A DNA stretch of 64,000 nucleotides from Squalus acanthias (Eukaryota). A program made the position numbers and the translations under genes. The notes under the pieces were generated by a model, which was not told where the DNA came from, ran no database searches, and saw nothing but the letters and a program-made list of their open reading frames with translations. The DNA lies in the NCBI GenBank assembly GCA_030390025.1, contig CM059430.1, positions 47,554,001-47,618,000 of the forward strand, in the 5' to 3' direction. The number at the start of each line of letters is the position of its first letter. The first letter of the stretch is position 1. Of this stretch, positions 1-64,000 are shown piece by piece.

Positions 1-1032
1 CTTGTACTCAAACCTGCAGATGGACAAAGGTTAGGGAAGGAACTATTGGGCTGTGTCCCCTCACCTTCCCTTGAGGCAACAATCAGATGGTAAACTATAT
101 GGCATGATCTTCTCGTGATAGGCAGAGCTAATAATAATGCAAATTCCAAAAATGCATTTTTTCCCCCAATTTAACTATAAGTCCTTTAATTATTTCACAC
201 AACATGCATCCACATCAACACTATTTTGAGTATCAAATTGGCTCACGGAATATACAGGCACATTTACATTTCAGGATCCCTTCAGCACCGAAGCACAACA
301 TGCTTTGCAATCTGATGAGGAACAGCAGCTGCATCTTCTTAAAATCAGTTTTTGCTGCAGGCCATTCCACCTCAAACCCTTAAAGGAGCATTTCTGCGCT
401 TGAATTAAAAAAAAAAACAGGCAGCTTATTTCAAGAAATTTATTAAGCTATTTTCTAAATCCTACTTTGAAATTCCATGAACATTTTGAAAATACAATTT
501 TCTATAGACACCGTGATAGAAAAGATGTGAAAGTGGTAAAGGTCATTCAATACTCAAAGGGCAGCGTGGGGCTTAACACCAATTAACCTACTGAATACAA
601 TGTAAATGAACTGCGTCTGATTAAAATGTCAAACTAATTTTTATGGTCTGCTGGAAACTGCAAACCAAATTATACGAGTAATAAAAGAATTTTAATTGAG
701 ATTTGAAATGAGGGCAACTGCTCTCGCTTTCCTCTATGTATTGTTCCCTCTGCTCCTTTTGTCCTTTTTAATCTTCTAATAGTTTCCCTTGTATCTGGTT
801 ATTTACCCTGCATTGCCATCACTTTCGTTTTGTTTATAACCGGTGCTCCTTCATTTTTGCAAGGTCATTACTAATCTTCTCTCCATCCTCGGATTGGTAT
901 TCTAAGTAGCAGTGACTACTTGTGAGGGCTGATTCCACATCAGCCCCCAAAAGAATGACCTACAGGGTCAGCTCAATTAATTAATTTGTTTATGCTCCTA
1001 CACATGGAGTGCTGCCGTACCTTGGCAGGGCT

Positions 1033-1061
1033 GGGGGGGGGGGGGGGGGGGGGGGGGGGGG
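1033..1061. repeat. Poly-G homopolymer (29 nt)
   Basis: Uninterrupted G run read directly from the sequence. Confidence 0.9.
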
Positions 1062-1283
1062 AGGGAGGAGGTGAAAGAGGGTGGAATTCTGAGCACAGTA
1101 GGTCTTAAAGTGCTACTGCTAAGGCAAGGCACAACCTTTTTTGGAAAGACGCTGACTCCTAGAATGAAGATGAATGGTATAGAACCTAGAGCTGTCCCCT
1201 TCAGTGGAGAGAGGCTTAAAGTCCTGCTAGAGGAGGCAACACTCAGCAAATTGAGGCAGAGGGAAACTCTCCTAACAAGAGAT

Positions 1284-1600
1284 GGCAACACGGTGGCATA
1301 GTGGTTAGCACTGTTGCCTCACAGCGCCAGGGACCCGGGTTCAAATCCGGCCTCGGGTGACTGTCTGTGTGGAGTTTGCACATTCTCCCCGTGTCTGCAT
1401 GGGTTTCCTCCGGGTGCTCCGGTTTCCTCCCACAGTCCAAAGATGTGCGGGTTAGGTTGATTTGGCTATGATAAAATTGACCCTTAGTGTTAGGGGGATT
1501 AAATACATGGGGTTACGGGGATAGGGTGGGATATGTGTCGGTGCAGGCTCGATGGGCCGAAATGGCCTCTATCTGCACTGTGGGGATTCTGTGATATTGT
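1284..1600 (+). mobile_element. HE1-like V-SINE (tRNA-derived head, V domain, CR1-type tail)
   Basis: A box tggcatagtgg and B box ggttcaaatcc; V-domain gtgtggagtttgcacattctccccgtgtctgcatgggtttcctccggg; CR1-like tail gatgggccgaaatggcct...ttctgtg. Confidence 0.9.
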
Positions 1601-2503
1601 GCAGCAGGCATTTCAGGAAGTGGTGGACAGTGAATATAGTTTTGCAAGTCCATAGGTTGTGGGGGCAAATGTGTAAACTGTTTTCAGGACTGAGGAAGAG
1701 TACCAAGGTAGACTTGAATAAAGGGCATCCACTGAAAGGAAAGGGATGCCTGATCAATATACATCAAACACTCAACCCACAGCATGTTGCTACATCAGCA
1801 ATACAGTCTGCAAAGCATTAACCCCAACCTTCACATCTAACACCCGCTGCCGACCATCTCAGCAAAAGTGGAACTCCAGCTGAGTGACAAAGGCCAAGGT
1901 TTTCGATCACTCTTGGAGATGTTCCACGTTTTCACCCACTCACCATGGCTCCTCAAATTACTTGCATGGTCAAGTCAAAAGTAACTCTCACAAATATGGT
2001 GAACTTCTTCAGCAAAAGGCTCGCAGACCAACCAATGGCAGTTTTATATAGATACGCAGTGAATCAAGAGCTGCACTGCAGAACACCACAGGGAATTAGT
2101 CGTGGGACCAATTACAGTGGACTTGCATCATTGTGTACCCATTAATAAGGCCAGTCCACAGTAAAAGTTCTGCCTCAAAGTTATGGCAATTTTTTTCTCT
2201 CTCCCCACCCCGCCCCACTGGTTTCGGAGAATGCAAAGGTCTACCCACCCAATTTTGCAAGCTGTGTGCGTTGTCGGCACAGGACACTCATCCAGCTTTA
2301 CATCAGGGAATCAGCTATCTAATGTCATGCTAGTTACCTGGAGGACTACAGTTAATTGTTCAGTCAGTTACAATCAATTGTCCTAGCAGAATAGTACTGA
2401 CTCCCTAGTTAGTCATGATGCGGAGATGCCGGTGTTGGACTGGGGTGGACAAAAGTGAGAAGTCGCACAACACCAGGTTATAGTCCAACAGCTTTATTTG
2501 AAA

Positions 2504-2540
2504 TCACAAGCTTTCGGAGCACTGCTCCTTCGTCAGGTGA
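2504..2540 (-). ncRNA. Minimal type I hammerhead ribozyme motif (Penelope family A)
   Basis: Minus strand reads UCAC-CUGACGA-A-GGAGC agu GCUCC-GAAA-GC-UU-GUGA: core boxes, stems I and II, and a palindromic AAGCUU in place of stem III. Confidence 0.8.
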
Positions 2541-3652
2541 AGTGAAGAAATACAAATGGGCACAGCATATATAGACAGAGAACAATGCCTGTGCAGAGAA
2601 CAATGCCAGAACAATGACAGGCCACAGCGAAAAATCGCATAGACCTCCTCAGAAGACGAACACGGGACACAACCAACAGAGTACCCTACGTCGTCCAGTA
2701 CTTCCCCGGAGCGGAGATACTACGCCATGTTCTTCGCAGCCTTCAACATGTCATCGATGACGACGAACACCTCGCTAAGGCCATCCCCACGCCTCCACTA
2801 CTCGCCTTCAAACAGCCGCCTAACCTCAAAAGTACCATCGTTCGCAGCAAATTACCCAGCTTTCAGGAGAACAGCGACCACGACACCACATAACCCTGCC
2901 ACGGCAACCTCTGCAAGACATGCCAGATCATCAACACAGATACCATCATCACACATGAGGACACTACCCACCAGGTACATGGTACATACTCATGTGATTC
3001 GGCCAACGTTGTCTACCTCATACGTTGCAGGAAAGGATGCCCCGGAGCATGGTACATCGGCGAGACCATGCGGACACCGCGCAACAATCGCCAGGCAGGA
3101 GTGTTACCTCCCAGTCGGGGAACACTTCAGCAGTCAAGGACATTCAGCCTCTGATCTTCGGGTAAGCGTTCTCCAAGGCGGCCTTCGAGACACACGACAA
3201 CGCAAAATCGTCGAGCAGAAACTGAAAGCCAAGTTCCGCACCCATGAGGACGGCCTCAACCGGGATCTTGGGTTCATGCCACGCTACATGTAACCCCACC
3301 TGACGTAGAGTCGTCGTTGGCTTGTTCTCTCTACACAGATGCGGCCGGACCTGCTGTGATTTCCAGTAAAAAAAAGTAAAAAGTTTAAAGTTTTTGGTTT
3401 TCCATACAGACTGCAGCATCTGCCACATTAGACCCCTTGTGACCCCACCTCATTGTCTTTGTTGTATTTTGCTATCGTCTTTGATGTAATGTCTTCCTGA
3501 CTGTCCTGGTTGGATTTGATTGCCGTGATTGTCTCTCTGCCGAGGTGTGATAAAGGGCAGTTAGAAAGATTAACTGTAGTCGTCTGGCATTGTTCTCTGC
3601 ACAGGCATTGTTCTCTGTCTATATATGCTGTGCCCATTTGTATTTCTTCACT

Positions 3653-3690
3653 TCACCTGACGAAGGAGCAGCAGCTCCGAAAGCTTGTGA
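3653..3690 (+). ncRNA. Minimal type I hammerhead ribozyme motif (Penelope family A)
   Basis: UCAC-CUGACGA-A-GGAGC agca GCUCC-GAAA-GC-UU-GUGA, followed by AATAAA. Confidence 0.8.
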
Positions 3691-4299
3691 TTTCAAATAA
3701 AGCTGTTGGACTATAACCTGGTGTTGTGCGACTTCTCACTTTTGTCCCTAGTTAGTGGCAGCTACCAGCGATTCCTTTTGTAGTTTATCAGGGGATAATG
3801 CAGTGGAGATAACACAAAATCCTTGAGATAGTCGCCTGAGACAACACTCTCTGCTCACAATAAAGGAGGCAGCACACCCAGTATTAATGTACATTTACCT
3901 TCTGCTGGTGTCTTCCTGCAGTCCATAGATAGCTCATCAGTGAAAAGAGGAGATGCCCTAGTTAACCAGCTGTGCCAAATGTGTAGTGAAGAATACAGTC
4001 ACTAGAGAAAATACTGAATTCAGCAGCTAGTTTAATCTGTCACAATCTCCTTTAAAAAAAAACTTTTAAAATATTGGGAACTCCTTTCATCATCCCAGTA
4101 CCACACCCTACACCACACATCATTCAACCTCACTGTGTGGAGCAGTTGATGACTTGTTTCCTAGCCTCCGGCAATACTGCTCAAGTTAGCCATTGGGAAG
4201 TACATAAGTGTAGTCTTGGATAATTTGCAGATTTTCCTTCCCAGTGTGACTAAGTAGTATCTGGCTGATACCCATTATTGCTTTGCATATCCCTTACAA

Positions 4300-4345
4300 C
4301 AGGGGTATCCACAAACTGCGGCCTATGGACTGCATATGGCCCCAA
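4300..4345 (+). mobile_element. Possible left end of an old hAT/Charlie-type MITE
   Basis: caggggtatccacaaactgcggcctatggactgcatatggccc resembles MER58-like termini; no right end found. Confidence 0.3.
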
Positions 4346-5072
4346 ACCCTACTGGCTCACGCAAGCAACCCAGTCCTATTTGTGCTTATATTTTTTTTTA
4401 ATTTGCTGGTTTGCCTCGTTTGAACGTTAGAACATTTTGGCAAGGACCATTTTAGTGCTTTGGTGGATAAATCCTAAATCAGAACACCAGGGTCTGTTGG
4501 TGTCTGCAACTTGAGATGTATGCAAATTAACAGGAACTTGGATTTAAACTTTATACAGGGCTTTCAAGGCTCCATGGCACATACCTAGATGGCTCACTAA
4601 GACAAAAAGTTTAGACAACTCTGCCGTAGATAGTCTCTTCAGACAGCACTGTGTACTTGTAATCAATTCCCTACAATTCTGTGATGTGTACTGAAAGATC
4701 AGTAAGCTACACTGTAGTTCCAACTTTAGCGAGGCCAGTGCTAAGGGATTCTCAGAAAGTCCTGTGAGTGCCACTGACCTTTGGGCATTTGACCTATGCC
4801 ATTGATATTTGGTCTCCCTGCAGGGGCTCAGTGAACCAACATAGACATTGTAACTAAACAACTGGGATACCATTGTGGTTGGTCACTTGTATTCTATTAT
4901 ACCCATTAAGAACTGTTACAAATTCAAGTTTGTCGTAGATACTTTCTTAGGTTTAGTGACATCTGTTGCTTCCTTAAGCAGCCTTTTGCTTTTATGCCCT
5001 GAATCTACTTATATGATAGCATAAACCAGAATGTAACAAAAGCATCGCTTTGTGATCAGGATTAGATACTAT

Positions 5073-5505
5073 GTCAGCTGTGGCTCAGTGGGTAGCACAC
5101 TTGCCTCTGAGTCAGAAGGTTGTGGGTTCAAGTCCCACTCCAGAGACTTGAGCACAAAAATCTAAGCTAACACTCTGAGGGAGTGCTGCACTGTTGGAGG
5201 TGCTGTCTTTCGGATGAGACATTAAACCTGCTCTCTCAGGTGGATGTAAAAGATCCCATGGCACTATCTCGAAGAAAAACAGGGGAGTTATCCCCGGTAT
5301 CCTGGCCAATATTTAATTGCTCAACCAACATCATTAAAACAGATGATCTGGTCATTTATTTCAATGCGTTTGTGGGACCTTGCTGTGCACAGATTGACTG
5401 TCTCATTTTCTACATTACAACAGTGACTACACTTCAAAAGTACTTCATTGGCTGTAAAGTGTTTTGGGACGTCCGGTGGTCGTAAAAGGTGCAAGTCTTT
5501 CTTTC
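5073..5505 (+). mobile_element. DeuSINE (SacSINE1-like), near full length
   Basis: tRNA-like head tggctcagtgg...ggttcaagtcc; Deu domain caggtggatgtaaaagatcccatggcactat; L2-like tail. Confidence 0.85.
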
Positions 5506-6482
5506 ACATGTGTATTTCTTCAATCCCCACAATGGCAGATTGTCTTACCACTAGGTGAAGATTTTTTATTCTACAGTAAGGTGAAGATACAGAAGTTATA
5601 ATTTGTCCAACTCACTCCCATAAATATAACTTGTCTTTGCATAATATAAAAATAAATACAGTACACTACGCAACTTCAGTGGATCATCTTGCTTGCTTTA
5701 AAAGTTTATTTTCAGCATTTCATTACATAATGGCAGGAATGTAACAAAGGGGTAGTCTGGTGTCATGAATGTAACAAAGGGGCAGTATGGTGCCATTCTA
5801 CTGGATAAACAAGTTATTTTAAATTATGGTGAACACTATGCTCATCTTCGGTGGGTTTCTTACAGTGAAAGGAAATTGCCTTCCCATGTAAAAAGCATCA
5901 ATTGATGATGCTATAAGCTTCTGTCTTTTCATCCTTCATTGATTTATACCTTTTTTAGGCTTGGAAGTGTATTGTAATAATTTTTCTTTCTTGTGGAGTC
6001 TCATTTCATTTTGCATTCTCTCAGTTTGTTTTCCTCTACTCACTGTTAATTCCCTCCTCTTTAACTTCCCCAACATTATTCTCTTGCCTTCTTTCTTTTA
6101 ATTAAATGGGCACGGCCTGTGGTTCCGGTCTTTCAACAATATGCTTGGTTTCAGTTTCCCTTTCTCTCCAGTGCCTGAACAGCTTGGATATTTTCCCAAA
6201 GCCCACTCCTCCCCTTTCACTGAAGTGCACATCACTATAAGCCCCTCACACAACACTTATACCCAAAGTTAGCTCCTCCTTGTGGTGCTCTGTACTCTGC
6301 CCCCTCTCTTGCAGCCTACACAAAAATGTTTACATTTAAAAAAAATTGTTATGACTCTTAATATTGAATGCACATTGGCCAGAATCACCACTCCTTCACT
6401 ACTGAAACATATACTTGTGTAGTGAGTTTTTAAGTTGTGCTTTGGATTTATGATACCAATCTCCAGCACTATCCCACTTGCT

Positions 6483-6867
6483 TAGAAACATAACAAAATA
6501 GGAGCAGGAGTAGGCCATTCAGCCCTTCGAGCCTGCTCCGCCATTCAATATGATCATGGCTGATCCTCTATCTCAATACCATATTCCCGCTCTCTCCCCA
6601 TACCCCTTGATGCCTTTTGTGTCTAGAAATCTATCTATCTCCTTCTTAAATATATTCAGTGACTTGGCCTCCACAGCCTTCTGTGGTAGAGAATTCCACA
6701 GGTTCACCACCCTCTGAGTGAAGAAATTTCTCCTCATCTCAGTCCTAAATGTCCTACCCTGTATCCGGAGACTGTGACCCCTCGTTCTAGACTCCCCTGC
6801 CAGGGGAAACCTCCTCCCGGCATCCAGTCTGTCTAGCCCTGTCAGAATTTTATATGTTTCAATGAGA
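6483..6867 (-). mobile_element. CR1/HER1 LINE 3' fragment
   Basis: ORF2 C-terminus LIETYKIL...TRGH...FFTQRVVNLWNSLP plus 3' UTR ggcctactcctgctcctat. Confidence 0.92.
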
Positions 6868-8279
6868 CTCGTAGAAAACAACAGAAGAGGAAGAATACAA
6901 AATTGCTGGAGGTCAGGTTCCCAAAAAGCAGGGAAGATTGTAGCTGGGCCATCTGACCTAAACACATGGAGAATAATTTTGTTAAGAGGTTGTTCAAACT
7001 GCGACAAGCATTTTGTGTTCACAGCCAAGCTGGTTAGAATGCATGCAGCGGAGGGCTGAAGCATTGAAGCAGCAACTCATTTTGCAAATTGGCACCTGCC
7101 ACCCTCTGTCCAGAATGTCTTCATCACTTCCTTCAGTTTTTAGAGTGAATATGCATAGCTTTATATTTTCCCTCCCATTCAAAGCTACCTCTGCAGCTTT
7201 CCAGGCCGAGATGCTTAGGCAGAAGGATACAGTATTGTGGCATCATTAGGGCCAATATGGATCCTACTTTACAATTTGTTGTGCCTTGATGGAATTAAAA
7301 CCATAACAAGTTATAGATAATATATTTGACAGATTTAACATTAGAGGCTAGATCTGGTGGAAATATCTACTTATGGTCCTAGCTTTCGGTTTGTACAATA
7401 CCGGCATTATGTGCCTGGGAAAGAGGTTTTGCAAAGAAGTGTTAGGCGGTTATTATATTAAGCCTCCTGAGCCCTTCAGGGTACGAGAAAATAAGCCATA
7501 CAGTAAGAGTGCATATATGACTTTCCAACAAATATGTCCACTAACATAAAATTCACTAATAAACACGACCACTTCTACTGCCGGTCCAGAAAACTTCATT
7601 TTGAGATGCTTGTTCTTTATGTAACTCTTAAAAATTTTAAATGGAGCATTTACTTTACTGAGCAGCAAGTAAAGAAAATTGAACTTCAAATTCTCAGCAT
7701 AGAAAAAATAATTTGGCTGCAACCAATGTCAAAAGTATATTCCACCATATGTAAAGTGGCTCGTTAATTTGGATTAAAGATGTCTGCCTCATATTAGTCT
7801 GAAAAGAACAGTAAAAATCAAGAAATAATGGGATGCAAGCTCATGTTTAAATGGCATCAGCACACTCCATTCGGCGTGAAAAATTGAACTGTGGTAGCTG
7901 TGAAAAGCTTTGCTGAGTCAGTTTGACCCAGGAAAATGGAGTGCAAATTTTGCATTGGGAGCATCAGCAGCAGGCAGAAAGTTAATCTGGACTGAACTGT
8001 TCTGACCAGCCCAAATTACGTATTAAAAATAAAAACATTCTGCAATGTTTGCTGCCATGAACATTTGTTTGCATCCACAGTCCAACCCCCTTACGCTTCT
8101 GATGTATTCTTCTGCTGCAGGATTTGTGGATCTCTTACAGATTTTATTTTGCTCTCTTAAATAAGCTTTCCACTAAACAGCTGGCATCCCTTCTCTTACT
8201 GCTCGGCTAATGCTCAGACATCTAATGACTACAGTAGTTTGACTTTCCTAGTATTCTTATATCCTTGATCTACATCTTG

Positions 8280-9303
8280 ATTCTATATGCTGCCCCTTGG
8301 CGACATCATCCAAAAACACGGTGTCAGTTTCCACATGTACGCTGACGACACCCAGCTCTACCTCACCATCATTTCTCTTGACCCCCTCCACGGTCTCTAA
8401 GTTGCCAGACTGCTTGTCCGGCATCCAGTTCTGGATAAGCAGAAATTTTCTCCAATTAAATATTGGGAAGACCGAAGCCATTGTCTTTGGTTCCCGCCAC
8501 AAACTCCATTCCCTAGCCACCGACTTCATCCCTCTCCCTAGGATCTGTCTAAAGCTGAACCAGACTGTTCGCAACCTTGGTGTCACATTTGACCCTGAAA
8601 TGAGCTTCTGACCACATATCTGCGGCATAACCAAGACCGCCTATTTCCACCTCCGTAACATTGCCCGACTCCGCCCTTGCCTCAGCTCATCCACTGCTGA
8701 AACCCTCATCCATGCCTTTGTTACCTCTAGACTTGACTATTCCAACACACTCCTGGCTAGCCTCCCACATTCTACCCTACGTAAACTTGAGGTCATCCAA
8801 AACTCGGCTGCTTGTGTCCTAACCCACACCAAGTCCCATTCACCCATCACCACTGTGTGCGCTGACCTACATTGGCTCCTGGTTAAGCAACGCCTCGATT
8901 TCAAAATTCTCACCCTTGTTTTCAAATCCCACCATGGCCTCGCCCCTCCCTATCTCTAATCTCCTTCAGCTCCACAACCCCCACCCCACCAGAGATATCT
9001 GCGCTCCTCAAATTCTGCCCTCGAGCATCCCTGACTATAATCGCTCAACCAGTGGTGGCCATGCCTTCAGCTGCCTAGGCCCTAAGCTCTGGAACTTCCT
9101 CCTTAAACTTTTCCGCCTCTCTAGCTCTCTTTCCTCCTTTAAGGCGCTCCTTAAAACCTAGCTCTTGGACCAAGCTTTTGGTCATCTGCTCTAATTTCTT
9201 ATGTGGCTCGGTGTCAAATTTTTGTCTTATAACACTCCTGTGAAGCACCTTGGGATGTTTTACTACGTTAAAGGCGCTATACAAATACAAGTTGCTGTTG
9301 TTG
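8280..9303 (+). mobile_element. L2-clade LINE 3' fragment
   Basis: [18 protein letters not shown] and SRLDYSN-type motifs; tail aaaggcgctatacaaatacaagttgctgttg; candidate 9-bp duplication ttgatctac at 8265-8273 and 9301-9309. Confidence 0.9.
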
Positions 9304-9709
9304 ATCTACTAAATCAAAATATTGTACATTAACTAAAAGACTTTGATAAAGTGTAGCGAACATAAAGTCCTTGTGTAGCAGCATGTCTGGCAATACCTTT
9401 GGGGCAGCAAAGGTCATCAAGAATAGATTTTTTCAAGCAAAACATTTGACTGTCTCGTCAAATGTTGAGCATATGAGCCATTAATAACTTGACCTGTGGC
9501 AGGAAGGAGCTGGCTTATTCCTCATTATCTCTGTACTTTTCCCATCAAACTAGGCTTGCATGATACATAGATATCTTCTGGACTTTGTGTCATCATACCA
9601 ATTACCCTTTTACTCAAATGCCAATTCACCAAGGTCAAACAACTGCTGAGCAGAAGCCTATTCGTTCTTTGGTCTTCGTCTAGTGTGATGTGCTGCAGTT
9701 TTTTGTTCC

Positions 9710-10035
9710 CATTTTCTTCCCGCCTCTTCTGAAAGCAATGGCTCATATTGGAGTACAATTCCTTGGGTGCCAGCAACCTTCCGATGCCTACTCACGCTGC
9801 TATTCTTTATGCACAAACCTAGGTTACTTGACAATGTTGGGAGTAGAGTATCACAGCTGAGCCCGACATTGTACTCGCCCAACATCCACACGGGTATGCT
9901 CTTTAATAAGGGTCACTGTAGGACAATTAGAATAGAGAACCATAGCTGACATTTCCCTTTCCTAGTCCAGGGACAGAGGCCAACTGCAGAACCTTCACCA
10001 GCACTGTGACTGAGTTTATCTAACTCAACTCAAAC
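9710..10035 (-). mobile_element. Degenerate ancient tRNA-SINE (AmnSINE2-like)
   Basis: Diverged similarity to the copies at 12262-12390 and 31200-31345; head remnant gtttgatcccttgtttgagttgagttagat on the minus strand. Confidence 0.5.
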
Positions 10036-11582
10036 AAGGGATCAAACTTGTGATCTACTTGATTATATAGACCATTACCAAACCACATGATAAGTTTATC
10101 TCTGAATCATTGTGGATGGGATTCGGTGACATGGGTGGAGTGAAGGAGGGGAGGGATTCACGCTGTGACTTTTGTAGATCAGTTGTGTAGCCTGTAAGAA
10201 CATAGATAAAAATCTCGTAACTGAAATTGCCTAAAATATTAATTGCAAAACTTGTGTCGGACTGCATTTTAGTAGAAATCAGTTGGGAACTCAAATATCA
10301 GCCACAAACTGCTTGCTTTAAACTAACAGATTCTGGATAACTATGAATTAAAAAATATTGTCTTTGCTGGAATTTCATGGAGAAAAAAATGGTTTGTACC
10401 TCAATGACTTATCCTGTGCCGACATCTATCTTCCTTCAACTCTAACTTAACACAGTAGGGAGGAACTTGTGCTCAGATCATGACCAACTTTTGCATTTTG
10501 CATACGTGCAACTGTATTTTTATTGTGCACACATTCACACACTGTTCAAGTACTAAAGGGCATTCTTTGTTTGCTTATAGTTGGGTGCTGTTGAACTGTA
10601 TGTGTACACATGTCCTGTGGGTCACACAATTCTGTGAGCATAGGCTGGAACACAGAGTTTTTAAACAGAAAAAACATTTTTCTTAAAATTGAAGCTTCAG
10701 AAAATAATTCAAAATGATTAGACCAATAGTAAGGGGGAAAAATGGTGGTTTAACAGCAAGTATACTCACCCAAGTCCCAACTTGGAAAATGGTTGCCAAA
10801 TGTGATCTTAAGCACATGTATTTCATTAGTTCATACAGTCATTTTCCAGGCCCCATTGCTACCACTTTGTTTTTAAGCATGGACCCAAATAGAACTCCTC
10901 TGCCCATTACAGACTACTTTGGATCCTCCAAGATATTCCTACCAGCTCCGAATGGTTTTCCATCAGCAAAGATTTGTTTTTTGCTTTGAGCATAATTGGC
11001 CTTGTTATAATCACCAACAGTTAAAGCACACAATGAAGAGAGATTTCAACAACAGCTTTCCGTCAGCTGCTGATCAACTGGCAGTAACATCACTTAAATG
11101 GGCAACAACCACAGCAGGAACTGGAGGATTCAGTTGTGCATAATTCTTAATTTTATAGTAATTTCAGCAGGAAGGCCAAGAATCCAAACAGAAATAACAT
11201 TGGTTTTATGTTTTTAACTGATTCAGCTTGTGAGAGCAAGCTATTATCACAGCTGTCTGCATTTTGGTTTCCATAGACCCAAAGAGCTCATCACAATTTA
11301 GCAAGGTTAGGGGGTCTGAATTAAGATATTGACATTTTTCACGTCAGTTTGACTGTTTCCAAGTGTCAGCTTGTAATCATCTGCAGGAGGGCCAATTAAA
11401 TATGGACAGAACCTACCACACACTGCTCGTCTCCACTACCAGTGTGGAGTCTTGTGGTGAAATCAGCTTGCTGTTCCATGTTCTGTGGACTTATCTCCCA
11501 ATTAAAGAATAATGGGCTATGATATTGTGGGAGGTTAAGGACATCTCAAGTATTAAGATAGACTCCAACCCTCTGCATTGTA

Positions 11583-11695
11583 TACAGGAACAGCAGTAGG
11601 CCATTCAGCCCCTCGAGCCTGTTCCACCATTCAATAGAGCATGGCCGATCTGTATCTCAACTCCATTTACCTGCCTTTGCTCCATATCCCTTGAC
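11583..11695 (-). mobile_element. Short CR1 3'-tail fragment
   Basis: gtaggccattcagcccctcgagcctgttccaccattcaat matches the CR1 tail at 6510-6550. Confidence 0.8.
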
Positions 11696-12261
11696 TATCT
11701 CAGGTGACATTTCTGTATATGGTTTCCCCTTCCTTTATGATTGGGTGCATACATTACTTGGGAGGTTCTTAACCAGGGATCGTGGGACTCAGGGGCTGCC
11801 CGTGCTGGAACTGTTGAGTCTAAGGGTTCTGCATTTCACCTTTTGATCTCGCCCTGGCCTCTGGAGCTCCAATGTTAATTTAACTGTCCCTTTTGCCCAT
11901 GCCTCCTCTTATTTCTTATTTTATGCCCGGTTTTCTCTCTTCTTGCAGGCATAACCTTTTCGATTTTAGGATTTTGGTCATGATCCTAGCATTAATGGAC
12001 AAACTTTAGTCATATCCTGGTTGCTCAGTATTTGATAGCAGGTGCCCATCTGGGTCAAGGATAATTGGGCTGTGCACTTTGGAGCTTGTGTCCGCCTTAT
12101 CTCTCTCGGTTTGGTATTGCCCCATAATGAGGACTTAATGCGCACAAGGTTGCATCACTGGATATCGTCTCTTGGCATTACTCACTATTTATTCTTTAGC
12201 AGGATTCTCCATGCTGGTTTGCTACACACTTGATACAGCGTTGTATGTAAATTTTTGGATC

Positions 12262-12390
12262 TTGTCTGACACTCACTATCTAGGGTCATAGATGAAGAAC
12301 ATCAACAGGGGTGAGGTACCAAAGGACTACTGGTGTCAGAGGAACCGTACCCCATGAGCGTCAGTGGTATCAGCAGAGGAGAAAAACGGA
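12262..12390 (+). mobile_element. 3' part of ancient SINE (AmnSINE2-like)
   Basis: gacactcactatctagggtcatagatgaagaa...ggtgaggtaccaaagg is the reverse-complement homologue of 31240-31295. Confidence 0.55.
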
Positions 12391-14357
12391 TAAAAGGGAT
12401 TAGAATTGAAACTATATGGTAGTGCAAAGGTTAAGAGCTGTCTCATGCATTTCCATTGTCCTTTTGAAACATTTCGCAAGATTCTAATCATGATGCTGTT
12501 CAAGGTACAGGCAGACCGTTATGGATCACCAACGATGATACTGCAACCTTCATTGGTTAATGGAACAACCAAGGGCAATTTTTGTGGCATGTTGCCAAAA
12601 AAATTCTCTTAGAAAGATCAATATGATTTCTGTTGAGGTGGAGGGGGAAAAAAAAAAAGAGGATAGTAAAGGAGCTGTGACTGACTCAGTGCAATGGACC
12701 AGGGCAGAATTACACTTATCTGTGATGCCTGGGCAGTTCAATAGCCTTCCGATAATCACGGCATAGAATATAAAGGAAGAACGACCACTTTAGCAAGGTG
12801 CTGGAGTGCTCTCAGCACCATTTGAACCATGCTCCACCGTCAAGAAGAGAAAAACGGGGAAAAAATTACTGTAAAAGGCAACATCCTAAATGAGAAGTTA
12901 TGAAGGGGCACCACCTTTACCTGAAGGGCTGCCAAATTCATTAATCATAAACTCAGACATATTTTCATTTTTCACTTTCATTTATAAATCATTTTTATTT
13001 ATCTTTGCATTCTTCATTATAGAGCAAAAAAGGTTATGATGCGTCCCTCTGTTTGAACAGTTGTAGTGCCTGCACATGTAGCGCTGCAGGGCCCACAGTC
13101 TCAGGGTGACGATCAGTGCATGTTCAGGTTATCAATGGAATTTTAAAAAAAACAACTCGTGGAACTAGCTGAAAATGCCGAGCCAGAGTATCTAAACAAC
13201 ACCCAATCATATCAGTCCCCAAGAAGAGGTCCTACAATACTAAATGGAACATCAACAATGGACTTCTAAGAGGACTGTGGGCAGTTAATCTGGAGCATGT
13301 AAACCAAAGGGGGAGAAATAAAGAAAGCTCTGGTCACAGAAAGGACACAGGAAATGCTTCCCTGTAGGCGAGTAAACAGCAGGGTTATCGAACATAAACA
13401 ATCAGTGTCACAAAGGGTTTATTTCCTTGGATAAACGCAGGAGCGTATTTTTGTTTGGATTTGTTTACAAGAACGTAAAAATACAACAGGAAGAAAAACA
13501 AAGTATTTCAGTGTTTACAGAAAATTTTGCAACTTAGAAAATGTTCTTTATTTTTTTTTAAACTTCTTTTTTTTGCATGAGGTTCTTAATTTCTCTACAT
13601 TCTGGCAGAATTTTCTTCATAATGTTTAATACTGAATATTTACAGAGGCTCGTGACAATTTGCACCTTTTCAATGCTGTAAAGAATGTTATATAAGGCTG
13701 TTTTTATGCATAGTTGGTAAATTAAGCTTTGAAGCATCAAAGCCATGGTTGGCACTTTAACCTTCAGAGGTCAAAACAGGGAATAAAATGGCCCAATAGT
13801 GGGGGAAGTCAAACAGCAGTTAGTGTGGAAATCAAATGCTGCGTAGTCTGGGAAACAACATGGCAAACAGTTGGGAAGGAGGATAGTTTGGGTGGAAGAA
13901 TCAAAATGGTGATTGCCAGGAAGTTCAGCGGCAGATACAATGTGGCTAGCGTAGAGAGACTAATGCCGGAGGAAAGGTGAGGGAGGAAATGACAGAGTCA
14001 TATGGACAATATGGACCTTTCCCCAAAATATCCCATTTCAAAACCCTAACGGAAGGAATAGATAAATGAAGGAGCCTCAACAATTGCAACATCTCAATTC
14101 TGATGTTATGTTACGTATTCACAGAAAGCCTAGGTTCTAGGTACACAAACTTTGTAATATGTGATTCCTCCGTTCCCCATCTGAGCAAGTGGACAGCAAC
14201 CTGTCCATCAGTGTCAATGATCAGCAGATGAGAAGTGTGCACATGCAGCTGACCCTTGCTTCCTGCAGTTTAACCTGTAGTTTCAGTTTTGCACAGCGCA
14301 GTGGCACCTTGACTGAGATCCACACTATTAAGTTGTAACATATTTAAATGAAACCAT

Positions 14358-15100
14358 GGCCCAGAAATTGATCTCGCTCTGTTCCCGCGGGGGTAAGCCT
14401 TCCCCGCGATCTCTCACCTCGCTGGTGCTTTTTCAGATCCAGCTCGCACGAACTTGATGTTCCAGACATCAGCCGGGCAGTGCTTGCGTATCCCACCGGC
14501 GTAGTGAATTCGTGCGAGCTGTGGGATCACGTGACTCAGTTAGAGCCAATGGCAGCACACCATCTTCCATTCATAAGTTTCACAGCACGGCTGTGAAATC
14601 TATGAATCTTACACCCCCCCAAAATAACAGCTAAACCTCAATTAAATTAAAAAAAAAAACATCACATTAATAAAATAAGTATAGTTAAATAAATTAACCA
14701 TTTTAAATAAAAAATTAAATTTTTGAAAAAATTTAAAATCTTTTAAAAAGTTATAAAAATAAACTTACCTGTCTTTAAAGTCTCTAAAAAAGATATACCT
14801 GTAAAAAAAAATTCAAAAAAATACTTAATTCACTACTTACCTTGTTAAAAGTGGGTCTTACTCTTCCTTTTTACATTTCTAAAATCTTCAGTACTTACCT
14901 GCGCGTCCAAAGCATGAAGTGCACAGCATGCGCGCAGCCTGTAGCGCGCACGCGATGCACCGAGGAACCGCCCCCTTTTCAAAAGAGCAATTGCCGGTTT
15001 TCAGCGCATGCGCAGGGCATGCAGAAAACCGTCAATTGCAGAGGGAATACGCGAGAGTACGCACTGCGTACTCTCGCGTCCCGGGATGAATTTTTGGGCC
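14358..15100. mobile_element. Non-autonomous DNA transposon, Harbinger-like MITE (743 bp)
   Basis: TIR ggcccagaaatt / aatttttgggcc (11 of 12 match); 3-bp flanks CAT/CAT; CpG-rich arms around an AT-rich core. Confidence 0.7.
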
Positions 15101-15634
15101 CATATCTTTAAAATGCCTCATGTATAATAGTGTATTAATTTAATCTTGCAAATAGGTTATTGATTTAATTTTGCAATCAAGAAGCCTTAAGCAACAGAGA
15201 GAAAACAAATTGCTGTCGGTTGGTGCGGATTCCACCCACTCAGTGCTGCCGGTAGTTCATTAACTTTATTCAGGGTCATAAATACTCTTGAAATAGAGAG
15301 CAAGCGCAATCTGATGAAACAGTATGAATGAGTAACTCCAATCGATTCTGCAACAACTTGCTGCAGCTATTACGTCAGGAGAGTGCATTTTGCCCCCTTC
15401 AAAGCAGCAGAACGCAATTAAAGGCCACCTCCCACTCCCAGTTATTAAGTTAACTCGATGAATTTTAATTTTAAATAGCTCTTTGGTGCACTTACTTTTC
15501 TTCTGCAATTCTGGAACAGGATCTTACATATTTTATGTCCCAATAAACATTTAAACCAGTTTATTTTTTGAAATGACCTTTTTTAAAAAAAAAATGAATT
15601 CAGTGCTCAAAGTGAGGCGAGGGATACTAGTGCT

Positions 15635-15900
15635 TAGGATGAAACATCAAGCACTCTCAGGTCAGATATAGTACGGTAGGATATCAAATAAAGCACAGCC
15701 TATTCTGACTCAACAATGTACCTCCACCCCAACCTCAGAAGATTACCCCGTATTTATCCATTTCCTACAAGAGCCATCTTGTGGCCTTTCAGTGAGGTTC
15801 AGTGTGGAATGAGGAGCAATTTTGTGTTGTGTGCCTGCACCCACAATGAAGTGGATTAAGACTGTCTAAGACTCACTGTGTGCAGGACCCTTACAAACTG
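15635..15900 (-). mobile_element. Degenerate LF-SINE-related element
   Basis: Minus strand is colinear with recalled LF-SINE blocks (gtcttaatccacttc..., ctcactgaaaggccac..., ggggtggaggtacattg..., tatctgacctgagagtgcttgatg). Old and unverified. Confidence 0.4.
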
Positions 15901-16032
15901 TAAGCAGACAAGACTTCCAGATTATTCTCAGCTGTGACAACATTTTTGATAATCTGTGATGGTAAACTGAAATTGAAAGCTGATTTTTCAGCCCAAAAAT
16001 ATCATTCTGAAACCACAGAGAATACTTGGTAC

Positions 16033-16177
16033 CAATGTTCTCGCTATTATTTTATTTTCGTACGTGGGCCCTTTAAATTTGCTGTGCAGCATCTCTTCCA
16101 ACAGCAGCAGCTGGTGAGCGACCTGCGCGGGATCTCGTGATTGGTGCACGGCCGCGCACCTTAGGAGGGGAACATTG
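16033..16177. mobile_element. hAT-type MITE (145 bp)
   Basis: TIR caatgttc / gaacattg; 8-bp TSD cttggtac (16025-16032) and cttggcac (16178-16185). Confidence 0.8.
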
Positions 16178-16250
16178 CTTGGCACACTAATGCATATTTG
16201 CATATGACTGATTATCTCTAACAGCAAATGAGCCATTATCTGTATCTATA

Positions 16251-16275
16251 CACACACACACACACACACACACAC
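16251..16275. repeat. (CA)n microsatellite
   Basis: About 12 CA units. Confidence 0.9.
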
Positions 16276-17382
16276 GCAACGACTGATTGTTTTATCTCTT
16301 TATGAGTAGGTGACCGATAATGGAAATTTGCCTCTAATCCTGTGTGTGATGCAGAAACTAAAGCCAGTTATGATCTCATTACAACTAGCCAGAGGGCACA
16401 ATTTCATTAATACTCCAAAACAAAGTGCACAGCATTGCTAGTTGTAATAAAATCTGTATCTTTTCATCCAAAATTAAGTACATTTCTGAAAGATAAAGCC
16501 TGAAGCTATGGCTTTCATGCACTGTAAAAGTAAACAAGCAGAGATTATTTTAGATAACCAGAAAGGCACCAAAGCAACTCAGAAGTTCCTTTTCAAGCAA
16601 GACAAAAATCCCATCAGAGATTCGTGTCAAAGATATATGTGACAAAGTCAAAGTGTTCTTTACCGCCAACAGCAAAGCAGACATTGCTTTATACGTTGCT
16701 GTTATGCTCTTCTGATCCTCAACACATGCATAAGCAAGGAAGATTAGAGTTCAAATAGAGAAGGGTTTTCAGAGTCATTTTTAATACAAGAGGTTTAAGA
16801 ACAGTGAAATAACAAGCATTAAGGCTTAAGAAACCCATTAAAAGTTGCTAAGTTTACAAATGTGAATGATACAACTTCTGAAGAACTTGAGTACAACAGC
16901 AGTTAGCAAGGCAAAAAGAACAATGAGCTAACCCATGGTTTGACTGTATACCAACAGGGTATGCTACAGGTGGCCGGATACAAATTCAGTCCAAAAACCC
17001 TACCTCATGAGATTCTGTTCTCAACTGTTCTGTCTCGGGGAAATACCAAACAAAGGACCCGCGTATCCCAATTGGAGATGGGGGGGGGGAAATAAATCAA
17101 AGTGTGGGTCAACCTGGGCTCTTGTCAGGATGTTCCTAGTGGCCAGATACAGGGCAGCATGGTCTTTAGAGCATAGTGGCTGGGTACTCTTTCAATCAGG
17201 AAATGGATGAAATGGTTAAAACACTATCCTCACTGAATAGCTGAGCTCAAGTACTTAAGTTAGACTCTCAGAATTGTATGCAGTTAGTAGTTCTCAAGCA
17301 CTTGTTGGAAACACTTTGTTAGTTTAAAAACATATTTGAATGGGTTTCAGAATGATGCTCATTTAAACAATGAGTGCACTCA

Positions 17383-18312
17383 ACCTCCCCATCTCCTCTG
17401 AATTCACTGCCCTCCTGTCTTCCCTAAATCTCTCCTGCCCATATTCACGGCCACTCCATCGACCTTGCCATCTCCCGTGGCCTTTCTACTCCTATGGTCT
17501 TGTTTTTTGACAAGACCATCTCCGACCACTTCTTATATCAATCACATTCCCCTACTGCCTTGTAACTTCACTTCCTTCGGAATCCATAACTGGAAAGAAA
17601 CTCTCCCCCAAGTCATTTGCAACTGCACTTTCAAACACCCAACTGCCTACCCTTTGGTACTCCATTCGCCACGATAGGAATGCAGCCATCAATTTGCTCA
17701 ACCACTCCCTCATCTCCAACTTTGATGCGTCTGGCCCTAGCAAAATGTTTAGTCTCTTTTATCACAGTTGTTCCCTCGGGTAAAGTCTAAGTCTAAGGGC
17801 TGCAGACTTGAGCACATCTGGCGCAGAACTGCTTTAATATCCATCATCAGATGTAGCTGGATCATATCAAGTGCCAAAAGGCCTTACTCTCCTCTGCCAA
17901 AACCACCCATTACTCCAGGGTTATCCTGGAGAGCAAAGATAACCCATGGCTTGTCTCCATTTCAGAGTGTCTCCTCAAAGCCCTCTGCCCATCCTCTCCA
18001 CCCTCACCTCCAACAAGTGTGATGAACTGATGGACTTCTTTGTCACTAAGACCTTCCATTCAGCTGCCTCTACTGCTTCTCCCACCTTGCCCTTGACCAA
18101 CAAGCCAAACTTAACCCAAATTCCAATTAGCTCTAAACTCGCATATTTCTCTAGTTTCTCTCCCATCTCTCCAACCTCATCTTGTTCATGAGATCTACAT
18201 CCCCTATGACAATGACCATGGTACATTAAACCTCTTCGAACTCTCAGTATTTGGCACGATCGATCACACAATCCTCCTCCAATGTGTGTCTGCCATTGTT
18301 CAGCTCACTGGG
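17383..18312 (+). mobile_element. Degraded, internally deleted L2 LINE fragment
   Basis: Homologous to 31480-32380 (for example ccctcacctccaacaagtgtgatgaactgatggacttctttgtcactaag). Confidence 0.75.
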
Positions 18313-19901
18313 ACCTGATGCCTCCCTCCCCTGTAGAGTGTAGGGTCCCAGTTGATCAGTACCTGCCTTCCAGTGAGGAAATTTGGCCTGGAGTAGTGCA
18401 AGTGCAGCAGTGGTCTATAAGACCTAACTCTGTAAAGTAGACAACATTGGGCAGCTGTACCCAAAGTATTAGATAGGACTAGGATAAAGGATACAGCTAG
18501 CTATGGAAGCTAGTACGTTGCTATCACCACAGGATTCTGAGTAGATACGAAAGAGTGGCAGCATGCAAAAACTAGCTTATCACAAGAATATGTATGCTAT
18601 TGCTGATAGCATAGGTAGAGCACAGAAACAGGTATAACAAGTGGGCGAGGGAGAGACAATCTATCAATATGGCTATTGCCAGTGTCTATGACACAGCTGC
18701 GTATGCTATGGCTGCTTTAGCACAATACAATTCTCTTTAAAAAAAAAAAGAAATCTGGTTCCACCCCTATCTTAATCTTTGTTGAGAGGGTAGAATGGGC
18801 CACCCATGAGAAATCTCCAAGTCTATGTTACATTTTAATCAAAGAACATGAACATTGGTTAAGACTGGGTCTTGTGTCCTAGTTGAGACTCCCATGTTCT
18901 TGCATTACATCTCTTGTGCTGCTCACAACAGGTGTAATGTAATCATCACTGTATAGAGATTTCCTCCATTAATGAGTGGTGAAATGGCAATAATGCTCGA
19001 CAGTTTTCAAATAAGTAAAACTGTAATGCACCTGTTGTAATAAGATAAACCAGTGTTAAATTAACTTTCAGTATCTTTCAAGTTCATCCTTCAAGTTGCT
19101 GTCAACACACTTGGACAACGTGAGTATGTGGCAAATAGGGCAATGATTAATTTTGCTCCAACTATACTTTGCAGTTTCACAATTTTTCATTCAGCCCATT
19201 ACTGAAATAACTGCATGTCGTATCTTCATAAAAATAGACAGGCTTTATCTTTTGAATGGAAAAGGTCGTCAGTGAAAGGAACTCCTACAAATCATTGAAA
19301 CTCAACCTGATGTCTATGTTTGGTCACTGGAGTGAAAGGATTAAATGAACTCCACTCAGTCTGAATGTGCTGCAGCCATTATAGGAGATAACATCACTGT
19401 AGATTTCCCTGTGCAAATTTGGTCTATGTTGTTAAGTTTGTACTATAATGTCAAAATTTGCATTGAACAATTTATTTTTATAGATGCAATAAATCAAATG
19501 TATGTGAGAAATTCCAGCATTTTTGCTGAAATGCTGTTATAGCACACACGAGCTTCAAATTAGTTAACACGCAAGTGACGACTAATGAACTATAAATTGC
19601 TGCAGCAGAGGGCTATCTCATGGAGGGCTCGGTATGTACTTAGAAACACAGCAATGGATACTGACTATCTCACTGTTGGACAGAATCCAGTGCAACAATC
19701 AGATCCCACTGCTGTGAAAGAAGAGTGCACTATAACCAATAAGAGTTTCAATGCTTGTGGTGAATAGAAATGGATGGTGCGTTTGGTTGGCTGCCAAGCA
19801 TTCCCAAGTACAAAGTGTTTGACCACAGAAACTGCTGTGTTATCTTTGTCTTGTTCTAGAAATTAGGTCACTTGCCTTTTGGACTCAGTTTCAGCACTCA
19901 C

Positions 19902-20060
19902 CCTTCTTTGCCTCGGTTGTAGATTGCGAGCTCATCACCAATCCCCTCCTTTTCTTTGAATGCTTCCCAGTCGATCTTCGATTTCTCCAAGGTGCTCATC
20001 TTTTGTTTCTTTCCCCCAATCTTTCCCAGAATGTTACCTATCCCACGTTGTCTTTTTACT
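19902..20060 (-). CDS. CFDP1: Internal coding exon of craniofacial development protein 1 (CFDP1/BCNT, Swc5 homologue), BCNT-C domain
   Basis: Translates to [53 protein letters not shown], matching the recalled vertebrate BCNT-C motif ([34 protein letters not shown]). Acceptor is ttttgttttccaaatgcAG (AG at 20062-20061) and donor is GG|GTGAGT (GT at 19901-19900). Length 159 bp, phase 2/2. Confidence 0.95.
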
Positions 20061-20520
20061 CTGCATTTGGAAAACAAAAAGGATAAAATATTCAGAATGG
20101 GAATGATGCAAACTTCAATTGTGTAGTGATCTTTATAAGTGCTATGAAAACTGGTCATTGAAGTAATCAAATATTCCACTGTCTGTTGAAAAGATAAAAT
20201 ATGTACTGTATATAACTCAAACCGTTATTATTCCCACTTCGATCTGTCTACAGTGATTTGCACCTTGTGATGTCCAATTCAATTAATCCAGCTTCTTCAG
20301 ACTATATTTGATGGCTAATGCTTTGCATCAAAGAACATTTCAGCATTTTTATACTGTAACAATATCAAGAAGTGTGTGGGACCAAATCAAAACAAATCTG
20401 CAGTATTTCACCACAAAGGAAATAATGAACTTGCATTTATATAGCGCCTTTCACAAGCTCAGGATATCCCAAAGCGTTTCACAACCAATAAAGTGCTTTT
20501 GAAATGTGGTCACTGTTGCT

Positions 20521-21716
20521 ATAAGAACATAAGAAGTAGGAGCAGGAGTAGGCCATACGACCCTTCGGGCCTGCTCCGCCATTCAATAGGATCATGGCTG
20601 ATCCGAACCCAGACTCATGTCCACTTCCCTGCCCGCTCCCCATAACCCTTAATTCCCTTATCAGCTAGGAAACTGTCTATCTCCGTTTTAAATTTATTTA
20701 ATGTCGCAGCTTCCACAGCTCTCTGAGGTAGCAAATTCCATAGATTTACTACCCTCTGAGTGAAGAAGTTTCTGCTCATCTCAGTTTTGAAACGGCAGCC
20801 CCTTATTCTAAGATTATGCCCCCTAGTTCTAGTCTCACCCATCAGTGGAAACATCCTCCCCGCATCCACCCGATCAAGCCCTCTCACAATCTTATATGTT
20901 TCGATAAGATCACCTCTCATTCTTCTGTATTCCAATGAGTAGAGGCCCAACCTACTCAACCTTTCCTCATAAGTCAACCCCCTCATCTCCGGAATCAACC
21001 GAGTGAACCTTCTCTGAACTGCCTCTAGAGCAAGTATATCTTTTCTTAAATATGGAAGCCAAAATTGTACGCAGTACTCCAGGTGTGGCCTCACCAGTAC
21101 CCTGTATAGCTGAAGCAAGACTTCCCTGCTTTTATACTCCATCCCCCTTGCAATAAAAGCCAAGATTCCATTGGCCTTCCTGATCACCTGCTGTACCTGC
21201 ATACTAACCTTCTGTGTTTCATGCACCAGGACCCCCAGATCCCTTTGTACTGCAGCACTTTGCAGTTTCTTTCCATTTAGATAATAACTTGCTCTTGGAT
21301 TTTTTCTGCCAAAGTGCATAACCTCACACTTTCCAACATTATATTCCATCTGCCAAATTTCTGCCCACTCACTTAGCCTGTCTGTGTCCTTTTGCAGGTT
21401 TGTTATGTCCTCCTCACTCACTGCTTTCCCTCCCATCTTTGTATCATCTGCAAGCTTGGATACGTTGCACTTGGTCCCCTCCTCCAAATCGTTAATATAG
21501 ATTGTAAAGAGTTGGGGTCCCAGCACTGACCCCTGCGGAACACCACTAGTTACTGATTGCCAACCCGAGAATGAACCATTTATCCCAACTCTCTGTTTTC
21601 TGTTAGATAGCCAATCTTCCACCCATGCCAGTATATTACCCCCAATCCCGTGATTTTTTATCTTGTGCAGTAATCTTTTGTGTGGTACCTTGTCAAATGC
21701 CTTTTGCAAGTCCAAA
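20521..21716 (-). mobile_element. CR1 LINE 3' 1.2 kb with an uninterrupted RT frame
   Basis: About 365 stop-free codons, YLDLQKAFDKVPH...GVPQGSVLGP...LADDTK...stop at 20615, then the CR1 3' UTR. Confidence 0.95.
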
Positions 21717-21919
21717 TAATGTAGGAAATGCGGCAGCCAATTCGCACACAGCAAGGTCCCACAAACAGCAATGAGATAAATGACCAGATCATCTATTATT
21801 GGTAGTGTTGGTTGTGGGATAAATGTTGGCCAGGACACCAGGAGAATTCCCTTATTGTTCTTCGAATAGTGCCATGGGATCTTTTACATCTACCTGAGAG
21901 GGCAGACGTTTAACGTCTC

Positions 21920-23928
21920 TTACCCTTCCAACAAGAGGGAAGGGTAAGGGAACCAAAGTAAGGGCTCCTTGGATGATGAGGGAGATAGAGAAGATGATGA
22001 AACAAAAAAAAGGTGTATGATGCATGTCAGGTGAATTCTTCAAGGGAGAACCAGACCAAATACAGTAAGTTGAGAGGGGAAGTGAAGATGAAAATAAGAT
22101 TGGCAAAGAGAGAATATGAGAGTAGAATGGCGGTTAACATAAAAGGGAACCCAAAAATCTTCAACCGGCATGTAAACAGTAAGCGGGTAGTAAGAGGCGG
22201 GGTGGGGCCTATGAGGGACAAAGAAGGTAATATATGCTTAGAGGCGCCGGGCAAGGCTAGAATACTGAATGAGTACTTTGTATTGGTATTTACTAAGGAG
22301 GTGGATGCTGACAAAATATCGGTAGAAGTGGAAAAGGTAGAAGCAATGGAAGGGGTGAAAATTGATAGACAGGATGTACTAGAAAGGCTGGGTATGCTTA
22401 GAGTGGATAAGTCGCTTGGTCCAGATGGCTTGCATCCCAGGTTGCTAAGGGAATTGGGGGAGGAGATAGTGGAAGGGCTAGCCATAATTTTCCAATCTTC
22501 CCTCGATGCGGGGGAGGTGCCTAAGGATTGGAAAGTGGCAAATGTGACACCATTGTTCAAGAAAGGGTGTAAGGACAATCCTAGTAACTATAGGCCGGTC
22601 AGGAAAAGATTAACAGGCACTTGGAGAGGTTTAAGCTAATTAAAGAGAGCCAACATGGATTTGTAAAAGGCAGATCATGTTTGACTAATCTAATTGAATT
22701 TTTTGATGAAGTAACAGGGAGGATTGATGAAGGGAATGCAATGGATTTTGTCTACATGGATTTTAGGAAGGAGTTTGACAAAGTACCACATAGAAGGCTG
22801 GTTGACAAAATTGAGCCTCATGGAATAGGTGGGTCAGTGGCAGCTTGGATAAGGAATTGGCTTAAGGACAGAAAACAGCCAGTTGTGGTAAATGGCTATT
22901 TTTCAGACTGGAGGATGGTAGACAGTGGTGTTCCCCAAAGGTCAGTGATGGGGCCACTGCTTTTTTTTGATATATATAAATAAATGACCTGGATATTGGA
23001 ATACAGAGTAGAATTTCTAAATTTGCCGATGACACCAAACTTGGGGGTGCGGCAAACAGTGAAGATGATACCAATCGACTGCAACAGGACATAGAAAGGC
23101 TAGCAGAATGGGCAGACAAGTGGCAGATGGAATTTAATAGAGAAGTGTGAGGTAATGCATTTTAGCAGAAGGAACAGGGAGAGGCAATATACACTTAATG
23201 GCACAGTTTTAAAGAGTGTTCAGGGACAGAGGGACCTGGGAGTTAATGTGCATAGGTCCCTGAAGGTGGCAGGACATATTGAGAGAGTGGTTAGCAAAGC
23301 ATATGGGATCTTGGGCTTCATAAATAGAGGTATCGAGTACAAAAGTATAGAAGTTATGCTGAACCTTTATAACGCGCTGGTTAGGCCACAACTGGAGTAT
23401 TGCGTCCAGTTCTGGGCACCGCACTTTAGGAAGGATGTGAAGGCCCTTGAGGGGGTGCAGAGGAGATTTACCAGAATGGTTCCGGGGATGTTAGCTACAA
23501 GGACAGGTTGGAGAAGCTGGATTTGTTTTCATTAGAGCAAAAGAGGTTGAGGGGTGATTTGATAGAGGTGTACAAAATTATGACGGGTTTGGATAGGCTA
23601 GATGGGGAAAGGTTGTTCCCACTAGTTGATGGTACAAGGACTAGGGGACACAGATTTAAGGTTTTGGGCAAGAGATACAGGGGGAATGTGAGGGAAAACT
23701 TTTTTACGCAGCGAGTGGTGAGGACCTGGAACTTGCTACCGACAGAAGTGGTGGAAGTGGAGACACTCAATGTTTGAGGGGAGACTGGATAGGCACTTGA
23801 GGGAAATAAACTTGCAGGGCTACGGGGATAGAGCGGGGGAATGGGACTGACTGGATTGCTCTACAGAGAGCCGGCACGGACTTGATGGGCCGAATGACCT
23901 CCTTCTGTGCCGTTATGGCTCTGTGACT
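21920..23928 (+). mobile_element. CR1 LINE, 5'-truncated and frameshifted
   Basis: GPDGLHPR, QHGFVKGRSCLTNL, FADDTK and RPQLEYCVQFW motifs spread over several frames; 3' tail gatgggccgaatgacctccttctgtgc. Confidence 0.95.
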
Positions 23929-24942
23929 CATCCAAAAGACAGCACTTCCGACACTGCAGCACTCCTTCTGTAGGCACTAAAGTGTCAGCCTAGAATTTGT
24001 GCTTAGGTTTCTGGAGTACGGCAAGAGTGCTACCTCTGAGCCAAGGCCGACACGTAACCATGGCCATACTGAGTCGATGAATGGCTCGAAACATCTATAA
24101 AAATAGCAATTAGTTTTTTAAGCAAAAATAAAATGAACATTTCCCTTGCACTATTTTCTTTGCTGCCAGTGTTGCATTTCAATCTTTCTCTTCTCTATGG
24201 ACAGTGATGGTCTGGCTTCTATACTGCTGGCATCGACCTTGCTCCTTGACTGACCAGCAATCTTAAACTTTTATTTGAACCAATGTATCATTTTCTCCTC
24301 GTAACTAGGTACTTTGAAGGAATGACAGCTGTACATTAACTAGCCTTGGTAAGAAGAACACTACATCCAGCTTAACCATTACATAACTGATTTTTTTTTA
24401 AATTGGCACTAATACTATTAAATTTAAATCCATTTTATTAACAAGTGCACTGGGAGCAAATCTCAACACCATCAAAAAAAGAACTAAAAACAGAAGCCAC
24501 AGCAGAAACAGAAAAGTGAACTGATAACTAGTGCCCCTTCCAGACCAATTCCGCTGGCTTTCCTGTTACTGTTTGGAGATCTCCATTTTGAAACAAAATG
24601 TATGTGGTCGGTGACTTGAACACTGCATGGCTCGAGATCTAAACCTTGTCAAAAGGCAATGTAAGGCGAACCTCTTAACAGCCGCATTATTAGGTCACTT
24701 TAGTTGAACATCTTCTGTTTAGCATATAACATTCATGTAACAGCATTCAAATAACCCCTCAAAGAACCAGTACAGCAAAAATCACACCCAGAACATTACC
24801 CTAGTTTTCTCTTTAAGATGCTGACCGACCTGTTGTGTATTATATTTTTATTTGTGAATTCAACCATTTGCTATTTTTCTTTTTATCCGAGCTAACTACG
24901 TGGATTTCCTATTTACTAGTTGCAACAATTATTGGAACACAA

Positions 24943-25835
24943 GGGCCAACAGTTCCTGTTTTGGGCGATCCAGGTGCAAATTACGCTAGCATTCAAAGTG
25001 TTTTTTTTGTTCCAGTTTGTGCTCAAACTCATTTGCATATCGCCGAACCTAAATCTTCATGAGCCAGTGTAATCGGGCAGCGTTTTAGAACGTAATGTTT
25101 TTGCATGAAAAGTATTCCTTGATATATGTAAGAGTGGTAATCTGATGCCATTTTATTAATACAGCTGAAAATGGGTTTATCACAAAACACAGGCATTTTT
25201 AATCAGAGTGTCTAGTCCACCACCTGTGAGTAACTCGATTTTAAATAACTGAAAATGACTAAAAAAAACTATACATAACCATTTACTGGTTACATTGGTG
25301 TACAGTAAAAGAAAGATGTGCATTTCTATAGCGCCTTTCACGACCACGGGACGTCCCAAAGCACTTTACAGCCAATGAAGTACTTTTGAAGTGGAGTCAC
25401 TGTTGTAATGTGGGAAATGCGGCAGCCAATTTGCACACAGCAAGTTCCCACAAACAGCAATGTGATAATGACCAGATGATTTGTTTTTGTTTCTTAGTAA
25501 ATTAAATAATATTTAAAAGCTTTTAAAACATACCTACCCTTGCGCATAAAAAAAAGTTTAATTTTAAGAGCCTCCTCGAAGGCCCGCAAACGGGCGCAAT
25601 TACCGGAAACACGGCACGGTGATTAATTAGATCGGGGGGGGGGGGGGGAGGCATGGCCAGTCTTGTGGGCGGGACTGGCTTCTAGTGTGATGTTTTTTAA
25701 ACTACCGCAAAAGATCGCGGAAACTCAATTTGCGCTGAATGTAATTTGCGCTGATCTTTTGCGCTGGTATGGCTGATTTCGGGCAAACTGTGTTTGAAAA
25801 AAAAAAACAGCTTAACCTAGCGGAAACTCCTGCCC
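24943..25835. mobile_element. Older Harbinger-like MITE containing a DeuSINE fragment
   Basis: Degenerate TIR gggccaacagttcc / ggaaactcctgccc; CpG-rich arms with an AT-rich centre, as at 14358 and 45295. Confidence 0.5.
25308..25490 (-). mobile_element. DeuSINE 3' half
   Basis: tgcatttctatagcgcctttcacgaccacgggacgtcccaaagc is the reverse complement of the SINE tail. Confidence 0.8.
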
Positions 25836-26741
25836 AATGTCTTTACAAATGCCTCCTGCAGCCTCCATCCACCCAATATGTTGCCCACAGTCATTTTCCT
25901 CATCCTTGCTCTGGATGTAGGGCTAATTAAGTACATTTACTGTCTATTACAAGCAGCAGTGAAGTTTTTCTATTACCTCAGCTATCCAATCCTTTTTTAA
26001 AGCTTCAAGCAGCTGGCCTTGAAGATAATTAATTCTTTAATTGCACTGAAGTATTTTAAACAGGGCTTGGACATTAGCTAAATATAAACCTTCACTCAGA
26101 ACATCGGGAAATAATTCTTCGAGAAAAAAGATTTTCTTCACTAAAAAAATGTCACACATTCCAGCTTCTTGCCCAAAGGTAGATGAAATGAGTGATATTT
26201 ATGTGTACAATGTTAGCTATTTCTATTTAGTAGACTCAGATTTATTTTTAAAGTTAAAGCTACCTATAAAAACATTTAAAGCACAAAGCGAACAATTATA
26301 GAATTGGGAAAATTCACTTGAGAGAAACATTATTCCCAATCAAAAAAATAACAAATCCAAAATTACTCACTTGGTCTTCCAAAAAGGCTTAAATCACTAC
26401 AAAAGCTATGTGATACCAACAGAACAGTATATCTGCAGCCTACAGCAGTTCTGCCTGATATACTTCATCCAGTATGTGAAGTTTTGATTTTCATTGTAGT
26501 TTAGGCCATTTGTTGAGTGATGTACAAGTTCTCAGGTTATCTAGTCTCATGGTAGAGATTTCTGGAAAAACACTTCAGGCTAAGTCTTGTCCTTAGTGCG
26601 TGCTAGTGTATTTTCAGACTACACCATTAATACGGAAAAAGGAACCAGCAAATAATAAATGCCTATCTTTTTGCAGCTCCCTCTGCAGCTTGAAGTTGCC
26701 CAGGCTCAGTGTTAGAGCTGACCAATAACCAGTTACTATAG

Positions 26742-26940
26742 TGTGGAGATGCCGGTGTTGGACTGGGGTGGACAAATGTGAGAAGTCGCACAATACCAGG
26801 TTATAGTCCAACAGCTTTATTTGAAATCACAAGCTTTCGGAGCGCTGCTCCTTCGTCAGGTGATGAAGGAGCAGCGCTCCGAAAGCTTGTGATTTCAAAT
26901 AAAGCTGTTGGACTATAACCTGGTGTTGTGCGACTTCTCA
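26742..26940. mobile_element. 199-bp palindromic mini-Penelope (family A pseudo-LTR hairpin)
   Basis: 82-bp arms at 26777-26858 and 26861-26942 with 2 mismatches and a 2-nt loop; 12-bp TSD cagttactatag at 26730-26741 and 26941-26952; sequence nearly identical to 2420-2540. Confidence 0.9.
26826..26864 (-). ncRNA. Minimal type I hammerhead ribozyme motif
   Basis: Minus strand reads AUCAC-CUGACGA-A-GGAGC agc GCUCC-GAAA-GC-UU-GUGAU. Confidence 0.8.
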
Positions 26941-29170
26941 CAGTTACTATAGGACAATGAGCAAATAATTTTCCAGAGAATGCGTCAGACTGTTTGGGGG
27001 TTAGGGGAGGGGTGGTATTGTGTGTCAAATATATGATACAGCTAGCAAATTAAAAAAAAAACCTGAGAAAGAAATGATTTTCCTGATACTTAAGGACACA
27101 TCAATCTCTATTTTTCCAGTTGGTTTCCCCCCTCTTTTTCAGGTCTCCTTAGGCCATGCCGCAACTGTGACTGACATGCTCTCGAGCCATTGCTGCTTGA
27201 TACACAGGCTGCAAGGTGACCTTGCTCCAATTATCCTGGCCTTCACTCTATGCCTCCCAACACTAGCTGTGTCAGAGATCAGCAATCTTGTGGAACATGG
27301 CTACAAACCCACATTTGCCACTGCCCAAAGCAGGCAATTGATCTCCAATGATTTGCACCTCCACAAAAGCCTCCCTCTATTTAATTTATTTTTTAAATGG
27401 CATTTTCCCCATTTCCCCCTGTCTGCAAGTGGCATTCATTGCTCAGAGAGTGGGTGGGCTTCCAGGGCCCTAACAAATGTTGCTCAAACGAGTGAATTGT
27501 ATTTTTGAGAGGACCCCAGGATGCCATGGTGGTTCTCTCCAGTGGAGAAGAACCTGGCTTCTCTGTACCACTCTTTCCAAAATGTTCTAGAAACATTCTT
27601 AATCACTATTTTCTTATTATGTTGCTACTAAAGTAGCATTAGTAAACAAAGTTCCTAATGCCACTTGCTCTTCTCCACTATTCTCATTGTGAAAAGGAGA
27701 AATTTAAATAAAAAAGGGTTCTTTCTGGGGGACTGACCATTTTCTATGACAGCTACATATTTTTCCAGGGTTTTAAAATGTTTATCTTCCGATTCTAAAT
27801 TCCTCTGCACCACACACAAGGACTCTTCAGAAAGGGGAGACAACTCGATTACAGCTGTCCACTTATTCCATTCTCCCACTCAGTAGAATCAGCCTGCTCT
27901 CACATTTCACCTCTCTCCAATCTCCTTCCAAAGGAAACTAGGGCAAGTGGCTCAAAGATCAATAACTCAAACGCGTAGTTGTAATATGCATCTTAAAACT
28001 GCATGATTATCTACTGAATTATTTATGGCATATTATGGATGAGCGCAATTCATTGTTGAACCTCGGTTCTGACGAACATTGAATCACAAAAGATGAAGAT
28101 TATTATTTAAGCAAAGGAAAGTTCTCGTAAACTGCCAATACAGCACTTCTAACACTCTGTAGGAGGATTTGGCATTTCTACAGCATATTCAGCCTTACAG
28201 CTATTCTGTTTACCTAAACTGCTTTATAAAAGGAACAGGATTTTGTAAATTAATTAAGTCAGCTTGCGCCAATTTGCCATAGTTCAAACTAGAACCAATC
28301 CAATAGAATCTGGATCATAATCTCTGATCAAACTGTCCACTGTTCAGACAGGCAGACTGACCTCACCGAACAGTGCAAACCAAAAGATTTTTGCAACTTG
28401 CATCCCATTACTATACTCTGTAAAAGTATGAGCATTTATCTTCTGCCACATGAATGACAGGTCAAAAGTAAACAACCAGAGACCTCCTTCGCTTGGTTTT
28501 CAGTCAGTCTGTTAGGTTATTAGATTTATGCAAATTATTTCTCATCCTTAAATTTGCTGCCTCACGTTTTATTAAAAAAAAGTATTTCATATGGGTAACT
28601 TCCTGCACTGGTTGTATGCAGTTCAAATTTAATAAAGAAAAGACATTAATACATAAAAATAAAGATAACATTTTCTAACAGTATAAGTGTGTCCCAAAGT
28701 GTTCACTACAAGGACCTCTTCCTTACTGTATAACTGACAGCTTAAATTGGCTTTTATCCTCAGGTCAGAAAGGGTGTCAGATTTTTTTTAAATATGAGGC
28801 AGGTACCAGCAAACACACTGAATGCCTTATTTGCAGCCATACGGACCGTGATATTACCAGCTACATTTTGCTAACATTCGATCTGAATAGTACAGCGTAG
28901 AGCCCACAACATTACAATACCATTCACATATGTTCTTCTAAATATGCTAACACTTGGTGCACTGACACTGATTTTATTCGACTTGAGAACCCGAGGGGCG
29001 GTGGGAGGAGTCAGCTTTAATCCAGTCTATAAAGAACGTGTTGATGATTTTGCGACACAAAGCACACAGAGGAATTCTTCCCTACCAGCCACTAGTGACA
29101 GCTGTTTTGAAACCAAATAATCAAGGTCTTTTGCCCAAAGAAATTCATTACAATTATGCCCAAATCAACT

Positions 29171-29525
29171 GTCAGTTTGGCTCAGTTGGTAAAACTCTCA
29201 ACTTGGAGTCAGAAGATTGTGGGTTCAAGCCCCACTCCAGGACGGCAGTAAAGTATTGAGGGAGCACTGTATTGTTGGACATACCGCCCTTCAAATGTCT
29301 GCCTATTGTAGTTCTTCGGGTGGATGTTAAGGATCCCATTAAGAACAGGAAGTTCTCCCAGTATCGTGGCCAACATTCTTCCCTTAACCAACACTTCACT
29401 GTGCACAAAATGGTGGTCATGTTTGCCTACAGAACAGTCACTGGAATCAAAAGTAATTAATTGTATGTGAACTGCTTTGGGATGTCTTTGAGACATTGAT
29501 AAGATGTTATATAAATGCAAGACTT
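29171..29525 (+). mobile_element. DeuSINE, diverged
   Basis: tggctcagttgg...ggttcaagcc head, gtggatgttaaggatcccat domain and ttatataaatgcaag tail. Confidence 0.8.
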
Positions 29526-31199
29526 GTGTGTGGATTTAATGTTAATTACCTATTACGGATTCTTCATCTGTGAATGTAGTTCAGCTTCTACATGCAAGTA
29601 ATGAGAAAAATCGTGGGACACAATACTTTTCCAAAATCTCTAATAGCCACATAAGCTACCTTACCCTCACTGCACACCATGGTTCTTTGATAGAGATGGC
29701 AACAGAATAGACAAAGGAAAAAAAAAACAGGACATACAAAAAAAAGATAAAACTCAGCCACTTCAGGTGTGTGAGAGTGAGAGAAAAAGTCTGAGAATGT
29801 TCTCTGATACTTTGCATCCTTGCAAAGGGTTGGCTTCAAAGTGAGACAAGGTTCTTGATACCAAAGCTACATTCTGTCCTTGTACAGGAGTCAGGAATGG
29901 GTCCATCCTCGTTTATATATGTAACACATTGCTGTCATGTTAGACTCTCACCTGCTCTTGTAGCAGATCCTCCTCTAATATGATTAGCGACACAAAGCTT
30001 CCACTTTACAAGTATTGATCAATATTATTTAAGGAATGAACATAGTCCAAAAAATAACACAAAAACTTAACATTCATTGAATAGGTCCCCCAACTAAGTC
30101 GCATCCTGATATACATTACAGAAAATCCTCACCTAAAATAGATTTTCTTAATTTAAAAAAAATTGTCCCATTCTGCTCCCCCCTCCCCCAAGCTGTCTCT
30201 CTACTAAGAGTCTCATCCGCCTCAGTTTTCCAGGGCTACCTCTTTAATAATTAATAGTACCATTTGCCTGTTTTTCCCATGGCGCTCTCTTTATCAGCCA
30301 CATTCTGCACTGTTTCTTCTTTCTCCACTCTTCTTTTAAAACCCTATTATGGTTGGTAGTAAGACTGTTACAAAGCAGAAAAGGATTTTTTTTTAAAAAT
30401 CCATTCTGATGAAATCCATATTGCTTTAAAGTAGTGAGTCAGAGGATACGCTATGAGCAAACTCCACAGGGGATATAATAATATACTATACTAATACATG
30501 CATTTGTTTAGTGCCTTACCACATCAAAACATAGAGTGCTTTGCACAATAAATGAGCAAAATTCCATGCATCTACCCATCTGATACAGATAGCATCACAT
30601 ATGGAAACTCTAATACACAACCTACTTCAGTTATTTGCGGGTTATAAGGCTAGGTTACTCACAAATTATTTTCTAAAATCCATGGCTGAATATGTGATCC
30701 CTCTATTTCACTTGCATTTTCAAAGTAGCTAGTATTAAAATTATAGGTAACAATCTGGCAGAGATTTAACAAGTTCACATTAAAGGCTTGTGTCAGTATT
30801 ATGACAAAACATTGATCAGCAGAAATCTTATTAATGACATAATTAAAGACTAAATTCCTCATGCCACACCAATGTCTCCACATTAAAAGCCATATGCACG
30901 TCACAGTAGTACAGGTGTCTCAAATGCTAAAACCATGATATAAGGCTTCAAAGGCAAAACTGCTTTCTTACCCATAAGTAAGGAGTTCTTCTAAACTACC
31001 TTGTAATCACTGAATTTTCATTTTGCTACCATGGTAGGTCTGTGATGACTTGATTTGTCCCATATAGTTATACATGGTCAGCTTTAAGATGGTTTGCCTC
31101 TCTTTAGTTTTAACAAAATATCTTTGCTTCATGATGATAGATAATGATTGCACAGTATGGAAGTGAAGGGCAGATCATGGACAAGATCAACCAGAAAGC

Positions 31200-31345
31200 A
31201 CTGACTTTTTGTTGGCGTGCAGTCCCCGAGTGTTGGCTGCCCTTTGGTACCTCACCCAAGTGGCCATTCTTCATGTGTGAGCCTTGATAGTGAGTTTTGG
31301 CCGGTCGGGCCAATTGGCCACCTGAGCGCTCACGTGGATGTACTT
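31200..31345 (-). mobile_element. Ancient SINE fragment (AmnSINE2-like)
   Basis: cctttggtacctcacccaagtggccattcttcatgtgtgagcct; homologous to 12262-12390. Confidence 0.55.
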
Positions 31346-33436
31346 TCGTCTACCCTTAAAGTAACTACAGTGTACATTAACTTTTGCCCTATCTTGTGAA
31401 TGGGATGATATGATACACACATATGCACTGGAAAGATGTCTGTAATATAACATCTTGCACTTTGTAATTTTTCTCCCATCCCAATTTTACAATCAAGACA
31501 CCCCTGGAAAAAACTCTCTCCCAAGGTCACATACACCCGCACTTCCAAACTCCCAACTATCTAGTCCTTGAATCTCCGTTCACCACGATATATCTGCGGC
31601 TGTCAATCTGCTCAATCACTCCTCCTCCTTCGCCTTTAATGCCCTTGTCCCCAGTAAAACCATTACTCTCAATCACTCTGGTCATTGCCCCATCTTCAGT
31701 CTCTCAAGTCTAAGAGGCGCAGACATGAACGGATCTGGCGCACAACTGGTTTAGCCATTCATCGCCAAATCTGGTTGGACCACATCAAGCAATATTGGAT
31801 CCTGCTCTTCTCTGATAAAACTGCTCATTGCTCCAGGATCATCCTGGAATGCAAAGATAACCCCATTTCTTTTCTCCACTCCCAACCATCTCCTTAAACC
31901 CCTCTTCCCTGCCTCCTCTACCCTCACCTCGAACAACATGTGCAAGGAGCTCATGGAACTCTGTTACTAAAATTGAGAACATTTGTTCAGCTGCCTTTGC
32001 CAGACCTCTCCTTCCCCTTGCCCACCAAGCCAAGCTTCACCCCTGCCCTAGACCTGAATCCGCATCTTTCTCTAGTTTCCAATGCCCCCTAAGAGCTCAT
32101 CTTGTGCACGCATCCCAACTCCTCCTCTCTCGATGCTATTCCCACTAAACCGCTGACCACCTAACTTCCCTTCCTGGCCCTCACGCTAGCGGACATTGTA
32201 AATGGTTCGCTTTCCTCAGGTACTGTCTCCCTCGCTTTCAAATCTACGGTCATCACTGCCCCCCCCCCCCCCCCACCTCTCAAAAACCCACCCTTGATCC
32301 TTCTATCGCTGCAAACAACCACTCCATCTTCAACCTCCCTTTGCTCTCCAAAATCCTTGAACATGTTGTCGCCTCCCAGATTACATAGGATATACAGCAC
32401 AGAAATAGGCCATTCGGCCCAACCAGTCCATGCCGGTGTTTATGCTCCACTCGAGCCTCCTCCAGTCTTTCCTCATCTAACTCTATAAGCATAACCCTCT
32501 ATTCCCTTCTCCCTCATATGCTTATCTAGCCTCCCCTTAAATACATCTAGACTATTCGCTTCAACCACTCCCTGTGGTAGCGAGTTTCACATTTTCTGGG
32601 TAAAGTAGTTCCTTCTGAATCCCCTATTTGATTTCTTGGTGACTATCTTATATTGATGGCCTTTAGTTATGCTCTTCCCCACAAGTGGAAACATGCTCTC
32701 TATCTACTCGATCAAAACCTTTCAGAATTTTAAAGACCTCTATTAGGTCACCCCTCAGCCTTCTCTTTTCAAGAGAAAAGAGATCCAGCCTGTTCATCCT
32801 TTCCTGATATGTATACCCTTGCATTTCTGGTATCAGCCTTGTAAATCTTTTTTGCTCCCTCTGCAGTGCCTCTATATCCTTTTTATAATTTGGCGACCAG
32901 AACTGTACACAGTACTCTAAGTGTGCTCTAACCAAGGTCCGATACAGGTTTAGCATAACTTCACTACTTTTCAATTCAATCCCTCTAGAAATAAACCCTA
33001 GTGCTTGTTTTTTTTTTTATGGCCTTGTTAACCTGTGTCGCTACTTTCAGTGATTTGTGTATTTGTACTAAGAGATCCCTTTGCTCCTCTACCCCACCTA
33101 GACTCGCACCCTCCAAGTAATAAATGAACTCCCTATTCTTCTTACCAAAATGTAATACCTCACTGTTGAATTTCATTTGCCAATTATATGCCCATTCTTC
33201 AAGTTTATTAACATCTTCTTGTAATTTGTTGCAGTCCTCCTCAGTGTTGACTATCGCCCCCAATTTGGTGTCATCTGCAAATTTAGAAATTGTGTTTTTG
33301 ATTCCAAAGTCTAAATCGTGAACATAACTTGTGAACAACAGTGCTCCCAGCAATGATCCTTGTGGAACAGCACTTTCCATCTTCTGCCACTCTGAATAGC
33401 TACCCTTTACCCCTACTCTCTGCTTTCTCTCTTGAA

Positions 33437-33529
33437 TTGAGAGGTCGCACAACACCAGGTTATAGTCCAACAGTTTTATTTGAAATCACAAGCTTTCGGA
33501 ACTATCGCTCCTTCCTCAGGTGAAGTAAA
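33437..33529 (-). mobile_element. 93-bp Penelope family A insert consisting of a hammerhead plus the 3' end
   Basis: Homologous to 2457-2545; 12-bp TSD ttctctcttgaa at 33425-33436 and 33530-33541; lies inside CR1. Confidence 0.88.
33486..33523 (-). ncRNA. Minimal type I hammerhead ribozyme motif (variant)
   Basis: Minus strand reads UCAC-CUGAGGA-A-GGAGC gaua GUUCC-GAAA-GC-UU-GUGA. Changes fall at the variable N7, the stem II loop and one G-U wobble. Confidence 0.78.
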
Positions 33530-34202
33530 TTCTCTCTTGAAGCCAGCAAGTTATCCATTCTGCTACTTGTCCCCTGACTCTCCATGCTCTGACCTTATTC
33601 ATTAGTCTATTATGTGGTACTTTATCAAAGGCCTTTTGAAAATCGAGATACGTGCCCATCTTTCCCGCAACTCCATGTTTGAACATCTCCAATCAGGTTT
33701 CCGGTCCTGCCACAGCTCTGAAACGGAACTAATCAATCAAAGTAAGAAACAACATCCTCTATGACTGTGACCATAGTGAACTATCCATCATAGTCCTCTC
33801 GACCTCGCTGTAGTTTTTCACATGGTTGACCATGCCACCCTCCTTCAAAGCCTCTCCTCCGTTGTCCAGCTCAGTGGGACTGCCTTTGCTTGATTCAACT
33901 CTTACCTATCCAATTGTAGCCAGAGAATCTCCTGCAATGTCTTCTCTTCTGGCCCCTACACAGTTACCTCCGGAGTCCCTCAGGGATCTATCCTTGATCC
34001 CCTCCTATTCCACATCTACATGCTGCCCCTTGGCGACATCATCTGAAGATATGATGTCAGGTTTCATACGTACGCTGAAGACACCCAGCTCGACCTCACC
34101 ACCACCTCTCTTGACTCCTGCACTGCCTCTGTGCTGTCAGACTGCTTGTCCGACATGAGTTGCAATTTCCTACAATTAAACACTGGTAAGACCAATGTCA
34201 TT

Positions 34203-34560
34203 GGGGGTAATTTTAACCCCCAAAAATGGGTGGATTTGGGTCGGGTGGAAGTTAAAACTACAAAATTTTCAAACCCGATCCCAATCCACCACTTCCGGTT
34301 TGAATGGAAGCGGGATGGGGCGGGCGCACAATCCGCTCTCCGTAGGCAGTTCGGACATTGGATGCTTTTAATGAGGCCGCGTGCCTCCATTTCAACATGC
34401 TTTCTATTTTTAGCTAATTTGGACCTGGTTTCCCTGGCCTCGGCACACCCGGCAGGTAAAAGGAGGCGAGAAGGGCTGGATCCATAAGGTAAGTGCCTTT
34501 ACAACACTGCTTGAAGGCCAGGAGGAGCAGGAGTGTTTCCTCCAGGCCCAACAAGCTACT
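34203..34560 (+). mobile_element. Left part of a non-autonomous DNA transposon (GGGG-start, Harbinger-like)
   Basis: Begins gggggtaattttaacccc and is colinear with 50547-50890. Confidence 0.6.
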
Positions 34561-34567
34561 CTGTAAA

Positions 34568-34632
34568 CAATGTGCCCTCTAATTCTTCTTTCCCTGAGCG
34601 GGCCCTTTAAATTTGCTGTGCGGCCGCTGCAC
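34568..34632 (+). mobile_element. Truncated copy of the hAT MITE seen at 16033
   Basis: caatgtgccctctaa terminus and shared gggccctttaaatttgctgtgc. Confidence 0.65.
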
Positions 34633-35075
34633 ATCGTTCCATTCACCCATCACTCCCGTGCTTGCTGACCTATATTGTCTCCCAGTCCCACAACATCTCC
34701 AAATTAAAATGATTACCCCTTGTGTTCAAATCCCTTCATGGCCTCGCCCCTCTCCACCTCTGTAACCTCCTCCAGCCCTATAACCCTCGGAGAATTCTGC
34801 GTTCCTCCAACTCTGGCCTTTTGCGCATCCCCCACTCCCTTCGCCCCACCATTGGTGGATGTACACTTAGCCGTCTGGGCCCTGAACTCTGGAATTCCCT
34901 CACTAAACCTCTCTCACCCCTCCTATAAGACCCTCCTTAAAAGCATCTCTCTGACCAAGCTTTTAATCACTCTTCAAATATATCTCCTCCTTTGGCTCAT
35001 GTCAATTTTTGTCTGATTACTCTTCTGCAAAGCATTATGTGACATTTTACTATGTTAAAGGCGCTACATAAATGA

Positions 35076-36926
35076 GTACTTGCAGCACTCCATTCTCTCC
35101 GATCCAACCCTGACATTGTCATTAAACCTGCTGACAAGGGTGGCGCTGTTGTTGTTTGGCGAACCGACCTCTACCTAGCGGAAGTTGAACGCCAACTCTC
35201 TGACACCTCCTCCTACCTCCACCTGGACCATGACCCCACTACCGAACATCAAGCCACCGTGTCCAAGACTGTCACTGACCTCATCTCCTCTGGAGATCTT
35301 CCCCCCACGGCCGCCAACCTCATAGTTCCCCAACCCCGCACAGCCTGCTTCTACCTCCTTCCCAAGATCCACAAACAGGACTGCCCCGGTAGACCCATCG
35401 TTTCAGCCTGTTCTTGCCCCACAGAACTTATCTCTTCCTATCTCGACTCTATTTTTTCTCCCCTTGTCCAGTCTCTTCCCACCTACATCCGCGACTCTTC
35501 CGATGCCCTCCGCCATTTTAACAGTTTCCAGTTTCCCGGCCCCAACCGTCTCCTCTTCACTATGGACGTACAATCCCTCTACACCTCCATTCCCCACCAG
35601 GATGGCCTGAGGGCGCTCCGCTTCTTCCTTGAACAGAGGCCCAACCAGTCCCCATCCACCACCACCCTCCTCCGCCTGGCTGAACTTGTTCTCACATTGA
35701 ACAACAACTCCTTTGACTCTACCCATTTCCTCCAAATTAAAGGTGTTGCTATGGGTACCCGCATGGGTCCTAGCTATGCCTGCCTTTTCGTGGGATATGT
35801 GGAACACTCTTTGTTCCAGTCCTACTCGGGTCCCCTCCCTCACCTCTTTTTCCGGTACATTGATGACTGTATCGGTGCCGTCTCCTGCTCTCGCCCTGAA
35901 CTAGAACATTTCATTCACTATGCTTCCAATTTCCACCCTTCCCTCACCTTCACATGGTCCATCTCCGACTCTTCCCTTCCCTTCCTCGACTTCTCCATCT
36001 CCATCTCTGGGGATAGGTTATTGACTAACATTCACTACAAGCCCACTGATTCCCACAGCTACCTGGACTACACTTCCTCCCACCCCGCCTCCTGTAAGGA
36101 CTCTATTCCATTCTCCCAGTTTCTCCGTCTCCGCCGCATCTGCTCTGATGATGCCACCTTCCATACCAGTGCTTCCGACATGTCTTCCTTTTTCCTCAAC
36201 CGAGGATTCCCCTCTACCGTGGTCGACACGGCCCTCGACCGTGTCCGTTCTATCTCCCGCACATCTGCCCTCACCCCTGCCCCTCCCTCCCGGAACCACG
36301 ATAGGGTTCCCCTTGTCCTCACCTTTCACCCCACCAGCCTCCACATTCAACGGATCATCCTCCGCCATTTCCGCCACCTCCAGCGTGATCCCACCACCAA
36401 ACACATCTTCCCCTCACCTCCCCTTTCAGCATTCCGCAGGGACCGCTCCCTCCGCGACACCCTAGTCCACTCCTCTACCACCCCCAGCACCCCTTCCCCT
36501 TCGCCCGGCACCTTCCCGTGCACGCGCAGGAGATGCAACACATGCCCTTATACCTCCCCTCTTCCCACTGTCCAGGGCCCCAAACACCCCTTCCAGGTGA
36601 AACAGCAATTTACTTGTACTTCCTGCAATTTAGTATACTGTATTCGCTGCTCACGATGTGGACTCCTCTACATTGGGGAGACCAAACGCAGATTGGGTGA
36701 CCGCTTTGCGGAACACCTCCGTTCAGTCCGTAAGGGGGACCCCGAGCTCCCGGTGGCCTGTCACTTTAATTCACCGCTTCACTCCCACTCTGACCTCACC
36801 GTCCTCGGCCTATTACACTGTTCCACGGAAGCTCAGCGTAAGCTCGAGGAACAGCACCTCATCTTTCGTTTCGGCACGCTACAGCCCTCTGGACTCAATA
36901 TCGAGTTCAACAATTTTAGATCATAA
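35076..36926 (+). CDS. Penelope-like reverse transcriptase + GIY-YIG endonuclease (5'-truncated open frame, 616 codons)
   Basis: In-frame IKPADKGG upstream of the tracked ORF start at 35259; LPKIHK, GRPIVS, MDVQSLYTSI, GVAMG, RYIDD; C-terminal LVYCIRC..C.LLYIGET...RFAEH...GLN. Confidence 0.93.
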   Translation, partial: VLAALHSLRSNPDIVIKPADKGGAVVVWRTDLYLAEVERQLSDTSSYLHLDHDPTTEHQATVSKTVTDLISSGDLPPTAANLIVPQPRTACFYLLPKIHKQDCPGRPIVSACSCPTELISSYLDSIFSPLVQSLPTYIRDSSDALRHFNSFQFPGPNRLLFTMDVQSLYTSIPHQDGLRALRFFLEQRPNQSPSTTTLLRLAELVLTLNNNSFDSTHFLQIKGVAMGTRMGPSYACLFVGYVEHSLFQSYSGPLPHLFFRYIDDCIGAVSCSRPELEHFIHYASNFHPSLTFTWSISDSSLPFLDFSISISGDRLLTNIHYKPTDSHSYLDYTSSHPASCKDSIPFSQFLRLRRICSDDATFHTSASDMSSFFLNRGFPSTVVDTALDRVRSISRTSALTPAPPSRNHDRVPLVLTFHPTSLHIQRIILRHFRHLQRDPTTKHIFPSPPLSAFRRDRSLRDTLVHSSTTPSTPSPSPGTFPCTRRRCNTCPYTSPLPTVQGPKHPFQVKQQFTCTSCNLVYCIRCSRCGLLYIGETKRRLGDRFAEHLRSVRKGDPELPVACHFNSPLHSHSDLTVLGLLHCSTEAQRKLEEQHLIFRFGTLQPSGLNIEFNNFRS

Positions 36927-37205
36927 CCTCAGCTCCAATCACATTTATATTTTATTTTATCCACCCTTTTATTTGTTCCCCCCCACCTTTTTTTTTTCCT
37001 CCTAGAAGCTGGCAGCTGTCCTTCATTCTGCCAGTGGATTTCACACTTCATTCAGCCTTAATCTGTCACATTAACACCACCTCTAGCCTTGCATATCTCT
37101 TAATGTCTCTTAATGTCTCTTCATCTCCCCCTTTGTTCCTTTATCCCCTCCCCCTTTTCCCAGCTTTACCCTGGCCTTAAATCTATTTGATTTCCGGCTC
37201 TTCCC

Positions 37206-37242
37206 AGTTCTGATGAAAGGTCATCGACCTGAAACGTTAACT
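37206..37242 (+). ncRNA. Minimal type I hammerhead ribozyme motif (Penelope family B)
   Basis: AGUU-CUGAUGA-A-AGGUC auc GACCU-GAAA-CG-UU-AACU with palindromic AACGUU. Confidence 0.82.
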
Positions 37243-39335
37243 CTCTTTCTCTCTCCACGGATGCTGCCTGGCCTGCTGAGTTTTTCCAGCGTTTTCTGTT
37301 GTTATTTCTACATAAATGTAAGTTGTTGTTGTCACTAATTAGAATAGTGAAAAAGACTCCAAAAGTTGATCATGTTTTCTCTATCAACATGAAGGGCTAC
37401 ATAAAGCTTTTGTGATAAAAATAGACTTTATTCCAGGTGAGGTGTTACTTCAGAGTAGGATGTGGTATCTGCATTCAAAGATGCTAAGCAGGTTACTCAT
37501 ATCCCCACTAACTGATAAGAAAATGATCAAAGTTAGTGCTACCTGCATCCCTCAGGCTTTCTGGAAAACCATAAGATGTCTAGTCACATCACAACAATGA
37601 TAGCATAGTCTGGGCATACTGTATATATTTTTACATTTAGTATTGACTTCTGTTTGGACGTAAATCAAACTGATTATATCTTGTGAGACAGCACATACTT
37701 TAATAGATTCCTTTTAAGACAAGTAGATGTGATGAAAAACAGTTTTTCTTCAAAAAAAAAGAGTCACCCAAACCCAATAAACATGTATTGTGTACCAGTG
37801 AATAATCTGTCTGAACCACTTTGCCGATTGACACATCAAAGCACTGTCCAGACTATGCTGATGTTTCAAATTTTCATTATGTTTGACAGACCATGCAAAA
37901 GGCGGCGATTAGCTGGCTTCAAGTAAACCTTAGTGATTATAGCGATCTTGCTTCTGAAGGTTTTTCCACCCCCCAAATTGTATAGAGGTAGTCCTTTTGT
38001 TTACAAAGAGCCACGGCAATAAGTCTGCTCTGCAAAGGAAGGCAAGTTCAAATTTGAACTGCACACCTCCTCAAGGCAAATCGATTAGATCCAAGCAGAA
38101 CCACTTCTGTGAGCAGAAGCATGCAAAAAAAATTAATTAAAAAAGTCATAACCTCCTTTTAACTCCAAACCCTAAATTTCTTAAGTGCCAAATAAAGCAT
38201 GAAATTGATTTCATACCCATTTAATTGATCCCATTATTCCTAGGATTAGCGTCAGGCGTAACACTGACTGATTGTCACAGTGTGACTCTAAAGACCTGGG
38301 GTGTGATCTGCTAAACGATAGATAATGAGATGGAGATGGGATGGGATATATTTGAAATTATAGCTAATGGAATGGAGATGGGATAGGAGCTGCCCTTCAT
38401 TTTGCATTCTGGTACAAACCATTCTGGAAAGGAATCATTAACCCCTGCCCCATTGAATAAACATGACCCCTATGGCTAGCAGAATTAATTCCAATATTTA
38501 TATGCTGAAGTACAATTCACTGTTTCATAAATAAGTAAGACAGCAAATTTCAATAATTTTTTAAAAACCAACACATTGCTCAATTGCATTCCCTCACTTC
38601 GCAAATTAAGTCAGCTGAGTTTGTACTACTTGTAATTTTTCCACCACAAAGGCAACACCAGTCCTACAATACCTGCAGGTAAAATATTGATTACTTTCCC
38701 CAGGAAAATGAGAACCATCCTAAACCAAATTAGTTTGAGATTAATAAAACACACTCCTTTCTGAGCCTTTTTTAAACCCAAGAAAAAAGTCTATTAAGGG
38801 CTCTGCACCAAGAACATGGATCAACGCACAAACTGGTATGAATTGAGACACTCACGTCAGAATGTTACGTTAAGAGTGTCAGTTACCAAAACGTACCATT
38901 TTATAAAGAAGTGGTTCACGCTGGATTGAAAGAAATACAATAACCAAAGCATTGCAATGGTTTCTTGACAAGTCAGGTTTCTAAACTGCCATTTTGAATT
39001 TTTCATGAAAACAACTGCACTGTTCCAAAGAGAGCAGTGGAGATCTATAAAACATCCCCTATTTAGGCTGACAGAAAGTTCCACTAACCACTGTATACTC
39101 GTTTCTGAATGTTCATGAGATGCATTGAGTGAAAACATATGTTGCTGTTTTAGATGTCAGATGTTGATCCCATTATATATCGCTTGGTTTTTGTATCTGA
39201 ACTTTGAAAAAAGTTTTGCCATATTCAACACATATTTTACTTTTTTGGGGTTACAAATCGTTTTTCCTAATGCACAATTCTGCATAAGCGCCAACAGATG
39301 CCATTTTCTAAAATATACTGAATTTAATTTTTAAA

Positions 39336-39680
39336 AAGCTTGCATTTATATAGCATCTTATCACATGTCCTCAGCACTTCCCATCAGTATGTAGTTACTG
39401 TTGTTATGTAGACAAACAGCAAGTCCCCACAAACAGGAAATTAATGAACGGCCAGATAATTTGATTTTGGCGGCGTGGATTGAGGGAAAAATGTTGGCCT
39501 GGACACTGGAAGAACTCTCGGCTCTTCTTCAAATAGTACTTTGGGATGATTCACGTCCACCTGAGCAGGCAAACAGGACCTAGAGTTTTAACGTCTCATC
39601 CAAAAGATGGAACCTGCAACAATGCAACGTTCCTTCAGAAGTGCACTGCAATGTCATTTAGATTATGGGCTCAAGTCAGG
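39336..39680 (-). mobile_element. DeuSINE, diverged
   Basis: cttgcatttatatagc tail; cacgtccacctgagcaggc...taacgtctcatccaaaaga. Confidence 0.75.
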
Positions 39681-39890
39681 ATTGGACATATTGGAGATGC
39701 TCCGTTTTAGGAAGGTGGACAAATGGAAAGTGAACAGAACGTGACCTTATACACCTTGCCTAGTACACCTCCCACCGGCCCATTACAGAGTGGCTCTGAG
39801 AAAGGCACCAAAAATATCAAACCTCTCCCAAGTTTCTGTTCTCCTATTGAAGGAGACAGTGCAACAGTGTGATTAGCTACTTGGGGGAGG

Positions 39891-40210
39891 AGAATCACAG
39901 AACACAGAATCCCCACAGTGCAGATAGAGGCCATTTCGGCCCATCAAGCCTGCACCGACACATATCCCACCCTATCCCCGTAACCCCACGTATTTAATCC
40001 CCTAACACTAAGGGTCAATTTATCATAGCCAAATCAACCTAACCCGCACATCTTTGGACTGTGGGAGGAAACCGGAGCACCCGGAGGAAACCCACGCAGA
40101 CACGGGGAGAATGTGCAAACTCCACACAGACAGTCACCCGAGGCCGGATTCGAACCCGGGTCCCTGGCGCTGTGAGGCAACAGTGCTAACCACTATGCCA
40201 CCATGTTGCC
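39891..40210 (-). mobile_element. HE1-like V-SINE
   Basis: Near-identical reverse complement of 1284-1600. Confidence 0.9.
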
Positions 40211-40489
40211 CCATGTTGAGATGGAGAGGGAGAAAAATCAAACCCTGAAGTAAATCTATTGGCATACAAAAACATTTGTTAATGTAAAAATATATTATTT
40301 GCACCAGAAAATCAATTCATAAATACTCCTTCCTTCTTCAGTGTTAATTATGAAGGAATAAAGTTAAATAAAAATCGCTACCTTCCCTGTAGAATCTGTG
40401 CATGGGTACCTCCCCAGACAGCATGGCTGGGATGCAGAACACAAACCAAAATCCTACCACTCCACAGCATAGGATTCTGGTACTCCAAC

Positions 40490-40910
40490 ATCTATCAGGA
40501 AAGACTGAACAGGCTGGGGCTCTTTTCTCTTGCAAAGAGAAGGCTGAGAGGTGATCTAATAGAGGTCTTTAAAATTATGAAGGGGCTTGAAAGGGTAGGC
40601 GTAGAGAAGATATTTCCGCTTGTGGGGAACCCAAAACTAAGGGGCATAAATATAAGATAGTCACTAATAAATCCAAGAAGAAATTCTGGAGAAACTTCTT
40701 TACCCAAAGAATGGTTAGAATGTGGAACTTGCTACCACATGGAGTAGTTGAGATGAATAGCAGAGATACATTTAAGGGGAAGCTAGATAAGTACATGATG
40801 GGGAAAAGTATATGATGAAATAGGGTAGGAGGAGGCTAGTGTGGAAAATAAACACCGGCATAGACTAGTTAAACCGAATGGTCGGTTTCTGTGCTGTAAA
40901 TTCTATGTAA
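40490..40910 (+). mobile_element. CR1 LINE 3' fragment
   Basis: RLRGDLIEVFKIM...FFTQRMVRMWNLLP and 3' tail. Confidence 0.88.
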
Positions 40911-43575
40911 CATGGTGTGCCATCATGTGTTGCCAGAAAGCCGATACCTTTTAATAGCAGCACTTTGAAATTTGCTAGCAATCAGAGGGGAAACGGAGCT
41001 CTGATACCGGATGAATACTTGAAGGAAATAAGTATCACGAGTGCCATAAGTGACATTGTAAAATCAATATTTCGAAGGTCTGATAGTAGCAATGTTTTCC
41101 GGGGATAGATTGTACAAGTTAGCATTCCAGGCACAGAGCTTCATGTGATGAGAGGGCAGATCAAGAATTCACATGCAGAAGACAGTGTGCTACATATGAT
41201 TTTCTGCCCATAATTTTAGTGAATGGAAAATCACGAGGTGTCTTGACCTCTGCACCCTATGTGCTCTTAGCGCATGAAGCTCCAGATTGCAAATCTGTAA
41301 AATCTACACCCAGATTTTCTGATTTAAAATTGCTGTTCAATGCATACAAGGCTGGGACTGCACAGATTCTTACAGTTGGGGCTAGATTAAGGCATCCTGC
41401 AATGCTATCCTCCTATCCCTAAACCAACACTGTTCACCTGAGTTTGACTATACTTAGTGCACACCCTAATCCATTAAATTTCAGCACCATTTTATTGGAC
41501 TGTGGAGCTGTTACTTCAGCTCTCAATAACTTATCAAGACTCGGGGTAGAGGGGGCGAGGGAGGGGGGAGAAAAAAGAGGAAAAACACCAATTCACCTCA
41601 AAGTTACATGGTTCCCTACAAGTAACAGAACAGTATTGAACTACCATATGAATATGATAGTGCACCACATGTAGTGCACCACATGTAGTAAAAAGGGTTA
41701 AACAGTAACGTATTGATACCATGAAATGATCGATCAGTTTAGAATTTTTGGGATTGGGTGCTATGTTTACCTTTCAAAAATAGTTTCTTTCTGCCTCCTG
41801 GCATATCTGAAATGTAATAATCCTATGTGACATATTTATAAAACAGATCTGATGCCACTTGTGCCAGGTGTGAGTTTCAATCAGCTTTTTTCTCAGAACA
41901 TTATATCATATTGTTATTCAAACTTGTTTTTCATTCTTTTTATAATCTCACATTGGAACTAGTGAAAGAACCTGACAGCTGGGTGCACTCTACATACAGG
42001 CAAGCGATGAACATCAGAGTTTAATTACACATTTATTCAGTGCTTTAAGTGTGTCAGATTGTAATGCCAGAATTGGGAAAGATTAATCACGTCCAGTACA
42101 CAGTAGAAAAGTGTTACTAAAATGAACTTTCTGTATTTGTTCATTTTCCACTTTACGTAAGCATTTTCGTCATAGTCATAAGGACTAATTTAATGACAAA
42201 AATTGTTCCCATTTGTACAGGCATGCATCTCAAACGCACGCGAGAAAGAAACAAAACAATTTCAGCTTTTCACATTAGCAGGAGAAGTAAGTATTTCATG
42301 CGTAGTGTGAATCCCAGAATAACAGGCAATGCATTGTTTCGTATGTGCGTAGTCGAAGTTCATTAGTGGGGATATCAAAGTCTAAGAAAGCAGAATATTA
42401 AACGTAACTTTTTTGCACACAGGATCAAAGGGTAAATTTGAATTAATAACATTCTTTTTCTGGCTGCCCAAAGCACTTGGAGAAATTAACTGTCTGAATG
42501 CTGCAGTAACAGTTTGACACTAAAATAGAAACAAACATTCTACAATACAATGCTCTTTAAAATATTTTGCAAATGCTTTTAATTAAAAAAAAAATAGCTT
42601 CTTTGGAGATACTGTTCTCTGCAGCCGCGACCGGGAGTTCCAAAGTTTGTGTTGCTTACCCGGTGCCAGGGTTAAGGACATCTCATCGCGCTGGAGAAGA
42701 ACTTGGAGTGGGAGGGGGAGGATCCAGTTGCCGTGGCCCATGTAGGAACCAACGACACAGGTAGAGCCAAGAATGAGGTTCTGCTGAGGGAGTTTGAGGA
42801 GCTAGGGTCCAAATTAATGCGCAGAACCTCAAAGGTAATAATCGCTGGATTACTACCTGAGCCACATGCAAATTGGCATAGGATCAAACAGATCAGAGAG
42901 CTGAATGCATGGCTCAAAGAGTGGTGTGGGAGACAGGGGTTTTGATTCGTGACGCACTGGCACCAGTACTGAGGAAAGAGGGAGCTGTTCTGTTGGGATG
43001 GGCTCCACTTAAATCAGACTGGGAACATTATCCTGGCAAATCAAATAACTAGGGCTGTAGATGGATCTTTAAACTAAAAAGGGGGAGCGGAGGGAGTGAA
43101 GGGGGTTCAGGTGAGGGGAAATTTATAAATCTAAAGAGAAAAGTCAAGGCCATAGAGCAACGTAGCAATTTGGGTAAAGATAAGCAGAGTGTGACAGGAA
43201 GGGACAGAGAGTTTAACGGTAATAGTGCATAAGTGAATAAAGTCAAATCAGGGAAAAATAGTAAAAAGTTAAAAGTATTAATCAAGAAATAATAGGAGGT
43301 TGTAACAAAGGTAATGCAATAATCATGGGGGACTTTAATCTTCATATAGACAGGAGAAATCAAATTGGCAAAAGTAGTTTGGAGGACGAGTTCATAGAAT
43401 GCATTTGAGGCAGTTTCTTAGAACAATACATCGTGGAACCAACCAGGGAAGAGACTATTTTAGATCTTGTCATGTGTAATGAGACAGGGTTAATTAGGGA
43501 TCCTCTGGGGGAAGAGTGATCATAATGTGACAGAGTTCGAGAGTGACATACTTAAATCCGATATTAGAGTATTAA

Positions 43576-46500
43576 GAACATACGAATATAAGAAATAGGA
43601 GCAGGAGCAGGCCATATGGCCCATCGAGCCTGCTCCGCCATTCAATAAGATCATGGCTGATCATCGACCTCAACTCCAATTTCCCGCCTGATCTCCATAT
43701 CCCTCGATTCTCCTAGAGTCCAAAAATCTCTCTCTCTCAGCCTTGAATATACTCAAAGATGCAGCATTCACAGCCCTCTGAGGCAGAGAATTCCAAAAAA
43801 TTCACAACCTTAAGAAATTCCTCCTCCTCTCGGTCTTAAATGGCCTACCCCTTATCCTGAGACTATGCCCCCCAGTTCTAGACACTCCAGCCAGGGGAAA
43901 CAACCTCTCAGCATCTACCCTGTCAATTCCCTTCAGAATCTTGTATGTTTCAATGAGATCACCTCTCATTCTTCTAAACTCCAGAGACTATAGGCCCATT
44001 CTACACAATCTCTCATCATAGGACAACCCTCTCATCCCAGGAATCAATCTAGTGAACCTTCGTTGCACCGCCTCCAAAGGCAAGCATATCCTTCCTTAGA
44101 TAAGGAGACCAAAACTGTGCACAGTACTCCAGGTGTGGTCTCACCAAGGCCCTGTACAATTGCAGCAAGACTTCCTTACTCTTATACTCCAACCCCCTTG
44201 CAATAAAGGTCAACATGCCATTTGCCTTCCTTATTGCTTGCTGTACCTGCATGCAAGCTTTGTGTTTCTTGCACGAGGACACCCAAATCTCTCTGAACAA
44301 ACATTTAAAAGTTTCTCACCATTTAAAAAATATTCTGTTTTTCTATTCTTCCTACCAAAGTGAATAACCTCACATTTCCCCACATTCTACTCCATTTGCC
44401 ACTTTACTGCCCACTCACTTAGTCTATCTATATCCCTTTTCAGACTCTTTGTGTTCTCCTCACAGCTTACTGTCCCACCTAGCTTTGTATCATCAGCAAA
44501 CTTGGATAAATTACACTCGGTCCCTTCATCTAGGTCATTAATATAGATTGTAAATAGCTGAGGCCCCAGCACTGATCCTTGCAGCACCCCACTAGTTACA
44601 GCCTGCCAACCTGAAAAAGAACCGTTTATCCCTACGCTGTTTTCTGTCCGTTAACCAATCCTCTATCCATGCTACTATATTACCTCCAACCCCATGAGCC
44701 CTTATCTTATGTAATAACCTTTTATGTGGCACCTTATCGAATGCCTTTTGGAAATCCAAATATACTACATCCACTGGTTCCCCTTTATCTACCCTGCTAG
44801 TTACATCCTCAAAAAACTCTAATAGATTTGTCAAACGCGATTTTCCTTTCATAAAACCATGTTGACTCTGCCGAATCCTGTTATGATTTTCTAAGTGCCC
44901 TGATACCATTTCCTTAACAATGGATTCCAGCATTTTCCTGACAACTGACATCAGGCTAACTGGCCTGTAGTTCCACTATTTTCTCTCTCCCTCCTTTCTT
45001 GAATAGCGGTGTTACATTTGTTACCTTCCAAACCACTGGGACCGTTCTAGAATCTAGGGAATTTTGGAAGATAAAAACCAATGCATCCACTATCTCTGCA
45101 GCCACCTCTTTTAGAACCCTAGGATGCAGGCCATCAGGTCCAGGGGATTTGTCGGCTTTCAGTCCTATTAGTTTCTCCAGTACTTTTTCTCTACTTATAT
45201 TAATTACGTTATGTTCCTCACGCTCATTAGACCCTTGGTTCCCCACCATTTTTGGTATGCTTTTTGTGTCTTCTACTGTGAAGACAGATACAAAGGGCCG
45301 GATTTTCCGATCGGAGGCTTTCTGCATGCGGATGCCTCCGATCGGAAAAAATCTACGCACTTACCTGCTGGCTCCATAGGTCCCGAGACTTCCGATCCTG
45401 GGCCTCTTCTGGTCCGCGCGGGCAGAGGCCCAGGTATCCCGGGGCGCAGGCGGTTCACAAGCGTCCCTGGGATCACATGGGCACCAATCAAAGAAGAGAA
45501 TCCCCCTGCACACTTTTGACAGGTCTCTACACATAGATCTGTCAAAAGTATGAATGGGGATCACATTTAAAAACACAGTTAAACATTAAATAAATTTTTT
45601 TTAAATCACGTATTTAAAATTAGTTAAAATTACATTAAATTACATATTTTAAACAAAAATTTAATTTTTTGAAAAAAATAAAGTTTTTTACAGGGCTAAA
45701 AATAAATGTAGCTTTTTTAAAAAAAAAAAAAGTATTTCAAAATTATGAGTGAAATTTAAAAAAAAAATGTTTTTTTTTAAACTCTTATGCTGGTAAAAGC
45801 AGGCCTTACGCCTGCTTTTACCAGGCATACGTTTTTTAAAGGTTTTCAGTGGGCAGAGGTTGTGCAGAAAGCGGATCTCTGCCCACAGAGGCCCTTCTCC
45901 CAGGGATGCGTTGGATCTGTCAAGAAGATTCTTGACAGATCGGAAGTGCCGAGTTTTAGTGCATGCGCTTCGCATGCCTGAAACCGGCACTTGCGAGGTC
46001 CCTACGGGTGCGTACACACCTCGTACGCACCTGCGGGGGGGTCAGAATATCCAGCCCAATATATTTGTTTAACGTTTCTGCCATTTTCTTATTCCCCATA
46101 ATAATTTCTCCTGTCTCAGCCTCTAAGGGACTAGCATTTACTTTTGTTACTCTCTTCCTTTTTACATACTTGTAGAAGCTCCTACAATCTGTTTTATATT
46201 TCTTGCTAGTTTTCTCTCATTCCATTTTTTCTCTTTTTATAAATTTTTTGGTCATCCTTTGCTGGTTTCTGAAAATCTCCCAATCCTCAGGCTTTCTACT
46301 ATTCTTTGCAACGTTATAAGCTTCGTCTTTCAATCTAATGCTATCCTTAACTTTAGTTAGCCACAGATGGATCACTTTTCCTGTGGAGTTTTTGTTTCTC
46401 AATGGAATGTATTTTTGTTGAGAATTATGAAATATTTCTTTAAATGCTAGCCACTGCTTATCTACTGCCATACCTTTTAATCTATTTTTCCAATCTACCT

Positions 46501-47906
46501 TAGCCAACTCGCCCCTCATACCTATGTAATTGGCTTTATTTAAGTTTAAGACTCTAGTTTTGGACTGAGGCGAATCACTCTCAAACGTAATGTGAAATTC
46601 TATCATATTATGATCACTCTGCCCCCAGAGGATCCCTAATTAACCCTGTCTCATTACACAATACAAGATCTAAAATAGCCTGTTCCCTGGTCGGTTCCAT
46701 GACATATTGTTCTAGGAAACTGTCCTGAATGCATTCCATGAACTCGTCCTCCAGATGACCTTTGCCAATTTGATCTATCCAGTCTATATGAAGATTAAAG
46801 TCCCCCACGATTATTGCATTACCTTTGTTGCAAGCTCCTACTATTTCTTGAATATTTCTAAATTTTCCCTCACCTGACCCCTCTGCCCCCCACTTTTTTA
46901 GTTTAAAGCCCCATCTACAGCCCTATTTATTCAATTCGCCAGAACGCTGGTCCCAGCCCGGTTTTAGTGGAGCCCTTTCCCCAGTACCAGTGCCCTATGA
47001 ATTGAAACCCCTTCTTCCCACACCACTCTTTGAGCCATGCATTTAACTCTCTGATCTGCTTGACCCTATGCCAATTTGTGCATGGCTCAGGTAGTAATCC
47101 AGAGATCATTACCCTTGAGGTTGTGCTTATTAATTTAGACCCTAGCTCCTCAAACTCCCTCAGCAGAACCTCATTCTTGGCTCTACCTGTCATTGGTTCC
47201 TACTCCCACTCCAAGTTCTTCTCCAGCCGTGAGGAGATATCCTTAACCCTGGCACCGGGCAGGCAACACAGCCTTCGGGACTCTCTTTCGCAGCTGCAGA
47301 GAACAGTATCTATCCCCGACTATACTGTCCCCTACCACTACCACATTCCTTTCTTCTCCCCCCACTTAGATGGCCCCCTGTACTACGGTGCCGTGGTCAG
47401 TTAGCCCATCCTCCCTGTAGTCCTTTAGCTCATCCATACAGGTAGCAAGTACCTCATACCTGTTGAACAAGGTCAAGGGCTGAGGCTCCTCCATCACTAC
47501 ATCCTGGGTCCCCATACCTGCCTGACTCGCAGTCACACCCTCCTGTCCCTGACCACTGACGAATTCTAAAGTACTACTTAACCTAAAGGGTGTGACTGCC
47601 TCATGGAACAAAGTGTCCAGGTAAATCTCCCTCTCCCGGATACATCTCAATGTCTGCAGCTCGTACTCCAGCTCAACAACTCTGAGCCGAAGTTCCTTGA
47701 GTTGCAGATGCTTACTGTGGATGTGGTTGCTCGGGATCGCGAAGCTCTCCACAAACTCCCACATGCTGCAGTTACGACACACCACCTGTCCTGCCTTCTC
47801 TAACCTTGTTTTATTTATTAGTTAAAGCTTTTATTCAATCGATATTTTAGTTTTACTGTTTGATTATTTTATCTAGTTTAAGTTATTAATTTACTAAGTA
47901 CTAGCA
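43576..47906 (-). mobile_element. Long CR1 copy (ORF1 zinc-finger/zipper and esterase remnants, disrupted ORF2)
   Basis: CRNCSMW...LRLRVVELEYEL at 47785-47366; esterase region; MGDFN; YLDFQKAFDKVPH; FADDTK; tail at 43576; 8-bp TSD agtattaa at 43568-43575 and 47907-47914. Confidence 0.92.
45295..46057. mobile_element. Harbinger-like MITE (763 bp) inserted in CR1
   Basis: TIR gggccggattttc / gaatatccagccc (11 of 13 match). It interrupts gatacaaa|atatttg, which is uninterrupted in the sister CR1 at about 48381-48400, implying about 3 extra bp. Confidence 0.78.
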
Positions 47907-50546
47907 AGTATTAAACTTAAATAAAGCCATTTACATAGGTGTGAGGGAAGAGTTGGCTAAGGTAGATTGGGAAATTAGATTAAAAGCTATGATGGTAGAT
48001 AAGCACTGCCGAACATTTAAAGAAATATTCTCAATGAATATACATTCGATTGAGAAATAAAAACTCCTCGGGAAAAGTGATCCTTCCGTGACTAACTAAA
48101 GAGGTTAAGGATAATATTAGATTAAAAGAAGAGGCTTATAATGTTGCCAAGAAGAGTAGTGAGCCTGAGGATTGGGAGAGTTTTAGAAACCAGCAAAGGA
48201 TGAACAAAAATTGATAAAGAGGGAGAAAATAGAATGAGAGTAAACTAGCAAGAAATATAAAAACAGATTGTAAGAGCTTCTGCAAGTATGTAAAAAGGAG
48301 TAACGAAAGTAAACGTGGGTCCCTTAGTGGCCGAGACAGGAGAAATTATAATGGGGATTAAGGAAATGGCAGAGACTTTAAACAAATATTTTGTATCTGT
48401 CTTCACAGTAGATGACAGAAAAAACAGCAGAAATAGCGAGGAGCCAAGGGTCTAATGAGAGTGAGGAACTTAAAGAAATTAGTATTAGTAAAGAAAAAGT
48501 ACAGGAGAAATTAATGGGACTGAAAGTTGATAAATCCCCTGGACCTGATGGCCTACGTCCAGGAGTTCTAAAAGAGGTGGCTGCAGAGATAGTGGATGCA
48601 TTGGTTGTGATGTTCTAAAATTCCCTAGATTCTGGAACAGTTCCAGTGGATTGAAAGGTAGCAAATGAAACACCGCTATTCAAGAAAGGAGGGAGAGAGA
48701 AAACAGGGAACTGCAGGCCAGTTAGTTTGACATCAGTCATCAGGAAAATGCTGGAATCCATTATTAAGGAAGTGGTAACAAAGGACTTAAAAAAATCATA
48801 ATATGATTAGGCAGAGTCAACATGGGTTTATAAAAGGGAAATCGTGTTTAACAAATTTATTCGAGTTTTTTGAGAATGTAACGAGCAGGCTAGATAAAGG
48901 GGAACCAGTGGATGTAGTATATTTGGATTTTCAAAAGGCATTCGATAAGATTGTTACACTTGGCTCAAGGGGCTGTATGGCCTACTCCTGCTCCTAATTC
49001 TTGGGTAGAATAAATTGCTGTGGATGATTAGTCGCCAACTTATTCACATTTGCATAATGTCACCGGATTTAACAGAAAAATTTTGCTTTTTTTTTTAAAA
49101 ACGGTGATCATAGATCAATCAGCAAAGGACAAAATAGCATTGGCAAAGTCACCAGGCCAACCCAATATGCCGAAAAGTCCTCACTGAAATTGATTTTTTT
49201 TAAAAACAAAAATGCTTAAGACAATTTTAAAATGCAAACAACACTGAAAGCACATCGATAGTAAAGATTTCCAACATTTTGTTTGTAGAAATTTGGCTTC
49301 CTATATACACACACACATATAAGGACATCCACCAATGATTATTTGTCACATTTAGTTCAACCCATTGCTAACTAACAGAACGTATTTATTTGCATTGTAC
49401 TTCAGCTGGCCGAGATCCATCAAGTAGAGCAAAGGTTCTTTCTACTTTCTATGTCGTGGCCAATAAGCAAAGCATTTCTGTCAATTCCACTGGGAAAGCA
49501 GCTTTATGGAGTAATGTCCGTACTTTCAAAAGCATTATTTTGATCCCTCGGCTCAGGATGACAAGTATTGACATTTTAATGTTCCAAGTGCTAAAAAATG
49601 AAATCAGAGTTCCATCTCTTTGGTATAGCCCATGTGTGTATGATGACGGTTGAATGATAACTTTTCTAGAGAGAGAGTGAAACATGTAACTGTACAATAC
49701 CATCATTTCCAGAGACAAATTAAATTCAATTTAGGCAAATATCTTGGATATGCTCTTAGCATTTCACTGACTAACAAATATAGGGTCAATCGCCCATGAA
49801 CGACATGATGTTCATTTATTCTGCAGGCACAGCTGAAAGTGTGATAGTTAGCAAAATGAGCAACTGCAGATCACATAAAATCACAGATTCAAACAAATCG
49901 GACATGGACTTGAAGAAAAAGATTCAAATTGAAGGCAGGTGCCTTTGGGTGAATAACATTTTCTAGCTTCAGAGGGTCTTTCCTAGATTTTTACTGAGTT
50001 TCCAGCCAAAAGCTGTGTTGGCTCTCACATGGGGCCTTAATAAACTAGGTGATAAAAGACCTTGAGTGAGCAAGATGCAAATAAAGCTGGGATAGCATAT
50101 CAAAAGGGTGAACGGAGTTGTCTGGTTCCCTTGCTATCTTGAATGGAACCCTGCCTTTCCCTGAGGAGTGACCTTTGGAACCATACTAAAGATAATTGTA
50201 AGATTCCACTCGCATTTTTTAAAAAAAACTTTAGAACCTGCTCCCCAAAAATGATTTCAATTTATATTCCTTTAAAAGTTTCATCAACAGTAAGGGCCAG
50301 AGATTCTTAGCCAGGGATGTTGTAGATCACACCACCATCTGAAGAACATTGATTGTGGATTGTTGCAGAGATTAGCAGACCTTTTAATATTCTCCACATA
50401 GGAAGTGAGTTGATTTTGTTAGATAGATGTCTGACCACAACACACTTGACAGACAATCCTCACCTAAAGCTTGGTATGGTTTTTCAGGATGCACCAGACT
50501 TTTGAAGATGAAGTTAAAAGTGCCATGGAAACTCTGTAGAGATTAT

Positions 50547-50940
50547 GGGAGTAAATTTTAACCCCCTAGGACAAGTTTGGGGGTGGGGGTGGGGGTAAAA
50601 TTTCAAAAATGGGAAACCCGAACCCAATTCGCCCACTTCTGATTTTAACGGAGGTGGGCTGGGAGGCAGACGACGAAACTGCTCTCTGGAGGCGGGCCCC
50701 TAATTTAAATATTTTAATGAGGCTGCGTGCCTCCAATTTTAGCTGTGTTTCAGATTAAATGCCTGCGGGCCAGGTTTCCCAGACCTCGGAAAACCCGGTA
50801 GCTGAAGGGAGGCGAGAACGGCCGGATCCAACAGGTTAAGTGCCTTTCCAGCACTGCTTGTGGACCGAGGATCAGGCGTGCTTCCCCCAAGCAAACCAGT
50901 TAACCTCCCCACAATCGAACCCCTCCCCTCCCCGTGATCG
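50547..50940 (+). mobile_element. Left part of the same DNA transposon family as 34203
   Basis: Shares aattttaacccc, cacttc.g.ttt, taatgaggc.gcgtgcctcca and gg.ggcgagaa...ggatcc with 34203-34560. Confidence 0.65.
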
Positions 50941-51217
50941 TACCATTTATTACATTGAATAGGCCCTTCTAAAGCTTTATATGACTAATTAATGTACGGC
51001 ATATACCAGATTTTACAGTACATTAACCAAAGCAGGGACAACAGTTAATAAAACAGGGTTACAATGTAATTAATTGCTACAATAAACACTGCATGAGAGG
51101 CTTGGCATTTGCTTCACAGTGAAGCTTGTATTGATGGGCACTTATGTTGAGGAACAACTGTCTTTAATGGGCACTTTCTTCCCTCCCAACCATATTGCTG
51201 CATTTCAAATATAGAAA

Positions 51218-51446
51218 GAAAAAGACTTGCATTGAATTAGTGTTATGGGATCTTTTATGTCCATCTGAAAGGCTAACCGGGGCCTCAATTAGTTGTCTCA
51301 TCCAAAAGACGGCACCTCCGACAGTGCAGCACTCCCTTGATACTGCCAGCCTGGATTACATGCTCAAGTCTCTGGAATGCGGCTTGAACCCACAACCTTT
51401 TAACTCCAAGGCAACCTTCGAACTCCAACTGAGCCAGGGCTGACAC
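51218..51446 (-). mobile_element. DeuSINE, internally deleted
   Basis: atgggatcttttatgtccatctga...gcttgaacccacaacc...actgagccagggctgac. Confidence 0.75.
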
Positions 51447-52704
51447 AATGGTATAGAGACATCATCAGAAACTGCTGCTAGGGACAATGCTTGGCCTGCA
51501 GTTAAATCAATACTAAGTTCTCAATTAAATTTGCCATTGTGGCAACATGGATGCAATATTCTTGATGACTTGCAACCCCATGCTTCCGAGTTCTCAGCGT
51601 CAGCCACTACTGCAGGAGAATGGAGATGTAAAATTAGGGTATAGGAGCGTTGCCGTAGTTATGATCCTTCTATTGCTGGCTCACAGCAGGTTTGGCGGAA
51701 ACCTGGAAGCAGATTTGCAACAAGACAGGTGTGGCACAGGGAAAGAAAAGAATGACTGCAAAGATTAAAAGATACGTTAACAATTTGCAGAAATCTGTGA
51801 GGATATTAACTGATAAGCAGCAACTTTAAGAACTTCCAGGTATGAAACATTACAACTGGTGTTGATGACAGCAGAAAAAGATCTGAGGTGTAATTCCAGA
51901 ACAAAGCCTTTCACACAGTATGCACTGGGGGAGGTCACAGGTTTCACACTGCCACTGAAATGATGAAGAGTCTCACTTGCACAAATCTTCCCATGATTTC
52001 ACCTGTCTGGATGATGACCTATTCATTCATATGCAGAGGATTAATGAATAAGGAAGAATTCTACTTGCTACTGATGTGACTTAACCTTCTATAATCTTAG
52101 TTGATTTTTTCCGTTGAAAGCAGAAGAGTCTGTTTCTTAAAGTACAAACTAGTGTAAAATTGATTCACCCATCTGAAATTCTTTGCATGCAGGATAACTA
52201 AGTCATGGTAATTACATGACAGTGAATACATGGCATTGTATCTTACATGATTACATGTAGACGGATGGATGGATGGAAACATTTTTTTTGGACTAGTAAT
52301 TTGCAAGATGAACAAAAATAAAAGTGCAAATCAGCGATATATAAAAATAGACCGGTGACAAACAAAGGTGAAGGACATGCTGCACAGGGCACCTGCTAAC
52401 AGTAGCGATCAGTCAGCAGAACAAAGTACCGCATGATTATTTCAATGAATCGGATTGTAACAAATATTTAGAAGTAGGATTCACTGACAGTGGCTGGTTG
52501 AGTGGCCTTACCTATAACAAGATTTGAATGATTGTGGTTTGGTCAGGCTTTTGAAAGATTCAGGATCACGGCATTTCTTACTCCAACAGTTTAAAATGGA
52601 AGATTTTAAAATGCAAAATAGTCATCTGTTTTACTGCTGGAAAAGTCATATAACTCATTAGTACTGCAGTCCACACAAACCTGATTACCATCATATTCAC
52701 ACAT

Positions 52705-53150
52705 CTTTGAAGAATGGCTGAACAGGCTGGGGCTCTTTTCTCCAGAAAAGAGAAGGCTGAGGGGCGACCTAATAGAGGTATTTAAAATTATGAAGAGGTT
52801 TGATAGGATAGACGTAGAGAGGATGTTTCCACGTGTGGGGGAGACCAAAACTAGGGACCATAAATATAAGATAGTCACCAATAAATCCAACAGGGAATTC
52901 AGAAGAAACCTCTTTACCCAGAGAGTGGTTAGAATGTGGAACTCGCTACCACAGGGAGTAGTTGATATGAATAGTATAGATGTATTTAAGGGGAGCTAGA
53001 TAAACACGAGGGAGAAAGGAATAGAAGGATATGCTGATAGGGTTAGATGAAGAGGGGTGGGAGGAGACTCATGGAGCATAAACACCGGCATAGACCAGTT
53101 GGGCCGAATGTCCTGTACTGTAAATTCTATGTAATATGTAATTCTATGCA
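52705..53150 (+). mobile_element. CR1 LINE 3' fragment
   Basis: RLRGDLIEVFKIMK...FTQRVVRMWNSLP; same subfamily tail as 32382 and 40490. Confidence 0.9.
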
Positions 53151-54315
53151 AAAACTTTGAGATGTTTGGGGAATGGCTGATTCTTGGTATTCTCAGGCCC
53201 ATCAGTCAGTACAGATACACGAAGCTGGTCAACATATGACAAAATACTTTTAGTTTTTTCCTAGGTGGGAAGAATCAGTGGGGAAGGGATTTTACAAACA
53301 TTTCAAGAAACAGTTATCAGTGCCTTTTGTAATTGCCTGACCCTTTGAAGGGGAGACTTGGCAATTTTAACTGGCACTCCACCCTGTGGAAATGATAGTG
53401 CGATCTGAACTCCTACCACACCCTACTTAAATTGATCCCTAGAGTATCACCAGTCTGTGAGACCAGGCATTTTCACACATCATCATGTTTCGAAGTCAAA
53501 GAATTCCATATTGTCCTATTTAAGGTGTCTCAAAAAGGAACAAATCTGACAGTTACTGAATTTTAAATTAATAAAAAATACTTCAGCAAAATCAAGGAGT
53601 GCTACAAGTGTGCATTTTTTAAATTCTCGAAACATCTCCACATTTAAATACAGACTGGTATTTAATAATATAATTGGCAATAGCTTCTAAATCTGTATTG
53701 GATTTTTTGCTCTTAATCATAACTATGTGGATAGAGACAAAAGAAAGGTAAGGAGACACAAGAAAATTATTCTTTCCAACAATGAGACAGTAACAACTTG
53801 AATGGAGCTGATAAAGGATACTGTAAATAGCCTTCGCAACACAGTACTGTACAATCAGTCCAGGAAAATAAAGTCTATCCTCTTATTGATCGCCTCTTGC
53901 AAGAAGCCTTTTCTCAAGTAAAAACAAAAGGCTAAAGATGTACTCTTTTCAGAGTGAGACTCCTTTATTTTAAAAGAAGGTATATATTCCTCTCTGCCTC
54001 CTTTTTTGAGATTTTACTGCACCAGCTGCTCCAGTCTTTGGTCATTGATCTAAAACTATTCCTTGGGAGATGTGCAACGCAGCAACTGGAACAGGTCGCT
54101 GGACCCTCTGCTCTTCCCTCCCTTGTTGCCTCACCTCTGCTCATCGTCTTTCCATAACATCAGAGATCAGGTGCTCAAGTATGTGGAAAATCATGGATCG
54201 AAACCAGTGTTCTACCACTCACTTCCAACATGGTAAACCACGGCAGATAAATCTGCTTTTAGTGTAGAGTTCGGACACGGAGATCCACACACAGTAAAAA
54301 CGAACCAGAAATATT

Positions 54316-54498
54316 GGGGGTCATTTTAACTGAACTCGCCGGGAAATCCACGGGATCGAGTGGAACGTTTGTTTTACACCCCGTACAATATTGCTCTCCC
54401 ACTGACTTCAATGGAGAGTAACATCAGGTGGGGTGCAAAACCAGCATTGTACCCGATGCCATCAGTTTCCCGTCGGACGGGTTAGGTTAAAATTGCCC
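54316..54498. mobile_element. Palindromic MITE (about 183 bp)
   Basis: Termini ggggtcattttaac / gttaaaattgccc; internal inverted pairs gttttacacccc / ggggtgcaaaac around ctctcccactgacttcaatggagag. Confidence 0.7.
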
Positions 54499-54744
54499 TT
54501 ATTGCTTTCTAAATGGAACTGACACCCAAGCGACATTAAATACTTTCCACCCCCACCTCCCCACCGCCAAAACAGCGATTAAGACCAACTGGCTGTCCAG
54601 CTGAGGGTGGATTACACATGCGGCAGGTAGACTACAGCGTCAGGGGTGGGGGGCTGAGATCAACAACACCAGAGAGGATTTAATGTTTATTGTGCTTTTG
54701 AAGTCACAGAATCAGTGTCTTTCATTACCCAAACAGAGACATAA

Positions 54745-54856
54745 AATGTATTACCTACATAACAACAGTGATTGTGCTTCAAAGTGATCCACTGGTTGTA
54801 AAGTTTGTTGGGGCAGCCTGAGGACGTGCCAAGGCGCTATATAAATACAAGTCTTC
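54745..54856 (+). mobile_element. DeuSINE 3' tail fragment
   Basis: tacataacaacagtga...aaggcgctatataaatacaagtctt. Confidence 0.7.
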
Positions 54857-57571
54857 ATTTTATTTTCAATGTTGGTCATCATCTGAGCCCTGCAAACGCA
54901 TTTTCTTTTCACCTTAAATGCCATAACCTGAACTAACATTTATCTTGTCAAGAGTGTTCAGAATAGCATGCATGGATTTAAAAACAAAAACAACCTGAGC
55001 TAATGCCAACCCTATGTGATAAAGTCACCGTTGGTGGCAGGACACGCCATAGTAAATACAGTTTAGCCTGTTTGTACAAACAGAAACTTGCGGAAAGAAA
55101 TACAAATAATCAGAGTAAATGAGTTTCCGTACTTCCTTTACTTGCTTCAGTTCGTACAGTACTTCCCTCTCAGTTTCTGCCTAATGACACATCTGTCTAA
55201 ACAGGCAGGTTTGTAAGGTGACTCTTCTCAATCCAGCTCTTCAGTACAATAAAAAAAACACAAGGTCTGTTCTTTCTTCTCAGTCTATAGCAATGCCTTC
55301 AACTAACTACTGTTCAATATTTTATATTAATCGCAATCTTGTATTGAACCTTGGATTAAGAAACAACTACCATTGACCCTTCAACTTCACAATGCATAAA
55401 AATAAACACATAACAGTCTATTACAGTTAGTAGTACATTAAGAAAAACAACAGAATTAAACACAAACTCAACACAGAGCGCAACCGCGATAATCAGAGAA
55501 TCATAAGTGTCACGACTGGTGAATTATGACCAAATATGGAGCAATGAGACAACAGCAAGCAGATACAGGACCTGATTTATCAATTCAATTTACCCAGGAA
55601 AGGAGGTAAATGAGAACACCCAAACCAGGAACACTCCCAGGATAAAAGGGCTATCAATATATCAAAGCACTATAAACATGATAACTTGATAGAAGTGACT
55701 GGAAGAATAAATGTCAAGAAGGAGAACCTTATTGATTTGTCCTCAACGCAATCCAGGCACTCTGAATAGAGGGCAGGGCGGGGAGAGAAACAAGACACTC
55801 CACATAACATTAGCAGAGGAACAATGCAGTTTTAATCCATGTAACCTATGATTTACAGGAACAGGAACATTAGCAGACAAATTCAAAAGCAACCATAGCA
55901 GTGAAGAACAATTCTATAACATTAGAATGCAATCATAGTATTGAGGCAAGTTGTTTGCTATTTATGCAAGTTATGCCAATCTAACTCAATCAAGGTAAAG
56001 CTATCCCAGTTTTACACAACAAAGGCATGACTTTGCAGTCACATGAAAAAGGACAATAGTAGATCATCTATTCTCAATAAGTCTTGGATGGCATGGAGAG
56101 ATTTCACTTTTTGTCAGAAAATTACAATCATTTTTTGCTTATGCAGCTACCTCGGCCAGCAATTTCCCATTATGAGCAGGAAATTATTTACATTGCATCT
56201 AACCACAGAAGAGTCAACTTTAACAAACTGTTCCACTGACAAATTCCTCATCACAAAATGAGATTTTTCCTGCATTTGTCACCAACCACAGAAATCAACG
56301 TCCTGTAACCTAATAGACTTCGTACTCAGCTTAATGTTTGCCCCCGTCAAAAAAGTCTGCAAGTCAGTGTTGGAGGTCTGACTGATGCAGAGGAGCAATT
56401 TAATGATAGATAGTAATAATGTATCGTTTCAGTAGGTTTCACAGTGTGCTGCTTTTTGCTTTGACATTACCTTTTGTCAACATCATAGTAATATTTAAGG
56501 GGTATTTTTTTCTTTAAAAATAGCCTTCTATACAAAGAATAATAAACATAACCTTTTAGAATCGGCTATTTGTTCTGACCATTTTAATGAAGGAAGTTCT
56601 TCTACGCTTTACAAAAAAATGTTATACATTCCATACAGCACATTGATGCTTTCAAGTGCCACAGCACACAGTAGCACAATGAAGGCTCATGCCCACTATT
56701 TCCCAGCTCAGGAGTTCTGAGATTAGCCACATCACCTGAGGAAGTTGGCAGGAGAAGGACAGGGGCTCCTCCCAGAAGAAGGATTAAAAAAACCCCAGAA
56801 GATATGGTTTCTTTCCACCCCACTTGCAAATGACTACGAAAGGCAGAGGCCTGGAAGCAGGTCGCCTCGTAGAAGTGTGCTGCTTGCTGACCTGAATGAT
56901 GAGAACAGGAGACAGCATAAAATCTAACATTTAAAAAAAAATCAAATGCAAAAATAACTCTTAAAAACAGAACTAAATTTCTAATTGCACAAAACCATCA
57001 GAATCAAAAATGCATTATTTATAAGAGACAACTTTTTTTGGTCAGTCGGATGTCTGCAGAGCCCATCAACATGTTTAGGAGTCTTCAAACCAAGCTACTG
57101 GGAAGTCTACAAATGTAGAATTTCTATTTCCCCGATAGAGAGATAGCCCCTAACCCCACTGTCCAAGTCCAGAGAGCCAAGCGAAGGTTGATAGAAGCCA
57201 AGGCTTAATGACCCTCCTGCTAAACCCGCTCAGTCTACTGGTACGGAGGAGTGGTAGGCTTCCTGCTGCTTGTCCAGGTAGGTCCACCCCAGATGTTAAG
57301 GCACTGGCCTGTACGATCATTTGGAGCTGATTAGGATTAATCTCTACTGCTAGTGACAGGTCTGCAGTTCCAAGTTCCACTATGGAATCAGGCTGACCAA
57401 TTATCAACAGTTGCCCTGAAGCACTACAGACCTGCCTGTCACAGGTAGGAGATCACCAAGTCTGCCACAGAGAGCTGACCTGGTTCTGAACTTCCATTGC
57501 CAGGGGACTTGGTTGGTTATCAGACAACTGGCAAGTGTGGGTTTCAGCCCTCACTAGGTAGACAGTAGGTA

Positions 57572-57684
57572 AAAGAAATGAAAGACTTGCATTTATATAG
57601 TACCTTTCACAACCTCAGGATGTCCCAAAGCACTTTACAGCCAATGCAGTGCTTTATTGAAGTGCAGTCGCTGTTGTAATGTAG
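57572..57684 (-). mobile_element. DeuSINE 3' tail fragment
   Basis: aaagacttgcatttatatagtacctttcacaacctcaggatgtcccaaagc. Confidence 0.75.
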
Positions 57685-58311
57685 ATACTAGGAGGTCTTC
57701 ACAAACAGCATAGTGAATAACCTCAAATCACCATTAAATGCATGATGCATTGTCGCTATCTTTCTGACTACATTACTGCATATGCACCATTATCGCATCC
57801 AATTCGGATTCTACCAGTTGAAGGTGCAGAGCTTCAGCAGTAGCGGTTTGCCTTTGTGCATCCTAATCACAGTAAGCAGTGAACCTTGGATAGAGTATCA
57901 CATGCCCCTTTTCCCAGCCTGAAGGTAACACCATCCGGCAACTACCATCTCAAGTCAGCGTTTCCTCTTCAGCCTTATTATGTACACTGTCTTCAGCATG
58001 GTGAAAGGACCTACACAGGGCAGTGTGCAAAGGTACATCTATGTGGATGTGCTGAGAATAGAAAAGTTAATATTTCAAATGTAAACCCAATGTGGTTGTT
58101 TTTGAGTTAATAAAGCCCCCAGTTGACACATACATGCATTTTTGTTTTAAATTTGCGAGAGTAAACACTGACCGGATAAGTTTAACCCAATCCTTGCTGC
58201 TGCTTAAGCAACAGAATCCACACTAGATTTACAAGTGGAGCATGTGCACACAACCATTAACAAACTACTGTTGCATAATTTTTAACAATTCTGGACGTCC
58301 TGACAAAGACT

Positions 58312-58650
58312 AAGAAAGAATTTGCATAATACAGCTGAGAAATGTACAAAGTGGTTCACCTACAATGAATTATACAGTGCAGTTGTTATGTAGGTAAATG
58401 TAATAGCCATTTTACACACAGCAGGATCCCACAAATAGCAATGTGATGAATGACCAATGAAATATTTGTTTTGGTGGCGTTGGTTGAGAGAGGAATGTTG
58501 GTCAGGACACCAGAAGAACGGTCTACTATTCTCCGAGTAGTGCCACGGGCTCTTTAACGTTCCCCTCGGTTTAACGCCTTTTCCAACACTGCAGCACTCC
58601 TTCAGCTCAGTGCTCGAGTCCTGGAGTGGGGCTTGAAATCAATCTTCTGA
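58312..58650 (-). mobile_element. DeuSINE, diverged
   Basis: cacacagcaggatcccacaaatagcaatg...ctggagtggggcttgaa. Confidence 0.7.
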
Positions 58651-59656
58651 CAAGAGTCTGGCGTGCTGGAGACGCCACAATCTAGTAACCTGTATTTTGC
58701 ATTTGCGCCCAGTGTACGGCTTCATCTTTTGGAGCAAGCAGTTCATTTCAATTTATCTTTTATAAAAGGTTAAAATCTATTTCGATTAACATATACAACA
58801 GCAGTTTCTGAATGATGGTTGAAGCAAAGTATAGGCTAAGCCTTCAATGAATAAGCAGTTTGTTCCATAAATAAAGATGACTTCTGTAACCTATTCACAA
58901 TCTTCCCCATATTCAACAACTAATCAAGCCCACATTCTCCAGAGCATAATCACAAATTGCACAATTAGCATCAATTTCACTGCATGCAATAAAACCACCT
59001 TTTCCCATTCATTCCATGCAATACTGCTTTGATTGGAAATATCTAATTTGGCAAACCTTATCCACTGTGTCGGTATTAGAAAAATTTAAAATTAAAAAAA
59101 TAAAGTATAAAGTCAAACCTCTATGGTCATGTAGGATGGATGCCCTGGGGGGGGGTGGGGAGGGGTGGGGGGAGGGGGTGGTGGGGTAGAAAATCAATGT
59201 TAAGCACCATTAACACTTCACTGGATGCAATCTATGGAATGCCCTCAAGATATCTACACAAAGCAAATGGAGTCAGAAAATGAAAGAGGATCAGTAAGTC
59301 CCACCTCTCATTGCTTTTCAATGGGAGTGAAAATTAGCTTTGTCCCTCCAGTGTGATATAATGGAATCATTTTAAATTTACAACAAACTAAAAATGTCAG
59401 CATATTTTCCCTTCAATGGTGATGTGATACTCAACATGGAACACTTTAAAAATGATCATTTTTAAGCTTTACATGTGTATAATTACATTAAAATAAGGCA
59501 TACTGAATGGTATTTCACAGGGTCAGAGTGTGTTGGGACGTGGGTTCATGCCCAGGTTGCCCATGCGTTGAGTTATAGATCTCATTCATTCTTCTATGGG
59601 AAAGCACCAAGCAGGGAAACACAAAATCGGAGGAAAAAGTCATCATTGGGTTACTA

Positions 59657-60008
59657 CAGGAAACTCTATTAACCGGCACCGACGGGACCGGCGTGGTGCC
59701 GGTTGATCAAAAAGTCCGGATTACAGAGAGGTATACTTACCAAGGTACGAGAGCCCCGTACACGGCCACAGGTGCAGGAGCCCCGGTTACACGGCACTTG
59801 TGCAGGAGCCCCGGTTACACGGCACTTGTGCAGGAGCCCCGGTTACACGGCCACAGATCCAGGAGTCCCTGGTGCACGGCCACAGGTGCAGAAACCCCGG
59901 TTACACGGCCACTAATGTATAGTAAAACTTACCTGAACCTACTCCTGAATTTTGCCGGTTAAGAGAGATTTCCGGATATTTAGGTGTTGGTTAAAAGAGA
60001 GTTTCCTG
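59657..60008. mobile_element. Tc1/mariner-pogo (Tigger-like) MITE with an internal minisatellite
   Basis: Perfect 11-bp TIR caggaaactct / agagtttcctg flanked by TA at 59655-59656 and 60009-60010. Confidence 0.82.
59750..59912. repeat. Minisatellite, about 6 units of 26-29 bp (ggagccccggttacacggc(c)ac..gtgca)
   Basis: Tandem units read directly; two are identical. Confidence 0.88.
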
Positions 60009-60284
60009 TATTACATATCTCCTTGCAACCAGCTTAAAAACAGTATAGATAGAGGCCTGAAAACAGGTCACCCACTCACCCTCCCAGAAAACATGGATGA
60101 TCTGTGAGAGGAAGGGGGTGTGAACAGCTTCAAAAAGAATGAGAGGCAGACATACAGATGGAGACAGGCCAACGAAGGAGAGAAAGAGAAAGAAAATAAG
60201 AGATGCAGAAACAGAGACAGAGACCAAAACAACAATTTATTGTACCAACCTACTGCACCAAAAACAAGTGGACACAGGTTCTTT

Positions 60285-61618
60285 AACAACTAATTCTGTT
60301 TATATAGTGCCTTTAACGTAGAAAAATGTCCCGGGGTGCTTCATGAAGGTTCAATAGATTGATTCCTGGGATGAGAGGGCTGTCCTATGAGGAGAGATTG
60401 AGTAGAATGCGCCTGTACTCTCTGGAGGTTGGAAGAATGAGAGGTGAGCTCATTGAAACATATAAGATTCTTAGAGGGCTTGACAGGGTAGATGCTGAGA
60501 GGCAGTTTCCCCCAGCTGGAGAGTCTAAAAACTATGGGGCATAGTCTCAGGATAAGGGGTCGGCCATTTAGGACTGAGATGAGGAGAAATTTCTTCAGAG
60601 GGTTGTGAATCTTTGGAATTCTCTACCCCAGAGGGCTGTGGATGCTCAGTCGTTGAGTATATTCAAGGCTGAGATTGATAGATTTTTGGACTCTAAGGGG
60701 ATCAAAGGATATGGGGATCGGGTGAGAAAGTGGAGTGGAGGTCAAAGATCAGCCATAATCTTATTGAATGGCGGAGCAGGCTTGAGGGGCCGTATGGCCT
60801 ACTCCTGCTTCTATTTCTTATAATCAGACAACAATGAACAAGGAGGAGCTACAAGATAGAGTGACGAATAGCTTGGTCAAAGATGTGGGTTTTAAGGATC
60901 TTAAAGGAGGAGAGGGAGGTAGAGGTAAAGGGGTTTAGAGAGGGAGTTCCACAGCATAGGGTCTAGACAGCTGAAGATACGGCCTCCAATGGTGGGGCAA
61001 AGGGAGGCGAGACGTACAAGAGGCCAGAGACGGAATAATGGAGAGTTCAGGGGTTTGTAAGACTGGCTTAGGTTAGAGATAGGCCATAAAGGATATCAGT
61101 ACAAGGATGAGAATTTTAAGTTGGAGGTGTTGGGGGACCAGAAGCCACTGTAGGTCAGTGACCACAGGGGGTGATGGAAGGACTTGGTTCAGAATAGGAT
61201 ATGATAAGCAGAGTTTTGGAGGAGCTGAAGTTTATGGAAGATGGAGGTTGGAAAGCCGCCCAGAATAGCATTGGAATAGCCGAGTCTGGAGATGGCAAAG
61301 ACACGCATAAGGGTTTCAGTGGCAGATGGGCTGAGGCAGGGGCAGAGGCAGGTGAGGTGGAACTTGGCAGTCTTTGCGATAAGGAGGATCTGGGGTCAGA
61401 AGCTCAGCTCAGGATCCAATGGAATACAAAGGTTGTGAACAGTCTGGTGCAACGTGAGATGGTGGCCGGGGAGGGGAATGGAATCAGTGGCAAGGAGTTT
61501 GTGGCAGGAGCCGAAGATCTTAGCTTCAGTTTTTTCAATATTTAACTGGAAGGAATTGTGGCTCATCCAAGACTGGATGTCTGACAAGCAGACTGACAAT
61601 ACAGGGGCAGTGGAGGGG
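60285..61618 (-). mobile_element. L2 LINE 3' fragment split by a CR1 insertion
   Basis: Tail tttatatagtgcctttaacgtag at about 60300; body CLSDIQSWMSHNSFQLNIEKTE resumes after 60822. Confidence 0.82.
60344..60822 (+). mobile_element. CR1 LINE 3' fragment nested in L2
   Basis: LIPGMRGLSYEERL...NLWNSLPQ and tail ggcctactcctgcttctatttctta. Confidence 0.9.
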
Positions 61619-63137
61619 TAATTCCTTACAAAGATCTTCCGATCGCAGCATATACTCTTTAGGGGAGCCAGCAGTGGCAAGAAGAGGGAGAATAAAAATT
61701 AACTTGCAGTTTTCTTTCTCAATTTCCTATATTATTCAACAACCTTTGAATTCAAGTCATTAATATTTTAATGTTATTACAATTTACTTGACAAGACTCC
61801 TATCACACCTAACAAAATGACACTAATTTTTTACTTACCACAATCTTCATACAAAATGCAATGAATTTTGTATGAGAACAGTACTGATGGATTCAACCAA
61901 ATCTCTAATTATATGTGGTTAAGGAATTACAAAGTTTTAAAATACATTTTCCTTTTTCTTTATATAGAATTATTTTTTGCAAAGGCAAATTAATAATTAA
62001 CATTCTACCTTTCTCTCTCATTCTAGCCTGGCTGCCATGCAGCTTCCTTCAGCTGAGCGGGGGAATGAGGACCAGAATTACTAGCGCCTGTACAGTGGCA
62101 TTTCATATTCACCCAAGGGAAGCACCCTCACCTGTGCATCATCTGTCTGTTATTCTTTACTCCAGGGTGATCATTCCGATCCTCTTGTCAAAAAGCATCG
62201 AAGTTCATTACAATTGATGGTTCAACTATAAACCATATTTTTTTTTTGGGTGGGGGAAGGGGTGAGTGAAAGAGGGAAGAGCGATTCCTGGTTTCTTTAA
62301 ATGTTACTTCCAACTAAGCAGCCTTCTCTCATGTAACGCACACACGCTGCTCAGTATTCAAGATAAAGCCTGAATGTCAACACTGCTTTTCAGCTACTGG
62401 AAGAACACCACCACATACTGCAGGACAAGTGAAGGCTTGTCTGGGAATGATGCCCATTTAATGCAGCTACTACAGACAAAAAGCTCTTAGGCACATATTC
62501 TGCTGCACAAATTTTTTTTTAAGATTCAGTGTCATGATGGATGGTCTCTCATGGGACTGTTTGGTATTTACCTTATGCTTCGATGGACAGGTATTTCAAT
62601 ATAATTAAATTGCCACTTCAGTTGCTCCTAATTCTCACTACACTGCTGCTGGTAGGAGGTCTGACTGATGTTGCTGCCACAGAGTCACAGGTTACACATT
62701 GGCATAGCAAACGTCACCTTGTTTCAGCATTACTTTTTTGATTGAGGTTGTGAAACATCAAGCTGCTGGCAACAACAGTCAGGTCCATATATGCACAATG
62801 ACACCAGGGTACAGCAGCCTGTACTATAACTAATAGGCTCCTGATTTTCTATACTGCACTGGATAGCAATTCTGCCTTAAAGATCCACATCCAGGTGAGG
62901 CAAGTTAAGCATGTAGATACCACCATTACTGAGGAAACTGGGCTCACTAGAAGCTGACTGAAGTGCAGACTGCTCATGAGGGGAGGAGAAAAAAAGCAGG
63001 ATCATTAACACTCAATAAGATGAAGACAACGAGCTAGTTAGTTCATCAACATACTTCAGTACTGGTCAGTTCGTCTTACCAGTAAATCTCAAGAATCTGC
63101 CAGAAGTATAAATGATAGCGTTATATTGTCTATTAGG

Positions 63138-64000
63138 GTAGTAGGGATAAACCAGGGAATTACAGGCCAGTGAGCCTAACATCAGTGGTAGGGAAATTAT
63201 TGGAAAAAATTCTGAGGGACAGAATTAGTCTCCACTTGGAGAGGCAAGGATTAATCAAGGATAGTCAGCATAGCTTTGTAAGGGGGAGATCATGTCTGAC
63301 CAATTTGATTGAATTTTGAGAGGGGGTGACTTGGTGTGTGGATGAGGGTAGTGCAGTTGATGTATTCTACATGGACTTCAGTAAGGCTTTTGACAAAGTC
63401 CCACTTGGGAGACTGGTCAAGAAGGTAAGAGCCCATGGGATCCAGGGCAATTTGGCACATTGGATCCAAAATTGGCTTAGTGGCAAGAGGCAGAGGGTGA
63501 TGGTCGAAGGTTGTTTTTGTGACTGGAAGCCTGTGTCCAGTGGTGTACCGCAGGGATCGGTGCTGGGTCCTTTGCTGTTTGTAGTGTACATTATTGATTT
63601 AGATATGAATGTAGGAGGTATGATCAGTAAGTTCGCAGATGACACGAAAATTGGTGGAGTGGTAAATAGCGAGGAGGGAAGCCTCAGGCTACAGGACGAT
63701 ATAGACGGGTTGGTCAGATGGGCAGAACAGTGGCAAATGGAATTTAACCCTGAAAAGTGTGAGGTGATGCATTTTGGGAGGACTAACAAGGAAAGGGAAT
63801 ACACAATGAATGGTAGGATCCTAGGAAGGACAGAGGAACCTTGGTGTGCATGTACATAAATTCCTGAAGGCAGCAGGACAGGTAGATAAGGTGGTTAAAA
63901 AGGCATATGGGATACTTATATACTATGCCTCGGCTAATGAAAGCAAGAGCAGGGAGGTTATGATGGAGCTGTACAAAACGCTAGTTAGGCCACAGCTGGA
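63138..64000 (+). mobile_element. CR1 LINE RT fragment running off the window
   Basis: NYRPVSLTS, YMDFSKAFDKVP, GVPQGSVLGP and KFADDTK, with frameshifts. Confidence 0.93.

What the first reader, a model, noticed from the sequence alone, without database searches (positions are those of the whole stretch)
26730..26952. 199-bp non-coding hairpin insertion that carries a hammerhead ribozyme
Seen: two 82-bp inverted arms (2 mismatches, 2-nt loop), a 35-nt unpaired extension on one side, a perfect 12-bp TSD, no coding sequence, and an intact hammerhead core on the minus strand. The plus-strand copy lost core C3 at the fold-back junction. Known: Penelope-like elements carry minimal hammerheads and make inverted pseudo-LTRs with a tail of roughly 34-37 nt. 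Inference: this is either the shortest possible Penelope insertion product or a member of a non-autonomous, retrozyme-like family that looks like a MITE but moves by reverse transcription.
Basis: partly seen in the sequence, partly recalled or inferred. Interest (0 to 1): 0.72.

Follow-up and report, generated by a model that had tools for sequence, protein, structure and literature searches.

The report
Penelope hairpin stub marks RNA start
This 199-base hairpin is a real, recent insertion made of two head-to-head copies of the end piece of a Penelope-type jumping gene, one of thousands in this genome, and it is likely a dead-end misfire in which both cut DNA strands copied the element's RNA up to its predicted start, so such stubs would be a natural record of how these poorly understood elements insert.

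Summary
The hairpin, 35-nt one-sided tail, 12-bp TSD and minus-strand minimal hammerhead are real. Two related species hold the empty site. The arms are the pLTR of a Penelope-like element with a 919-aa RT frame and Neptune-type linker. The exact junction recurs 594 times, but among about 5,700 short fold-backs with many junctions, and with the tail on either side (11 vs 19 of 30). So it is remade each time at a 3-nt TGA overlap, not copied from a master: not a retrozyme or MITE family. Arm ends pile up at an Inr-like site 30 nt below a conserved TATA word (26 of 65 arms end within 8 nt, 3 of 39 in the next 26), often with an untemplated C. Best reading: two cDNAs, primed on both nicked strands, ran off the capped RNA's 5' end and were joined by microhomology. 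Arms often carry different ribozyme haplotypes (24 of 64), hinting at two RNAs, but distal markers mostly agree. The architecture is published; this scan noted similar stubs, with similar readings, in this and other genomes.

The parts
26730..26741 (+). Target site duplication, left copy (12 bp)
   Evidence: single copy at the empty site in organisms B and C
26742..26776 (-). 35-nt Penelope 'tail': the stretch between the two presumed RT start sites; in the parent it runs up to the ORF's ATG
   Evidence: L153 continues from this sequence directly into the ORF; tail = interval between RT start sites in PMC11167929
26777..26863 (-). Tail-bearing pLTR arm (sense on minus), reaching 3 nt below the predicted +1
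26826..26864 (-). Minimal type I hammerhead: stem I 26864-26860 with 26830-26826, C3 at 26859, extra A before stem II, stem II 26851-26839, palindromic stem III, predicted cut between 26831 and 26830
   Evidence: sequence; folds and variant catalogue; pair counts; cleavage untested
26861..26863 (.). 3-nt TGA microhomology at the head-to-head junction
   Evidence: both arms match the parent over these bases; 594 loci share the 26-mer
26861..26942 (+). Tailless pLTR arm (sense on plus), lacks stem I 5' strand and C3; last 2 bp shared with the TSD
26816..26821 (-). AATAAA word of the pLTR (second copy on plus at 26898-26903)
   Evidence: sequence; function untested
26941..26952 (+). Target site duplication, right copy
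2419..3747 (.). Longer sibling insertion of the same family: short tail arm plus 1.1-kb tailless arm with a broken C-terminal ORF piece, about 12-bp TSD
   Evidence: its ORF piece led to the full-length parent
33438..33529 (-). Single arm of an older subfamily, ending near the predicted +1

Best explanation
The hairpin is a retrotransposon insertion made of two head-to-head pLTR pieces of a Penelope-like element between 12-bp target duplications, and it is likely a dead-end run-off product in which both nicked target strands primed reverse transcription near the RNA's 5' end and the two short cDNAs were then joined. Steps: (1, shown) the sequence is the pLTR and tail that lie directly upstream of the ATG of an RT-endonuclease ORF. 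(2, inferred from PMC11167929) the protein nicks both strands about 12 bp apart and starts RT at two internal sites, giving one arm with the tail and one without. (3, inferred) on a transcript that starts in the pLTR these sites are only about 90-125 nt from the capped 5' end, so each cDNA runs off there, often gaining an untemplated C. (4, inferred) the two cDNA ends are trimmed and joined at 1-4 nt overlaps; the TGA overlap gives this junction, about a tenth of short fold-backs. (5, inferred) the stub has no promoter, no ORF-start sequence and a sequestered ribozyme, so it does not propagate.
For: Empty site in two related organisms. Parent: L153 has pLTR, tail, ATG and a 919-aa stop-to-stop frame with RVT_1. 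TSD 12-14 bp in 51 of 62 two-armed insertions. In a tail-anchored sample (89 of 96 stretches scorable) 26 of 65 tail arms still running end within +3..-4 against 3 of 39 in the next 26 nt; tailless arms 13 of 40 against 1 of 27 (rate ratios 17 and 29). Genome counts of arms reaching +3, 0, -4, -10: 27,210, 21,293, 14,306, 11,752. TATA-like word at -30..-32 in 66 of 73 hits among 165 arms, across subfamilies whose spacer differs; same TATA/Inr spacing as Pen2a_Av (PMC3846280). Where both arms reach +1 with two bases between, 26 of 50 listed loci begin with a non-native C, 22 are native extension, 2 other (by eye). Both arms are made independently: the tailless arm reaches further 5' in 22 and the tail arm in 22 of 62; tail left 11, right 19 of 30 same-junction loci.
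Against: No RNA data: the start site is predicted from motifs and cDNA ends only. The genome-wide drop is spread over about +3 to -4 rather than one base, and the -10 count also loses sequence variants, so the contrast (8-9% vs 3% per base) is rough. BLAST end points can overrun by a few bases. 27 of 89 sampled insertions show only one arm within the stretch fetched, so double priming is not universal or not always completed. The in vitro work is on a Poseidon element whose start sites lie inside the ORF, not on this family. An untemplated C can also come from RT terminal transferase activity (recalled).
Confidence: 0.78

Rival explanations
1. A discrete non-autonomous, retrozyme- or MITE-like family: a master hairpin is transcribed, processed by its hammerhead and re-inserted by the Penelope protein.
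For: 594 loci share the exact 26-nt junction; the 40 best-scoring BLAST places all span (nearly) the whole 199 bp at 96-100%.
Against: Those 40 were picked for likeness. Junctions are a continuum (5,727 short fold-backs). Tail side is mixed, 11 vs 19 of 30. Both outer ends vary by several nt. The window's junction variant is not over-represented (11 vs 10 of 100 rows). No promoter or ORF-start sequence in the stub; hammerhead fold costs 47 kcal/mol. No same-strand tandem ribozymes.
Confidence: 0.04
2. One cDNA (or an antisense transcript) folds back and primes on itself, so the second arm is a DNA copy of the first (the self-priming reading of PMC3846280).
For: A tiny inverted repeat (TCA-CC-TGA) sits at the junction; distal markers agree between arms in 72 of 77 and 26 of 26 pairs; in 5 of 12 two-site-discordant loci both arms share a rare downstream haplotype.
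Against: A copy cannot extend further 5' than its template nor hold a tail its template lacks, yet each arm is the longer one in 22 of 62 and the tail sits on the junction-shortened arm in 19 of 30. Stem II haplotypes differ between arms in 24 of 64 loci, at two linked sites in 16.
Confidence: 0.08
3. Same double priming, but the pile-up of ends marks something other than the transcription start: an RT stall at the folded hammerhead, a splice acceptor, or another processed 5' end.
For: The pile-up abuts stem I; an intron end maps to the 5' side of helix I in D. virilis Penelope (PMC4209133). About half of arms that reach +3 run past -4.
Against: RT meets the 3' side of the ribozyme first and few arms end there; the TATA word keeps a -30..-32 spacing; arms that pass the site continue in colinear genomic sequence, as expected from read-through of tandem units; untemplated C at the end.
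Confidence: 0.09
4. Assembly artefact (collapsed or chimeric palindrome).
For: Palindromes are error-prone in assemblies; no listed contig spans the whole hairpin.
Against: Empty site differs by exactly 199 + 12 bp in two organisms; read-derived contigs enter the insert from both flanks; fold-back joints appear in read-derived contigs; arms differ at two CpG-type or transition sites.
Confidence: 0.01

Closest known systems
Endonuclease-bearing Penelope-like element insertions with an inverted 5'-truncated pLTR, one-sided 30-40 nt tail and TSD (Pen2a_Av, PMC3846280; overview PMC8557442)
   Same: Head-to-head pLTRs, one-sided tail, TSD, TATA plus Inr-like site 20 nt apart, pLTR abutting the ORF start.
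   Different: Here both arms stop at or just below the predicted +1, there is no ORF body, and such stubs are about half of two-armed insertions (35 of 62 within 240 nt). That paper explains the inversion by self-priming on an antisense template; the data here fit two independent primings better.
PAc (Anolis Poseidon) in vitro reaction, PMC11167929
   Same: Both target strands cut and extended; two internal RT start sites that define the tail; product length set by the template's 5' end; ribozyme cleavage not needed (both arms here span the uncut site).
   Different: PAc's sites lie 111-118 nt inside the ORF; here the tail ends at the ATG. In the parts read the paper does not describe joined head-to-head products, run-off at a start site or two templates.
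Minimal type I hammerheads of PLE pLTRs (PMC4209133)
   Same: Core, unpaired base before stem II, G10.1-C11.1, palindromic 15.2-16.2, hypervariable stem II loop; pairs of motifs 100-700 bp apart on opposite strands were already noted there.
   Different: Here the two motifs are fused, one is clipped, and the intact one would be buried in the long hairpin.
Non-LTR retrozymes (bioRxiv 10.64898/2026.07.22.740005)
   Same: Short, non-coding, pLTR-derived, hammerhead-bearing, dependent on PLE protein.
   Different: Retrozymes are same-strand tandem repeats with at least two complete ribozymes; this is an inverted pair with one, and no fixed unit.

Membership tests
EN+ Penelope-like element insertion | Terminal repeat belongs to an element with an RT ORF | tested here: met
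   Arms 89-96% to the pLTR of L153-L157, frames of 812-919 aa; RVT_1 E 7e-08
EN+ Penelope-like element insertion | C-terminal GIY-YIG endonuclease | tested here: inconclusive
   VYLIRC...WYIGET motif seen by eye (motif recalled); Pfam gave no GIY-YIG hit
EN+ Penelope-like element insertion | Inverted 5'-truncated pLTR copy | tested here: met
EN+ Penelope-like element insertion | One-sided 30-40 nt tail | tested here: met
   35 nt here; one side only in 30 of 30 same-junction loci
EN+ Penelope-like element insertion | Target site duplication | tested here: met
   12 bp, proven by empty site; 12-14 bp in 51 of 62
Neptune clade | CX2-5CxxC motif between RT and endonuclease (PMC8557442; shared with Nematis) | tested here: met
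   C-X4-C-xx-C in all 5 long frames printed
Neptune clade | RT phylogeny with reference clades | not tested
   No named reference sequences were fetched; 'Neptune-type' rests on the linker motif
Minimal type I hammerhead | Conserved core, unpaired base at 9/10.1, G10.1-C11.1, palindromic stem III | tested here: met
   Invariant in 18 of 18 chosen variants; 180 of 180 cells paired, two pairs with two-sided changes (variants are related, so shuffles overstate significance)
Minimal type I hammerhead | Self-cleavage | not testable with these tools
   No clear pile-up of arm ends at the predicted cut
Non-LTR retrozyme | Same-strand tandem units with two or more complete hammerheads | tested here: not met
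   Inverted pair, one complete core
Non-LTR retrozyme | Fixed unit copied from masters | tested here: not met
Non-LTR retrozyme | Circular RNA intermediate | not testable with these tools
   Only contigs were offered
MITE | Symmetric terminal inverted repeats and uniform length (definition recalled) | tested here: not met
   35-nt one-sided tail; lengths 92 to 3,562 nt in one family; sequence is retrotransposon pLTR

The most novel reading that the evidence does not exclude
Penelope inserts as a two-RNA machine: a protein dimer carries two separate transcripts, one copied onto each nicked strand, and the 'dimer-only' minimal hammerhead serves to pair the two RNAs (palindromic stem III, cross-strand stem I) rather than to cut them. 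The stubs record this: both arms end at an RNA 5' end, both span the uncut ribozyme, the intramolecular stem II differs between arms in 24 of 64 loci (two linked sites in 16, partner haplotypes in the order of family abundance), while stem I type matched in all 12 discordant loci read in full. Two templates alone: about 0.55; ribozyme as the pairing device: lower.
Probability: 0.3. Interest if true: 0.8.

Novelty: new member of a known kind. Interest (0 to 1): 0.47.

Why it matters
As a sequence it is ordinary repeat DNA. As a class it bears on an open question: how Penelope-like elements, the sister group of telomerase RT, make their inverted, tailed insertions. Thousands of stubs in one genome give in vivo counterparts of the one published in vitro reaction, predict the transcription start to the base, argue against simple self-priming, and turn the two-RNA dimer idea into a direct experiment. 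Practically, it warns that a shared fold-back junction does not define a family, so such stubs should not be annotated as MITEs or retrozymes. Long perfect hairpins in introns could also feed dsRNA pathways (untested).

Tried and rejected
Rfam at gathering score: no match in the window. Pfam on the window's ORF fragments: nothing meaningful; no GIY-YIG hit on the full frame. RNA evidence: no RNA holder listed. Random 200-kb sample gave too few copies (5 insertions), so targeted sampling was used. Locus-level check of arm discordance in read-derived contigs (L263): no listed piece spans both stems and the table was cut, so inconclusive; it did show that the mosaic 31-mer (common stem II plus rare downstream variant) is abundant in reads (depth 24,000 and 12,000 vs about 6-7 for single copy), which argues against a polishing artefact. 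An early small-sample impression that the G-stem haplotype is nearly always on one arm only (7 of 9) did not hold: 40 of 64 loci have it on both. Random pairing of arms from the whole family is rejected (19 of 85 discordant vs 43.6 expected; 5 of 77 vs 39.8). A peak of ends at the ribozyme cut was looked for: about 5 of 100 rows start there, 3 of them explained by a 4-nt overlap, so not claimed. Look-up by sequence in earlier findings: nothing. No atlas result for the endonuclease domain was obtained. No structure or complex prediction was run.

Full report
Observation. The insert 26742-26940 lies between identical 12-mers, with arms 26777-26858 and 26861-26942, two transition mismatches and a 35-nt one-sided extension. 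All six frames hold stops. The minus strand carries a complete minimal hammerhead; the plus copy starts at U4. Rfam has no match at gathering score, but across 18 chosen family variants all 180 stem cells pair, with two-sided changes in stem I (4 sequences) and stem II (1). Contigs of organisms B and C pass from 26729 straight to 26941 in consecutive record positions, which is the empty site with one 12-mer (records 17 and 24); their flanks differ from the window by 2-5%, so the insertion is young.

Parent. The window lies in a 3.7-Gb genome. A sibling at 2419-3747 carries an ORF piece; searching with it gave 150 scored places of 23,737 candidates, five of which I fetched for their 812-919 aa frames. 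L153 reads pLTR, hammerhead, tail, ATG, frame, tailless pLTR. Pfam finds RVT_1 but no GIY-YIG model; the endonuclease motif is by eye and recalled. The C-X4-C-xx-C linker matches the Neptune/Nematis signature of PMC8557442; no tree was built. So the hairpin is two pieces of the region just upstream of the ATG.

Family or repeated accident? The exact junction 26-mer occurs 594 times among 5,727 short fold-backs (different anchors, so the one-tenth share is approximate) and 27,210 arms. The 50 loci listed show many junctions. Among the first 30 same-junction loci the tail is on the left arm in 11 and the right in 19; outer ends vary; CpG decay at the junction is symmetric (11, 10 and 1 of 100 rows, by eye). 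The parent holds TCA-CC-TGA there, so a 3-nt overlap makes this junction again and again. The stub has no TATA word and nothing beyond the tail, and keeping the ribozyme stems raises the fold energy from -145.3 to -98.1 kcal/mol; on the minus strand the complementary arm is transcribed first. A self-propagating family is unlikely.

Where arms end. I anchored on the tail plus two arbitrary host bases (1,647 matches, first 100 on contig 1, 96 stretches after merging two clusters), mapped them on one parent copy and dropped 7 without an adjacent tail arm. Of 89, 62 have two arms and 27 one within the stretch fetched; 35 of the 62 are within 240 nt. TSDs are 12, 13 or 14 bp in 30, 15 and 6 of 62. 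With 0 as the A seven bases above C3, 26 of 65 tail arms end in +3..-4 and 3 of 39 in the next 26 nt; tailless arms 13 of 40 and 1 of 27. Whole-genome counts fall 27,210, 21,293, 14,306, 11,752 at +3, 0, -4, -10. A TATA-like word sits at -30..-32 in 66 of 73 hits among 165 arms (92 arms had none, many being junctions or other subfamilies), the spacing reported for Pen2a_Av. After an arm that reaches 0, the next base is C in 49 of 100 rows, where the parent has G or A (by eye, some loci twice; many of these C are also native to the second arm). Where both arms reach 0 with two bases between (79 loci, 50 listed), 26 begin with a non-native C, 22 are native extension and 2 other. I read this as run-off at a capped 5' end; terminal transferase activity is an alternative (recalled).

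One synthesis or two? The tailless arm reaches further 5' in 22, the tail arm in 22, neither in 18 of 62, which a fold-back copy cannot give. Stem II loop types differ between arms in 19 of 85 young pairs (of 110 pairs; the 30 loci chosen by likeness left out), against 43.6 under random pairing and 14 gap columns in about 4,400 elsewhere. On inspection one is a private change, two have a second insertion in an arm, and three concordant pairs belong to an older subfamily. Conditioning on one rarer haplotype (1,061 rows, first 100 = 64 loci, by eye): 40 have it on both arms, 16 differ at two sites, 8 at one; the two changes are linked (p 3e-8). Against two unrelated templates: the base after AATAAA differs in only 5 of 77 and a more distal marker in 0 of 26, and in 5 of 12 discordant loci read in full both arms share a rare downstream haplotype, while 3 of 12 differ there too (2 of 16 fetched loci did not parse, 2 were palindrome controls). 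The mosaic haplotype is abundant in read-derived contigs, but no listed contig spanned both stems of the test locus. Two sister RNAs from co-active sources fit; local conversion of stem II is not excluded.

Mechanism. PMC11167929 shows for an Anolis element cutting and extension of both strands, two internal RT starts that bound the tail, product length set by the template's 5' end, no need for ribozyme cleavage, and a predicted dimer. Applied here: on a transcript starting in the pLTR, both starts lie close to the 5' end, so two short cDNAs run off and are joined at small overlaps; longer arms come from read-through of tandem units. Shown: structure, parent, TSD, end distribution, independence of arms. 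Inferred: nicking, priming, start site, cap copying, joining.

Known and new. The architecture is described (PMC3846280, PMC8557442), and opposed hammerheads 100-700 bp apart were noted (PMC4209133). Five literature searches showed no paper on run-off stubs at the start site or on two templates; the library lacks most subscription journals. Seen: PMC11167929 abstract, main text and start of methods, no supplements (its Figs S1-S2 map genomic ends and may bear on this); PMC4209133 abstract, results, discussion; PMC3846280 passages and discussion; PMC8557442 12 of 23 passages; bioRxiv 10.64898/2026.07.22.740005 parts 1-3 of 5, supplements not seen. The scan's own notes hold 370 findings with these words in at least 33 genomes, several with the run-off reading and one with an even-odds two-template hint; my reading was written down before and these are not counted as support.

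Verdict. Real feature, new member of a known kind, ordinary as a locus, useful as mechanism evidence. Interest 0.47; the two-RNA, ribozyme-as-pairing-device reading has probability 0.3 and would merit 0.8.

Noticed in passing
window 2419-3747: Longer insertion of the same family: short tail arm, 1.1-kb tailless arm with a broken endonuclease-end ORF piece; arms carry different stem II loops.
   Followed up: partly
window 35076-36926: 616-aa stop-free frame of a second Penelope-like family, 36% identical to the parent protein over 613 aa.
   Followed up: partly
window 20615-22639 and 63320-63859: CR1-like LINE RT pieces (name recalled from the translation).
   Followed up: no
tail-side flanks of fetched loci vs window 20201-21883: 33 of 225 flanks match this CR1-like piece against 80 of 1000 random 70-mers, and 11 of the 33 fall within about 80 nt: a possible target hot spot (lead from e1-9922716; flanks not a random sample). 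The window's own flanks are unique.
   Followed up: partly
window 26941, run X5: The contig of a second individual ends exactly at the first base of the right TSD, whereas X1's runs 26 nt into the insert; a branch there would fit a heterozygous filled/empty site (only 55% of the run read).
   Followed up: no
L167 (G000:C1:83405790-83415700): Four copies of one hairpin stub inside a tandem array: local duplication, not new insertions.
   Followed up: no
L153 (G000:C5:55451500-55461400) 3020-6146: Near full-length copy whose 5' end lies about 15-20 nt above hammerhead C3, with pLTR, tail, ATG, open frame and tailless 3' pLTR.
   Followed up: partly
L155, L191, L265: An unrelated GC-rich insertion interrupts the pLTR at the same place just below the AATAAA word in three loci.
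   Followed up: no
family-wide: The commonest stem II occurs on several lineage backgrounds, suggesting recombination or convergence among source elements.
   Followed up: partly
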